Of a DNA stretch of 41,948 nucleotides, positions 1 to 41,948 are shown piece by piece. Numbering within the stretch: position 1 is the first letter of the stretch; every line of letters begins with the position of its first letter. The notes beneath the pieces are model-generated. The model was given only the letters and a program-made list of their open reading frames with translations, was not told where the DNA came from and made no database searches. This DNA is from a virus. Lineage: Duplodnaviria > Caudoviricetes. The stretch covers positions 1-41,948 of the IMG/VR virus record IMGVR_UViG_3300005934_000010. One strand, 5' to 3'. The translations under genes were made by a program, and so were the position numbers.

Positions 1-483
1 TTGTGTATCATTTTCTTTACTAACACCAAGTACCATTGCACTAGGATATAAACATTCTGGATATCTCAAAGGGTCTTCATTTACAATCAACAAATCAGTA
101 TCTAAGTTTACAATTTTATCACTTACGTTTGTTAGCGGACTTGTTAGTCTGCCCTCATGCCCTGCATAACTTGTAAGAAGTATAATTAGTTTATTGTGTT
201 CTTTGTCTGACTTTTTCCAACACATAGTAAAGTCTTTACTTACATTTTCAAAAAGTTCTTCATTGTATGTGTATACAACATCTTTGTATGCGTCCCAACT
301 ACCTGTGTTGGCTCTACGCAGATAAGTGTCTACTACATCTTTTTTATATATTTTAGTATAGATATCGGAACTTGATAATGACTCTAAGTCTTTTATCTTT
401 TCATACACTAGTGTTTCATGTAAAAAGAAAAGGTCAGCTTCATTATTGAGGTCAATGTCCATACCACATACGTGTATTATCAT
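1..483 (-). CDS. Hypothetical protein, runs off the left edge of the window (MIIHVCGMDIDLNNEADLFFLHETLVYEK...)
   Basis: ATG at 483-481 lies directly after the radical SAM stop codon. The frame stays open to position 1 in my manual translation. Absent from the ORF track because the stop is outside the window. Confidence 0.75.
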   Translation of the reverse strand, partial: MIIHVCGMDIDLNNEADLFFLHETLVYEKIKDLESLSSSDIYTKIYKKDVVDTYLRRANTGSWDAYKDVVYTYNEELFENVSKDFTMCWKKSDKEHNKLIILLTSYAGHEGRLTSPLTNVSDKIVNLDTDLLIVNEDPLRYPECLYPSAMVLGVSKENDTQ

Positions 484-1422
484 TTAATATCCGCCTTCAT
501 TTTCTTTGGCATGTTCATAGAATGGTGCAAGTTTGAAATCTTGTGTTATCCTGCCTCTACGTTTACTTCCTGGATCTGGTATACCACCTTCGTTATCAGT
601 ATCCCAATTAGTTATTTTAACCCATCTTCCTCTGTTTAATAGTTTGTTACCTTCTCGTAGTGGAAATAAAATACTGTTCTTTTCACTGAACTTATTGTAG
701 TAAGGTACACCGTGAAAGCTCCAAATATAGTCCTCTGAGACATTAAACTGGTCTGCACATAGTTTGACTAGACCATCTAATTTTATGTTACCATCTTTGT
801 CTTTTTGGTATCTTCCAAGTTGACCAACATTTTTAATTCTCATCATTACATTTCTAATCTTTTCTTTATCGATAAGTTCTTTCAATCTTGCTGGCGCTTC
901 ATAATTAATCTCTGGAATAATAATAGTGCCAGTGTTTAAATTCATTTTTCTATCAACTATATTACGTAGTGCTTTTAATTTCTTTTTTGCACAACGCATT
1001 TCATCGATTTGTTCATACCAATCGTCATCATCTACACCATTCAAACTTAAAGTTACACTACGCAGTCCTGCTTGAATTAGCGAGTCTAAGTATTTTGCAT
1101 GTGATAATCTCAAACCATTTGTGACTAATGTACAAGCGTGTTTTCTTCCGTTTGTTCTGCCTTCATTGTAAACTGCACGAATAAATTCTGCACATTGAGG
1201 TGCGACAGTTGGTTCTGCACCAATGATACGTATAAACGCTCTGCCTCCTAATCTACTCATAAAGTCTTTAAACTTATCTAAGTCCATATCAGGTGGTTCT
1301 CTGTTAGGTATGTAACAGTTCTTACAAGTCATGTTACATTTGTGAGTAATATCTGCACAAATATCCACAAAGGTGTTGTCTTCTGGTTCTGTTATTGCAT
1401 AGTTAAAAAGTTTTACTGTCAT
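484..1422 (-). CDS. Radical SAM enzyme (MoaA/PqqE-like core)
   Basis: CxxxCxxC motif CNMTCKNC, GAEPT (GGEP-like), VTNG, LSLNG motifs. Confidence 0.9.
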   Translation of the reverse strand: MTVKLFNYAITEPEDNTFVDICADITHKCNMTCKNCYIPNREPPDMDLDKFKDFMSRLGGRAFIRIIGAEPTVAPQCAEFIRAVYNEGRTNGRKHACTLVTNGLRLSHAKYLDSLIQAGLRSVTLSLNGVDDDDWYEQIDEMRCAKKKLKALRNIVDRKMNLNTGTIIIPEINYEAPARLKELIDKEKIRNVMMRIKNVGQLGRYQKDKDGNIKLDGLVKLCADQFNVSEDYIWSFHGVPYYNKFSEKNSILFPLREGNKLLNRGRWVKITNWDTDNEGGIPDPGSKRRGRITQDFKLAPFYEHAKENEGGY

Positions 1423-1433
1423 TCATTCGCCTT

Positions 1434-1460
1434 AATAAATACTGTATAGACGTATTTATC
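1434..1460. promoter_or_regulatory. Pair of opposed late-promoter motifs serving the divergent genes on either side
   Basis: AATAAATAC at 1434-1442 (+) and GATAAATAC at 1460-1452 (-) form an inverted repeat in the intergenic gap. Confidence 0.65.
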
Positions 1461-1478
1461 GTCTCAGGAATAGCACAA

Positions 1479-2084
1479 ATGTTAGAGCATTTATATAAGT
1501 TTAACTACGATATTGATAGACAGCAATTAGTGAAAGAACATGACTTGATGAGTTCAAGTGATGAGACATCCTTACATACTGTCAATACAGAATTGTTAGA
1601 AAAAGTAAATGCTGGTAGAGATACAGGAGAAGATATATTTCCTACATATCATGATTTAAAAGATAAAAAGCAATGGGACAATATGAATACTTTAAAAGTT
1701 AGGTCGTTTGATGAGTATCAATTTCAGACTGATTATCCAGAGATGAAAAGACTGACAAATGATTTTGGTAATATTATAGGAAGTAAAGACATAACACCTT
1801 TCTTTGTATTGCAAGAAAAAGACTCAGATTTTCCATTTCATATAGATATGGGATTTCAATGTGCTATAAATATAATTATTAAAGGTGGGAACACCCCTAT
1901 ACTCTTTAGAGAAAATGATAATATACATGAGTATAATTATGAAAATGCATTGTTAAACATATGTAATATATTTCATAGTGTTCCTGTACAACAAGACGTA
2001 AATCGTATGTTACTAAAATTTAGAATAAAAGATGTATCATATTCAGATGCATCAAAAAGAATGATGGAGTACTTTGGTGAGTAA
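1479..2084 (+). CDS. 2OG-Fe(II) oxygenase/cupin-like protein
   Basis: HxD (FHID) plus distal His (FHSV); paralog of the next gene. Confidence 0.65.
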   Translation: MLEHLYKFNYDIDRQQLVKEHDLMSSSDETSLHTVNTELLEKVNAGRDTGEDIFPTYHDLKDKKQWDNMNTLKVRSFDEYQFQTDYPEMKRLTNDFGNIIGSKDITPFFVLQEKDSDFPFHIDMGFQCAINIIIKGGNTPILFRENDNIHEYNYENALLNICNIFHSVPVQQDVNRMLLKFRIKDVSYSDASKRMMEYFGE

Positions 2085-2643
2085 TTCAATATACAATATA
2101 GATTTTGATATAAACAAAGAAATGCTCATTGAAGAAAGTAAAGTTTGTGATTATGTTCCTATCAATCGTGTAACTCTGAGGCGTGTAAAGATGGGAAGTT
2201 ATGCAGAAACAAAAGGTAAGAAATTTTCTGATTTCTTAAATGAAGAGGATAAAGACTGGTGGTTAAAACAAGATACATGGCAGTCTAGTATGAACGCTGA
2301 TGCTGAAATGTTATTTAAGATGCCAGAGACAACAAGAATTCTTGCTTACTTTAAAAGCAAACTACAGACAGAGAATATTGAAGCAAACTTCTTCACTCAG
2401 AAACAAGGAACAAGCGTAAAGATGCATGTAGATGTTGGCACACCATGTGCTATAAATTTTATTATCAAAGGTGAAGAAACTCCTATCATATTTGAAGATG
2501 AAGGAACTTTCTTTTATAAAACTGCATTGCTAAATGTAAGTAAAAAACATATGGTACCAGAACAAGAAACAACTGATAGAATGCTTTTCAAGTTAAGAAT
2601 ATTAGACTTAAACTTTGATGAAGCAAAGGAAAGACTATGCTAA
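2074..2643 (+). CDS. 2OG-Fe(II) oxygenase/cupin-like protein (tandem paralog)
   Basis: MHVDVGTPCAINFIIKG...KHMVP...RMLFKLRI aligns by eye with the upstream gene; GTG start. Confidence 0.65.
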   Translation: MVSNSIYNIDFDINKEMLIEESKVCDYVPINRVTLRRVKMGSYAETKGKKFSDFLNEEDKDWWLKQDTWQSSMNADAEMLFKMPETTRILAYFKSKLQTENIEANFFTQKQGTSVKMHVDVGTPCAINFIIKGEETPIIFEDEGTFFYKTALLNVSKKHMVPEQETTDRMLFKLRILDLNFDEAKERLC

Positions 2644-3272
2644 ACAAAAGTCAAACATTTATATTATTACATCATATATCTTTGATTGTAGGTATAGCTA
2701 TATATGGCTTTCAGTGGCAGTGGGCTATTGTAGTGTTTCTGTTTGGTATGTTATGGGCTTGGCTAGTTGGACATAACATTATTCATTATTACTTTTCTCA
2801 TGGAAAATACAAAGACAGTTTAAAAAGTTACTTCTATACTTTTCTTTCTTTAACATCTGGATTAGGTTCACCAATATCTTTCAGTGCATCACACAGACAA
2901 CATCACAAATATTCAGATACAGAAAAGGATCCTCACTCTCCACATCATATAGGCTGGAAACGTGTTTACTTTCTGAATTGGGAACCACAAAATATAACAC
3001 CTAGACTGATTGCAGATTTTGCCAGAAGTAAGTTTCAAAAATGGGTACATAGACACTGGTACAAGCTACATATAGCAATAGTATTAGTAATTGCAATTAT
3101 AGACTTAAGACTGCTATTCTTTGCTTTGTCTCCGGGTGTTTTGTATAGTTTTCATAGTGCAAGTCTCACAAATACACTTTCTCATATTGGGGGAGTACAC
3201 AGAAACGTTCAGTTCCTTAAGCCTCTTGCTTGGTGGGGCTGGAATCACGCAGACCATCATAATTACAAATAA
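2637..3272 (+). CDS. Membrane fatty-acid desaturase (compact)
   Basis: Three His boxes (HYYFSH, HRQHH, HADHH), DPHSP motif and hydrophobic segments. Confidence 0.85.
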   Translation: MLNKSQTFILLHHISLIVGIAIYGFQWQWAIVVFLFGMLWAWLVGHNIIHYYFSHGKYKDSLKSYFYTFLSLTSGLGSPISFSASHRQHHKYSDTEKDPHSPHHIGWKRVYFLNWEPQNITPRLIADFARSKFQKWVHRHWYKLHIAIVLVIAIIDLRLLFFALSPGVLYSFHSASLTNTLSHIGGVHRNVQFLKPLAWWGWNHADHHNYK

Positions 3273-3275
3273 CTA

Positions 3276-3304
3276 TTGACTATCAGCATGTAATAATGTA
3301 TAAT
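3276..3304 (+). promoter_or_regulatory. sigma70-type promoter
   Basis: TTGACT-N17-TATAAT. Confidence 0.8.
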
Positions 3305-3328
3305 GGTAGAATAACTGGAGTAGAAGCC

Positions 3329-3634
3329 ATGGCTGAAATGTTAAGACACTCAAACGTCAAAGAGAGATTAGAAAGACTTAGAAAGTTAAGTGGTAAGGTC
3401 GAACATCTTAGACGTTTTCATAGTGACTTTGAAAACAAAGAATTTTTAAACTGGACATGTGTTTCTCATGAAAATATCAACTACGAAAAAGTTATGATAG
3501 AAGGTGCTGGACATATAACACAGTTAGTAGATTGGTGTAACAGTCATTTACAAGACCATTATGTTGCGTATCAAGGTAAGTTTTATTTTAAGAATGATAA
3601 TGATGCCGCATACTTTACAATGTATTGGAAATAG
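3329..3634 (+). CDS. Hypothetical protein
   Basis: ORF; start moved to 3329 because a GGAG Shine-Dalgarno precedes it and the longer start overlaps the promoter. Confidence 0.7.
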   Translation: MAEMLRHSNVKERLERLRKLSGKVEHLRRFHSDFENKEFLNWTCVSHENINYEKVMIEGAGHITQLVDWCNSHLQDHYVAYQGKFYFKNDNDAAYFTMYWK

Positions 3635-3642
3635 TGTATAAT
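3614..3642 (+). promoter_or_regulatory. sigma70-type promoter giving a leaderless mRNA for the mini-DnaE
   Basis: TTTACA-N17-TATAAT (extended TGn -10), ATG 6 nt after the -10 box. Confidence 0.7.
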
Positions 3643-3648
3643 AAAAGA

Positions 3649-4236
3649 ATGAAAGTACAAACTGATATAGATATTGATGTTATCGATAGAGATAGTGTGT
3701 TAACACATTTTCGACACATAACAGCAAGTATAAAAAAGAAGAATGAATATACAAAACATAACAGTGGTGTATATCTTCAACCTATTCCATATGATCCAGT
3801 CAGTGGTCTTGCAAGTATCGAATACAAAGAAGCAGAAGAACGAGGATACTTTAAGTTAGATTTTCTTAATAACAGTTTGTATGAAGGCGTAAAAGATGAA
3901 AAGCATTTAGATGAACTTATTGCAAAAGAACCTATTTGGGATTTACTACAACATGCAGATGTAGTTAAAAATCTTGCACATGTTCATAATCATTTAGATG
4001 TTTTAAAAGTCATGAAGCCTCAAAGTATTGAAGAATTAGCAGAAGTACTAGCAGTAATTCGACCTGCTAAGAGACATTTGCTTAATGAAAGTAAAGAAAC
4101 TATCAGTAAAGAAGTATGGAAGAAACCAGAAGATGATAGTTATTTCTTTAAGAAAGCACATGCGATTGCATATGCAGTTAGTATTGTAGTTCAGCTTAAT
4201 CTATTTTGCGAACAAGTTGAACAGAACGCCTCTTGA
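3649..4236 (+). CDS. Miniature DNA polymerase III alpha (DnaE, family C)-like catalytic core
   Basis: Collinear DnaE motifs TDIDID, KHNSGV, GYFKLDFL, IRP and FKKAHAIAYA in about 195 aa. Confidence 0.8.
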   Translation: MKVQTDIDIDVIDRDSVLTHFRHITASIKKKNEYTKHNSGVYLQPIPYDPVSGLASIEYKEAEERGYFKLDFLNNSLYEGVKDEKHLDELIAKEPIWDLLQHADVVKNLAHVHNHLDVLKVMKPQSIEELAEVLAVIRPAKRHLLNESKETISKEVWKKPEDDSYFFKKAHAIAYAVSIVVQLNLFCEQVEQNAS

Positions 4237-4585
4237 TACGTTTCTGAATAATATTTGATAAACTAGTTGCAGGTCCCCAAAGCACCTCAGTGTCTTTAGA
4301 GTTCATATTTAAAATCCAATTTTTATATTGACTTATTTGATTGCCAAGAAATAGATTTATAGGCATAAGTCTATTTGATTCCCACCACCATTGCTCACCA
4401 AGTTCTATGAATTTCTTTCTTAGTTCAGGTGTTGGTATTGCTTCAAAATTGTACATTGAAGTTATTACTTGGTCAGAGTTTATTATAATACCTAGATGCT
4501 CAGTAAACTCTTTTTTGTTCCCGTATCTCACGTATGAGAAGAACGGATAATTATCTTGCATCCATTGTTGTTTTTCATTGTCCAT
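4196..4585 (-). CDS. Hypothetical phage protein
   Basis: ORF; probable start MDNEKQQ 4 nt after the late motif AATAAATAC (4598-4590). Confidence 0.75.
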   Translation of the reverse strand: MDNEKQQWMQDNYPFFSYVRYGNKKEFTEHLGIIINSDQVITSMYNFEAIPTPELRKKFIELGEQWWWESNRLMPINLFLGNQISQYKNWILNMNSKDTEVLWGPATSLSNIIQKRIKRRSVQLVRKID

Positions 4586-4593
4586 CGTTGTAT

Positions 4594-5433
4594 TTATTCT
4601 CGCCAACTCCAGTCGTCCCAAAGGGCATCTTGATTATTCCAAATGTCTGTCACTTTTTCTAAAAATTCAAAATATTCTTTTGGAGGATTTGGTAAATTAT
4701 TTAATATGCTATATAGTTTGTACCATTTCATGTATATTGCTGTTGGTTTTAATTTAAAAAAATCATGTATTTTGTTATTAATCACATCATTGTGAGATAA
4801 TATATTACTATTACTTATCTTGAAAATTTCTGTTAGTTCTTTGTTTCTTCCTAATCTGAACATAACTCCCCTTACCAAAGCGTTGCGGCTACCGTCATGC
4901 AAACGATTTTTTACACTATCAAAGTACATAGACCAAGCCATGTCTTCTATTGTTGTATTAAAAATCCAATACACATCATTCCATTTGTGTCCAAATAATG
5001 TATCTAAGTATTTGTCTCGCTCATTGAAAATATCTTTTGCTCTATGTAGGTCATCATGGAGCAAATCATATGGATCATGGGTCACTTGTATATCTATATT
5101 TGAATTTAATATCTCACTATCAAATTCTTTGTGTTTAGTTTGTAACTTATATTCACGATTTATATAATGTTGCCAATTATTGTATAATTTTACATTATTT
5201 TCGTTTCTTTCTTTTGAGGAATAAGGCCATCTTAGAAGGTTCAATAAAACTGATATATCTTGATTTGGTATTACTTGCCCGTTTGATTCAATAGAAAACA
5301 GCCATTTGTCATCCAACATTAGTCTGTTTTCTTTTATATGTAAATTGTGTTCAGGATTTTTTAATATCCATAAACAACTTCTTACAAAATCTCCACCAGT
5401 ACATCCTTCATAGTTTATAAGAACCTTTTCCAT
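4594..5433 (-). CDS. Hypothetical protein, possibly a P-loop/sulfotransferase-like fold
   Basis: Probable start MEKVLINYEGCTGGDF at 5433; N-terminal strand followed by a Gly-rich loop. Fold call is tentative. Confidence 0.6.
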   Translation of the reverse strand: MEKVLINYEGCTGGDFVRSCLWILKNPEHNLHIKENRLMLDDKWLFSIESNGQVIPNQDISVLLNLLRWPYSSKERNENNVKLYNNWQHYINREYKLQTKHKEFDSEILNSNIDIQVTHDPYDLLHDDLHRAKDIFNERDKYLDTLFGHKWNDVYWIFNTTIEDMAWSMYFDSVKNRLHDGSRNALVRGVMFRLGRNKELTEIFKISNSNILSHNDVINNKIHDFFKLKPTAIYMKWYKLYSILNNLPNPPKEYFEFLEKVTDIWNNQDALWDDWSWRE

Positions 5434-5437
5434 AATA

Positions 5438-5453
5438 CTATTTAGATAAATAC
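5438..5453. promoter_or_regulatory. Overlapping back-to-back late promoters
   Basis: CTAAATAG (-, 5445-5438) and GATAAATAC (+, 5445-5453), each 4 nt before an ATG. Confidence 0.7.
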
Positions 5454-5457
5454 ATAT

Positions 5458-6258
5458 ATGATAAACTTCAATATGTATCAGTATGAAAGAGATATTGAAA
5501 TTGCTTGTGTCGATGGTGACAACACAAGCACTATGACAAGTTACCTGGGGAATATGCCAATGTATGATGGAACACATAAATTACATAAGGGTATAGATAA
5601 TACTCTTAGATTTAAAATAAAAGACACAGATAGAAAGCCTATCGATTTAACAAACAAAACTATTATATGGAAAATGTATGATAGAGAATCAAGAGAAAAC
5701 GTACTATTCAAATACCTTACTGTCACCAACGCATCCAAAGGTATGGCATCACTTACAATTCAAACGGCTGATACAATCATGCTTCCTCAGGGATTTTATC
5801 AGTTTGCAATGTACACTGTAGAAAATGGCGTAGAACAAATCATATACACTGATACGTATGATAATGCCAAAGGTGCAATCGAAGTAATTGATGATGTTTA
5901 CCCAGAGTTTGAACCATCGCAAGTATGCGAAAATTTCTTTAATGATGGTACTTACTTTATTTCTACTGCATTTAATGGATCTGGTGAAACATCAAAATCT
6001 AAATCAGTTCACACTATTGCTATGTATTTTGACAACTTCACAGGCACAGTTGAGATACAAGGTGACTTAAGTGACCAACCAAGTAGTTCTCATAGTGACT
6101 GGTTTTTGTTATCACCTGAGTTGTTTTCTAATCCAACAATCACTATCAATAATGAGACAGGTGTACAAGCATTTGTTCTTAAAGCAAATGTAAACTGGAT
6201 CAGAGTAAGATACACTGCGACAAGTGGTTCTATCAAAAAAGTCCTACTAAGAAACTAA
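5458..6258 (+). CDS. Probable virion structural protein (beta-rich, BppU/Ig-like N-terminal part)
   Basis: Late promoter; LRFKIKDTDRKPIDLT...GxY pattern typical of baseplate upper proteins. Confidence 0.55.
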   Translation: MINFNMYQYERDIEIACVDGDNTSTMTSYLGNMPMYDGTHKLHKGIDNTLRFKIKDTDRKPIDLTNKTIIWKMYDRESRENVLFKYLTVTNASKGMASLTIQTADTIMLPQGFYQFAMYTVENGVEQIIYTDTYDNAKGAIEVIDDVYPEFEPSQVCENFFNDGTYFISTAFNGSGETSKSKSVHTIAMYFDNFTGTVEIQGDLSDQPSSSHSDWFLLSPELFSNPTITINNETGVQAFVLKANVNWIRVRYTATSGSIKKVLLRN

Positions 6259-6266
6259 TATTACAC

Positions 6267-6295
6267 TTGACTTTCGGGCTGTAGTTTGCTATTAT
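6267..6295 (+). promoter_or_regulatory. sigma70-type promoter (leaderless primase mRNA)
   Basis: TTGACT-N17-TATTAT, ATG 6 nt downstream. Confidence 0.8.
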
Positions 6296-6301
6296 ACTAC
6301 T

Positions 6302-7303
6302 ATGGACCTTCAACAAGTAATATATACACATATACCTGGTAAGAATAAACAATCAAGTGGTGGTTGGACTAGTTTCAACTGTCCTTGTTGTGTCGAGGAA
6401 GGCGAACCTCGTTTAGACACCAGAATGCGTGGGGGTATTCGAAGTGACGGTGATTCCATATCATACCACTGTTTTAACTGTGGATTCACTGCAAGTCACC
6501 GAAATGGCAGAATACTTAACAAGAAGTTTTTAAAACTCATGCGTAATCTTAATGTTTCTGAAAGTGATATAAAGCGTTTACAGTTAGAAGCTATCCGTCA
6601 GAAAGAATTGTCTGAAGGTCCATCCCTATTCATTTCAAAGACACAAGTTACTAGGATACCTAGTTATCCTGATTGTGAATTGCCAGAAGGTGCAGAAGAT
6701 TTAGAAGTTATCTTAGCAAAAGATAATCCACCAGAAGGAGCCATCTTTGCAACAAAGTATTTGATAGACAGAGGAGTATTTGACCATATTGATAATGCGT
6801 ATTGGTCTCCTCATATGAATTTTAAGAATAGAGTTATATTTCCTTTCTATCAAGGTGATAGAATAGTTGGTTACACTGCACGTGATATTACAGGTAAGTC
6901 TGCATCAAAGTATATTACAAAGTCACCAAAAAAGTTTCTACATAATGCAGATAAGATTAAGACAAGTCATAAATACTTAATCGTATGTGAAGGTATAATA
7001 GATGCTATTGCATTGGATTGTATTGCGATTACAAGTAATGAGGCTTCACAAGACCAAGTTGATTATATCAATCAATTTAAAGGAGAGGTGATTGTTTGTC
7101 CCGACAGAGACAAAGCTGGAGAGAAGTTAATCAAACAAGCACAAGAAAATGGTTGGAGTGTATCTTTCCCAATGTGGGAAGATGATATAAAAGATGCCGC
7201 AGATGCAATTCAACGTTATGGCAAACTATATACTCTCAAAAGTATTATAGATGCACGTATAAGTAATAACACTAAGATTAGTGTAAAAATGAGAATAGGA
7301 TAA
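6302..7303 (+). CDS. DNA primase (Zn finger + TOPRIM; gp61/DnaG-like)
   Basis: CPCC...HCFNC zinc finger, VCEGIIDA, PDRDKAG and KDA TOPRIM motifs. Confidence 0.9.
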   Translation: MDLQQVIYTHIPGKNKQSSGGWTSFNCPCCVEEGEPRLDTRMRGGIRSDGDSISYHCFNCGFTASHRNGRILNKKFLKLMRNLNVSESDIKRLQLEAIRQKELSEGPSLFISKTQVTRIPSYPDCELPEGAEDLEVILAKDNPPEGAIFATKYLIDRGVFDHIDNAYWSPHMNFKNRVIFPFYQGDRIVGYTARDITGKSASKYITKSPKKFLHNADKIKTSHKYLIVCEGIIDAIALDCIAITSNEASQDQVDYINQFKGEVIVCPDRDKAGEKLIKQAQENGWSVSFPMWEDDIKDAADAIQRYGKLYTLKSIIDARISNNTKISVKMRIG

Positions 7304-7311
7304 AATAAAAC

Positions 7312-7950
7312 ATGAAAAACGATAAACCAATTATTCCACTACCAAAAGAACAACCCAAGCCACCGGCACCCCCACCCCCTCCGATGCCTCCGGCACCGCC
7401 TAAACAACCAGGTGAATATAGTAAAGATAATGGTATTCTTTTCATGGATAAAGAATTCAATCAAGACAACTGTATGCCTTTGGTAAAGATGATTATCGAA
7501 TATAATCTTATGCCAAAAGATAAAGCACCAGAAGTTATTCACTTGTATATCAATTCACCAGGTGGTTTCGTAGACAGTTGTATGCATTTAATTGATACAA
7601 TCAAACAATCACGTATTCCAGTTCATACATATGGTATGGGTTCTATCGCAAGTTGTGGAGTTATGTTGATGATGTCTGGCGTAAAAGGTCATCGTTATCT
7701 TACACAAAACACTGCGGTTATGTCACATGAGTTCTCAGGTGGTACAAAAGGACAATATCATGATATGGTAGAAAGCCGTAAACACATGGATTGGACTAAC
7801 GAAAAACTAATGGAACATTATATCAAATGCACAGGTAAAACGAAAACATATATTCGTAAGCATCTGTTAGCACCAAAAACAGACCATTGGTTAACTCCAG
7901 AAGAAGCTATCAAACACGGTATCGCTGATAAATTAATTACGACTTACTAA
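7312..7950 (+). CDS. clpP: ClpP protease proteolytic subunit with a Pro-rich N-terminus
   Basis: LYINSPGG, GSIASCG (Ser), MSHE (His), TDHWLTPEEAIKHGIAD (Asp). Confidence 0.9.
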   Translation: MKNDKPIIPLPKEQPKPPAPPPPPMPPAPPKQPGEYSKDNGILFMDKEFNQDNCMPLVKMIIEYNLMPKDKAPEVIHLYINSPGGFVDSCMHLIDTIKQSRIPVHTYGMGSIASCGVMLMMSGVKGHRYLTQNTAVMSHEFSGGTKGQYHDMVESRKHMDWTNEKLMEHYIKCTGKTKTYIRKHLLAPKTDHWLTPEEAIKHGIADKLITTY

Positions 7951-7960
7951 CAGTTTTCTA

Positions 7961-7989
7961 TTGACTCTTGCAAACAAATTTGCTATTAT
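7961..7989 (+). promoter_or_regulatory. sigma70-type promoter
   Basis: TTGACT-N17-TATTAT upstream of prs. Confidence 0.75.
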
Positions 7990-8021
7990 AACAGTAATAA
8001 CTGTAACATATAGGTGAGTCT

Positions 8022-8969
8022 ATGAAGATTATAGCTGGTAACAGTAACAGAGATTTAGCAGAAAAGATTGCTGAACACTGTTTTACTGATATTGTTCCGT
8101 CTGACATTAAAACTTTTGCAGATGGCGAATGTAGTGTAGAATTTTTTGATAACATCAGAGGTGAAGATGTTTTCATCATACAGAGTACAAGTTCACCAGT
8201 AAATGATAACTTAATGGAAATGATGGTTATGATTGATGCGGCTAAACGTAGTTCAGCCAAACGTATCACTGCCGTCATTCCTTATTTTGGTTATGCAAGA
8301 CAGGATCGTAAGAGTGCAAGTCGTACTCCTATTACTGCAAAACTTGTTGCTAACCTTATCACTAAGTCAGGTGCAGATAGAATCTTAACAATGGATTTAC
8401 ATGCTGGACAAATTCAAGGCTTTTTTGATATACCTGTTGATGATTTAACAAGTAGATTAGTATTTGCAAGAGATATCAAACGTCAAATCAATGTAGATGA
8501 AGAACCGATTGTATTTGTTTCTCCAGATGCTGGTGGCACAGTAAGAGCAAGAAAGTTTGCTGACATGTATCATGCCAATTATGCTATCGTTGACAAACGT
8601 AGACCAGAAGCTGGTAAGGCAGAAGTTATGAATCTAATTGGTGATGTTAAAGGCAAACATGCAATTCTTGTAGATGATATTGTAGATAGTGGCGGAACTC
8701 TTTGCAATGCGGCACAGGCAATTTTAGATGCTGGTGCGTTAAGTGTTAGAGCATATATTACACATGGTGTTCTAAGCGGTGAAGCATGTAAGAAAGTTGA
8801 AAAGAGTGCATTAGAAGAATTGGTTATCACAGACAGTATTGAATTTAAATGTCCTAATGATTGTAAAAAGACAAGAACAGTTTCAGTTTGCGGTTTGTTA
8901 GGCGAAGCAATCAGACGAGTTAATAATGAAGAAAGTGTTAGTAGTCTGTTTAAAGCGAAAGTACATTAA
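8022..8969 (+). CDS. prs: Ribose-phosphate pyrophosphokinase
   Basis: [35 protein letters not shown] and [10 protein letters not shown] motifs. Confidence 0.97.
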
Positions 8970-9376
8970 TGTCAAGAAAAAGATTAGATAAAAGTTTACA
9001 TTGGACAACTTTTTATAGTGAGAAGTTGTTACTTGCAGTTATTGGTGCATTAACAATGTTTGCCGCAGGCATGGATGTTTACGAAATGGTAATCAATATG
9101 CGTGTAGAACTAGGTGACTTATTCTTGTTATTCATCTATGCAGAGATTGTAGGTATGGTAGGAGCATTTTATATCAGTAACAGAATACCTGTTACACTGC
9201 CTATCATCATTGCAATGACGGCACTTTGTAGATTAATTGTATTGCATAGTAAAGACAGTGAACCTTGGATGCTCTTTGCAGAAGCAGGTGCTATTGCTAT
9301 ATTGGCAGGAGCCGCTTATGTTATGAGTCTAAAAGATAAACTTAGTCTTGAAAAGAAAGCAATCAGAAAGGAATAA
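8969..9376 (+). CDS. psiE: Phosphate-starvation-inducible PsiE family membrane protein
   Basis: Four hydrophobic segments with LLFIYAE and IPVTLPIIIAMTALCRLIV signatures. Confidence 0.8.
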   Translation: MSRKRLDKSLHWTTFYSEKLLLAVIGALTMFAAGMDVYEMVINMRVELGDLFLLFIYAEIVGMVGAFYISNRIPVTLPIIIAMTALCRLIVLHSKDSEPWMLFAEAGAIAILAGAAYVMSLKDKLSLEKKAIRKE

Positions 9377-9973
9377 ATGACAGTACAAAAATATTTTGGA
9401 AAAACCAATAGCGAGTTATATGATAATTGGGATAACTATCATGAAGAAATAATCAATGGTAGTGAATGGCGTTGTCATAAAAATGCCGCAGAATGGATCA
9501 TGAACACAGTTGACGAAGCAGATCCAATCGCAGACTTGGGTGCAGGTAATGGTGAGATAGGATATGAATTAGAACAAAACGCTCACTATGGCAAGGGACC
9601 TTACATTATTGATGCATATGATATGAATCAAAAAATGTTAGATAGATTTATTACAGAAAGTTATAGAAGTAAAACATTACATAATATTTACGATGGCCCT
9701 ATGCCTACACAATACAAATACATTGTAGGTACAGGAGTATTCACACTAGACCATATAGATGCTAAAGCATCAAAGAATTTAGCAGATAGTCTTACAGAAG
9801 ATGGATTGCTATTTGCTCCAATGCCATATTCATATCATAATAATTATTTAGAAACAGGCGGCTGGTTTGAACAAAAAGATTTAGAAATTTATATTGTAGG
9901 AAAACCATACAAGAGTATAGTAATTGATGGTCAACAAGAATATCATAGAGATATAATTTTAAAAAGAAAATGA
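9377..9973 (+). CDS. Class I SAM-dependent methyltransferase
   Basis: IADLGAGNG motif I, DAYD, GVFTLDH. Confidence 0.85.
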   Translation: MTVQKYFGKTNSELYDNWDNYHEEIINGSEWRCHKNAAEWIMNTVDEADPIADLGAGNGEIGYELEQNAHYGKGPYIIDAYDMNQKMLDRFITESYRSKTLHNIYDGPMPTQYKYIVGTGVFTLDHIDAKASKNLADSLTEDGLLFAPMPYSYHNNYLETGGWFEQKDLEIYIVGKPYKSIVIDGQQEYHRDIILKRK

Positions 9974-9974
9974 G

Positions 9975-10003
9975 TTGACAATCATACAAAGAGAGAGTAA
10001 AAT
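9975..10003 (+). promoter_or_regulatory. sigma70-type promoter (leaderless helicase mRNA)
   Basis: TTGACA-N17-TAAAAT, ATG 6 nt downstream. Confidence 0.8.
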
Positions 10004-10009
10004 ATATAA

Positions 10010-11422
10010 ATGTCCGATGTAAAAGATTATAGTTCAGATTTACAAAAACTATTTGTACAATTCATGCTATCAGATCCAGAGTTATACTCTAGGGTTCGTA
10101 GCATTGTAAAGCCTAGTTACTTTGATAGAAGTGTAAGAAAAGTAGTTGATTTATTGGTTGAGCATTCAGAAGAATACTCAACTATTCCTACTCCTGAAAT
10201 TATCAAAGCACAAACAGGACAAGAGATTGAAAAAGTAGATAACATCGAACAACATACAGATTGGTTTATTGATGAATTTGAAACTTTTTGTAGACATAAA
10301 GCAATCGAAAAAGCAATCATTGATAGTGCAGACTTACTTGAAACTGGTAAGTATGGTGAAGTAGAAACTAGAATTAAAGATGCAGTTCAGATTGGACTTG
10401 CACGTTCTTTAGGTACAGACTACTTTGCTGATCCTAGAGCAAGACTTGAAAAATTAAAAGATAATAACGGACAGATATCTACAGGCTGGAAAGCACTAGA
10501 TGATAAACTCTATGGCGGTATTAATCGTGGTGAGATATCAATCTTTGCAGGTGGTTCTGGTGCAGGTAAATCCTTGTTCATGCAAAACATGAGTTTGAAT
10601 TGGGCAGAACTTGGAATGAATGTTGTTTACTTTACTCTTGAACTTTCAGAAGAATTATCAAGTATGCGTATGGACGCAATGCTTACAGATAGAAGTACTA
10701 AAAGAATTTTTAAAGAATTAGATGATGTTGAATTAGCAGTTAAGACTAAAGGTAAAAAGTCTGGTATGTTGAGAGTGAAATATCTTCCATCAGGCTCTAC
10801 AGTTAATGACTTACGTTCATATCTAAAAGAATTACAAATACAAACAGGCAAAAAAGTAGATTGTATGTGTATCGATTATCTTGATTTGTTGATGCCTGCA
10901 ACAAAGAAAGTTCCAGCTGGCGACTTGTTTATCAAAGACAAATATGTTACAGAAGAAATTCGTAACTTTGCAATGGAAACAGAGACAGTTATGGTAACTG
11001 CATCACAGTTAAACAGAAGTGCAGTTGAAGAAATTGAGTTTGACCATTCACATATTGCAGGTGGTATCTCAAAAATTCAAACTGCGGACAATGTTATTGG
11101 TATTTTCACAAGTCAAGCAATGCGTGAACGTGGACAATATCAGTTACAATTACTTAAAACTCGTTCATCAAGTGGTGTAGGAAGTAAGATTAATCTGTTA
11201 TTTGATAGAGATAGTTTGAAGATTACAGATGATAATTCAGAAGGATTTGACGATGGTGATGGCGCACAGATATCATCTACGTTAAATATCATGGATAATT
11301 TAAGAAAAAAGACTACAGTAGTCGCAGAAACCCAAGAAAAATCCGAAGAACAGACAGACGTTGCGAAGAATTTAAGAGCAATGTTGAAGACCAAGACACG
11401 TTCTCCTTTTGACGAAAACTGA
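10010..11422 (+). CDS. Replicative DNA helicase (T4 gp41/DnaB family)
   Basis: GGSGAGKS Walker A, FTLEL, IDYLDL, ASQLNR, LKTR. Confidence 0.95.
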   Translation: MSDVKDYSSDLQKLFVQFMLSDPELYSRVRSIVKPSYFDRSVRKVVDLLVEHSEEYSTIPTPEIIKAQTGQEIEKVDNIEQHTDWFIDEFETFCRHKAIEKAIIDSADLLETGKYGEVETRIKDAVQIGLARSLGTDYFADPRARLEKLKDNNGQISTGWKALDDKLYGGINRGEISIFAGGSGAGKSLFMQNMSLNWAELGMNVVYFTLELSEELSSMRMDAMLTDRSTKRIFKELDDVELAVKTKGKKSGMLRVKYLPSGSTVNDLRSYLKELQIQTGKKVDCMCIDYLDLLMPATKKVPAGDLFIKDKYVTEEIRNFAMETETVMVTASQLNRSAVEEIEFDHSHIAGGISKIQTADNVIGIFTSQAMRERGQYQLQLLKTRSSSGVGSKINLLFDRDSLKITDDNSEGFDDGDGAQISSTLNIMDNLRKKTTVVAETQEKSEEQTDVAKNLRAMLKTKTRSPFDEN

Positions 11423-11449
11423 TAAATACAGTAGAACGGAGAAATACCA

Positions 11450-11698
11450 ATGGATAAACCTAGAAAAAGTCTCTTTGAAGAACTAAACTCTTTAGCGTAT
11501 TCTAATGAACGTGAAAGATTTGTAGAACAAAAAGGCGAAAATCTAATTTCTGGTGCTATCAATCTTATTGAATTCATCAATCGTGAATTCGATGAAGATG
11601 TTGCGTTAGATTTACAGAAACGACTTGTTAATAGCATTCGTTCTGGTGATATTAGAAAGTTTAAACGTGGTATAAACAGTGTCAAGGCTAAGAAGTAA
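11450..11698 (+). CDS. Hypothetical protein (late)
   Basis: GATAAATAC at 11421 and GGAG Shine-Dalgarno. Confidence 0.75.
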   Translation: MDKPRKSLFEELNSLAYSNERERFVEQKGENLISGAINLIEFINREFDEDVALDLQKRLVNSIRSGDIRKFKRGINSVKAKK

Positions 11699-11919
11699 TG
11701 GATTTTGAAAAACAGTTACAACAATTAAAGATACTAGCAGGCATATATAAACCATATGCACCTGAGGAAACTCAGCAAGAAAACATATCTTATACTGGAA
11801 CTGAAAAATCTAAACTCCAAAAGAAGCATAATATACAACCTGGCACAGACGAATGGTTTAGACTTTGGTTTGCTAAGCCTCATCTAACTGGCGAAAGACC
11901 TATTGGGGACAAGAAATGA
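11698..11919 (+). CDS. Hypothetical protein
   Basis: TAATG-coupled ORF; PGTDEWFRLWF motif. Confidence 0.75.
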   Translation: MDFEKQLQQLKILAGIYKPYAPEETQQENISYTGTEKSKLQKKHNIQPGTDEWFRLWFAKPHLTGERPIGDKK

Positions 11920-13265
11920 AAATAAAAGATATTTTAGGTAAAGGCAGACAGCGTAGATTTAGAGGTCCAAGAAAACCAAGACAGAAACAAGTTGGCTTTC
12001 ATAAAAAGATGAAAGGCTTGTTAGATTCAGATTTACAAGAAGAAGATAAGAATACACACTTAGACCATGCAGAAGAACTTGTGTTCATGCAAGGTTCTGA
12101 AGGTATAAAAAGAGTAGTAGGTACGTTTACTAAACTACTAAACACACTAGATGGTCAAGGTGGCGGTGACGCAATCACTACGAAATGGGACGGATCACCG
12201 GCTGTGTTTGCTGGAACAGATCCAGAAGATGGTAAATTCTTTGTAGGTACTAAAGGTGTATTTGCAAAAACACCAAAACTAAACAAATCTCCAGAAGATA
12301 TTGAAACAAATCATCCTGATACTACAAACAAAGGTGAAGAAGTAAGCAAAGCAGGTTTACGTAGTAAATTAAATTCATCACTAGAACATTTAAAAGATTT
12401 AGGTATTGAAGGTGTATTACAAGGCGACTTGTTATTCACTAAAGGTGATTTGAAACAAGTTAATATTGAGGGTAAACCTCATATTGCATTTAAACCAAAT
12501 ACAATCACTTATGTTGTTCCTACTGATAGCAAAACAGCAAAAGAAATGATGGCGGCTGATATCGGTATTGTGTTTCATACAAGTTATGAAGGCAATAGCA
12601 TGGAAGAAATGAAAGCAACATTTGGTTTTGATAGTAGCAAACTAAGACCTTCTAAAAATGTTTGGTTTACTGATGCAAGAATTAAAGATGTAACAGGACA
12701 AGTACAGTTATCTAAAGAGAACAGTGCTAAAATTCGTTCAGCAATTAAAGAATTAAGTTCAATGTCAGTTGATGCTAATACATTTAAAGCATTAAATCAA
12801 AAGATTGGTGGTATTGAATTAGTAAATGCTATTAAGGCACATGCTAATGCACCAATTCGTTCAGGACAGGCATTAGAACAAGACGCAGATAAGTTTGCAC
12901 AAGACTTTTTAACTTCACTAGAAGCAAAGTTTGATGATGCAGTAGCAAAATTAAAAACAGGCCCAGAAGGAAAAGCAGGTCAGGCAAAACTAGCGGCTAA
13001 ATCAGAAGTTTCAGAAATTATAAATAATAATAAGACACAAATCGCAGATATGTATCGTGCATATCTAAAAACTGAGGCAGTTAAAATGATGTTTCAGAAA
13101 AAGATGAGAAACATAAAAGCGATTGATAGTTTTATTGAACAGCCAGACGGTTCATTTAAAGTAACAGACCCAGAAGGCTTTGTTATTGTTGACCATATTG
13201 GTAGAGCAATGAAGATTGTAGATAGATTAGAGTTTAGTGCGGCAAATTTCGCACCGAGAGATTAA
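11916..13265 (+). CDS. Ligase-like nucleotidyltransferase (DUF6267-like phage protein)
   Basis: KNTHLDHAEE, TKWDGSPA (KxDG motif I), LQGDLLF (III), PEGFV (IV), MKIV (V). Confidence 0.7.
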   Translation: MKIKDILGKGRQRRFRGPRKPRQKQVGFHKKMKGLLDSDLQEEDKNTHLDHAEELVFMQGSEGIKRVVGTFTKLLNTLDGQGGGDAITTKWDGSPAVFAGTDPEDGKFFVGTKGVFAKTPKLNKSPEDIETNHPDTTNKGEEVSKAGLRSKLNSSLEHLKDLGIEGVLQGDLLFTKGDLKQVNIEGKPHIAFKPNTITYVVPTDSKTAKEMMAADIGIVFHTSYEGNSMEEMKATFGFDSSKLRPSKNVWFTDARIKDVTGQVQLSKENSAKIRSAIKELSSMSVDANTFKALNQKIGGIELVNAIKAHANAPIRSGQALEQDADKFAQDFLTSLEAKFDDAVAKLKTGPEGKAGQAKLAAKSEVSEIINNNKTQIADMYRAYLKTEAVKMMFQKKMRNIKAIDSFIEQPDGSFKVTDPEGFVIVDHIGRAMKIVDRLEFSAANFAPRD

Positions 13266-13266
13266 C

Positions 13267-13467
13267 ATGTTAAGTAAGAAATGCAAATTACACCTAGAAG
13301 AAGTCGGCGAAACACGTTGGCAACATTTTAAACATGCTATGTGGGTATCATGGCAATTAGAAAAAGCCGCTTATGCATGTTTTCTTCATGCATTTGCACC
13401 AAGATGGTTTCAATCTTATGCAAGTAATAAGTGTAAAGAAGTTTTAGATTCAAGGAACAGAAGATGA
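13267..13467 (+). CDS. Small protein, DUF6356-like
   Basis: HLEEVGET.WQH...HAFAPRWFQSYAS pattern; ATG at 13267. Confidence 0.6.
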   Translation: MLSKKCKLHLEEVGETRWQHFKHAMWVSWQLEKAAYACFLHAFAPRWFQSYASNKCKEVLDSRNRR

Positions 13468-14246
13468 GCGAGTTAAAGTTAATTAATACACTTACAGAAA
13501 GCAGATTATTCAGAACGAAACAGAATATGAATAGTCTTAATGTTTCAGATGCAGGTGAACTAGCATTTGCTTATCTAATGCAGTTAAACATGTTTAATAA
13601 AGATTATGAATTTGCTCCATTGGCAAAAGAATATGCTAACAGAACGATAGCATATCGTAACTTTGATTACTTTAGAACAAGTGGAACTGACTTATACGCA
13701 ACACTACATCGTTTAATGGGCAAAGGTATAGACTACACTGACCCAAGAGATAGTATTGCTATTCAAAGAATTAATTTAAAGAAACAAGACTTGTTAAGAT
13801 ACTTAGGACATATAGGTGCAGGTAAATCAGACGCAGGTTTTGAACAAAGAATGTTATTAAGATTTCAACGTGACTTAAATGTACAAGATGGTATGTTGAA
13901 ATCAATGAGAAGACTTATAGGTGATTGGGATAATCTAAATCAGAATCAAAAAGCACTGGTTACTACAAGAATGATGCAATATACACGTGCAAAAGCAATG
14001 CGTAGTGAGTTAATGCCAGCGTTAAAATCATTCCAAAAGCGTGGAAATTACATGTATAAAGACACAAAATCGACAAAATCTGTAGTAAAAAGCATTTGGG
14101 ACAAACCAATCACTAAAGTAGCGGCATTTGGAGCCGCGGCCGTCGCCGCAAACAAGGCTGGTAAGTTTTTAGGCAAAACTTCTTACCAAAGTGGCGAAAG
14201 AAACAAGGGAAGAGACTTATCTCCAAGATATAAGAAGTCCTCGTAA
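13464..14246 (+). CDS. Hypothetical, probable head/internal virion protein
   Basis: ORF in the late cluster; N-terminal LTE|S possible protease site. Confidence 0.6.
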   Translation: MSELKLINTLTESRLFRTKQNMNSLNVSDAGELAFAYLMQLNMFNKDYEFAPLAKEYANRTIAYRNFDYFRTSGTDLYATLHRLMGKGIDYTDPRDSIAIQRINLKKQDLLRYLGHIGAGKSDAGFEQRMLLRFQRDLNVQDGMLKSMRRLIGDWDNLNQNQKALVTTRMMQYTRAKAMRSELMPALKSFQKRGNYMYKDTKSTKSVVKSIWDKPITKVAAFGAAAVAANKAGKFLGKTSYQSGERNKGRDLSPRYKKSS

Positions 14247-14330
14247 CACCCGTTTTTTAGCAAAAAATGATAAATAAAAGCATAGAGCAATAAAAATATG
14301 CTCAAGTAAATTCTATTTAGGAGAACTAAA

Positions 14331-14594
14331 ATGGCAAAAGTACATGAATCATATGACGCAGGTCAGTTTTTAACAGGTAACTTAAATCACTTCACAGTTA
14401 CAAAAACTGGTATGGCGGCAAGCGACATGAAAGCAATCGTAGAAACAACTGGCACACGTGCTACAGTAGTACTATTAGGTGCTATCGATGGTAACGATGT
14501 TAGAATCGCAGTAGAAAACAACGGCGCATGGGATGCCGCTGGTTTAGACGCGGCTCTAGGTGCTGATTTCACAGTGGCTGATTTCGCATACTAA
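14331..14594 (+). CDS. Small Ala/Gly-rich virion protein (decoration-like), probably highly expressed
   Basis: Late promoter at 14269, AGGAG Shine-Dalgarno, own terminator. Confidence 0.65.
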   Translation: MAKVHESYDAGQFLTGNLNHFTVTKTGMAASDMKAIVETTGTRATVVLLGAIDGNDVRIAVENNGAWDAAGLDAALGADFTVADFAY

Positions 14595-14640
14595 TTTTTA
14601 CCCCCTGGACGTAAGTCCAACCCCACACTTTGCGTGTATT

Positions 14641-14671
14641 AAAAGGCTCACTTTATAGTGGGCCTTTTTTT
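14641..14671 (+). terminator. Rho-independent terminator
   Basis: AGGCTCACT-TTAT-AGTGGGCCT hairpin followed by a T-run. Confidence 0.85.
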
Positions 14672-14729
14672 ATTATAAATACTTTTCACAGATAAATACA
14701 TATATAATTAAAATATTGGAGAAAACAAT

Positions 14730-15122
14730 ATGGCAAAGATACATGGTGCCGCTAGTGCAGGAGAGACTTTAGGCGGTAATATAAATTTTTATACATTGTA
14801 TGTCACTGGTTTAGATATCACGGCAACAGGAAATGTAGCAGACCAAACACAGCAAAACTTTGATGACTGTGTAAATTTAATTTCACTAGTAGCACAACCG
14901 ATTATCATGAATAATCCAATCGGTGTCAATCTAGGAGGTCTAGCACCATCACTAACAGGTGCAGGATTTTTATTTAAATTTGCAGTAGAGCATGGTAGAG
15001 TTTTCGAAAGAAACGGTGACACAGTATCAGTTCTAAAAGAATTGTTTGAAGGCATCACAATCGATGGTGTAACGCTATCACATCCAGCTAACATTGAATT
15101 TGTAATGTCTGACTTGTTGTAA
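14730..15122 (+). CDS. Small virion structural protein, probable paralog of 14331
   Basis: MAKIHG start resembles MAKVHE; FAVE vs IAVE; late promoters at 14674 and 14691. Confidence 0.65.
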   Translation: MAKIHGAASAGETLGGNINFYTLYVTGLDITATGNVADQTQQNFDDCVNLISLVAQPIIMNNPIGVNLGGLAPSLTGAGFLFKFAVEHGRVFERNGDTVSVLKELFEGITIDGVTLSHPANIEFVMSDLL

Positions 15123-15136
15123 TAATTGAGTTTATC

Positions 15137-15808
15137 ATGGATTGGGAAACACTGATAAACGAAAGAGTACAAACAACAACATGGGACATGAACAGACAAG
15201 TATCCAAAGATGTTGTTGAAGAAATAATGTCTGAGGTACACAAACGTTCTTCCTCAAAACAAAACTTAGTTCGATATAACATACATATATTTGATTGGTC
15301 AGATACAGAATTTAGAAATCATTTTAATGAATTTTGTATCAGAGAACCATACAAAACACCAGTAGAATATAATACTCAAGTTTTAGCACCTTATTTGATA
15401 ATTTTTACAAGAAGAAATGTATACTGGAATAGAGAAGGTGATCCTTCAACATTAGGACACCCAGAGACAGACTTTGAAACACAAGTCTATAATACACATT
15501 TTACTAGTTCTATGGAAACAGGGATAGCATCAGCTAATATAATTCTATCAGCAAAAGCAAAAGGATTAGACACAGGGTATTGTCAGTGTTTTAACTGGAA
15601 TTATGAACACGTTAATGCTATCACAGAAAAGCTAGAAGTAGATAATATCAAAGATATTTACTTGTCTTTGGGTCTTGGATATGGTTCATCGTTAAAAAGA
15701 ACACTTAATTTACATACAAACCAATGGTTCAATACATTTGCTCATGTTGGAAAAATGTGGGAAATAGAGCGTAAACCAGAGAAAGATGAATATATTAAGT
15801 TTAGATAG
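15137..15808 (+). CDS. Nitroreductase family protein
   Basis: SSKQN, APYLIIF and ETGIASANIILSAKAKGLDTGYC...LGLGY motifs. Confidence 0.85.
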   Translation: MDWETLINERVQTTTWDMNRQVSKDVVEEIMSEVHKRSSSKQNLVRYNIHIFDWSDTEFRNHFNEFCIREPYKTPVEYNTQVLAPYLIIFTRRNVYWNREGDPSTLGHPETDFETQVYNTHFTSSMETGIASANIILSAKAKGLDTGYCQCFNWNYEHVNAITEKLEVDNIKDIYLSLGLGYGSSLKRTLNLHTNQWFNTFAHVGKMWEIERKPEKDEYIKFR

Positions 15809-15878
15809 TATATAAAATTTCTGATTATAAATGATAAATACAAACAATGGGACCAGACTTCCCAAGTAGGAGTATATC

Positions 15879-16130
15879 ATGTCAGAAATTGACACAAAAC
15901 TAGCACAGCTAGAAACAGAAAGTTTAGAAACTCATGTTGCAGTTGCACATGAACGTTTTAAAAATTTAGATACAAGCATCAATAGACTAGAAGGTCTTAT
16001 TGAAAAAAATGCCGCTGAAACAAAAGAAGGGCTATCCGAACTTAAAAAGATTATTATCTGGGCAAGTTCTACTTTGTTTGCAACAATGCTATTGGCGTTG
16101 TTGACAACTGTTTTTGGAGGCTTAAAATAA
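15879..16130 (+). CDS. Coiled-coil protein with a C-terminal TM helix (XhlA/holin-like)
   Basis: Heptad N-terminal region, hydrophobic IIIWASSTLFATMLLALLTTVF; late promoter at 15833. Confidence 0.55.
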   Translation: MSEIDTKLAQLETESLETHVAVAHERFKNLDTSINRLEGLIEKNAAETKEGLSELKKIIIWASSTLFATMLLALLTTVFGGLK

Positions 16131-16408
16131 TGCAGTTGTCCGAAGTATATGATGACGTATTTGAAGCGAAACTTGTTTATGCTCGTAAGGGCAAACAAAT
16201 TGTGCGTAAATATCGTTGTGGTAGCGGAAGACTAAAAGGTAAAACTGTTTCTAATCCAAGCAACTGTTTTAAACCAGTTGATATTAAGAAAAGATTTACT
16301 CTTGCTAGAACAAAAGCCAAAATGGGTGCAAGATTGGCACGTAAGTCAAAAATGACAAGACGTATGAACCCAGCAAGTAAAAGATTAAAAACTTTGAATA
16401 GACGATGA
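16130..16408 (+). CDS. Highly basic small protein, probable head core protein
   Basis: MQLSEV...FE| leader followed by a K/R-rich body. Confidence 0.6.
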   Translation: MQLSEVYDDVFEAKLVYARKGKQIVRKYRCGSGRLKGKTVSNPSNCFKPVDIKKRFTLARTKAKMGARLARKSKMTRRMNPASKRLKTLNRR

Positions 16409-16418
16409 GGGTAATAAC

Positions 16419-17294
16419 ATGGAACTAAAAAAAGATATTATTGAATCAATGAACGAAGATATTTCTAACAAGATTGCCGACATTGCAGATTTAGTTGGTG
16501 AGAAAGAAGAAGTTGTCAGAGACAGATTAAAAACTTTGAACTTCCGTGATTACATCGAACTATCAAAAGCAGTTAAAGAAGTAGAAATGGAAAGAGCAAG
16601 AGAAATATTAGGTCTTGGTCTTGAAGAAACAAAGTATCATTACGATGGAAAACTTGTACACATTTCTAAAGAAGAATTTAGCAAAGTAAGTGACGATTAT
16701 AAAAATTCTACACCAGGCGAAGAACGTATGGTTATTCTAGATCCTGAGTCGGGTGCTACGATTTCAGTACCAGTTAAAATCACTAACGAAGAAGTTGAAG
16801 AAGAAGTAAACGAAGACGAAAAACAAATCGCGGCAGATATTAAAGATTATGTTGACGACCACAAAAAACATTTTGATGCATATCCAATGGATGTGGAAGT
16901 TGATGATAAAGTTTATAGTTACGATGAGTATTGGAAAATTTTAGATAAGTATTATCCAGTAAACGAATACAATACAGGCGGAACAATGTCTCCAGGCGAG
17001 ATGAGAGCATCTCAACAGGGTCAAGCGATGGCTCAGTCACAAGGTGATAATAATCCTCAAAACAAAACTAAAAAAGCACAAGCAATGATGCGTTTAGGTA
17101 AAAAGAATTTAGGGGGTGCAACTGCACAACAGGCCGCAGATGCACTTGACAAAGCTGGACAAGGAAAACCACTAACACCAATTCAACGTAAAGCAATGGC
17201 GCAACAAGCGGCATCAGTTGACCAGTTAGCGGCAGATCCTAAGACAGCAACACAGTTTAGAAACTTGTTAAACAAATTGAACAATAAGGGGTAA
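16419..17294 (+). CDS. Acidic head/prohead core-like protein
   Basis: Glu-rich, modules separated by LEE/VNE motifs. Confidence 0.55.
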   Translation: MELKKDIIESMNEDISNKIADIADLVGEKEEVVRDRLKTLNFRDYIELSKAVKEVEMERAREILGLGLEETKYHYDGKLVHISKEEFSKVSDDYKNSTPGEERMVILDPESGATISVPVKITNEEVEEEVNEDEKQIAADIKDYVDDHKKHFDAYPMDVEVDDKVYSYDEYWKILDKYYPVNEYNTGGTMSPGEMRASQQGQAMAQSQGDNNPQNKTKKAQAMMRLGKKNLGGATAQQAADALDKAGQGKPLTPIQRKAMAQQAASVDQLAADPKTATQFRNLLNKLNNKG

Positions 17295-17297
17295 TAG

Positions 17298-17492
17298 ATG
17301 AGATTAACAGAAGTTTTAGGCGGCATTTATGTAATGATTACTGAGGAAGAAAACGACTTAGTTGTTAAATACTTCTCAGAAAATGAATACGTAAATGAAA
17401 CTCAATTATCAGAAAGAGAACATGTAATCGCTGATAGATTGACACACAAAGGAGTTCTTATGCCTACCCTAAGAGGCTATAGAACAGTATAA
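17298..17492 (+). CDS. Hypothetical protein
   Basis: ORF within the late operon. Confidence 0.7.
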   Translation: MRLTEVLGGIYVMITEEENDLVVKYFSENEYVNETQLSEREHVIADRLTHKGVLMPTLRGYRTV

Positions 17493-17503
17493 CGGAGGAC
17501 AAT

Positions 17504-18142
17504 ATGACTGGACCAAGTAGAGAAGATGTAGGTGCAATGGCAAACATACTCAAAGCAATGAGCGGAGATAAGAGTGGTTTGCGTGAATCTGCACAGTCTT
17601 CTAATACACAGGGAGGGGAAGTAGACTTATCACCTGGAGTAAAACAGGCTGATATCAAAGCAATGGAAAATATCATGAGAAACTTTTCTAGTGCAACATC
17701 AAACGTTGCTAAAAAAGTTTCAACCACGCTGAATGAAGCTACAAAAAAAACCGAAAAAGGTGTTGATGTAGGTTTTTATTCAGTAATCAAAACAGAAGAT
17801 GGTGCGTATGATATATTAGATAGTAGAACAAAAGACACATTATTTGAAGGATTGCGTATGTATAAATCTGCATATGTAATTGTAACTCATTTAAATGAAG
17901 GTAAAAAGATTAATTCAGATGAGATTACTAAAATTATTTCAGCAAATGCAGTGTTTGAAAGAAACTATTATGATGCTTTACAGTACAAATATTCATATAA
18001 AGTAGCTAAAAAACGTCAAGATTATGGAAAAATGGATATAGCAGAAGCTAGATTTAGTAGATCCAAAGCAGAGGCGGATAAAGCAAAAGATAAAATATAC
18101 GATATATTCGAAGAAGTACAATCCAAAAAAACACGAATTTAA
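17504..18142 (+). CDS. Hypothetical, probable head protein
   Basis: GGAGG Shine-Dalgarno; LRE/LNE motifs. Confidence 0.65.
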   Translation: MTGPSREDVGAMANILKAMSGDKSGLRESAQSSNTQGGEVDLSPGVKQADIKAMENIMRNFSSATSNVAKKVSTTLNEATKKTEKGVDVGFYSVIKTEDGAYDILDSRTKDTLFEGLRMYKSAYVIVTHLNEGKKINSDEITKIISANAVFERNYYDALQYKYSYKVAKKRQDYGKMDIAEARFSRSKAEADKAKDKIYDIFEEVQSKKTRI

Positions 18143-18192
18143 TCCAAAAAGATAAATACATAATATAACTATTATGTAATGGGGCAAATACC

Positions 18193-19032
18193 ATGAGAAG
18201 TACAAACTTTTTTAAAACAGATACTATATCAGTATCATCACGTTTAAATGACTATCTAAAGTCAAATTTTGGCTATGCAGTTGAAGGCGACTTAGATTCA
18301 TTACGTGAGGCTAAAGCAAACTTAGAAGCGAAAAAGCGTGACATGACTCCTGACTATCAAAGTAAGGATTATGTTGAAACTATGCTTATGCTAGAAACTG
18401 TCAAATCTTTGCTAAAAGTTCACGGTGAACAAGAAATAGCAGAAGGTGGCAAACACAAGTATGTTTCAGACGCACAACGTAAAGCAGTTCATGCCAAGAA
18501 AGCCGAAGAAACAAAGGAACCAAAGATGAAAAAAGAAGAATCTAAAATCGAAGAAAAAGCAGTCGAGGCTCCTAAAGAAGAAAATTTAGAAGAATCACTT
18601 TTAGACCAGTTGAATAAACTATTAGAAGGTGATGCGGCTGAGGCTGAAATTACAATGGCGGCACGTGGCATCGTAGATGAACTACAAGACGTTGTTGAAA
18701 AATTAGGTAAAATTCAAAACGACCAGTTAGGTCCACTAGCAGATGAAATGGCTTACACACATGGGCCAGAGCAGGCAGAAACATTTAAATCTTCTGTTGA
18801 CCAAGCGATTGCAGGTCTATTAGACTCTGCACGTTCAACGAAAGATGCAGTTAACAATGCGGCTCTAGTTCTTTCAGGTGAAGCACCGGCAGGTGATATG
18901 GAACCAGCAACAGCAGAAGTTGGCGGTGACATGCAAGACGATATGGAAGATGATATCGCGGCAGACCTAGGCGGCGATGAAGCATCATCTGGCGAAGTTG
19001 ATGAACCACTTGGCCGTTCGAAAAGAGACTAA
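18193..19032 (+). CDS. Prohead scaffold/core-like protein
   Basis: Late promoter at 18151; coiled-coil, very acidic C-terminus ending PLGRSKRD. Confidence 0.55.
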   Translation: MRSTNFFKTDTISVSSRLNDYLKSNFGYAVEGDLDSLREAKANLEAKKRDMTPDYQSKDYVETMLMLETVKSLLKVHGEQEIAEGGKHKYVSDAQRKAVHAKKAEETKEPKMKKEESKIEEKAVEAPKEENLEESLLDQLNKLLEGDAAEAEITMAARGIVDELQDVVEKLGKIQNDQLGPLADEMAYTHGPEQAETFKSSVDQAIAGLLDSARSTKDAVNNAALVLSGEAPAGDMEPATAEVGGDMQDDMEDDIAADLGGDEASSGEVDEPLGRSKRD

Positions 19033-19034
19033 TT

Positions 19035-19361
19035 ATGAAGGTTGCTAGTCTTTTAAATGAAGACAAGAACTATCAAGCACAACTACGCAATGACTTAAAT
19101 GCGTATCTTGTTCGCTTGAAAGCAAATGATATTGGTTCCGTTGGCACTGATATGATGGTTGACGAATTAACTAAAATGGGTTACAGTGTAACTCCAGAAA
19201 GTTTAGTTGATATGTTAGCTAACAGCAAATACATAAGCAAAGTTACTGTAGACACTATTGACTTAAAAGGCGCCCCACCTAGTAAAGGTCAAGATGCAGA
19301 TAAAGACAAAGAGAAGATTAGTAAACTAGCAGTGAAAACTGCACAGAAGAGGATAAAGTAA
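19035..19361 (+). CDS. Hypothetical protein
   Basis: ORF; MKVASLLNE| leader. Confidence 0.7.
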   Translation: MKVASLLNEDKNYQAQLRNDLNAYLVRLKANDIGSVGTDMMVDELTKMGYSVTPESLVDMLANSKYISKVTVDTIDLKGAPPSKGQDADKDKEKISKLAVKTAQKRIK

Positions 19362-19801
19362 TGCCATTAATTGTAAAAGGAAATACAAACATTGTATCTA
19401 AACATGATGCTCAAAAAAAGGCCGTTGATACGTCTGAAAAAGCAAAAGAAAATGGTCTAGAGAAATTATCAGATTCACAAAAAGAAATTCGTCAAGAAAT
19501 TCTAAATGCAAAAAGACACCGTGAGTTTATGCTTAGAGTTCAAAAACAAAAAGCAAAATCTAAAGAACATCAAAAAGAAGTTGAAAAAGTATTAGCAACA
19601 CCAGAAGTTGTAGTAGAAGCAAGAGCCGAAAAAGCTAAAGTTGTCGAAGCAACAAAATCTGTGGCTTTGGGTGATAGACCAGTGTTTGAATCAATGACTA
19701 AAAAAGAATTAGACATTTGGGCAGAAGAAAACTTAGGTATGGCGCTAGACCGTAGAAAAACTAAGTCTGCAATGATTGAAGAAATCGAAAAGAATCTCTA
19801 A
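19361..19801 (+). CDS. Hypothetical protein with a C-terminal HeH/Rho-N-like helical motif
   Basis: MTKKELDIWAEENLGMALDRRKTKSAMIEEI. Confidence 0.6.
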   Translation: MPLIVKGNTNIVSKHDAQKKAVDTSEKAKENGLEKLSDSQKEIRQEILNAKRHREFMLRVQKQKAKSKEHQKEVEKVLATPEVVVEARAEKAKVVEATKSVALGDRPVFESMTKKELDIWAEENLGMALDRRKTKSAMIEEIEKNL

Positions 19802-19808
19802 TTAGCTA

Positions 19809-19837
19809 TTGCAATCTATAATAAAGTGTAGTATACT
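19809..19837 (+). promoter_or_regulatory. sigma70-type promoter (leaderless exonuclease mRNA)
   Basis: TTGCAA-N17-TATACT, ATG 6 nt downstream. Confidence 0.75.
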
Positions 19838-19843
19838 AATACT

Positions 19844-20533
19844 ATGCTAACAGAACGCTATAATTACCAACCCCTAGAAAGAGTCAGTATAGAAGGAAGT
19901 AGACACTATCAAACTCCTAATGGCGAACCATTGCCAAGTGTCACAACTGTACTAGACGCATTAAAAGACAAAACATCATTATATGAATGGAGAAAAAGAG
20001 TAGGCGATGAAGAAGCAAATCGCATTACTAAATTAGCCACTGGTATTGGTACACAAGTACACTTACACATTGAAAAGTATATTCTTGAAGAAGATAGACC
20101 AGGTGGTACAAATCTCATTCATCAGATGTCTAAAGAATTATCAGATATTGTTATTGAAAAGGGTCTCTCAAATGTAGATGAAGTTTGGGGTACAGAAGTT
20201 CCTCTGTACTATCCCGGATTATATGCAGGTACGACAGATTGTGTCGGAGTATGGAAAGGTAAGCCTGCTATCATCGACTTTAAGACTACTCGTAAACCAA
20301 AGAAACGTGAATGGATTGATGATTACTTTTTACAAGGTGCCGCTTATTCAGCCGCACATAATGAATTACATGGAACAGATATTAAGACTATTGTGATTAT
20401 GATGATTGGCTGGGATGCCGAAGCAGACAATTTAGGCAATTATCAAGAATTTGTTGTAGAAAAAGATGAATTTGACAAGTATAGTCTTGCGTGGGCAGGC
20501 AAGGTTAAAGAGTATTTTGATAAATACATGTAA
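19844..20533 (+). CDS. PD-(D/E)xK exonuclease (MGME1/RecB-like)
   Basis: PSVTTVL, GTQVH, AGTTD, IIDFKT, QGAAY. Confidence 0.9.
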   Translation: MLTERYNYQPLERVSIEGSRHYQTPNGEPLPSVTTVLDALKDKTSLYEWRKRVGDEEANRITKLATGIGTQVHLHIEKYILEEDRPGGTNLIHQMSKELSDIVIEKGLSNVDEVWGTEVPLYYPGLYAGTTDCVGVWKGKPAIIDFKTTRKPKKREWIDDYFLQGAAYSAAHNELHGTDIKTIVIMMIGWDAEADNLGNYQEFVVEKDEFDKYSLAWAGKVKEYFDKYM

Positions 20534-20550
20534 GTAATTAGGAGTTTTAC

Positions 20551-22617
20551 ATGTCCACAACCAATGTTAAAATATTATTAAGACGCGGCTTTAGAAAAGA
20601 TATTAGTGCCGGTACTCTTGAAACTGGAGAAATGGGTTTTACGACCGATACTAACCAATTATACGTTGGTATTGACCCAGCTATTAACGAAGTACAATTT
20701 GATCCTTTTGCAAACGCACAAGCAGTAGTTCAATCTTGGTTAAACTCAGAAGATAACCCAGAGCCAGGACTTACTATCGATGAAGATTTAGTTATTAGAA
20801 ATGTAACAGATGTTGATGGATTGATGGACGCCATGAACTTCTTTGCACAGATAGTTACATTTGATACAACTACACAGACATTTACTCCCGGAGATACTTT
20901 AACTCAAGAATATAATAAAAATTTAAATGGTACATTTGAAACAAGAACTACCGCAGAAATAGTATCAGCGACAGTAGGAGCATCAAGTACCGAAGTAACA
21001 CTTAAGATAAATGAAACTCAGCCTGCTTTAAGAAAAGAAGAAGATTTTTCAGTAGTATTAACTAATACGAATACAGGTGGGACTGCTTTAAGTAATGTAA
21101 CAGTAACAGATACGAAACTAAAAGACAAATGGCATTCGCCAATCTCTATAGATGTTGATAACGGTGTTGATGCAGTTTATCAATTAACTTTAGCAAATAG
21201 TGATTATTCATATACTTTCAATGAAACAACTAAAGAAGGTACAATTAATTTTACAACACCTATTGCAGACGGACAAACTACTACAGAACAAGTAGGTTCT
21301 ACAGAAACTATAACGGCAGATGGAGCAGAAACACAATTTAATCTTTTAAGTTTTCCTGCAACTGCACCTACAAGTATAGAAATTTCAGATGCAAATGGTA
21401 ATGTCTTAACATCACCAGCAGATTATGAAATATACGACCAAAGTCATCCAAACTATAATGGAACAGTTGAAGAAATTAAATTCGTTACAGCGCCAACAGT
21501 TGACATAACAGTTTCATATAAGGAAAATGTAACTGGTGACCAGAACGATTTAATTGAATCTCTAACAGTTAACTTCTCTGATGATGATAACTTTTATTTT
21601 AGAATAGTTGATGCAACAGATACAGTAACAGATTTATCTTCTATGCCAGTTTCTAATATTACTGGTGGATCAGAATTTGGCGTAAGTCAATACGCAGTTC
21701 CTAGAACGAATGTTGAAGTAGTAACAGAAAACACTTTCAATCAAATGTTTGCAGACCAGCATCTTACAATTTTTGATGTAACTGATGGCAAACGTTCAAG
21801 TCTTTTTAGAAAATCAATAGCAGGAACAAGCGGTAACTTTTTAAGTTATGAAAAAAATGAATGCACAACGTTTTTTGTTGACTATTCATTAAAGCAATCA
21901 GATACAACAAATACTTTTGTTCGTGTTGGTACTCTTAAAGTTATTAATGGTGTACCTCAAGGTATAAGCAAGATTAAGATTACAGATGATAATACAGAAA
22001 TTTGGCAAGATTTAAATTCAGATACTATTGCTGATACTGATGAATTTTCAAATATAGAATTTCAGTCAAAAATTGAAGATGTTATAAGAGTAAGTTCAAC
22101 TACAATCGCAGATGTAAAAGAATGGCTTGCTCCATCAGATGTAACAGAAACTTTTAATGCGTTAGCAGGAGATACTGTATTCACAATAGCACAAACTTTA
22201 GATGTCAATGGTTACGGAATAGATAGTGTTGTTGTAGATGGTACTGTATATAATGAAACTACAGATTGGACAGTATCAGGACAAGATATTACTTTTACAA
22301 ATCCAACTATGGCTGGTGGTGAAGTAATAGAAGTTAAATTAGTACACTCTCTAATATCTCCTAATAAACCTTATGCATTAGCATATGCACAAGGATTAAT
22401 TAAGATTGATGATGAAGCAGGTGCTACTGGAAATGTTATTATAAGACACAAACTTCCTGTATGGGATAATGCTACTATTGTTACAGAAATGACAAACGAT
22501 GTTGCTTTTACCCCAACTGCTACGTCTATTGAAGGCAATAATATTTTAATTTATTATACACAAGATGCCGGATATAATTCAGAGATAAGCTATACTGTTA
22601 AAAGATGGACGATGTAA
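20551..22617 (+). CDS. Tail fibre/baseplate-associated structural protein
   Basis: N-terminal ILLRRG...GEMGFTTDTNQLYVG (Mtd-N-like), Thr-rich beta repeats, late promoter at 20519. Confidence 0.75.
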   Translation: MSTTNVKILLRRGFRKDISAGTLETGEMGFTTDTNQLYVGIDPAINEVQFDPFANAQAVVQSWLNSEDNPEPGLTIDEDLVIRNVTDVDGLMDAMNFFAQIVTFDTTTQTFTPGDTLTQEYNKNLNGTFETRTTAEIVSATVGASSTEVTLKINETQPALRKEEDFSVVLTNTNTGGTALSNVTVTDTKLKDKWHSPISIDVDNGVDAVYQLTLANSDYSYTFNETTKEGTINFTTPIADGQTTTEQVGSTETITADGAETQFNLLSFPATAPTSIEISDANGNVLTSPADYEIYDQSHPNYNGTVEEIKFVTAPTVDITVSYKENVTGDQNDLIESLTVNFSDDDNFYFRIVDATDTVTDLSSMPVSNITGGSEFGVSQYAVPRTNVEVVTENTFNQMFADQHLTIFDVTDGKRSSLFRKSIAGTSGNFLSYEKNECTTFFVDYSLKQSDTTNTFVRVGTLKVINGVPQGISKIKITDDNTEIWQDLNSDTIADTDEFSNIEFQSKIEDVIRVSSTTIADVKEWLAPSDVTETFNALAGDTVFTIAQTLDVNGYGIDSVVVDGTVYNETTDWTVSGQDITFTNPTMAGGEVIEVKLVHSLISPNKPYALAYAQGLIKIDDEAGATGNVIIRHKLPVWDNATIVTEMTNDVAFTPTATSIEGNNILIYYTQDAGYNSEISYTVKRWTM

Positions 22618-23061
22618 ATGCGTGACAAAGCTACTTTGCTTTATGAGTGGCGACAACTTAGACTAGAACTACAAAAAGAATTCTCTCAAAAGCAACTACA
22701 AAATATAATGGATTGGTTTGAAAAACTAGATCCAAGCCCTCACGGCTTCAATTTTGATGATATTACTACTTGGCCAGATATCTGGGAATATATAAATGAA
22801 GGATATTATACAAGAAGTGGTAACGGATTAGGCTGTCTTTATACTTTACATCATTCAGTTCCAGAAAAAGATAATCAATTATGGCTAGTGCATGATATGT
22901 ATTACGGCGATATGTATCTAGTAGTTTATTCTGAAGGCTATATCTTAAATAGAGCAAATGGTAAGATATGTGAATATGATGAAGTCAATAAAAAAGACTT
23001 GGATATTCTTAAAAAGTATGATATAAATGAAGTTATTTCCACACTCAAATACAGGAAATAA
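22618..23061 (+). CDS. Hypothetical protein
   Basis: ORF adjacent to the structural gene. Confidence 0.75.
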   Translation: MRDKATLLYEWRQLRLELQKEFSQKQLQNIMDWFEKLDPSPHGFNFDDITTWPDIWEYINEGYYTRSGNGLGCLYTLHHSVPEKDNQLWLVHDMYYGDMYLVVYSEGYILNRANGKICEYDEVNKKDLDILKKYDINEVISTLKYRK

Positions 23062-23099
23062 ATACATATATAATTAACTATATAAATACGGGAAGAAAG

Positions 23100-23411
23100 A
23101 TGTTACAAAGCAAAAAAAGATACGATAAAGACGATATTGTTACACTTGTACTAACAGGTGGACAAGAATTGTTAGGTAAGTTTGTAGAAGAAAGTGGAGA
23201 TTATTTTATTATTAGAAAACCACTAACATTAGTATATGGTCAGCAAATTTCATTTCAACCATTTACTGTTACTGGAGATAGTGAAGGCGAAGTTGTTTTA
23301 CACCGTGATAAAATAGTTTCAGTTTTACAAACAAACAAAGAAACAACAAAAGCATATACCGCCGCAACAAGTGGTATTATTGCACCAGAGAAAAAAGGAT
23401 TGATTACATAA
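23100..23411 (+). CDS. Small Sm/SH3-like fold phage protein
   Basis: TLVLTGGQELLGKFVEE...RKP pattern; late motifs at 23057 and 23081. Confidence 0.6.
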   Translation: MLQSKKRYDKDDIVTLVLTGGQELLGKFVEESGDYFIIRKPLTLVYGQQISFQPFTVTGDSEGEVVLHRDKIVSVLQTNKETTKAYTAATSGIIAPEKKGLIT

Positions 23412-23716
23412 TGCCTTTAACTGCTAGAACTACAGATGCTACAACAAATCACCCACCTTGTGGTCCAGGACAATGTGCCGCAGGTTCTCACAATGTATTT
23501 GTGAATGGGTTACCTGCATTCAGAGTTACAGATATGGATACACCTCATGGTATACCTCAAGGTGATCCTCTTGTTTGTGTACCTCATACTACACCATTAT
23601 CACAAGGCTCTCATAACGTATTCGTAAATGGGTTGCCTTTAGGTAGAATTGGTGATGCATTTACTTGTGGTATTAAAGTTGCTAGTGGTTCACCAAATGT
23701 AATCACAAACGGATAA
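23411..23716 (+). CDS. PAAR-repeat tail spike tip protein (gp5.4-like)
   Basis: PLTAR, GSHNVFVNGLPA repeats, GRIGD...CG...GSPNV, His/Cys metal ligands. Confidence 0.92.
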   Translation: MPLTARTTDATTNHPPCGPGQCAAGSHNVFVNGLPAFRVTDMDTPHGIPQGDPLVCVPHTTPLSQGSHNVFVNGLPLGRIGDAFTCGIKVASGSPNVITNG

Positions 23717-23720
23717 GACA

Positions 23721-25451
23721 ATGGCAAGTGAAGCAGAATTAGAACGATTATATCAGGAGTTTGTATTAAGAGGCGGAGGAGCATTTACTCTTTCTAACGT
23801 TAATACTACACCTGCACAATATTATAATACTGTTTCAGGAAATGCACTTACACCTTCTCAACAAGCATTCTTACAATCACAACAAGAACAGTTTAATAGA
23901 CAATCTGCTTTATCAACTATTGCAAGTGAGTTAGCTGGTAATAACTTTTCAAATCCATACACTGCACGGGCAGATACGAGTATAGGGCTTATTCAAAGTT
24001 TTGCAAATAATCCAACATTGACAAATGTTGCGGCATTAGCCAGTGCATTTGGTTCATTCAGTGCAACAGATAAAGGTTTAATATTTGCAGGTGTTCTAGC
24101 GGCAACTGGTGTTGATTTAGAAAATCTAATTAAAATAGGAACGATAGCAGGTTTAGGTATTGCTATGTTCAATAGTTTAAAAAATCACACTGCTGGTCAA
24201 ATGTCAAACTTGCCACAAACATTATCAGATGCAAGTTCTCTTGCAGGAATGAATGCACAATTTGGAGAACAAAGAGATAGTTGTTCATTCTTCAATGAAA
24301 TTTTAGGAATACTCAGTGGTGCGTTTGATGGCACTATGGATTTTATCGATGGAGTTTTTAACAAGTTAGGATCGTTATTAAATCAAACAGGAGTATCTGG
24401 TGTTATAGATTCTATAACAAATGCTATAAGTGGTGCTGGAGGTGTTATTGGTGATATAATAAATGCGATTACAAATGTTATAGGTTCAGTATCTAATGCA
24501 ATAAGTGGTGCGTTAGGTGAGATTGGTGGTTTAGTAGGAAAAGTAATAAATGCAATAGCAGATATTTCAAATCAAATTGCAAACGAGGCATCAAAATTAT
24601 TAAATCTTGCGGCAGAATTAGCAAGTAAGGCACTAGCGTTAGCAATGGCGGCCGCGGCATTAGACCCATGTCAGATGGCAGTTATTCTTAATACTGGTAG
24701 TCAGGATATGAAGAATGCAGTAAATCAATTAAATACACCTTTAAGTCAAGCACCAGATATACCTACACAAGTAGACACAAGAGCGGATGCTGATACAGTT
24801 ATAAAAACTATGGATCAAGCAAAACAAGAAGCATCACAATCTTTTGGAGTTCCTCAATCACCATTTACAAATACAGGAAAAACTCATCAACCGTTAGATG
24901 CATATCTGCATAATTTATTTACAGAGATTACAGGAATATTTGGAGATACTTTTGAAGCAGTAAAGAATGCAGTTGGCGGAACTTCAATTACACCTATAGC
25001 AAATACTGGTTCTACGATATCATCTTCAAATGCACCACCAACACAATCTCCTACAACTATATCAAGTGATGCATGGAGATTATGGCAATCAACATATTCA
25101 AATCAATTATTGGGATTAAAAAGAGATATTAAATCTCTTAAATTAACAATAACAGATGCAATCGCAAATAAGAATTTCTCTACAGAAGAACTTAAAAAAC
25201 AATCTGTAATCTTGGCAGACCAATTGTCAACAAACGAAACACTTGTATCACAAGAATTAAAAAAAGCAAACTCACAGTTGGTGTATAAATCTGAAGGTAA
25301 TAAATTCAGAATACAAACTAGAGAAGATGAAAAAATGGCTTTATACAATTCAACAGTTGGTCCTTCAACTGATAGGCTAATTAAAAGAGTTACAAAAGAA
25401 CTTACTTCTACTAGAGTACAATGGAACTCTATAGACCAAAATGTTCGTTAA
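23721..25451 (+). CDS. Large helical Ala/Gly-rich virion protein (baseplate hub or ejected protein)
   Basis: 576 aa directly after PAAR; amphipathic GxxxG-rich centre. Confidence 0.55.
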   Translation: MASEAELERLYQEFVLRGGGAFTLSNVNTTPAQYYNTVSGNALTPSQQAFLQSQQEQFNRQSALSTIASELAGNNFSNPYTARADTSIGLIQSFANNPTLTNVAALASAFGSFSATDKGLIFAGVLAATGVDLENLIKIGTIAGLGIAMFNSLKNHTAGQMSNLPQTLSDASSLAGMNAQFGEQRDSCSFFNEILGILSGAFDGTMDFIDGVFNKLGSLLNQTGVSGVIDSITNAISGAGGVIGDIINAITNVIGSVSNAISGALGEIGGLVGKVINAIADISNQIANEASKLLNLAAELASKALALAMAAAALDPCQMAVILNTGSQDMKNAVNQLNTPLSQAPDIPTQVDTRADADTVIKTMDQAKQEASQSFGVPQSPFTNTGKTHQPLDAYLHNLFTEITGIFGDTFEAVKNAVGGTSITPIANTGSTISSSNAPPTQSPTTISSDAWRLWQSTYSNQLLGLKRDIKSLKLTITDAIANKNFSTEELKKQSVILADQLSTNETLVSQELKKANSQLVYKSEGNKFRIQTREDEKMALYNSTVGPSTDRLIKRVTKELTSTRVQWNSIDQNVR

Positions 25452-25466
25452 TTGATAAATACATAT

Positions 25467-26147
25467 ATGCGTGTTGAAGAAATTATAAAATCAGTAGAAG
25501 AAGGCGTCAACGACCCTCATATATTTAAAGCCGTGTTTATGGCAGGCGGACCTGGTTCCGGCAAGTCTTTTGTTGCCAAAAAAATGTTGAGAGGAACAGG
25601 GTTAAAGATGGTAAACTCAGATGAAGTTTTCGAACTTATCATGAATAAAGATAATTTACCTTTAGACCCTGATACTATTGCAAGTCCAGACGGACAATCA
25701 AGACGAGATAATGCAAAAGTTTTAACAAAAAAACGTGAAAGCATCTATATAGATGGAAGATTAGGACTAGTAATTGACGGTACTGGTAAAGACGTAATGA
25801 AGATAGGCAAGACACAAGAACGTCTTCAACAGATGGGTTATGATACGATGATGTTATTTGTAAACACAAGTTTAGAAGTAGCACAACAAAGAAATACAAA
25901 AAGAGACAGAAGCATTCCTTCAGATATGGTAACGAACATGTGGAAACAAGTTCAAGATAATATCATGAAATTTCAGCAAATGTTTGGAGCTCCAAATTTC
26001 TTTGTAGTTGATAACTCAGGCGGACTAGAAGATCCTGAAAGAAAAGAAAACTTTGATAGAGTTGAAAAAGCTATTGATAAGTTTTTAATTTCTCCACCAA
26101 GCAAACGTCAAGCAAAGGCTTGGATCGCTTCCAATAAAAAAGGTTGA
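25467..26147 (+). CDS. P-loop kinase (AAA_33/zeta-toxin/Pnk-like)
   Basis: MAGGPGSGKS, NSD, VIDGTG, RNTKRDR; ATG at 25467 follows a late motif. Confidence 0.85.
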   Translation: MRVEEIIKSVEEGVNDPHIFKAVFMAGGPGSGKSFVAKKMLRGTGLKMVNSDEVFELIMNKDNLPLDPDTIASPDGQSRRDNAKVLTKKRESIYIDGRLGLVIDGTGKDVMKIGKTQERLQQMGYDTMMLFVNTSLEVAQQRNTKRDRSIPSDMVTNMWKQVQDNIMKFQQMFGAPNFFVVDNSGGLEDPERKENFDRVEKAIDKFLISPPSKRQAKAWIASNKKG

Positions 26148-26172
26148 CTTTCACTAACGGATATTGTATCAT
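26144..26172 (+). promoter_or_regulatory. sigma70-type promoter
   Basis: TTGACT-N17-TATCAT. Confidence 0.7.
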
Positions 26173-26195
26173 AATACAAATACATAGGTGAAAAA

Positions 26196-27077
26196 GTGGA
26201 TTTACAAAAACAATTCGAACAATATAGAAAACCATTTGATTTAGAAAAAATCAGAGAAACACATGTGCATTATTGCACACCATGTTATGGTGGTCAGATT
26301 ACAGAACCATTCTTTCGTTCTTGGTCTAAAGCACACATGACTTTTACAAAGTACGGTATTCCTTATTCAGTAACAACATCAGCAAATGAATCTCTTGTTT
26401 CAAGAGCAAGATGCCATATGGTTGCTTACATGATGGCTAATCCAAAAGCAACACACTTAATGTTTATTGATGCTGATATCAATTTCAACTGCCAAGACAT
26501 TTTACATATGCTACAACATGATAAAGATATTATTGTTGGTGCATATCCAAAGAAAGATTTAGATTGGCGTGAACTTGAAAGAAAAATCAAACAAGGAAAG
26601 CAAAGAACAGTTGATGAACTAAAAGCACTTGGTTCAAAGTATGCATTGAATTTTGATTGGTATGTTAATCCAGAGACTAATGGTAGAGAGATACAAAATA
26701 AAGACGGATTGATTAAACTAAAAGATGCGGCAACAGGTTTTATGCTTATCAAACGTGAAGCAATTTTAAAAATGATTGATGCATATCCTGAATTGTATTT
26801 TAATAACGATTTAGATTTACCAGAAGAAGAAGAAAAATGGACATATCTTTTGTTTGATGTTATGCATGAAGAAGAAACAAAAAGATATCTTTCAGAAGAT
26901 TATGCATTTTGTCGTAGATGGCAAAAAATAGGCGGCGAGGTTTGGTTAGACCCACTTGTTGAATTGGATCACGTTGGTCACTTCACATTCAATGGTGATA
27001 TTAAGAAATTGTTTCTTACAACAAATGATCCTAATGCACCATCAAATAATGAACTTGAAAACTTTAAAAAAGATTAG
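26196..27077 (+). CDS. GT-A fold glycosyltransferase
   Basis: TPCYGG, FIDADI (DxD), ATGFMLIKR, YLSEDYAFC, HVG. Confidence 0.85.
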   Translation: MDLQKQFEQYRKPFDLEKIRETHVHYCTPCYGGQITEPFFRSWSKAHMTFTKYGIPYSVTTSANESLVSRARCHMVAYMMANPKATHLMFIDADINFNCQDILHMLQHDKDIIVGAYPKKDLDWRELERKIKQGKQRTVDELKALGSKYALNFDWYVNPETNGREIQNKDGLIKLKDAATGFMLIKREAILKMIDAYPELYFNNDLDLPEEEEKWTYLLFDVMHEEETKRYLSEDYAFCRRWQKIGGEVWLDPLVELDHVGHFTFNGDIKKLFLTTNDPNAPSNNELENFKKD

Positions 27078-27121
27078 TTTCCGTTAATGAAATCTAATTC
27101 TTCATCTGTGTAAGGCCACAT
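27074..27121 (-). CDS. Putative 15-aa micropeptide MWPYTDEELDFINGN
   Basis: GAGGA Shine-Dalgarno upstream; last ORF of the small-ORF cluster. Confidence 0.45.
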   Translation of the reverse strand: MWPYTDEELDFINGN

Positions 27122-27228
27122 AATTTATTTCCTCTTTTCGTTTACCTTTTTTGTCGAGGATGCCTCTTCCGGCATCATCTGAAATTATAATAGTAGTTGC
27201 TAAAAAGACTGCCAAAATTCTAACGAAC

Positions 27229-27351
27229 TTAGGCAACCTCCTGGTTACACATTAAGCGTTTTGCTTCTTTATAGTAACCTTGTCTTGCTAATTCACTAGC
27301 CGCTCTCATACGACCAATATGTTCAAACCATGATACTAATCTTTTAACCAT
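27229..27351 (-). CDS. 40-aa small basic protein (DUF1127-like character)
   Basis: MVKRLVSWFEHIGRMRAASELARQGYYKEAKRLMCNQEVA; TAATG-coupled to the upstream ORF. Confidence 0.7.
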   Translation of the reverse strand: MVKRLVSWFEHIGRMRAASELARQGYYKEAKRLMCNQEVA

Positions 27352-27500
27352 TACACCCAACCTTTCAAATTTTTGTTAGTTAAAATTCTTTGTCTACGTT
27401 CTAGGTCAACTAAATCGTGTGATTCTGCTAACCAGTCATGTTCTACTTGTGCTTGTGTTTTTGGTCTGATTGCTTTCCATATTCTTTTTAATAAATTCAT
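27351..27500 (-). CDS. 49-aa small protein (DUF3563-like)
   Basis: ...WLAESHDLVDLERRQRIL...; TAATG-coupled on both sides. Confidence 0.7.
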   Translation of the reverse strand: MNLLKRIWKAIRPKTQAQVEHDWLAESHDLVDLERRQRILTNKNLKGWV

Positions 27501-27685
27501 TATCTGTTTCCTGTTTTCTCAAATTCTTTGTACATTCTAGGTCCCGCACCTGTTCTTAGCATATGCTCATATGCATACTGCCAGTCATTTCTATATTCTG
27601 TTTTGGCCCATAATTCAAAGTCTTTTTCTTTGGTGCTCTTAGCCGCAAAGACATTGATAAGGCCGCTGAAAAAGTTCAACGTCAT
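27500..27685 (-). CDS. 61-aa small protein
   Basis: GGAGA Shine-Dalgarno before ATG at 27685 (MTLNFFSG...). Confidence 0.7.
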   Translation of the reverse strand: MTLNFFSGLINVFAAKSTKEKDFELWAKTEYRNDWQYAYEHMLRTGAGPRMYKEFEKTGNR

Positions 27686-27699
27686 TGTTATCTCCGATA

Positions 27700-27835
27700 T
27701 TAATATGTAGATGCTTAAGGACAGCAATACCCCGGTCTCTCCCGGCGCCGCTCTTGTAAGGCATGGGTTATGCCACGGTCTTTCCCAGTCGCCAATACAA
27801 CGAAGACTTTGTGGAAGCCCTGCTTTTGTATCAAT
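27700..27835 (-). ncRNA. Structured GC-rich 5' leader / candidate cis-regulatory RNA
   Basis: Hairpins TGG-GAAAGA-CCG, CCGG-GAGAGA-CCGG, GGCAT-AACCC-ATGCC and a long 5' stem; begins just after TATAAATA (27845-27838). Confidence 0.55.
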
Positions 27836-27958
27836 CTTATTTATATAAATATACATGAAAAAACCGCTGATTTACAGTGTTTTTTCGACAATCCCGATAT
27901 GTCCAGAATGCAAGGCTACTTGCATGGCTCTATATCATTACTGCATAACAGAAAGCTA

Positions 27959-27987
27959 TTGATTTCTTATTCTAAATATGTTATTAT
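27959..27987 (+). promoter_or_regulatory. sigma70-type promoter
   Basis: TTGATT-N17-TATTAT with extended -10. Confidence 0.65.
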
Positions 27988-28016
27988 AGATATAACTAAA
28001 TCATCAAGGAGATATA

Positions 28017-28301
28017 ATGTCAACTGTACTATGTGCAAAATATAATAAAGAATTGCCAGCGTTAGACAAGGCACCGTTTCCAGGACCTGCAGGACAAGAG
28101 ATTTTAGAAAAAGTATCTGCACAAGCATGGAACGATTGGATGAATTTCCAAACTATTTTGATAAATGAGAATAGATTAAATCTAATGGATGAAAAAGCAA
28201 GAGAATTCTTAGCAGAGAAACGTAATAAGTATTTCTTTGAACCCGGAGAATTGGATCTACCTGAACAATTTGTAGATCCTAATGTGCCAAAGTTAGGATA
28301 A
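28017..28301 (+). CDS. yggX: Fe(II)-trafficking/oxidative damage protection protein YggX
   Basis: VLCAKY...PFPGPAGQEILEKVSAQAWNDW...QTILINENRLNLMD. Confidence 0.9.
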   Translation: MSTVLCAKYNKELPALDKAPFPGPAGQEILEKVSAQAWNDWMNFQTILINENRLNLMDEKAREFLAEKRNKYFFEPGELDLPEQFVDPNVPKLG

Positions 28302-28304
28302 TAA

Positions 28305-28910
28305 ATGTTAAAAATAAAAAGTGTGAGTGACTTTTATCCAGTGTGGGAATTATCAGGATTTGAAACTTCTGAATTGAATATATCTTTTCCTGAAAAGCGA
28401 GAAAAAGAAGCACGTTTACCTATCAATAAGAAAAGAATACCTGTACCATTACCAGAAGAAGAAACTGATTTTTGTAGAAAATGGCAAAAGTCAACTTCAA
28501 AGATAGTAGATTATTTGCGTAGTGAAAAATGTGTTAAAGATTGTCCAGAGGTACACGGAATGTGGCCTAATGGATTTCGTAGACTTATATGGGACGAACC
28601 TCATAAGTGTGTGAGTATTGTAAAAGATTCAGCAGGATTTTTTATGCACCCACATATTGATAATAGAGAAGTTATAGGAGTATTGATTGTAAATCTACAT
28701 GATAATCCAAAAGGCACAGGCACTAAATTTGTTAATAATCCATATGAGGAAAAAGAAGAAGTAGTATGGTATGAAGGACCTACTAAAAAAGATACTGGTA
28801 TATTTTTTCTAAACAACTGGAACACATGGCATAAGATTGAAAATCATACAGGCAAAACAAGATATATCGCATATGAAACATTGCATATGAGTCAACTACT
28901 GAGGAGATAA
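28305..28910 (+). CDS. 2OG-Fe(II) oxygenase
   Basis: HPHIDN, GT, GIFFLN, TWH...R. Confidence 0.8.
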   Translation: MLKIKSVSDFYPVWELSGFETSELNISFPEKREKEARLPINKKRIPVPLPEEETDFCRKWQKSTSKIVDYLRSEKCVKDCPEVHGMWPNGFRRLIWDEPHKCVSIVKDSAGFFMHPHIDNREVIGVLIVNLHDNPKGTGTKFVNNPYEEKEEVVWYEGPTKKDTGIFFLNNWNTWHKIENHTGKTRYIAYETLHMSQLLRR

Positions 28911-29308
28911 TGGAGTTACATACAAAGATACATATTGAAGGACATTCATTGAATGCAAATGGTACTTTGAAAGGTGCCAGTGTATTTGATTATGCAGATG
29001 TTACGGCATTCTCTATTATTAATGATAAGTTTACAAGATTTCATAAGCATATAGGAGTTGTAACAAGTAGTGCAAAATGTAAGTTTTTAGCACCTATACT
29101 TGGTTATGGTTTTATTGAATGCTATGCGGAAATTGTAGATTGTACACCTGCAAGAATAACAGTAAAAACTTTGATTAAATACAGAGAAAGAAAAGGCCTA
29201 GAATGGTATGATGCATTTGAAGGAACTTTTTATTTTACATGTATTGACAGAGAGACAAGAAAAGTGTATAAACTATCAAAAGAGGAAATGGATGAAATTA
29301 AAAAGTAA
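28910..29308 (+). CDS. Hot-dog fold acyl-CoA thioesterase-like protein
   Basis: LNANGTLKGASVFDYAD, VVT, FLAP, FTCID. Confidence 0.75.
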   Translation: MELHTKIHIEGHSLNANGTLKGASVFDYADVTAFSIINDKFTRFHKHIGVVTSSAKCKFLAPILGYGFIECYAEIVDCTPARITVKTLIKYRERKGLEWYDAFEGTFYFTCIDRETRKVYKLSKEEMDEIKK

Positions 29309-30200
29309 GATTCTAGTTACTGGCGGAGCAGGATATATTGGCACAGAATTAGTTTCGCAGTTATTGAATTCGGGATATCAAGTTACTGTTTTAGATAAAA
29401 AAGAAAACCCATTTGATGAAAAAGTAAAATATATACAAGGAGATTTACAAAATCCTGCTCGTTGTGTAATGGCATGTGCCGGTCAAGAGTTTGTTATTCA
29501 TTTAGCGGCAAAGCCTAGAATACCAGAAAGTTTTATAAATCCAGATGAATATTTTGATAACAACGTGACAGGAACAAGAAATATACTAACAGCCGCAAGT
29601 GCAGTAGGTATTAGAAAGTTTGTATTTGCAAGTAGTAGTTCAATATATGGAAATAGTCCAACACCACATAAACCATATAATAAACCTGATCCATTAAACT
29701 ATTATGCGATGACTAAGTTATTTGGAGAACATATGTGTAGGCAATACAAGAACATGTTTAGTTTGAATTATAATATATTAAGATTCTTTACAGTTTATTC
29801 AGAAAATCAACCTAACTCAAATACTGGCGGATTGATGATTGGTAAATTTGCTAGATTGGCTAAAGAAGGTAAAGCATTGACAGTACATGGTGATGGAGAA
29901 TTCAAAAGAGATTATATACACGTAACAGATGTAGCAAAGGCTTGTATAGCATCAATAGAGTCACGTGTAAAGAATGAAATATTTAATGTTGGAACAGGTA
30001 CTAACATATCTGTCAATGATGTAGTAAAAATTATTAAAGAATTTAAACCTGATGTTCAGGTAATAAATGAAGAAAATCCTAGAGGATATGCTAGAGATAC
30101 ATTAGCAGATATATCAAAAGCAAAGAAACTACTAGGTTGGTCACCAGAAATTAATCAAAAAGAAGGAATAGAACTAACATTTAGAAAGCTACTGACATGA
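29292..30200 (+). CDS. NAD-dependent epimerase/dehydratase (extended SDR)
   Basis: TGGAGYIG, HLAA, ASSSSIYG, YAMTK, RDYIHV. Confidence 0.93.
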   Translation: MKLKSKILVTGGAGYIGTELVSQLLNSGYQVTVLDKKENPFDEKVKYIQGDLQNPARCVMACAGQEFVIHLAAKPRIPESFINPDEYFDNNVTGTRNILTAASAVGIRKFVFASSSSIYGNSPTPHKPYNKPDPLNYYAMTKLFGEHMCRQYKNMFSLNYNILRFFTVYSENQPNSNTGGLMIGKFARLAKEGKALTVHGDGEFKRDYIHVTDVAKACIASIESRVKNEIFNVGTGTNISVNDVVKIIKEFKPDVQVINEENPRGYARDTLADISKAKKLLGWSPEINQKEGIELTFRKLLT

Positions 30201-30502
30201 ACATACCATATAAGAAATTAGACGAAAAAATTAAAGAACTAAACTCTACTAGAGTATTTAAGAAAGTCACTCCTAAAGGTGATTTGTCTTGGTATGTAAA
30301 GTGGGCGTCAAGCGCCTTAATTCTTATTGCAGTTGCATTTAGAAGCGTAGGAGTACATGAATGGGATATGTGGTTTAGCTTTGTAGGAACATTAGGTTGG
30401 TTCTGGGTAGGTATGCTTTGGCACGATAGAGCATTGATTATGTTAAATGCAACATTATCAACTTTATTGTTTATGGGATTACTAAAGTTATACTTTGTAT
30501 AG
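30197..30502 (+). CDS. Small membrane protein (DUF6552-like)
   Basis: KKVTPKGDLSWYVKW...LWHDRALIMLN; three TM segments. Confidence 0.7.
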   Translation: MNIPYKKLDEKIKELNSTRVFKKVTPKGDLSWYVKWASSALILIAVAFRSVGVHEWDMWFSFVGTLGWFWVGMLWHDRALIMLNATLSTLLFMGLLKLYFV

Positions 30503-31028
30503 GAAGGATATGATGAAATACGAACTTATTGAAGAAAATGATCCAAGACTAAAACAAAAATGTGAACCTCATGTCATAACTGATAAGACACAAGAATTAG
30601 TTTATGATATGATTGTTACTATGCAAGAGTATGATGGCATAGGTCTAGCGGCACCACAAGTTGGAGTAATGGAAAGAGTATTTGTAATAGGACATAAAGA
30701 TACTGGATTTGTTGTTTGTATAAATCCAAGTTGGGAAGCAACACAAGACGCAGAAGAAGAAAACTTCAAAGAAGGGTGTTTGAGTTTTCCATTGCTAGAA
30801 ATGAGTGTTAGAAGATACAATAAAGTACTTTGCACGTTCACAAACTTAAAAGGCGAAACACAAACTAAACTATTTACTGGTGTTTGGGCTCAAGCAATAC
30901 AACATGAGAATGACCATTTAGAAGGTATTACTTTTGATGAAAGAGTATCAGAAAGTACATTAAGTAGAGCAAAAGCATTACGTAGAGAAAAAGTAAAAAG
31001 AATAAAGAAGCGACAGAAAGAAAAATGA
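30495..31028 (+). CDS. def: Peptide deformylase (actual start may be 30510 or 30513)
   Basis: GIGLAAPQVG, EGCLS, QHENDHLEG. Confidence 0.95.
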   Translation: MYRKDMMKYELIEENDPRLKQKCEPHVITDKTQELVYDMIVTMQEYDGIGLAAPQVGVMERVFVIGHKDTGFVVCINPSWEATQDAEEENFKEGCLSFPLLEMSVRRYNKVLCTFTNLKGETQTKLFTGVWAQAIQHENDHLEGITFDERVSESTLSRAKALRREKVKRIKKRQKEK

Positions 31029-31855
31029 ACTTTTCAGAATACACATTATTAAGTGTAGGAGATAGTTTTGCTTTTGGTCAAGGAACAATAGAACACTATC
31101 ATGCCAACCATGGATTAAAATCTGACCATACAGATGCCATAAGACAAGAATGGAAAACTAAATGTAATTCTCATTCTTATGTTAAGCACGTAGAAAAAGA
31201 ATTAAATTTCAAACAATCAGTAAATCTTGCACTACCAGGGTGCAGTGACGAACTATCATTAATAAATGCAGAAGCCTGGTTAAATAAAAATCCGAAAGAA
31301 AAAGTATTTCTACTTTTTAGTCTTACAGACCCACAAAGACAAATATTCTTTGATAAAGAAAAGCAACTAGATTTTCTCAATACGTTTAAGTATACTAGTG
31401 ATAAAAATTTAGATTACTATTATGGAATATTAAACAATGATATTAGTTTAACTTTTAAGACTTATCAATTTAGAAAAGCATTAAAAAGATTTATTGATAG
31501 TAGTAATTTAAAACATTACATCTTTTCACCTCGTGATAATATGGATGAAAGAATAGTTAAAAGAAGAAAATATTGGAACAAAACAATAGATGAAGGTATT
31601 GACCATTGGAACAAACTTGGTTTAGCCGATGATTTTAAAAACTGGTTAAATAATATTGAAGATGAAAAAACATTAGGCAAAGATTATCTAACTATTAATA
31701 AACTATTATCAGAAAAACAAGAAATAACAATCTTTGATTGGCTTAAAAACACTTGTAATCCCTTATCTTCTTATGATGATGCACATTATAATACAGAAGC
31801 CCACATCAAAATATCACAACTGATATCCGCCCAAATTCAGCAAAATAACGCATAA
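31025..31855 (+). CDS. SGNH/GDSL hydrolase-like protein
   Basis: VGDSFAFG, NLALPG, C-terminal DDAHY. Confidence 0.7.
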   Translation: MNFSEYTLLSVGDSFAFGQGTIEHYHANHGLKSDHTDAIRQEWKTKCNSHSYVKHVEKELNFKQSVNLALPGCSDELSLINAEAWLNKNPKEKVFLLFSLTDPQRQIFFDKEKQLDFLNTFKYTSDKNLDYYYGILNNDISLTFKTYQFRKALKRFIDSSNLKHYIFSPRDNMDERIVKRRKYWNKTIDEGIDHWNKLGLADDFKNWLNNIEDEKTLGKDYLTINKLLSEKQEITIFDWLKNTCNPLSSYDDAHYNTEAHIKISQLISAQIQQNNA

Positions 31856-31898
31856 ATACTAGTAGGACAGAATAAACACTGTTCGAAAGGAGATTACT

Positions 31899-32060
31899 AT
31901 GATTAAATGGATTAAGAAAAGAATGAACGAAAGAACATCATGGGATGGTGCCATGCTTATGGGACTAGGTCTGATGATATTGTTCTTTGCACCACTGGCA
32001 AAAATAGCGGCAGGCGTTGCTATCGTTTACGGTGCATGGACAATCTGGAAATCAGAGTAA
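31899..32060 (+). CDS. 53-aa two-TM protein, not in the ORF track (holin-like candidate)
   Basis: MIKWIKKRMNERTSWDGAMLMGLGLMILFFAPLAKIAAGVAIVYGAWTIWKSE; AGGAG Shine-Dalgarno; CATAAATAC at 31851. Confidence 0.8.
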   Translation: MIKWIKKRMNERTSWDGAMLMGLGLMILFFAPLAKIAAGVAIVYGAWTIWKSE

Positions 32061-32073
32061 TAAAGAATTGGGT

Positions 32074-32292
32074 ATGACACCCGAATTCAGGAAAGAAGCG
32101 TACCGACGTTTCTGGCTTGTTAAAGGACATTTGGCGTGTCATACATGGAGCGAAGAGGACATAGTATCTATGTACGATTCATATTTTAGAAGATTATGGA
32201 ATAATGAGTCTGGGTGCTTAGATATATATGAAGAAGGATTTGAAGAAGCATATGAGGCCTTAACGTGGACGAAAAACGAACACCAAGATTAA
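32074..32292 (+). CDS. Hypothetical protein
   Basis: Probable start MTPEFRKE at 32074. Confidence 0.7.
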   Translation: MTPEFRKEAYRRFWLVKGHLACHTWSEEDIVSMYDSYFRRLWNNESGCLDIYEEGFEEAYEALTWTKNEHQD

Positions 32293-32507
32293 TTCTTTTA
32301 TCTGAGTTCTTAGACCAGAATAAAAGAAAAGAAGATGAAATAGCTTTCTACGAGAAAGAACTAAAAAAGATAGAAGAAAAACTTTATTGGTTGCGTAGAG
32401 AAAAAGATTTAACAGAAACGATTATCAATATCATATCACAAGAAAAAGTAGTTGACATTAGAGAAGAAATGGAAAAGAAACTACTATCAGATAAAGCAGA
32501 AGAATAA
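32265..32507 (+). CDS. Hypothetical coiled-coil protein
   Basis: GTG start with GAGG upstream; charged heptads. Confidence 0.7.
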   Translation: MDEKRTPRLILLSEFLDQNKRKEDEIAFYEKELKKIEEKLYWLRREKDLTETIINIISQEKVVDIREEMEKKLLSDKAEE

Positions 32508-32845
32508 TGGATCATTTAAGAAAATATATAGGTTTATATCTAACGGTATTGCTATTGCCTTTTATGTTTGGATATGGTGTAAGTGAAGACCACCCAATAT
32601 GGGTTTGGTGGATAGCATTTGGATTAGTAATATTAAAAACTCCTCCTTACAATATCAGTGACCGTTTTTGGGATGCATATACAAGATTAATAGATTGGAT
32701 ATTGATACCTTTAAAAAAGTCAGTACCTAAATGGCCATGGTGGTTAAGAGCATTAGTGGCATTAGGTCTATTATACTTTTTAGAAGAAGTATTACTATCA
32801 TCAATCGGTTATACTATATTACCTTGGAGAATGGATTTTAGCTAA
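32507..32845 (+). CDS. Hypothetical membrane protein
   Basis: Three hydrophobic Trp-rich segments. Confidence 0.7.
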   Translation: MDHLRKYIGLYLTVLLLPFMFGYGVSEDHPIWVWWIAFGLVILKTPPYNISDRFWDAYTRLIDWILIPLKKSVPKWPWWLRALVALGLLYFLEEVLLSSIGYTILPWRMDFS

Positions 32846-32851
32846 TAGGGG

Positions 32852-32880
32852 TTGACTCGCAATACAACCTATGCTATAAT
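32852..32880 (+). promoter_or_regulatory. sigma70-type promoter
   Basis: TTGACT-N17-TATAAT. Confidence 0.8.
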
Positions 32881-32937
32881 ACCAGAATATTATGCTCGAT
32901 TCGAGTGTAGTATTGACTAACAACTAAGGAGGATGTT

Positions 32938-33297
32938 ATGAATATGAAAACATCAATTATTGGACTGCTGGCCGCAGTCTTTTTTTCTGCATCAGCGATG
33001 GCAGAAGATACAAGTGTATCAAATGATATTTCTTGGGCTTTGACACTAGAACGTCAAACAGAAGCAAACGCTAATACAGGCGAACTAATGGGAACAATGG
33101 AAGTCGTAGGACTTGATGTTTCAGCAGGTGGGTTATGGAACATTGACAAGTCAGGTGAAGACTTTATCGACTTGAACAAAACAATGTTAAACTTTAGCCA
33201 CTCTCTTTCAGACCAAGCTACAGTGTATTTAAATAATGATTTTGACACTGATTGGGAAAGAACTGAGTCAACAGTAGGCTTAAAAATCACATTTTAA
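32938..33297 (+). CDS. Secreted small outer-membrane beta-barrel-like protein
   Basis: Signal peptide ending AMA|E, alternating beta strands, C-terminal VGLKITF (BAM signal). Confidence 0.7.
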   Translation: MNMKTSIIGLLAAVFFSASAMAEDTSVSNDISWALTLERQTEANANTGELMGTMEVVGLDVSAGGLWNIDKSGEDFIDLNKTMLNFSHSLSDQATVYLNNDFDTDWERTESTVGLKITF

Positions 33298-33300
33298 GTA

Positions 33301-33331
33301 TTGACAAAAACACCCCTATAGTGTATAAATA
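33301..33331 (+). promoter_or_regulatory. Dual early/late promoter of the tmRNA
   Basis: TTGACA-N17-TATAAA, whose -10 box is also a TATAAATA late motif. Confidence 0.7.
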
Positions 33332-33335
33332 TAGA

Positions 33336-33611
33336 TGTTAACGTTGAAGCGAGTTCAACGCTAGACAGGACCTGGGGGCAGTACCCAGCAGGTCCACCAT
33401 AAATACATTGTTAGTTTGCGATAGTGTGTTTATGATGGGCCTGAACTAGGATCGACTGGTAGTCAATAGGCAAGTGGAGTTAACCGAGTGACTTCGTTAT
33501 TGGTCAAAAACTATAAATGCAAACGATAATTTTGCAAATGAAGATTTAGCCTTAGCGGCGTAATCATTCGGGGTTGGCAACTGACCTGGCAACAGAACTA
33601 GTTGCTTTTTT
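33336..33611 (+). ncRNA. ssrA: Two-piece circularly permuted tmRNA (alphaproteobacterial type)
   Basis: Acceptor piece with T-arm and CAGGTCC-A-CCA ends at 33399; hairpin intervening segment; coding piece starts GGGCCTG at 33437 giving a G3-U wobble; tag ANDNFANEDLALAA* at 33519-33563. Outer ends are approximate. Confidence 0.95.
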
Positions 33612-33624
33612 ATTTAGGTGATAA

Positions 33625-33963
33625 ATGACATATGTAGTAACACAGGATTGTATAAAATGTAAGTACACTGATTGTGTTGAGGTTTGTCCAGTAGATTGTT
33701 TTTACGAAGGCGACAACATGCTTGTTATCAATCCAGATGAATGTATTGATTGTGGAGTATGTGAACCTGAATGTCCAGCAGATGCTATCTTACCTGATAC
33801 TTCCCCAAAATTCACACAAAGACTATACGATATCAATAAGAAATGGTCACAAGAATGGCCAGTTATCACAGACAAGCAAGATCCTTTGCCTAATGCAGAT
33901 GCACTAAATCCAGCAATGGGATATGCAGAGGACAAGACAAACTTGTTAGATGATTATGATTGA
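33625..33963 (+). CDS. fdxA: Dicluster ferredoxin FdxA
   Basis: [21 protein letters not shown]...[12 protein letters not shown]. Confidence 0.95.
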
Positions 33964-34690
33964 TTATGGAGATATAGTACCCCCAAAAAGATTTGATTTA
34001 GAAACGTATGAAGATTTTATATATGTATCTAATATACTAGATGAATATATAGGATGTAAAACGTATGTTATTGAAACAACGTTAGAACAAATAAACAAAG
34101 AATTTTTTAAAAAAAATTACAAGACAGAAATAGAAGATATCATAATAGAACTTTTCAGTAAGTCTAATCAAGTTATCAGTAATCAACCAGGCTTAACTCA
34201 CAGAGATTTAGAAAAGATAAACAGTTTTGATGTTTTGTATCACAGTATAAAACAAAATGGTATAAAATATCCATTAAGTATAAATTATTTTCAAACAGGT
34301 TTATGGGGAGCCCATCCTGGAAATACTCGTTTGATGTTTGAAGGTTATTACAAAGAAAAAGTTTTAGCAGTAGTCAGTGATTATAAAGGAACAATACAAC
34401 AAGATTATCCAAATATAAAATTTATGAAACCAAATGAAACTAGTTTTGATGTATCAGAATTACATGTTGTTTTAAATAATACAAAATTTGGTGGACCTAA
34501 TAGTATCAGTAGACCAGCACAAAACAAAAAAATAAATTACAAAGAACTTACTGATGGTCCAGAGAAAACATTAGCAGATCCTACATTATATAATCCACCA
34601 AGAACATATAGGTTAAATAACAATAAAGTTTATGTTGACGATAAACTAATATTAATTAAAGATAATACATGGAGGTTTTCAAATGATTGA
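33950..34690 (+). CDS. Hypothetical protein, ParB/Srx-like motif
   Basis: [11 protein letters not shown]...HPGNTR; related to 40507. Confidence 0.55.
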
Positions 34691-35237
34691 GTTACTTAGT
34701 TATGAGAAAATGAATACACATACATTTGATTGTTGGACATTTGAGAATGTTGTATCAAATGAAGTATTGAAACAAGTTATATGGGATGGTGATATATTTC
34801 ATTGGGGAGTAATTGAAGGAATGCGTACTGATAAAAATTATCGTATTTGGATGAACAAATATGCATCTTCTTCATTTCAGCATATATGTAAAACATTTAA
34901 TGATTCGACTACAAAAAGACTGTTTGGTGACATTGTAGGATGCGATTATTCACAATGTAGAACTAGAATAGAATTATGCAAAGACGAAAAAGGAAGTTGG
35001 TTACATAATCACTTTGACGATAAAGCAAAGTTATTCACTTTGCAGTTGTATTTGAGTGATAGTGACGTATCTACTTCTTTTAATAATTCAACTACAGGTG
35101 CAAAGAATGGATCAGGTTGGTTTTTTAAAAATACAGGTTCAGAACTGCATGGTCTTCCAAAATTAAACAAAAGAAGAATTAGTATTATTGTAAATTATGT
35201 TGATGATACTTGGAGAGATAGTAGCGTACTAGTATGA
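34683..35237 (+). CDS. 2OG-Fe(II) oxygenase
   Basis: WLHNHFDD, LQLYL, ELHG, RISIIVNY. Confidence 0.8.
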   Translation: MIELLSYEKMNTHTFDCWTFENVVSNEVLKQVIWDGDIFHWGVIEGMRTDKNYRIWMNKYASSSFQHICKTFNDSTTKRLFGDIVGCDYSQCRTRIELCKDEKGSWLHNHFDDKAKLFTLQLYLSDSDVSTSFNNSTTGAKNGSGWFFKNTGSELHGLPKLNKRRISIIVNYVDDTWRDSSVLV

Positions 35238-35956
35238 CCTATAAAGATAGCGACCAAAGAACCAAAGACTATTTAGGTAAGTTTACCAAAGACAAGGTAA
35301 TACAGAATTTGGTAGGAACGGATAAACCTCTGATATTGGATATTGGTGGAAATATAGGACAATCAGTACATAGATTAAAAGAAGTATGGGAAGATTGTAC
35401 TATTCATTCTATTGAACCACTTCCAGAAGCATTCAAAAGACTTCATATGTGTCAAGCATTGTTTAGTAATGTAACTGCACACAATATAGCATTAGGTTCA
35501 CGTAATGGTAAGCAAGACTTTTATGTTAGTGAACATCAACCCATGTTGAGTAGTTTATACAAACTAAACAAGAATAGTAGTGATAGTATAGCTATAAACA
35601 AGCCAGAGAACGCCCACAAAGACTTTCTTAAGTCTAAGACAATAAAAGTACACGTAAGAACACTAGATACGTTTGCTAGACAGAATCGAATAGATTCGGT
35701 TGATATTATCAAAATGGATGCTCAAGGATCAGAACCAGACATATTAGAACATGGTAAAGATACTCTAAAGAACACAAAGATTATACTCACAGAGTTGTCA
35801 TTCTATGACTTATACACAAAGAAGTGCAGTTTCTACGATATAGAGAAAACCCTGATTCCCTTGGGTTTTGAATTATACGATATTGCTCATGTCAGTAAAA
35901 ACCCAATGAATGGACGTACAGATTGGGCTGATGTAATTTATTTCAAAAAAAATTAA
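35234..35956 (+). CDS. FkbM family methyltransferase
   Basis: LDIGGNIG, IEP, TLD, IIKMDAQGSE. Confidence 0.9.
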   Translation: MTYKDSDQRTKDYLGKFTKDKVIQNLVGTDKPLILDIGGNIGQSVHRLKEVWEDCTIHSIEPLPEAFKRLHMCQALFSNVTAHNIALGSRNGKQDFYVSEHQPMLSSLYKLNKNSSDSIAINKPENAHKDFLKSKTIKVHVRTLDTFARQNRIDSVDIIKMDAQGSEPDILEHGKDTLKNTKIILTELSFYDLYTKKCSFYDIEKTLIPLGFELYDIAHVSKNPMNGRTDWADVIYFKKN

Positions 35957-35975
35957 AAAAAAGTGAAAAAAGGTG

Positions 35976-36004
35976 TTGACAAACCGAATCAAATTTGCTA
36001 TATT
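35976..36004 (+). promoter_or_regulatory. sigma70-type promoter driving the ncRNA
   Basis: TTGACA-N17-TATATT preceded by an A-rich UP-like tract. Confidence 0.75.
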
Positions 36005-36010
36005 AGTAAC

Positions 36011-36227
36011 ATAAGCATAAAACAATTTAGCGGTTGTTTTATTGTAGTGCAAGGAAGAGGGTCTTACCAGAGGCTCGAACTTGACTAGTTAGGGGTGGTA
36101 CCCAGGCTTAAAGTCTAGCGACCGAAAGTCACATCGCTCTACCGAGCGGAACTAGGTTCCCTGGATTCAGAATGGTATCTGTGTCGAGGGGTTGGGGGTG
36201 TAACCAAGTCCCTCCTACTTTGCTTAT
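36011..36227 (+). ncRNA. Stand-alone structured ncRNA, possibly of the manA-motif class
   Basis: GC-rich stretch with no ORF; terminal ATAAGCA/TGCTTAT pairing; several internal hairpins; own promoter. Confidence 0.7.
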
Positions 36228-36259
36228 ATTCTAGGTTATATCATATCATATAACCATTA

Positions 36260-36321
36260 AAGGGCAGTTAGCAAACCATATTTTACTCACTTTCATTTCA
36301 TTTTGCTAACTGTCTTTTTTA
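36260..36321 (+). terminator. Long-stem terminator-like hairpin between the ncRNA and the convergent gene
   Basis: AGGGCAGTTAGCAAA ... TTTGCTAACTGTCT followed by a T-run. Confidence 0.6.
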
Positions 36322-36325
36322 TTTT

Positions 36326-37150
36326 CTAAGCATTTTTATCTAAAGCAGAAATCATTCTAGTCATACCGATTCCTCCACCAACTCTCGGGAAGAAATCAAA
36401 TTCTAAGAATTTTTCTAATTCAGCTTCTACACGTTCTTTAGAGAATAGTTTGTATAGTAATTCTGAGTATTCGCCATTTGTAATTGTGTGAAAAGTATCT
36501 CTCATCATTTCTACATCACATGAACGTTCGGCAGAACCTATTGTTTCCATTCCACCTAAGATAACATCTATCTTCTTACTTGTAGCACCACCTTCGTGTC
36601 TACTCATGTTCCAGAACGGAGATGTCATTTCAGGAAAATCAGTAATCATAGTTGAACCGAATTCTTCAAACATCTTAGTTTCATGTTCAGCTTCCATTTC
36701 AGTCATTGGATCTAGACCAAAATGTTTCTGCCAATCTGCATATGTTCTTTCTTCTGGTTTAGGGAATTCTAAGTATTCACATAATTCGTATTCCATCTTT
36801 TTTAAATCATCGTACCCGCCTGGCATTTCAAATTCAAACATTGGGAATATAATGTCGTGTCTACCTGGAATAGCATTTGGCTCTTGTCTGTAGGACGTGG
36901 AGACACAAAAAAAGCCCTTTGCATCGGGCTTAGAGAGTAATTCGTGTTCTAACCACATTTGGCCTGTTTGGGGAAGAGGCCAGACTTGGCCTGCATAATT
37001 GTATGTTGCTACATTGAACGGATCTTCACAAGCCGCTAATATAGATAATCTGTTTTGAGTATGAACTTCTTCAAACCCTTTATCCAAAAAAAATGACCTT
37101 AAAAGGCCAACTGTTTTTGTAAATTTTGTAGGTGATATGAGTTGCGTCAT
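36326..37150 (-). CDS. Class IIb aaRS catalytic-core paralog (AsnRS-like/asparagine synthetase-related) without an anticodon domain
   Basis: LPQTGQMWLE, motif 2 YRQE...RH..FPMFEFE, motif 3 GGGIGMTR; only 274 aa. Confidence 0.8.
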   Translation of the reverse strand: MTQLISPTKFTKTVGLLRSFFLDKGFEEVHTQNRLSILAACEDPFNVATYNYAGQVWPLPQTGQMWLEHELLSKPDAKGFFCVSTSYRQEPNAIPGRHDIIFPMFEFEMPGGYDDLKKMEYELCEYLEFPKPEERTYADWQKHFGLDPMTEMEAEHETKMFEEFGSTMITDFPEMTSPFWNMSRHEGGATSKKIDVILGGMETIGSAERSCDVEMMRDTFHTITNGEYSELLYKLFSKERVEAELEKFLEFDFFPRVGGGIGMTRMISALDKNA

Positions 37151-37410
37151 TTTCTTTTTTCCTTTCTGTTATCCAAAAAAAAATAATAGCCAAAAAAAAA
37201 TTTGGTATTCGTTTTTGATGTTGTTTTTATTTATCATTTTTATTTCAAAAGTTATCAACAATTCAATTAAAAAGTGTATTGATTTCATATCTTTTTTATG
37301 TTACATTTATAAATATGATTGTAACAATAACGTTACTGCCAGGCACAAGTCGAGCCTGGTCTAACTTTGTGAGCAACGTGGTAAAGACGTTAAGCAGAAG
37401 GAGATAAAAA

Positions 37411-38373
37411 ATGGACGCACTCACTCTATGGATGGCAGTTGGCTTCTTATTTGCCGGCTATGCCGTTATCGCAAACGATTCAGTACAAACTCTTGGTACA
37501 TGGATTGCATCAAACAACGAAAAATTTAATTGGAAGATTATGTGGGGAGCCGCTAGTGCGGTATTGTTATATACTCTTTGGTATGGCTGGTATGCAAATG
37601 CTGGTGACATTAGTTATGGACGACTAAACAAAATTCCTTTTCAGGAAATTGAATGGTATCATGCAATGGCACCTGCCTTATTATTAGTCTTAACACGAAT
37701 AGGTGTACCTGTCAGTACATCTTTTTTAGTGTTAAGTGCATTCGCTAGTACATTTGTATTAGAGAAGATGCTTATAAAATCTATGATGGGATATGCAGTT
37801 GCGGCTGTGGCGGCATATGCAATTTGGATTGTTGTAAGTAAAATACTAGATGAAGCAAAACCAGTTAAAGAAGAACATAAAAAATATTGGCGTATTGGTC
37901 AATGGGTAACAACAGGCTTTTTATGGTTCACTTGGTTATCACATGACATGGCAAACATTGCCGTGTTCTTACCTAGACAAATTCCTTGGGATTTGATGAT
38001 AATGATTTCAGTTGTGTTTGTCGCTGGCCTGGCATTTATGTTTAGAGAAGGCGGTGGTAAGATTCAAAAGATTGTTTTAGAAAAACATAATACACGTTAT
38101 GTACGTTCTGCTACAATCATTGACGCAGTTTATTGGTTGATACTTTGGTTCTTTAAAGAACTGAATGATATTCCAATGTCAACAACTTGGGTGTTCGTTG
38201 GTTTACTATGTGGTCGTGAACTTGCTATGGCAACAATTACTGGTAAAGAAAAGTTTAGAACTGTATTCCCACTAGTAACAAAAGACTTTATCAAAATGAT
38301 GATTGGTCTTGGTGCAAGTGTGGCAGTTGTTCTTGCAATTCACTATGTAATTGTACCCAACGGATTACACTAA
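37411..38373 (+). CDS. Multi-pass membrane transporter, PiT (phosphate permease)-like
   Basis: IANDS, GVPVSTS, HDMAN and IPMSTT resemble the duplicated PiT signatures; about 9-10 TM segments. Confidence 0.7.
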   Translation: MDALTLWMAVGFLFAGYAVIANDSVQTLGTWIASNNEKFNWKIMWGAASAVLLYTLWYGWYANAGDISYGRLNKIPFQEIEWYHAMAPALLLVLTRIGVPVSTSFLVLSAFASTFVLEKMLIKSMMGYAVAAVAAYAIWIVVSKILDEAKPVKEEHKKYWRIGQWVTTGFLWFTWLSHDMANIAVFLPRQIPWDLMIMISVVFVAGLAFMFREGGGKIQKIVLEKHNTRYVRSATIIDAVYWLILWFFKELNDIPMSTTWVFVGLLCGRELAMATITGKEKFRTVFPLVTKDFIKMMIGLGASVAVVLAIHYVIVPNGLH

Positions 38374-38489
38374 AAAGATAAATAATTACATAAGAAAAAA
38401 CTAATACTAGACGTAATGGATATTTAAAAAAGGTATAAGTTTGTCGGACACTGCATTTCATTCCGATAATCAATGTAATGAATTTTGGA

Positions 38490-38514
38490 GACCCACTCGT
38501 AAGAGTGGGTTTTC
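38490..38514 (+). terminator. Terminator-like hairpin
   Basis: GACCCACTC-GTAA-GAGTGGGTT followed by TT. Confidence 0.65.
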
Positions 38515-38552
38515 CATTTACAAATAAAAAAACATATATGATAAATACATAT

Positions 38553-39488
38553 ATGCGTTATTCAGATATCATAGAAGGCAAACTTACAAGAGGGGATCTT
38601 TTAAAGGATCGTCAAAGGTTAGCCAACTTTATTAAAAAATATGAAACAGGTCAACCATTTGTAGCAGTAGGTGGTGATACTCCTACGATTAAATTAAAAA
38701 AAGATGATGAAGTTTTAAAGGATTTAAAACAAGGTGTTTTTCCTGCATCATTTGAAACAGTAGATGGTAAAATAATAAGACTTTCAGGCTTAGAAAAAAC
38801 AGGTGAGTTTGGAGGCAAAGGATCTGGATTTTCAACACGTGATGAAGACGCCGCACTTGGCAGTATCAATCAAATGTTTGCAAAATTAAAAGGCAACAAA
38901 TCAGAAATACCTTTAGTTATAGGTAATAGAACAGTTAACGTTGCTAAGTTTGTTACAACATCTGGAACACCTAAATCTGATTTTCATGCAGTGGATGCCT
39001 CAGGTAATGAAGTAGCTTGGGTATCTCATAAAAAAGGTTCTAAAGCAAAAGATTTTGGACAATGGGGTGGGGTATCAGATAAAGAACTTGCTATTGTTTA
39101 TAAACATTCACCAGAAATTAAAGATGAAGTAGATTCATTTGTACAAGCACTTAGAAAGTTATCACCAAATGAACAATTTCCTAAAGGAACAACTTTTGCT
39201 AGAAAGTTAAAAGATGGCAGACTACGTGGTATAGCAGTTTATGGTGTTGGTTGGGGCGGAAAGCCAGGGCCTCAGAACGTAGATTTAGTACTACAAGGCG
39301 ATCCACAGTTTGATGGTAATCGTTTAATTGCTACAGGTTCTGCACACTCAAATAAAGAAAGACTTGAAGGTGAATTTGAACCAGTATTAATGGCTAGATA
39401 TTCAAGTGATAGAAACAATTTTGGTATTAAAGGCGCACGTGTAGGAGTTTATCCTGCAGGCGGTAGAAAAGTAACCAAATATATTTAA
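38553..39488 (+). CDS. Restriction-endonuclease-like (PD-(D/E)xK variant) phage protein
   Basis: RDE...TPKSDF...WVSHKKG...QWGG; start MRYSDIIE after the late motif at 38540. Confidence 0.55.
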   Translation: MRYSDIIEGKLTRGDLLKDRQRLANFIKKYETGQPFVAVGGDTPTIKLKKDDEVLKDLKQGVFPASFETVDGKIIRLSGLEKTGEFGGKGSGFSTRDEDAALGSINQMFAKLKGNKSEIPLVIGNRTVNVAKFVTTSGTPKSDFHAVDASGNEVAWVSHKKGSKAKDFGQWGGVSDKELAIVYKHSPEIKDEVDSFVQALRKLSPNEQFPKGTTFARKLKDGRLRGIAVYGVGWGGKPGPQNVDLVLQGDPQFDGNRLIATGSAHSNKERLEGEFEPVLMARYSSDRNNFGIKGARVGVYPAGGRKVTKYI

Positions 39489-39535
39489 AAATCCCTGATG
39501 ATTATATTCTAAGTTTACAGATTATAAATACTTAC

Positions 39536-40510
39536 ATGGCTGAAATCAAAATAGAAAGATTAGTAGCAGAAGTATTTGGTGGCTGTAATTACGAGTGTCA
39601 AATGTGTCCTCAAGGCGAAGGAGGCAGAGACAAAGAGTTTTTAAAGCAGATGCCTTTTGACCTTTTTGAAAACATACTTGATGATGCCAAACAATACGGT
39701 GAAGGTATAGTAGTAAATCTTGATGGTTCAGGCGAAGCAACACTCAATAAAAACTTTCCAAAATATGTAGAAGCGGTAGCTAAACGTGGGTTTAAGCCAT
39801 TGGTGTACACAAATGGTCTTTTAGTTAAAGGAGACTATATGCGTAAAATATTTGATAGTGGTTTATATTTGTGTAGATTTTCTGATATAGGATATAATCG
39901 TGAGAAATATAAAGAATGGATGCGTATGGATGCTTTTGATACTATCATCAAACATGCACGTGAGGCAAAGAACTATGTAGAACAACAAGGTTACAACGCA
40001 GTTGTATCAAGTTATCATCTTATTTTAGATAACAATCAAATAGATTATGAAATAGAAGAATACAAAAAGAACTTTATCGAACCTGCAGGCACAGAAGCAG
40101 AAATATGGAAAATGCATAACTGGAGTGGTAATTTAGATTTTGAACAACGTAATGGAGAAGTATCAACATGTGGTAGACCTTTTGCTCCTGACTTTACTGT
40201 AAGAGCAGGAGGTATTGGAAAACATTATGGTGCAGTTACCCCTTGTTGTCAAACTATGGGACCACCAAATGAAATACCAAGTGTACTAGGTCATATGGAT
40301 ACGCAAACAATCGAAGAAGTTATTAATGGTGAAGGTTATCAAAATTTAAGAAAAGCACATAAGACAGGTGATTGGAGTTTAGCACCTTATTGTAAAGAGT
40401 GTGATTTTAGAATTCAGGATCCAGAAGTTTTAATATGGACAAATAATCCAAGTCATGTAAAAAAAGAAAACATGAGAGCAACAACATTTAACTTGGATGA
40501 CTACAAATGA
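39536..40510 (+). CDS. Radical SAM enzyme with a SPASM/twitch domain
   Basis: CNYECQMC, GSGEA, TNG; C-terminal CGRP...PCC...CKEC. Confidence 0.9.
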   Translation: MAEIKIERLVAEVFGGCNYECQMCPQGEGGRDKEFLKQMPFDLFENILDDAKQYGEGIVVNLDGSGEATLNKNFPKYVEAVAKRGFKPLVYTNGLLVKGDYMRKIFDSGLYLCRFSDIGYNREKYKEWMRMDAFDTIIKHAREAKNYVEQQGYNAVVSSYHLILDNNQIDYEIEEYKKNFIEPAGTEAEIWKMHNWSGNLDFEQRNGEVSTCGRPFAPDFTVRAGGIGKHYGAVTPCCQTMGPPNEIPSVLGHMDTQTIEEVINGEGYQNLRKAHKTGDWSLAPYCKECDFRIQDPEVLIWTNNPSHVKKENMRATTFNLDDYK

Positions 40511-41304
40511 AAAAATATACTGTAGACAATATTTCAAATTTATCTAATATATTTTGTGATGTTATTAAAAAACATAAAATTAAACCTTATTATGTAAAAT
40601 GTACAAAAGGAGAACTAACTAAAGTCTTATCTATAGAATATGATTTATTATATCCTTTCAATTCAATGATGTGGTCATGGAGAAATGCATTAGAATTAGA
40701 CAAAGCACGAATATATTTTAATATAGATGATCCAAATGCACAAGTAGGTACTATAACAAAAAGATTTGACTTTGCTGATAACTATACCACTGAAACACTT
40801 TTAAAACATGAATGGGCCGTAAAGTTATATGATTTTATAGAAGAAGACATAAAAGAATATATAACTCCTTTCACATTAAGATACAACAAAGAATCAATGG
40901 GTGGGATAGAACTACATCCTGGAGCAGTTAGGAGAGCGTTTCTGTGGGGATTACCTGATACAACCATTATTAAATTGCTTATTTGTGATAGAGGTAATGC
41001 AAAAGAAAAGAAAGTAATAACTGCATTTAAAGAAAAAGCAATATCTTTATCAGATAAAAATCCAGAAGAAATAAACAATATACTTGAGGTTAGTACTAAG
41101 TATGACCAAAAAGCAGAGACAGGTATTAGATTTATGCAGAAAGAAAAAGTAGTAGAAATATATCAATCATTTCCAGAAATGACTAAAAAGAAGCTATATC
41201 GTATTAAATATTCAAAAACGCACATAATTGTAGATAACAAAATAGTTGCATACTTCAAAAAACCAGGGATTTGGGTAACAAATAATGGTGAAAATAGTAT
41301 ATAA
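40507..41304 (+). CDS. Hypothetical protein, paralog of 33950
   Basis: HPGAVRR motif and a similar C-terminus (IIVDNKIVAY..K..W). Confidence 0.6.
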   Translation: MKKYTVDNISNLSNIFCDVIKKHKIKPYYVKCTKGELTKVLSIEYDLLYPFNSMMWSWRNALELDKARIYFNIDDPNAQVGTITKRFDFADNYTTETLLKHEWAVKLYDFIEEDIKEYITPFTLRYNKESMGGIELHPGAVRRAFLWGLPDTTIIKLLICDRGNAKEKKVITAFKEKAISLSDKNPEEINNILEVSTKYDQKAETGIRFMQKEKVVEIYQSFPEMTKKKLYRIKYSKTHIIVDNKIVAYFKKPGIWVTNNGENSI

Positions 41305-41308
41305 AAAC

Positions 41309-41337
41309 TTGACATTTCCAGCAAAATAGCGTATAAT
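41309..41337 (+). promoter_or_regulatory. Consensus sigma70 promoter
   Basis: TTGACA-N17-TATAAT. Confidence 0.85.
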
Positions 41338-41368
41338 ATTCATATTAAACATGAGAAAGGTACATGAA

Positions 41369-41899
41369 ATGAAAAAACTAATTGTAATGATTACTGGTGC
41401 AGTAATGCTATTCTCAAGTGTAGCAATGGCAAATGCACATCACAAGAACAAAACTATGAGAGTACAAGCAGAAGTAACTTCAAGTACTCCTATTACACAA
41501 CAGGTTGTACAGAAAGTTCCTGAACAACAGTGCGGTATTGTTGATGTTCCAATTTACTCACAAGGTAGTGCAAGTACAGGTGATGTATTAGCAGGTGCTA
41601 TTATCGGTGGTGTTATTGGTAATCAGTTTGGTAAAGGTAAAGGCAATGATGCGGCAACTGTATTAGGTGCTATCATTGGTGCTGATACAGCCAATAAAAA
41701 GAATGGTAACAAAACTATTGTTGGTTACAAGCAAGTACAACAATGTAATACAATCTATATTGAAACAGTTGCAGATAAAATTGTAGGTTATCAATCTACA
41801 TTTAAAACATCTGAAGGCGAAGTATACACGTTTCAAACTAAGTCTCAATGGGCTGTTGGAACTATTGTATTCTTAAACAAGACAGTTTCCCTAAACTAA
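41369..41899 (+). CDS. Glycine-zipper 2TM domain secreted protein (YcfJ-like)
   Basis: Signal peptide; GAIIGGVIGNQFGKGKGNDAATVLGAIIGA. Confidence 0.85.
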   Translation: MKKLIVMITGAVMLFSSVAMANAHHKNKTMRVQAEVTSSTPITQQVVQKVPEQQCGIVDVPIYSQGSASTGDVLAGAIIGGVIGNQFGKGKGNDAATVLGAIIGADTANKKNGNKTIVGYKQVQQCNTIYIETVADKIVGYQSTFKTSEGEVYTFQTKSQWAVGTIVFLNKTVSLN

Positions 41900-41923
41900 T
41901 CACATTATTCTCCTTCGTAAGTA

Positions 41924-41948
41924 GATAAATACGTATGAGGTCTGCTAT
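41924..41948 (+). promoter_or_regulatory. Late promoter motif and probable start of the next gene (ATG at 41935), truncated by the window edge
   Basis: GATAAATAC-gt-ATG. Confidence 0.5.

What the first reader, a model, noticed from the sequence alone, without database searches (positions are those of the whole stretch)
3614..4236. A ~195-aa minimal family-C (DnaE) polymerase with intact catalytic motifs
Seen: the motifs TDIDID, KHNSGV, KLDFL, IRP and FKKAHAIAYA occur in the same order as PDxDxD, HAxGV, KxDxL, RPG and FNKSHxxAY in DnaE. The ORF is clean and has its own promoter. Known: DnaE is about 1100+ aa, and its catalytic aspartates lie in the DxD and KxD motifs, which are all present here. 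The PHP, most of the thumb, the clamp-binding and the OB regions are absent. The segments between motifs are shortened internally rather than cut off at one end, which fits streamlining better than decay. Inference: a stand-alone miniature nucleotidyltransferase, for example a primer-extension partner of the nearby primase, a DNA/protein-modifying or template-independent polymerase, or one subunit of a split polymerase.
Basis: partly seen in the sequence, partly recalled or inferred. Interest (0 to 1): 0.85.

Follow-up and report, generated by a model that had tools for sequence, protein, structure and literature searches.

The report
C-terminal half of split mini-DnaE
This intact 195-residue jumbo-phage gene encodes only the metal-binding half of a tiny two-gene relative of the bacterial replicative DNA polymerase, an arrangement described from sequence in 2021; a natural protein in which both halves are fused supports the prediction that they work together, likely as a short-run DNA polymerase that is still untested at the bench.

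Summary
The ORF (3649-4236, 195 aa) and its DnaE motifs are real. It matches PHROG 11778 (E 1e-73) and folds like E. coli DnaE 398-781. It is under purifying selection (dN/dS about 0.16) and keeps D401/D403/D555, K553 and the H760 steric gate. It is not stand-alone: it starts just before the DxD and lacks the N-terminal palm (GRGS loop). That part is a separate ~175-aa gene 34-182 kb away in 5 of 5 relatives searched; 5 more genomes chosen for that gene all hold this one. A family B polymerase is present in 7 of 10 records searched. This is the C-terminal unit of the split minimal Pol III alpha of group 2.2 jumbo phages (Iyer et al. 2021), and this scan found it three times before on other DNA. 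Added here: the split maps to DnaE 393/~396, and one natural 375-aa N+C fusion (P0309, a singleton) models as a continuous DnaE palm (Z 17, residues 270-773). Likely function: a thumbless, distributive heterodimeric DNA polymerase, best guess a primer extender; untested. New member of a known kind.

The parts
3614..3642 (+). sigma-70-like promoter (-35 at 3614, -10 ending 3642), 6 nt before the ATG, so the message would be leaderless; kept only in close relatives
   Evidence: 11 of 12 consensus matches; seen by eye upstream in about 16 of 69 homologous loci; in many others the start directly follows or overlaps the upstream gene's end
3649..4236 (+). C-terminal unit of the split minimal Pol III alpha (195 aa; PHROG 11778), equivalent to E. 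coli DnaE ~398-781 with the thumb and most of the fingers deleted
3664..3678 (+). D6-x-D8-x-D10 = E. coli D401/D403/D405 (metal binding)
   Evidence: D6 103/103, D8 103/103, D10 101/103; numbering
3757..3768 (+). H37-x-x-G40 = E. coli H511 motif; preceded by a beta-hairpin (res. 24-42) where DnaE has its thumb
   Evidence: H37 102/103; secondary structure; thumb boundaries (~433-510) recalled
3853..3861 (+). K69-x-D71 = E. coli K553/D555 (third catalytic Asp)
   Evidence: both 103/103; aligned
4060..4071 (+). R138-P139-x-K141 = DnaE RPG motif; K141 is a family-specific basic residue
   Evidence: R138 and P139 103/103, K141 94/103
4147..4173 (+). F167-Y175 helix = DnaE F756-Y764, with H171 = steric gate H760 and K168 in place of N757
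   Evidence: H171 101/103, Y175 92/103 (F in 8), K168 96/103; steric-gate assignment PMC8485763
4196..4621 (-). convergent, overlapping gene of unknown function (PHROG 11637), constant neighbour
   Evidence: 71 of 71 loci with at least 1 kb downstream
6302..7303 (+). DnaG-type primase, conserved downstream neighbour
   Evidence: 54 of 54 loci with at least 5 kb downstream
10010..11422 (+). DnaB-type helicase, conserved downstream neighbour
   Evidence: 41 of 42 loci with at least 9 kb downstream

Best explanation
The gene encodes the metal-binding, C-terminal half of a two-gene minimal DnaE of group 2.2 jumbo phages, which is predicted to pair with a distantly encoded ~175-aa N-terminal half into a thumbless DNA polymerase that likely adds only short DNA stretches, most likely extending primase-made RNA primers before the phage's family B replicase takes over. 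Shown by sequence or tools: (1) family identity; (2) the partner gene in relatives; (3) a split point at DnaE 393/~396; (4) selection on the three aspartates, K553 and H760; (5) one natural fusion of both halves. Predicted from a model: (6) the halves form one DnaE palm. Inferred: (7) dNTP rather than NTP use, from the steric gate; (8) low processivity, from loss of the thumb, most fingers, clamp motif and HhH/OB; (9) primer extension, from linkage to primase and helicase and the B. subtilis DnaE-to-PolC precedent. My odds: steps 1-5 about 0.95, 6 about 0.85, 7-8 about 0.7, 9 about 0.4.
For: The N-unit was found by PF07733 positions ~16-98 in 5 of 5 relatives (G001, whose C-unit is 87% identical to the window's; G002; Atu_ph07; RaK2; Paride), as 169-184-aa ORFs ending in EFL(K/R) or EFLE. 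The C-unit was found in 5 of 5 genomes picked for their N-unit. PolB is in 5 of those 5 and in 2 of 5 others, namely both records at least 90% complete. N-units stop 35-41 aa after GxGRGS in 80 of 80 loci and 35-46 aa after it in 160 of 160; 103 of 120 protein hits end in EFLR/EFLK. The N-unit aligns to E. coli 323-394 and the C-unit model begins at 398. Fusion P0309 matches PHROG 11127 (res. 8-180, E 5e-33) and PHROG 11778 (190-374, E 4e-47); its model (pLDDT 76, pTM 0.69) aligns to DnaE at Z 17.0 (rmsd 3.5, 285 aligned), and to E. coli 270-773 over 294 residues, against Z 9.8 for the C-unit alone. dN/dS median is 0.16, maximum 0.48, over 203 of 990 pairs with 0.05<dS<1.5. The primase follows in 54 of 54 loci and the helicase in 41 of 42. 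The N-unit lies upstream of a clamp-loader gene in 47 of 51 loci.
Against: I found no biochemical test in print. The fusion is a single sequence on one 2,415-bp contig and could be an assembly chimera. No second fusion turned up: best 80 of 591 metagenome candidates (6 of 64 parts scanned); best 80 of 584 viral candidates (15 of 64 parts); 120 pattern loci; a 'longer' protein search (0 of 1,641 candidates). Its model is weak at the junction (pLDDT <50 at 164-183) and can lean on solved DnaE structures. R390, R396 and R709/R710, several of them triphosphate ligands in DnaE, have no aligned equivalent: E181 sits at R390. Substitution by K/R184 of the N-unit, K141 or K168 is only my inference. 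The replication linkage is weak evidence, because virion genes and GroES are equally constant neighbours. T4-type PolB can extend RNA primers unaided (own knowledge). The window's own N-unit is not on this 15%-complete contig. One C-unit (L221) is broken into two frames.
Confidence: 0.45

Rival explanations
1. The same heterodimeric DNA polymerase, used for gap filling in repair or recombination-dependent replication (Okazaki gaps, UvsX/UvsW-dependent restart) rather than primer extension.
For: Iyer et al. offer strand synthesis or repair. UvsX and a UvsW-type helicase lie within 8 kb upstream in RaK2 and Paride, and RaK2 also has a stand-alone exonuclease-subunit gene there. A distributive enzyme suits short gaps.
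Against: Near-universal retention beside primase and helicase fits a core role better than an accessory repair role, though only weakly.
Confidence: 0.28
2. The heterodimer is a non-templated or otherwise re-purposed Pol-beta-fold nucleotidyltransferase (end-tailing, protein or DNA nucleotidylation, small signal nucleotides).
For: The thumb, most fingers and R390/R709/R710 are lost. The N-unit has about 70 N-terminal residues with no DnaE match. After DnaE/PolC, the best fold matches include small nucleotidyltransferases, at Z 4.5 or less.
Against: The DnaE-specific H760/Y764 helix and K553 are kept. DnaE/PolC score Z 10-17 against 4.5 or less for other NTases.
Confidence: 0.15
3. One reading: the 195-aa protein is a stand-alone mini-polymerase.
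For: All three aspartates are on this chain, it folds confidently alone (pLDDT 94.5) and it has its own promoter-like site.
Against: No GRGS loop in 269 of 270 C-unit hits; the exception is the fusion. The complementary N-unit co-occurs in 10 of 10 genomes holding either half that were searched for the other.
Confidence: 0.05
4. The halves are re-joined into one chain by protein or RNA trans-splicing, as in cyanobacterial split-intein DnaE (recalled), or the protein is a catalytically dead scaffold or a pseudogene.
For: The break is clean and collinear, and a fused form exists.
Against: N-units end within a few residues of EFL and C-units start about 5 residues before the DxD, leaving no room for intein halves. 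Invariant aspartates and dN/dS 0.16 argue against decay.
Confidence: 0.04

Closest known systems
Split minimal DNA polymerase III alpha of group 2.2 jumbo phages, C-terminal unit (Iyer et al. 2021, PMC7824862; PHROG 11778, partner PHROG 11127)
   Same: Same phage group (Atu_ph07, RaK2, PA5oct/Paride; 41-54% identity among the 60 of 96 records listed), same two-gene split with distant genes, co-occurring PolB, and no other Pol III domains.
   Different: No difference in kind. This is an uncultured member found in marine metagenomes. The exact split point, residue map and the fusion P0309 were not in the main-text sections I read; the supplement could not be read.
Bacterial DnaE / Pol III alpha (E. 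coli, 1160 aa)
   Same: Pol-beta-like palm, D401/D403/D555, K553, RP motif, H760/Y764 helix; R362-G363-S364 lies in the partner.
   Different: No PHP, thumb, most fingers, HhH, OB or clamp motif; palm split across two genes; no aligned R390, R396, R709 or R710.
Bacillus subtilis DnaE as primer extender for PolC (PMC3664799, PMC5627055; abstract starts only)
   Same: A second, C-family polymerase beside the main replicase, linked to primase and helicase. This is a functional analogy only.
   Different: B. subtilis DnaE is full length and its role is shown in vitro. Here the main replicase is family B and the role is untested.
Split-intein DnaE of cyanobacteria (recalled, no call)
   Same: DnaE encoded in two distant genes.
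   Different: No intein halves fit here, and the product is about a third of the size.

Membership tests
Split minimal Pol III alpha, C-unit (Iyer 2021) | Homology to the C-terminal Mg2+/template-binding subdomain of Pol III alpha only | tested here: met
   model spans E. coli 398-781
Split minimal Pol III alpha, C-unit (Iyer 2021) | N-terminal NTP-binding unit on a distant gene of the same genome | tested here: met
   Met in 5 of 5 relatives, including G001 at 87% identity. Not seen in the window's own contig, which is 15% complete.
Split minimal Pol III alpha, C-unit (Iyer 2021) | Group 2.2 jumbo phage that also encodes a family B polymerase | tested here: met
   PolB in 2 of 5 records (2 of 2 near-complete) and 5 of 5; gene block syntenic with Atu_ph07, RaK2 and Paride
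Split minimal Pol III alpha, C-unit (Iyer 2021) | No other Pol III domains in the genome | tested here: met
   In 5 complete relatives: PHP 0 of 5, HhH 0 of 5; finger 2 of 5 below cut-off, both inside the C-unit gene itself. OB and clamp-binding domains were not searched.
Split minimal Pol III alpha, C-unit (Iyer 2021) | The two units reconstitute one enzyme | tested here: inconclusive
   Supported by one natural fusion and its model; no two-chain prediction was obtained
Family C DNA polymerase (complete DnaE/PolC) | Pol-beta palm with three catalytic Asp | tested here: met
Family C DNA polymerase (complete DnaE/PolC) | GS loop, thumb, full fingers and PHP on the same chain | tested here: not met
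Family C DNA polymerase (complete DnaE/PolC) | Template-directed dNTP incorporation | not testable with these tools
   needs an in vitro assay

The most novel reading that the evidence does not exclude
The N+C pair (about 365 aa, and the natural 375-aa fusion P0309) is the smallest working family C DNA polymerase. It serves a PolB-based jumbo-phage replisome as a dedicated primer extender, the role of eukaryotic Pol alpha filled by a bacterial-fold enzyme without a thumb. P0309 would let this be tested as one expressed chain.
Probability: 0.35. Interest if true: 0.7.

Novelty: new member of a known kind. Interest (0 to 1): 0.33.

Why it matters
The family is a conserved core feature of a large group of jumbo phages (5,932 protein clusters hit; 96 cultured-phage records, including phages of Pseudomonas, Klebsiella and E. 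coli). It has been predicted since 2021, and I found no test of it. If active, it defines the minimal chemistry of the bacterial replicase fold and explains why PolB phages keep a second polymerase. The window adds no new kind. The useful additions are the mapped split point and a natural fusion that makes the assay easier.

Tried and rejected
No Pfam hit for the ORF, and phmmer against the PDB with the single sequence found nothing real; only profiles and folds reach DnaE. The two-chain complex prediction never ran because the queue was full, so there is no verdict on binding. A mixed alignment of the fusion with 88 C-units and 61 N-units mis-stacked the halves. Of 60 random subsets tried locally, 5 aligned correctly; the one with 8 C-units and 45 N-units (A4) was folded, so the C half of that model rests on a shallow alignment. 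Searches for more fusions were negative and partial. No C-unit lies within the 2.5-6 kb flanks of 240 N-unit loci, some of them overlapping between calls. A cellular home is rejected: the 16 loci from genome contigs are all in metagenome-assembled genomes and all 16 carry at least the phage neighbour gene. RNA runs: contigs from X16 and X17 cover parts of the gene, but contigs cannot show transcription, strand or start, so they were not used. ESM Atlas gave no family for the antisense neighbour (best 0.87) and only a sub-threshold PTPS lead (0.83) for the gene upstream of the N-unit. The genome behind L172 is not held. Passages of PMC11348598, PMC12926913, PMC11879866 and PMC11242549 say nothing further on this family. 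PMC4374717 numbers some residues differently (D457, K543), so I used it only for R362/G363/S364/R390/R709/R710.

Full report
Observation. The ORF runs 3649-4236 on the + strand (195 aa from ATG; a TTG at 3625 gives 203 aa) and carries the five motifs in DnaE order. Pfam finds nothing. PHROG 11778 'DNA polymerase' matches residues 2-189 at E 1e-73. A profile of 103 sequences (the window, 13 of 120 close hits and 89 of 150 distant representatives, chosen as near full length) hits only DnaE chains in the PDB (9 sequences, best E 7e-5). The AlphaFold model has pLDDT 94.5. Foldseek ranks DnaE/PolC in its first 18 rows, and VIA-align gives Z 9.8 (rmsd 4.1, 193 aligned) to 5lew and spans E. coli 398-781, with the next unrelated fold at Z 4.0. 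The number of such sites in the region is not above chance (12 against 8.5 +/- 3.0).

Not a pseudogene. 5,932 of 6,113 candidates of similar length are homologues. Among 150 distant representatives, 98 are 170-225 aa, 50 are shorter and 2 longer. D6, D8, K69, D71, R138 and P139 are invariant in 103 of 103 sequences, H171 is kept in 101 and Y175 in 92. These map to E. coli D401, D403, K553, D555, the RP motif, H760 and Y764. H760 is the modelled steric gate against ribonucleotides (PMC8485763, passages). From 69 of 70 loci plus the window (45 unique CDS), dN/dS has median 0.16 and maximum 0.48 over the 203 of 990 pairs with 0.05<dS<1.5. One homologue, L221, is broken into two frames.

Context. 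The window is a 15%-complete fragment of a jumbo phage. tblastn finds 96 cultured-phage records; the 60 listed are PA5oct-, Atu_ph07-, RaK2- and 121Q-like phages. The gene order (this gene, convergent PHROG 11637, virion protein, primase, helicase) is shared with Atu_ph07, RaK2 and Paride. Among 78 loci, the antisense gene follows in 71 of 71, the primase in 54 of 54 and the helicase in 41 of 42 with enough downstream DNA. The 16 hits in cellular genome sets are all in metagenome-assembled genomes and carry the phage neighbour gene.

What is missing, and where it is. The protein begins about five residues before D401, so DnaE ~270-395 is absent, including R362-G363-S364 and R390, which bind the incoming nucleotide (PMC4374717, passages). 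PF07733 positions ~16-98 hit a separate gene in 5 of 5 relatives (G001, G002, Atu_ph07, RaK2, Paride). These are 169-184-aa ORFs that carry GRGS and stop right after, 34-182 kb from the C-unit by record coordinates. This N-unit is PHROG 11127 and aligns to E. coli 323-394. It has 3,221 homologues among 3,256 candidates and 91 phage records with nearly the same genus counts as the C-unit. It ends 35-41 aa after the GxGRGS start in 80 of 80 loci and 35-46 aa after it in 160 of 160. Five genomes chosen for the N-unit all hold one C-unit and PolB; PolB is also in 2 of 5 others, namely both near-complete ones. PHP and HhH are absent from 5 of 5 complete relatives, and the two weak finger hits are the C-unit itself. 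The two genes therefore tile the DnaE palm with a break at about 393/396 and no room for inteins.

A natural fusion. P0309 (375 aa) joins a full N-unit (36% identical to G001's, E 2e-25) to a full C-unit (45% identical to the window's). The linker is three residues longer than in E. coli. Its model (pLDDT 76, pTM 0.69, junction <50) aligns to DnaE at Z 17.0 and covers E. coli 270-773 with 294 residues at rmsd 3.6; residues 1-70 have no DnaE match. This is the best evidence here that the halves form one enzyme. It is a singleton on a 2.4-kb contig, no second case was found in partial scans, and the model can lean on solved DnaE. The two-chain prediction could not be run because its queue was full.

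Mechanism. The C-unit brings the metal ligands, K553 and the sugar-selecting helix, and the N-unit brings the GS loop. A hairpin (residues 24-42) stands where the thumb was (thumb limits recalled), and about 20 residues replace DnaE 643-750, removing R709/R710. R390 is not conserved by alignment. The N-unit's terminal K/R (67 of 68) and the C-unit's K141 and K168 may stand in, which is an inference. Such an enzyme would use dNTPs and fall off quickly. I favour short extension of DnaG primers before hand-off to PolB, by analogy with B. subtilis DnaE (PMC3664799, PMC5627055; abstract starts) and from linkage to primase and helicase (C-unit) and the clamp loader (N-unit, 47 of 51). The linkage is weak, because GroES (68 of 68) and virion genes are just as constant. 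Repair gap filling is the main rival, and a non-templated transferase is possible.

What is known. Iyer et al. 2021 (PMC7824862; outline, passages, section 3.4.1 and figure legends read; supplement unreadable, and it may list split points or fusions) describe this two-gene minimal Pol III alpha in group 2.2 jumbo phages beside PolB and suggest strand synthesis or repair. Searches showed no experimental test and no report of a fusion; the library lacks most subscription papers. Three earlier reports of this scan reached the same identification on other DNA; my reading was entered before I saw them.

Verdict. Observation confirmed; interpretation partly supported; new member of a known, untested kind; interest 0.33.

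Noticed in passing
P0309 (protein; one 2,415-bp contig): Natural 375-aa fusion of the N- and C-units with all motifs intact; singleton cluster.
   Followed up: yes
L172:1294-2754 (+); also L181 and L244 (partial): A 486-aa single-chain DnaE without PHP and without thumb (same hairpin replacement as the mini enzyme; HHalign 95.6% to the C-unit profile) that keeps part of the fingers and an HhH-like end. It lies just downstream of a primase on a 236-kb viral contig. Best cultured matches are about 28% identical, longer PHP-less DnaEs of small phages. Possible intermediate or convergent reduction; no tree was built.
   Followed up: partly
window 4587-5444 (ORF 4594-5577, - strand, likely start near 5433): An 858-bp insert carrying an unannotated ~279-aa gene. 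Contigs from three other runs skip it and have 38 other bases there, and L001, whose C-unit is identical, appears to lack it.
   Followed up: partly
window 3614-3649: The -10 hexamer sits 6 nt before the ATG, suggesting a leaderless message; seen in about 16 of 69 homologous loci, all close relatives.
   Followed up: partly
L078:531-1193 (+): A ~220-aa gene directly upstream of the N-unit, with similar-sized genes in L075, L076 and L077; no Pfam or PHROG hit; weak PTPS/QueD-like lead (0.83).
   Followed up: partly
L071:11956-12531: The annotated start of Atu_ph07 gp074 (12037) lies downstream of the DxDxD motif; the reading frame continues upstream to a Met five residues before it, so the record's start is likely miscalled.
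   Followed up: yes
window 7312-8969 and 2637-3272: ClpP, a PRPP-synthetase-like gene and a fatty-acid-desaturase-like gene are inserted in or beside the replication block; they are present in only 40, 16 and 9 of 78 loci.
   Followed up: no
window 36326-37150 (-): A 274-aa protein (PHROG 29758, unknown function) whose sequence looks like a stand-alone class II Asn/Asp-tRNA-synthetase catalytic domain (recalled resemblance, not tested).
   Followed up: no

What the first reader, a model, noticed from the sequence alone, without database searches (positions are those of the whole stretch)
35976..36321. Stand-alone ~217-nt structured ncRNA with its own promoter and terminator
Seen: a GC-rich island with no ORF. 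It starts at the expected +1 of a strong sigma70 promoter and is closed by ATAAGCA(36011)/TGCTTAT(36227). Internal hairpins are ATAAAACAAT/GTTGTTTTAT, CGCTC-TACC-GAGCG, GGAAC-TAG-GTTCC and GAGGG-GTTGG...CCAA-GT-CCCTC. The TACC loop is complementary to GGTA segments elsewhere in the RNA, so pseudoknots are possible. The next gene is convergent, so this cannot be a 5' UTR switch. From memory it resembles the marine/phage manA RNA motif, whose function is unknown; I have not verified this. Inference: a trans-acting phage RNA such as a scaffold, decoy or ribozyme.
Basis: partly seen in the sequence, partly recalled or inferred. Interest (0 to 1): 0.75.

Follow-up and report, generated by a model that had tools for sequence, protein, structure and literature searches.

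The report
Stand-alone manA RNA with anti-RBS tail
This marine jumbo-phage RNA is a member of the known manA family but sits between its own promoter and terminator rather than in front of a gene, and ends in a conserved loop resembling the ribosome's own mRNA-binding tail, so it likely works as a free, possibly cage-forming RNA that may block translation starts.

Summary
The element is real and is manA (Rfam RF01745, full model, 60.5 bits against a cut-off of 55.2). It is not a 5' UTR switch here. Of 82 distinct homologs, 77 have a sigma70 promoter and 60 end in a terminator-type hairpin, and two cyanophage copies sit between tRNAs. A 2026 preprint shows manA RNAs assembling into 8- to 60-mer cages through kissing loops; complementary loops are present here, but assembly is untested. 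New at this locus: the unit probably runs about 310 nt. It ends in a 17-bp terminator-like hairpin whose 26-nt loop keeps a 13-nt core in 10 of 10 clade members while the stems change. The loop resembles the 16S anti-Shine-Dalgarno tail plus an anti-AUG, but no specific target beat the shuffled-seed controls. The scan had already noted stand-alone manA, anti-RBS terminator loops and GcrA-type promoter boxes on other DNA; I found no note joining manA to such a loop. Verdict: new variant of a known, function-unknown RNA.

The parts
35976..36004 (+). sigma70-type promoter with extended -10 (TG); predicted +1 near 36011
   Evidence: 11 of 12 consensus matches; a promoter at the same place in 77 of 82 distinct homologs
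35985..35991 (-). GANTC box reading TGATTCG on the minus strand, the top GcrA consensus of Caulobacter; function untested
   Evidence: consensus from PMC4647560; GAATC in 9 of 9 long-loop manA promoters against 1 of 68 others, one clade
36011..36227 (+). manA RNA core with an extra closing helix 36011-36017/36221-36227 (Rfam match 36018-36224)
   Evidence: covariation
36065..36070 (+). loop L3 (UACCAG), complementary to L8; loop numbers are my mapping onto the preprint's
36095..36100 (+). loop L5 (GUGGUA), complementary to L7
   Evidence: 82 of 82 cores, part of it fixed by the search pattern
36140..36143 (+). loop L7 (UACC)
   Evidence: changed in 9 of 82 cores
36172..36177 (+). loop L8 (AUGGUA), complementary to L3 and L9
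36199..36209 (+). loop L9 (contains ACCA)
36234..36255 (+). 3' hairpin A, 8 bp; sequence varies among relatives
36259..36325 (+). 3' hairpin B: 17-bp terminator-like stem, 26-nt C/U-rich loop (36276-36301), U tract 36315-36325
   Evidence: an RNA-library contig with no differences spans 36035-36310
36326..37150 (-). convergent gene with a class II aminoacyl-tRNA synthetase-like domain (PF00152); context only
   Evidence: manA lies next to it in 4 of 80 loci of this gene

Best explanation
The locus is a manA-family RNA gene of a marine jumbo phage, flanked by its own promoter and terminator-like hairpin, that likely makes a free RNA of about 310 nt whose manA core is predicted to self-assemble through kissing loops and whose 3' loop likely pairs with ribosome-binding sites to damp translation. 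Shown: family membership; a covarying fold; promoter and terminator signals conserved across homologs; a conserved 3' loop inside variable stems; the sequence in RNA libraries. Inferred: independent transcription (about 0.85); oligomers in vitro like other manA RNAs (about 0.6); assembly that matters in the infected cell (about 0.35); the loop acting as an antisense seed (about 0.4), most plausibly on early phage leaders that share the same promoter class.
For: Rfam manA over the full model. 31 of 61 pairs have double-sided changes against 8-15 in slid controls; RNAalifold independently gives 46 pairs, 26 with compensatory changes. Of 82 distinct cores, 50 have a terminator within 14 nt of the RNA end (9 of 328 random positions do), 10 have the long-loop hairpin, 19 have neither and 3 are cut. 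Cyanophage manA copies lie within 1-2 nt of a tRNA on each side. manA assemblies use L5-L7' with L8-L9', or L5-L7' with L3-L8' and a GNRA L6 (bioRxiv 10.64898/2026.07.01.735769). L8 and L9 stay complementary with different letters: UGGU/ACCA here, ACUGU/ACAGU in the Rfam consensus, UGUCA/UGACA in S-CREM1, UCUU/AAGA in ACG-2014f (read). The 3' loop core ACUCACUUUCAUU is kept in 10 of 10 cores with about five different stem sequences, and all 7 exact viral matches sit beside manA. It resembles the alphaproteobacterial 16S tail AUCACCUCCUUUC. It pairs better with 15 early-class leaders than with 246 other gene starts in the complete relative G001 (-10.2 against -8.5 kcal/mol, p 0.03), and better than with shuffled leaders (0 of 400). 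Contigs from RNA libraries of two studies cover 36014-36263 and 36035-36310 with no differences.
Against: Within this subfamily no loop-loop contact shows a compensatory change: L3-L8 88% paired, L8-L9 78.5%. L7 is changed in 9 of 82 cores with L5 unchanged, and 7 of those 9 lose one of four pairs. The window's L6 is UAGC, not the GNRA used in the decamer. Shuffled seeds do as well on early leaders in 24 of 300 (G001) and 20 of 300 (G002) trials, and the early-versus-other difference is reached in 47 of 300. The best single target in G001 (-18.6) is no better than shuffled seeds give (mean -19.5). Generic AAAGGAGT..ATG sites of unrelated phage genes pair about as well. The loop is absent from 72 of 82 manA cores. 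About 12 Mosig-type copies have no terminator and an ORF 13-35 nt downstream, as a leader would. Contigs cannot show strand, ends or level, and those of X1 and X2 run straight across the locus. The cages were made in vitro at about 3 mg/mL.
Confidence: 0.42

Rival explanations
1. The RNA is stand-alone but works as a monomer or low oligomer that binds a protein or small molecule (decoy or sponge); the C/U-rich 3' loop is a protein site, for example for S1 or a cold-shock protein, and not an antisense seed.
For: Many single-stranded positions are invariant. Loop contacts do not covary within the subfamily. No specific RNA target was found.
Against: Five manA RNAs studied by cryo-EM formed closed oligomers. 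The loop has both an anti-SD-like and an anti-AUG part at ribosome-site spacing, with a free spacer between them.
Confidence: 0.3
2. Two unrelated RNAs share one promoter: manA is cut out like a tRNA, and the 3' hairpin is a separate small antisense RNA or just a bidirectional terminator.
For: Cyanophage manA lies between tRNAs. The closing helix ends at 36227. The 3' add-on differs between clades (L058/L070/L261 carry another insert). The X6 contig stops at 36263.
Against: The X16 contig bridges core and loop without a difference (weak, a contig is not one transcript). The loop was never found exact without manA in viral contigs (7 of 7).
Confidence: 0.18
3. manA is a cis-acting riboswitch or attenuator, as Rfam and Weinberg et al. 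2010 class it.
For: Original placement in potential 5' UTRs (PMC2864571). Mosig-type copies have SD plus ATG just downstream.
Against: Here the next gene is convergent. In homologs the terminator lies wholly outside the fold, and 44 of 50 have a separate TAAATA box after it. Neighbouring genes vary freely.
Confidence: 0.06
4. DNA-level element (origin, operator) or decayed ORF.
For: Two relatives have a 40-aa frame through the 3' loop. The loop reads like codons for H-x-F-T-H-F-H, found in MutY.
Against: G-U-tolerant compensatory changes. A 4-versus-5 T indel and a stop in L018 break the frame. The same codon string occurs in two unrelated phage genes.
Confidence: 0.03

Closest known systems
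manA RNA motif, Rfam RF01745 (Weinberg et al. 2010, PMC2864571; passages and one supplement part seen)
   Same: Full-model match above the gathering score; same multi-stem fold; marine phage distribution.
   Different: Classed as cis-regulatory and a probable riboswitch, but here it has its own promoter, a terminator-like end and a convergent neighbour, plus an extra closing helix and a 3' loop module outside the model.
manA assemblies A0F1 (60-mer) and pho34_A767 (decamer), bioRxiv 10.64898/2026.07.01.735769 (parts 1-4 of 5 read; supplements closed)
   Same: Complementary L5/L7, L8/L9 and L3/L8 loops are present.
   Different: L6 is not GNRA in the window; the constructs there were under 200 nt and tested only in vitro; I could not see their sequences or loop numbering.
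Terminator-loop seed sRNAs such as Listeria LhrC (PMC4132741, search listing only) and Helicobacter RepG (named in earlier scan notes; recalled)
   Same: C/U-rich single-stranded loop on a terminator hairpin, complementary to purine-rich ribosome sites.
   Different: Much larger loop, fused to a large structured RNA, no target demonstrated.
ROOL, GOLLD and OLE RNAs (as described in the preprint; their tRNA-region context is recalled)
   Same: Stand-alone, self-assembling, function-unknown RNAs.
   Different: Several hundred nucleotides longer; no Rfam match to them in the window.

Membership tests
manA (RF01745) | Covariance-model score at or above the gathering cut-off over the whole model | tested here: met
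   60.5 against 55.2 bits, model 1-192, E 4e-13
manA (RF01745) | Multi-stem secondary structure supported by covariation | tested here: met
manA (RF01745) | Location in a potential 5' UTR (the cis-regulatory annotation) | tested here: not met
   Convergent neighbour; 60 of 82 homologs end in a terminator-type hairpin. This bears on the annotation, not on sequence membership.
manA (RF01745) | Ligand binding (riboswitch candidate) | not testable with these tools
   needs in-line probing
Self-assembling manA cages | Complementary loops L5/L7 plus L8/L9 or L3/L8 | tested here: inconclusive
   Complementary here, and L8/L9 swaps between distant members, but no compensation within the subfamily and some breaks
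Self-assembling manA cages | Oligomer formation | not testable with these tools
   needs SEC or cryo-EM
Terminator-loop antisense sRNA | Conserved single-stranded loop in a covarying terminator stem | tested here: met
   U tract weak in L018
Terminator-loop antisense sRNA | Specific, co-varying mRNA target | tested here: inconclusive
6S, RNase P, SRP, ROOL, GOLLD | Rfam match at the gathering score | tested here: not met
   only the two tmRNA models and manA match the window
GcrA/CcrM-type promoter | YGAKTCK box in the promoter | tested here: met
   TGATTCG at 35985-35991; 16 of 20 boxes counted in G001 fit the consensus
GcrA/CcrM-type promoter | Methylation and GcrA dependence | not testable with these tools
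   host unknown; no gcrA in 5 phage records searched

The most novel reading that the evidence does not exclude
In this phage clade a manA cage displays 10 to 60 copies of an anti-Shine-Dalgarno loop, forming a protein-free multivalent particle that sequesters early phage or host mRNAs away from ribosomes; this would be the first biological job for a natural RNA-only cage.
Probability: 0.08. Interest if true: 0.9.

Novelty: new variant of a known kind. Interest (0 to 1): 0.45.

Why it matters
manA has been listed as a riboswitch candidate since 2010 and was shown in 2026 to build RNA-only cages, with no known role for either. Genomic context across 82 homologs says that many copies are independent RNA genes, which redirects the search from a ligand to a trans function. 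This clade adds a natural 3' module with a sequence-readable hypothesis (ribosome-site pairing), so one construct can test both cage formation and a function. If the loop proves unrelated, what remains is an ordinary new manA member.

Tried and rejected
Peptide in the 3' module: rejected on an indel and a stop. A known Rfam family for the 3' module: none up to E 5 in five loci. Exact complement of the loop as a target: 119 metagenome matches were manA-linked copies or unrelated, chance-like hits. In 401 alphaproteobacterial genomes 22 had a match (4 control matches); the four closest lie on the wrong strand of a MutY-like coding motif (MutY named from recall), and the rest are scattered starts. 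No match in 4 genomes of the family with the closest tmRNA. Covariation test of loop against leaders: the L018-type records hold no early promoters, and the different insert of G422 has no complementary leader. Host: not resolved beyond Alphaproteobacteria (one search scanned 2 of 64 parts). RNA runs: 8 of 23 listed were laid; X11 and X13 gave no real cover of manA, X10 and X17 held relatives, X1 and X2 ran across it. Depth figures were not used to rank genes. Three records sharing early-gene leaders (among 5 searched, all partial or unrelated) gave no manA match, which shows nothing.

Full report
Setting. The window is part of a marine jumbo phage. A complete 342,607-base relative with terminal repeats (G001) is colinear with it at 70-86% identity, and the helicase is closest to PA5oct-like, Phosso and Atu_ph07 phages at 44-54%. 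A permuted alphaproteobacterial-type tmRNA at about 33290-33650 and a ferredoxin up to 73% identical to alphaproteobacterial ones (2 of 64 parts scanned) point to an alphaproteobacterial host. This is inference.

Identity. cmscan of the whole window gives manA (RF01745) at 36018-36224, full model, 60.5 bits against a cut-off of 55.2. Weinberg et al. 2010 (PMC2864571; passages; start of the alignment file) list it as a cis-regulatory riboswitch candidate of marine metagenomes and cyanophages. A 2026 preprint (10.64898/2026.07.01.735769; parts 1-4 of 5 read; supplements closed) shows five manA RNAs forming octamers, decamers and a 60-mer cage from a shared pentamer held by kissing loops.

Structure. 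Pattern scans and a neighbour search gave 438 sequences, of which 235 hold a near-full manA. These reduce to 82 distinct cores (L111 dropped for lack of an anchor, L438 dropped as the window itself). I aligned 50 of the first 60 distinct cores, leaving out 10 close variants. A structure drawn from the Rfam alignment and the window has 95.5% of cells paired and 31 of 61 pairs with double-sided change, against 20.3 in shuffles and 8-15 in slid controls. RNAalifold on the same alignment finds 46 pairs, 26 of them compensatory. The first search pattern fixed P7 and L7, so their invariance in this alignment is not evidence.

Loops. L5/L7, L3/L8 and L8/L9 are complementary in the window (loop numbers are my mapping onto the preprint's). 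Within the subfamily none shows compensation: L3-L8 is 88% paired and L8-L9 78.5%. L7 is changed in 9 of 82 cores without a change in L5, and 7 of these lose a pair. Between distant members L8/L9 does swap letters and stays complementary (window, Rfam consensus, S-CREM1, ACG-2014f; read), which favours that contact. The window's L6 is UAGC where most homologs have GAAA, so the GNRA contact of the decamer is not available. Assembly is inferred from family membership only.

Context. 77 of 82 cores have a sigma70 promoter at the same place. 50 have an intrinsic terminator within 14 nt of the RNA end (control 9 of 328), 10 have the long-loop hairpin, 19 have neither by the strict test and 3 are cut. 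Of the 19, four have a later terminator by eye, about 12 have an ORF 13-35 nt downstream as in Pelagibacter phage Mosig (rubrerythrin), two have a TAAATA box before the next gene, and one is unclear. After the plain terminators 44 of 50 have a TAAATA box, often followed by the known freshwater-2 RNA, so the next gene probably has its own promoter. In S-CREM1 and ACG-2014f manA is wedged between two tRNAs. A cis role is excluded here and unlikely for most copies, but it remains open for the Mosig type. The asnA-like neighbour is incidental: manA is next to it in 4 of 80 loci.

Transcription. Eight of 23 listed runs were laid, all as contigs. X6 has a contig at 36014-36263 and X16 one at 36035-36310, both with no differences. 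X1 and X2 have contigs that run across the locus. X10 and X17 hold relatives; X11 and X13 give no real cover. Contigs cannot show strand, ends or level, and the runs were found with this region, so this is a weak hint that the sequence, including the 3' loop, is transcribed.

The 3' module. After the core come a variable 8-bp hairpin and a 17-bp stem with a 26-nt loop and U tract. In the 10 cores that have it (84-99% identical to the window), the stems take about five different sequences and stay paired. The loop keeps ACCAUA, a 4-5-nt free spacer and ACUCACUUUCAUU; L018 has a weak U tract. It has no Rfam match and is not a peptide. Its complement reads as a Shine-Dalgarno site followed by AUG, and it resembles the 16S tail AUCACCUCCUUUC of four alphaproteobacterial genomes.

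Target tests. G001 has 18 promoters with GAATC in the spacer (0.5 expected), which drive small genes, AAA and MoxR-type ATPases and a VWA protein. The manA promoter of this clade carries the same word, 3-4 nt further from the -10. The loop pairs with 15 such leaders at -10.2 kcal/mol against -8.5 for 246 other starts (p 0.03), but shuffled seeds reach that in 24 of 300 trials and the difference in 47 of 300; G002 gives 20 of 300. Shuffled leaders never do (0 of 400). One early-type gene has an exact 10-nt complement at its ribosome site in G001, G002 and two further records. The genome-wide best target is no better than chance, generic ribosome sites of unrelated phage genes pair as well, and no host target emerged. 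So the loop is a conserved generic anti-RBS sequence whose target is not shown.

Prior art. Five searches of the open-access library found no paper describing manA as a stand-alone gene or with a 3' loop; subscription papers and the preprint's supplements were not visible. Earlier notes of this scan already report stand-alone manA, anti-RBS terminator loops in other phages (which prompted my leader test) and GcrA-type boxes. I found none joining manA to such a loop.

Verdict. Known RNA family, stand-alone use well supported, with one clade-specific add-on that appears undescribed. Best mechanism: a free RNA that probably oligomerises and whose 3' loop probably pairs with ribosome sites (0.42 for the whole). 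Interest 0.45; new variant of a known kind.

Noticed in passing
window 33290-33654 (+): Permuted alphaproteobacterial-type tmRNA, tag ANDNFANEDLALAA; G001 has one with a different tag.
   Followed up: partly
G001, e.g. 48882, 116260, 117030, 168652, 236948, 340525; also G002, G003, G415, G416: A promoter class with GAATC at a nearly fixed spacer position, mostly fitting the GcrA consensus; not found in 5 records of other manA phages. Reported before by the scan.
   Followed up: partly
L003, L005, L011, L016, L032, L089: A recurring cluster: glutamine riboswitch, short gap, manA, terminator, TAAATA box, freshwater-2 RNA, then a gene starting MGRP.
   Followed up: no
L058/L077, L070, L261, just 3' of manA: A different 40-nt insert before the terminator that shares TTTTTACTCA with the loop studied here; no complementary leader found in G422.
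   Followed up: partly
L014 and L025: manA starts about 10 nt after a tmRNA with no promoter of its own, so it is probably co-transcribed and processed.
   Followed up: no
L320 1716-1930; L553 1481-1691: Cyanophage manA copies are flush between two tRNAs; the GenBank record of ACG-2014f lists neither the RNA nor these tRNAs in this stretch.
   Followed up: partly
L034/L193, L195, L198, L113, L436 between core and hairpin B: The first 3' hairpin often shows another UACCA loop, the same word as L3, which could add a kissing contact; the window lacks it.
   Followed up: no
window 27078-28016: About 940 bases with no long plus-strand ORF, a GC-rich patch at 27720-27830 and a possible short minus-strand gene.
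   Followed up: no
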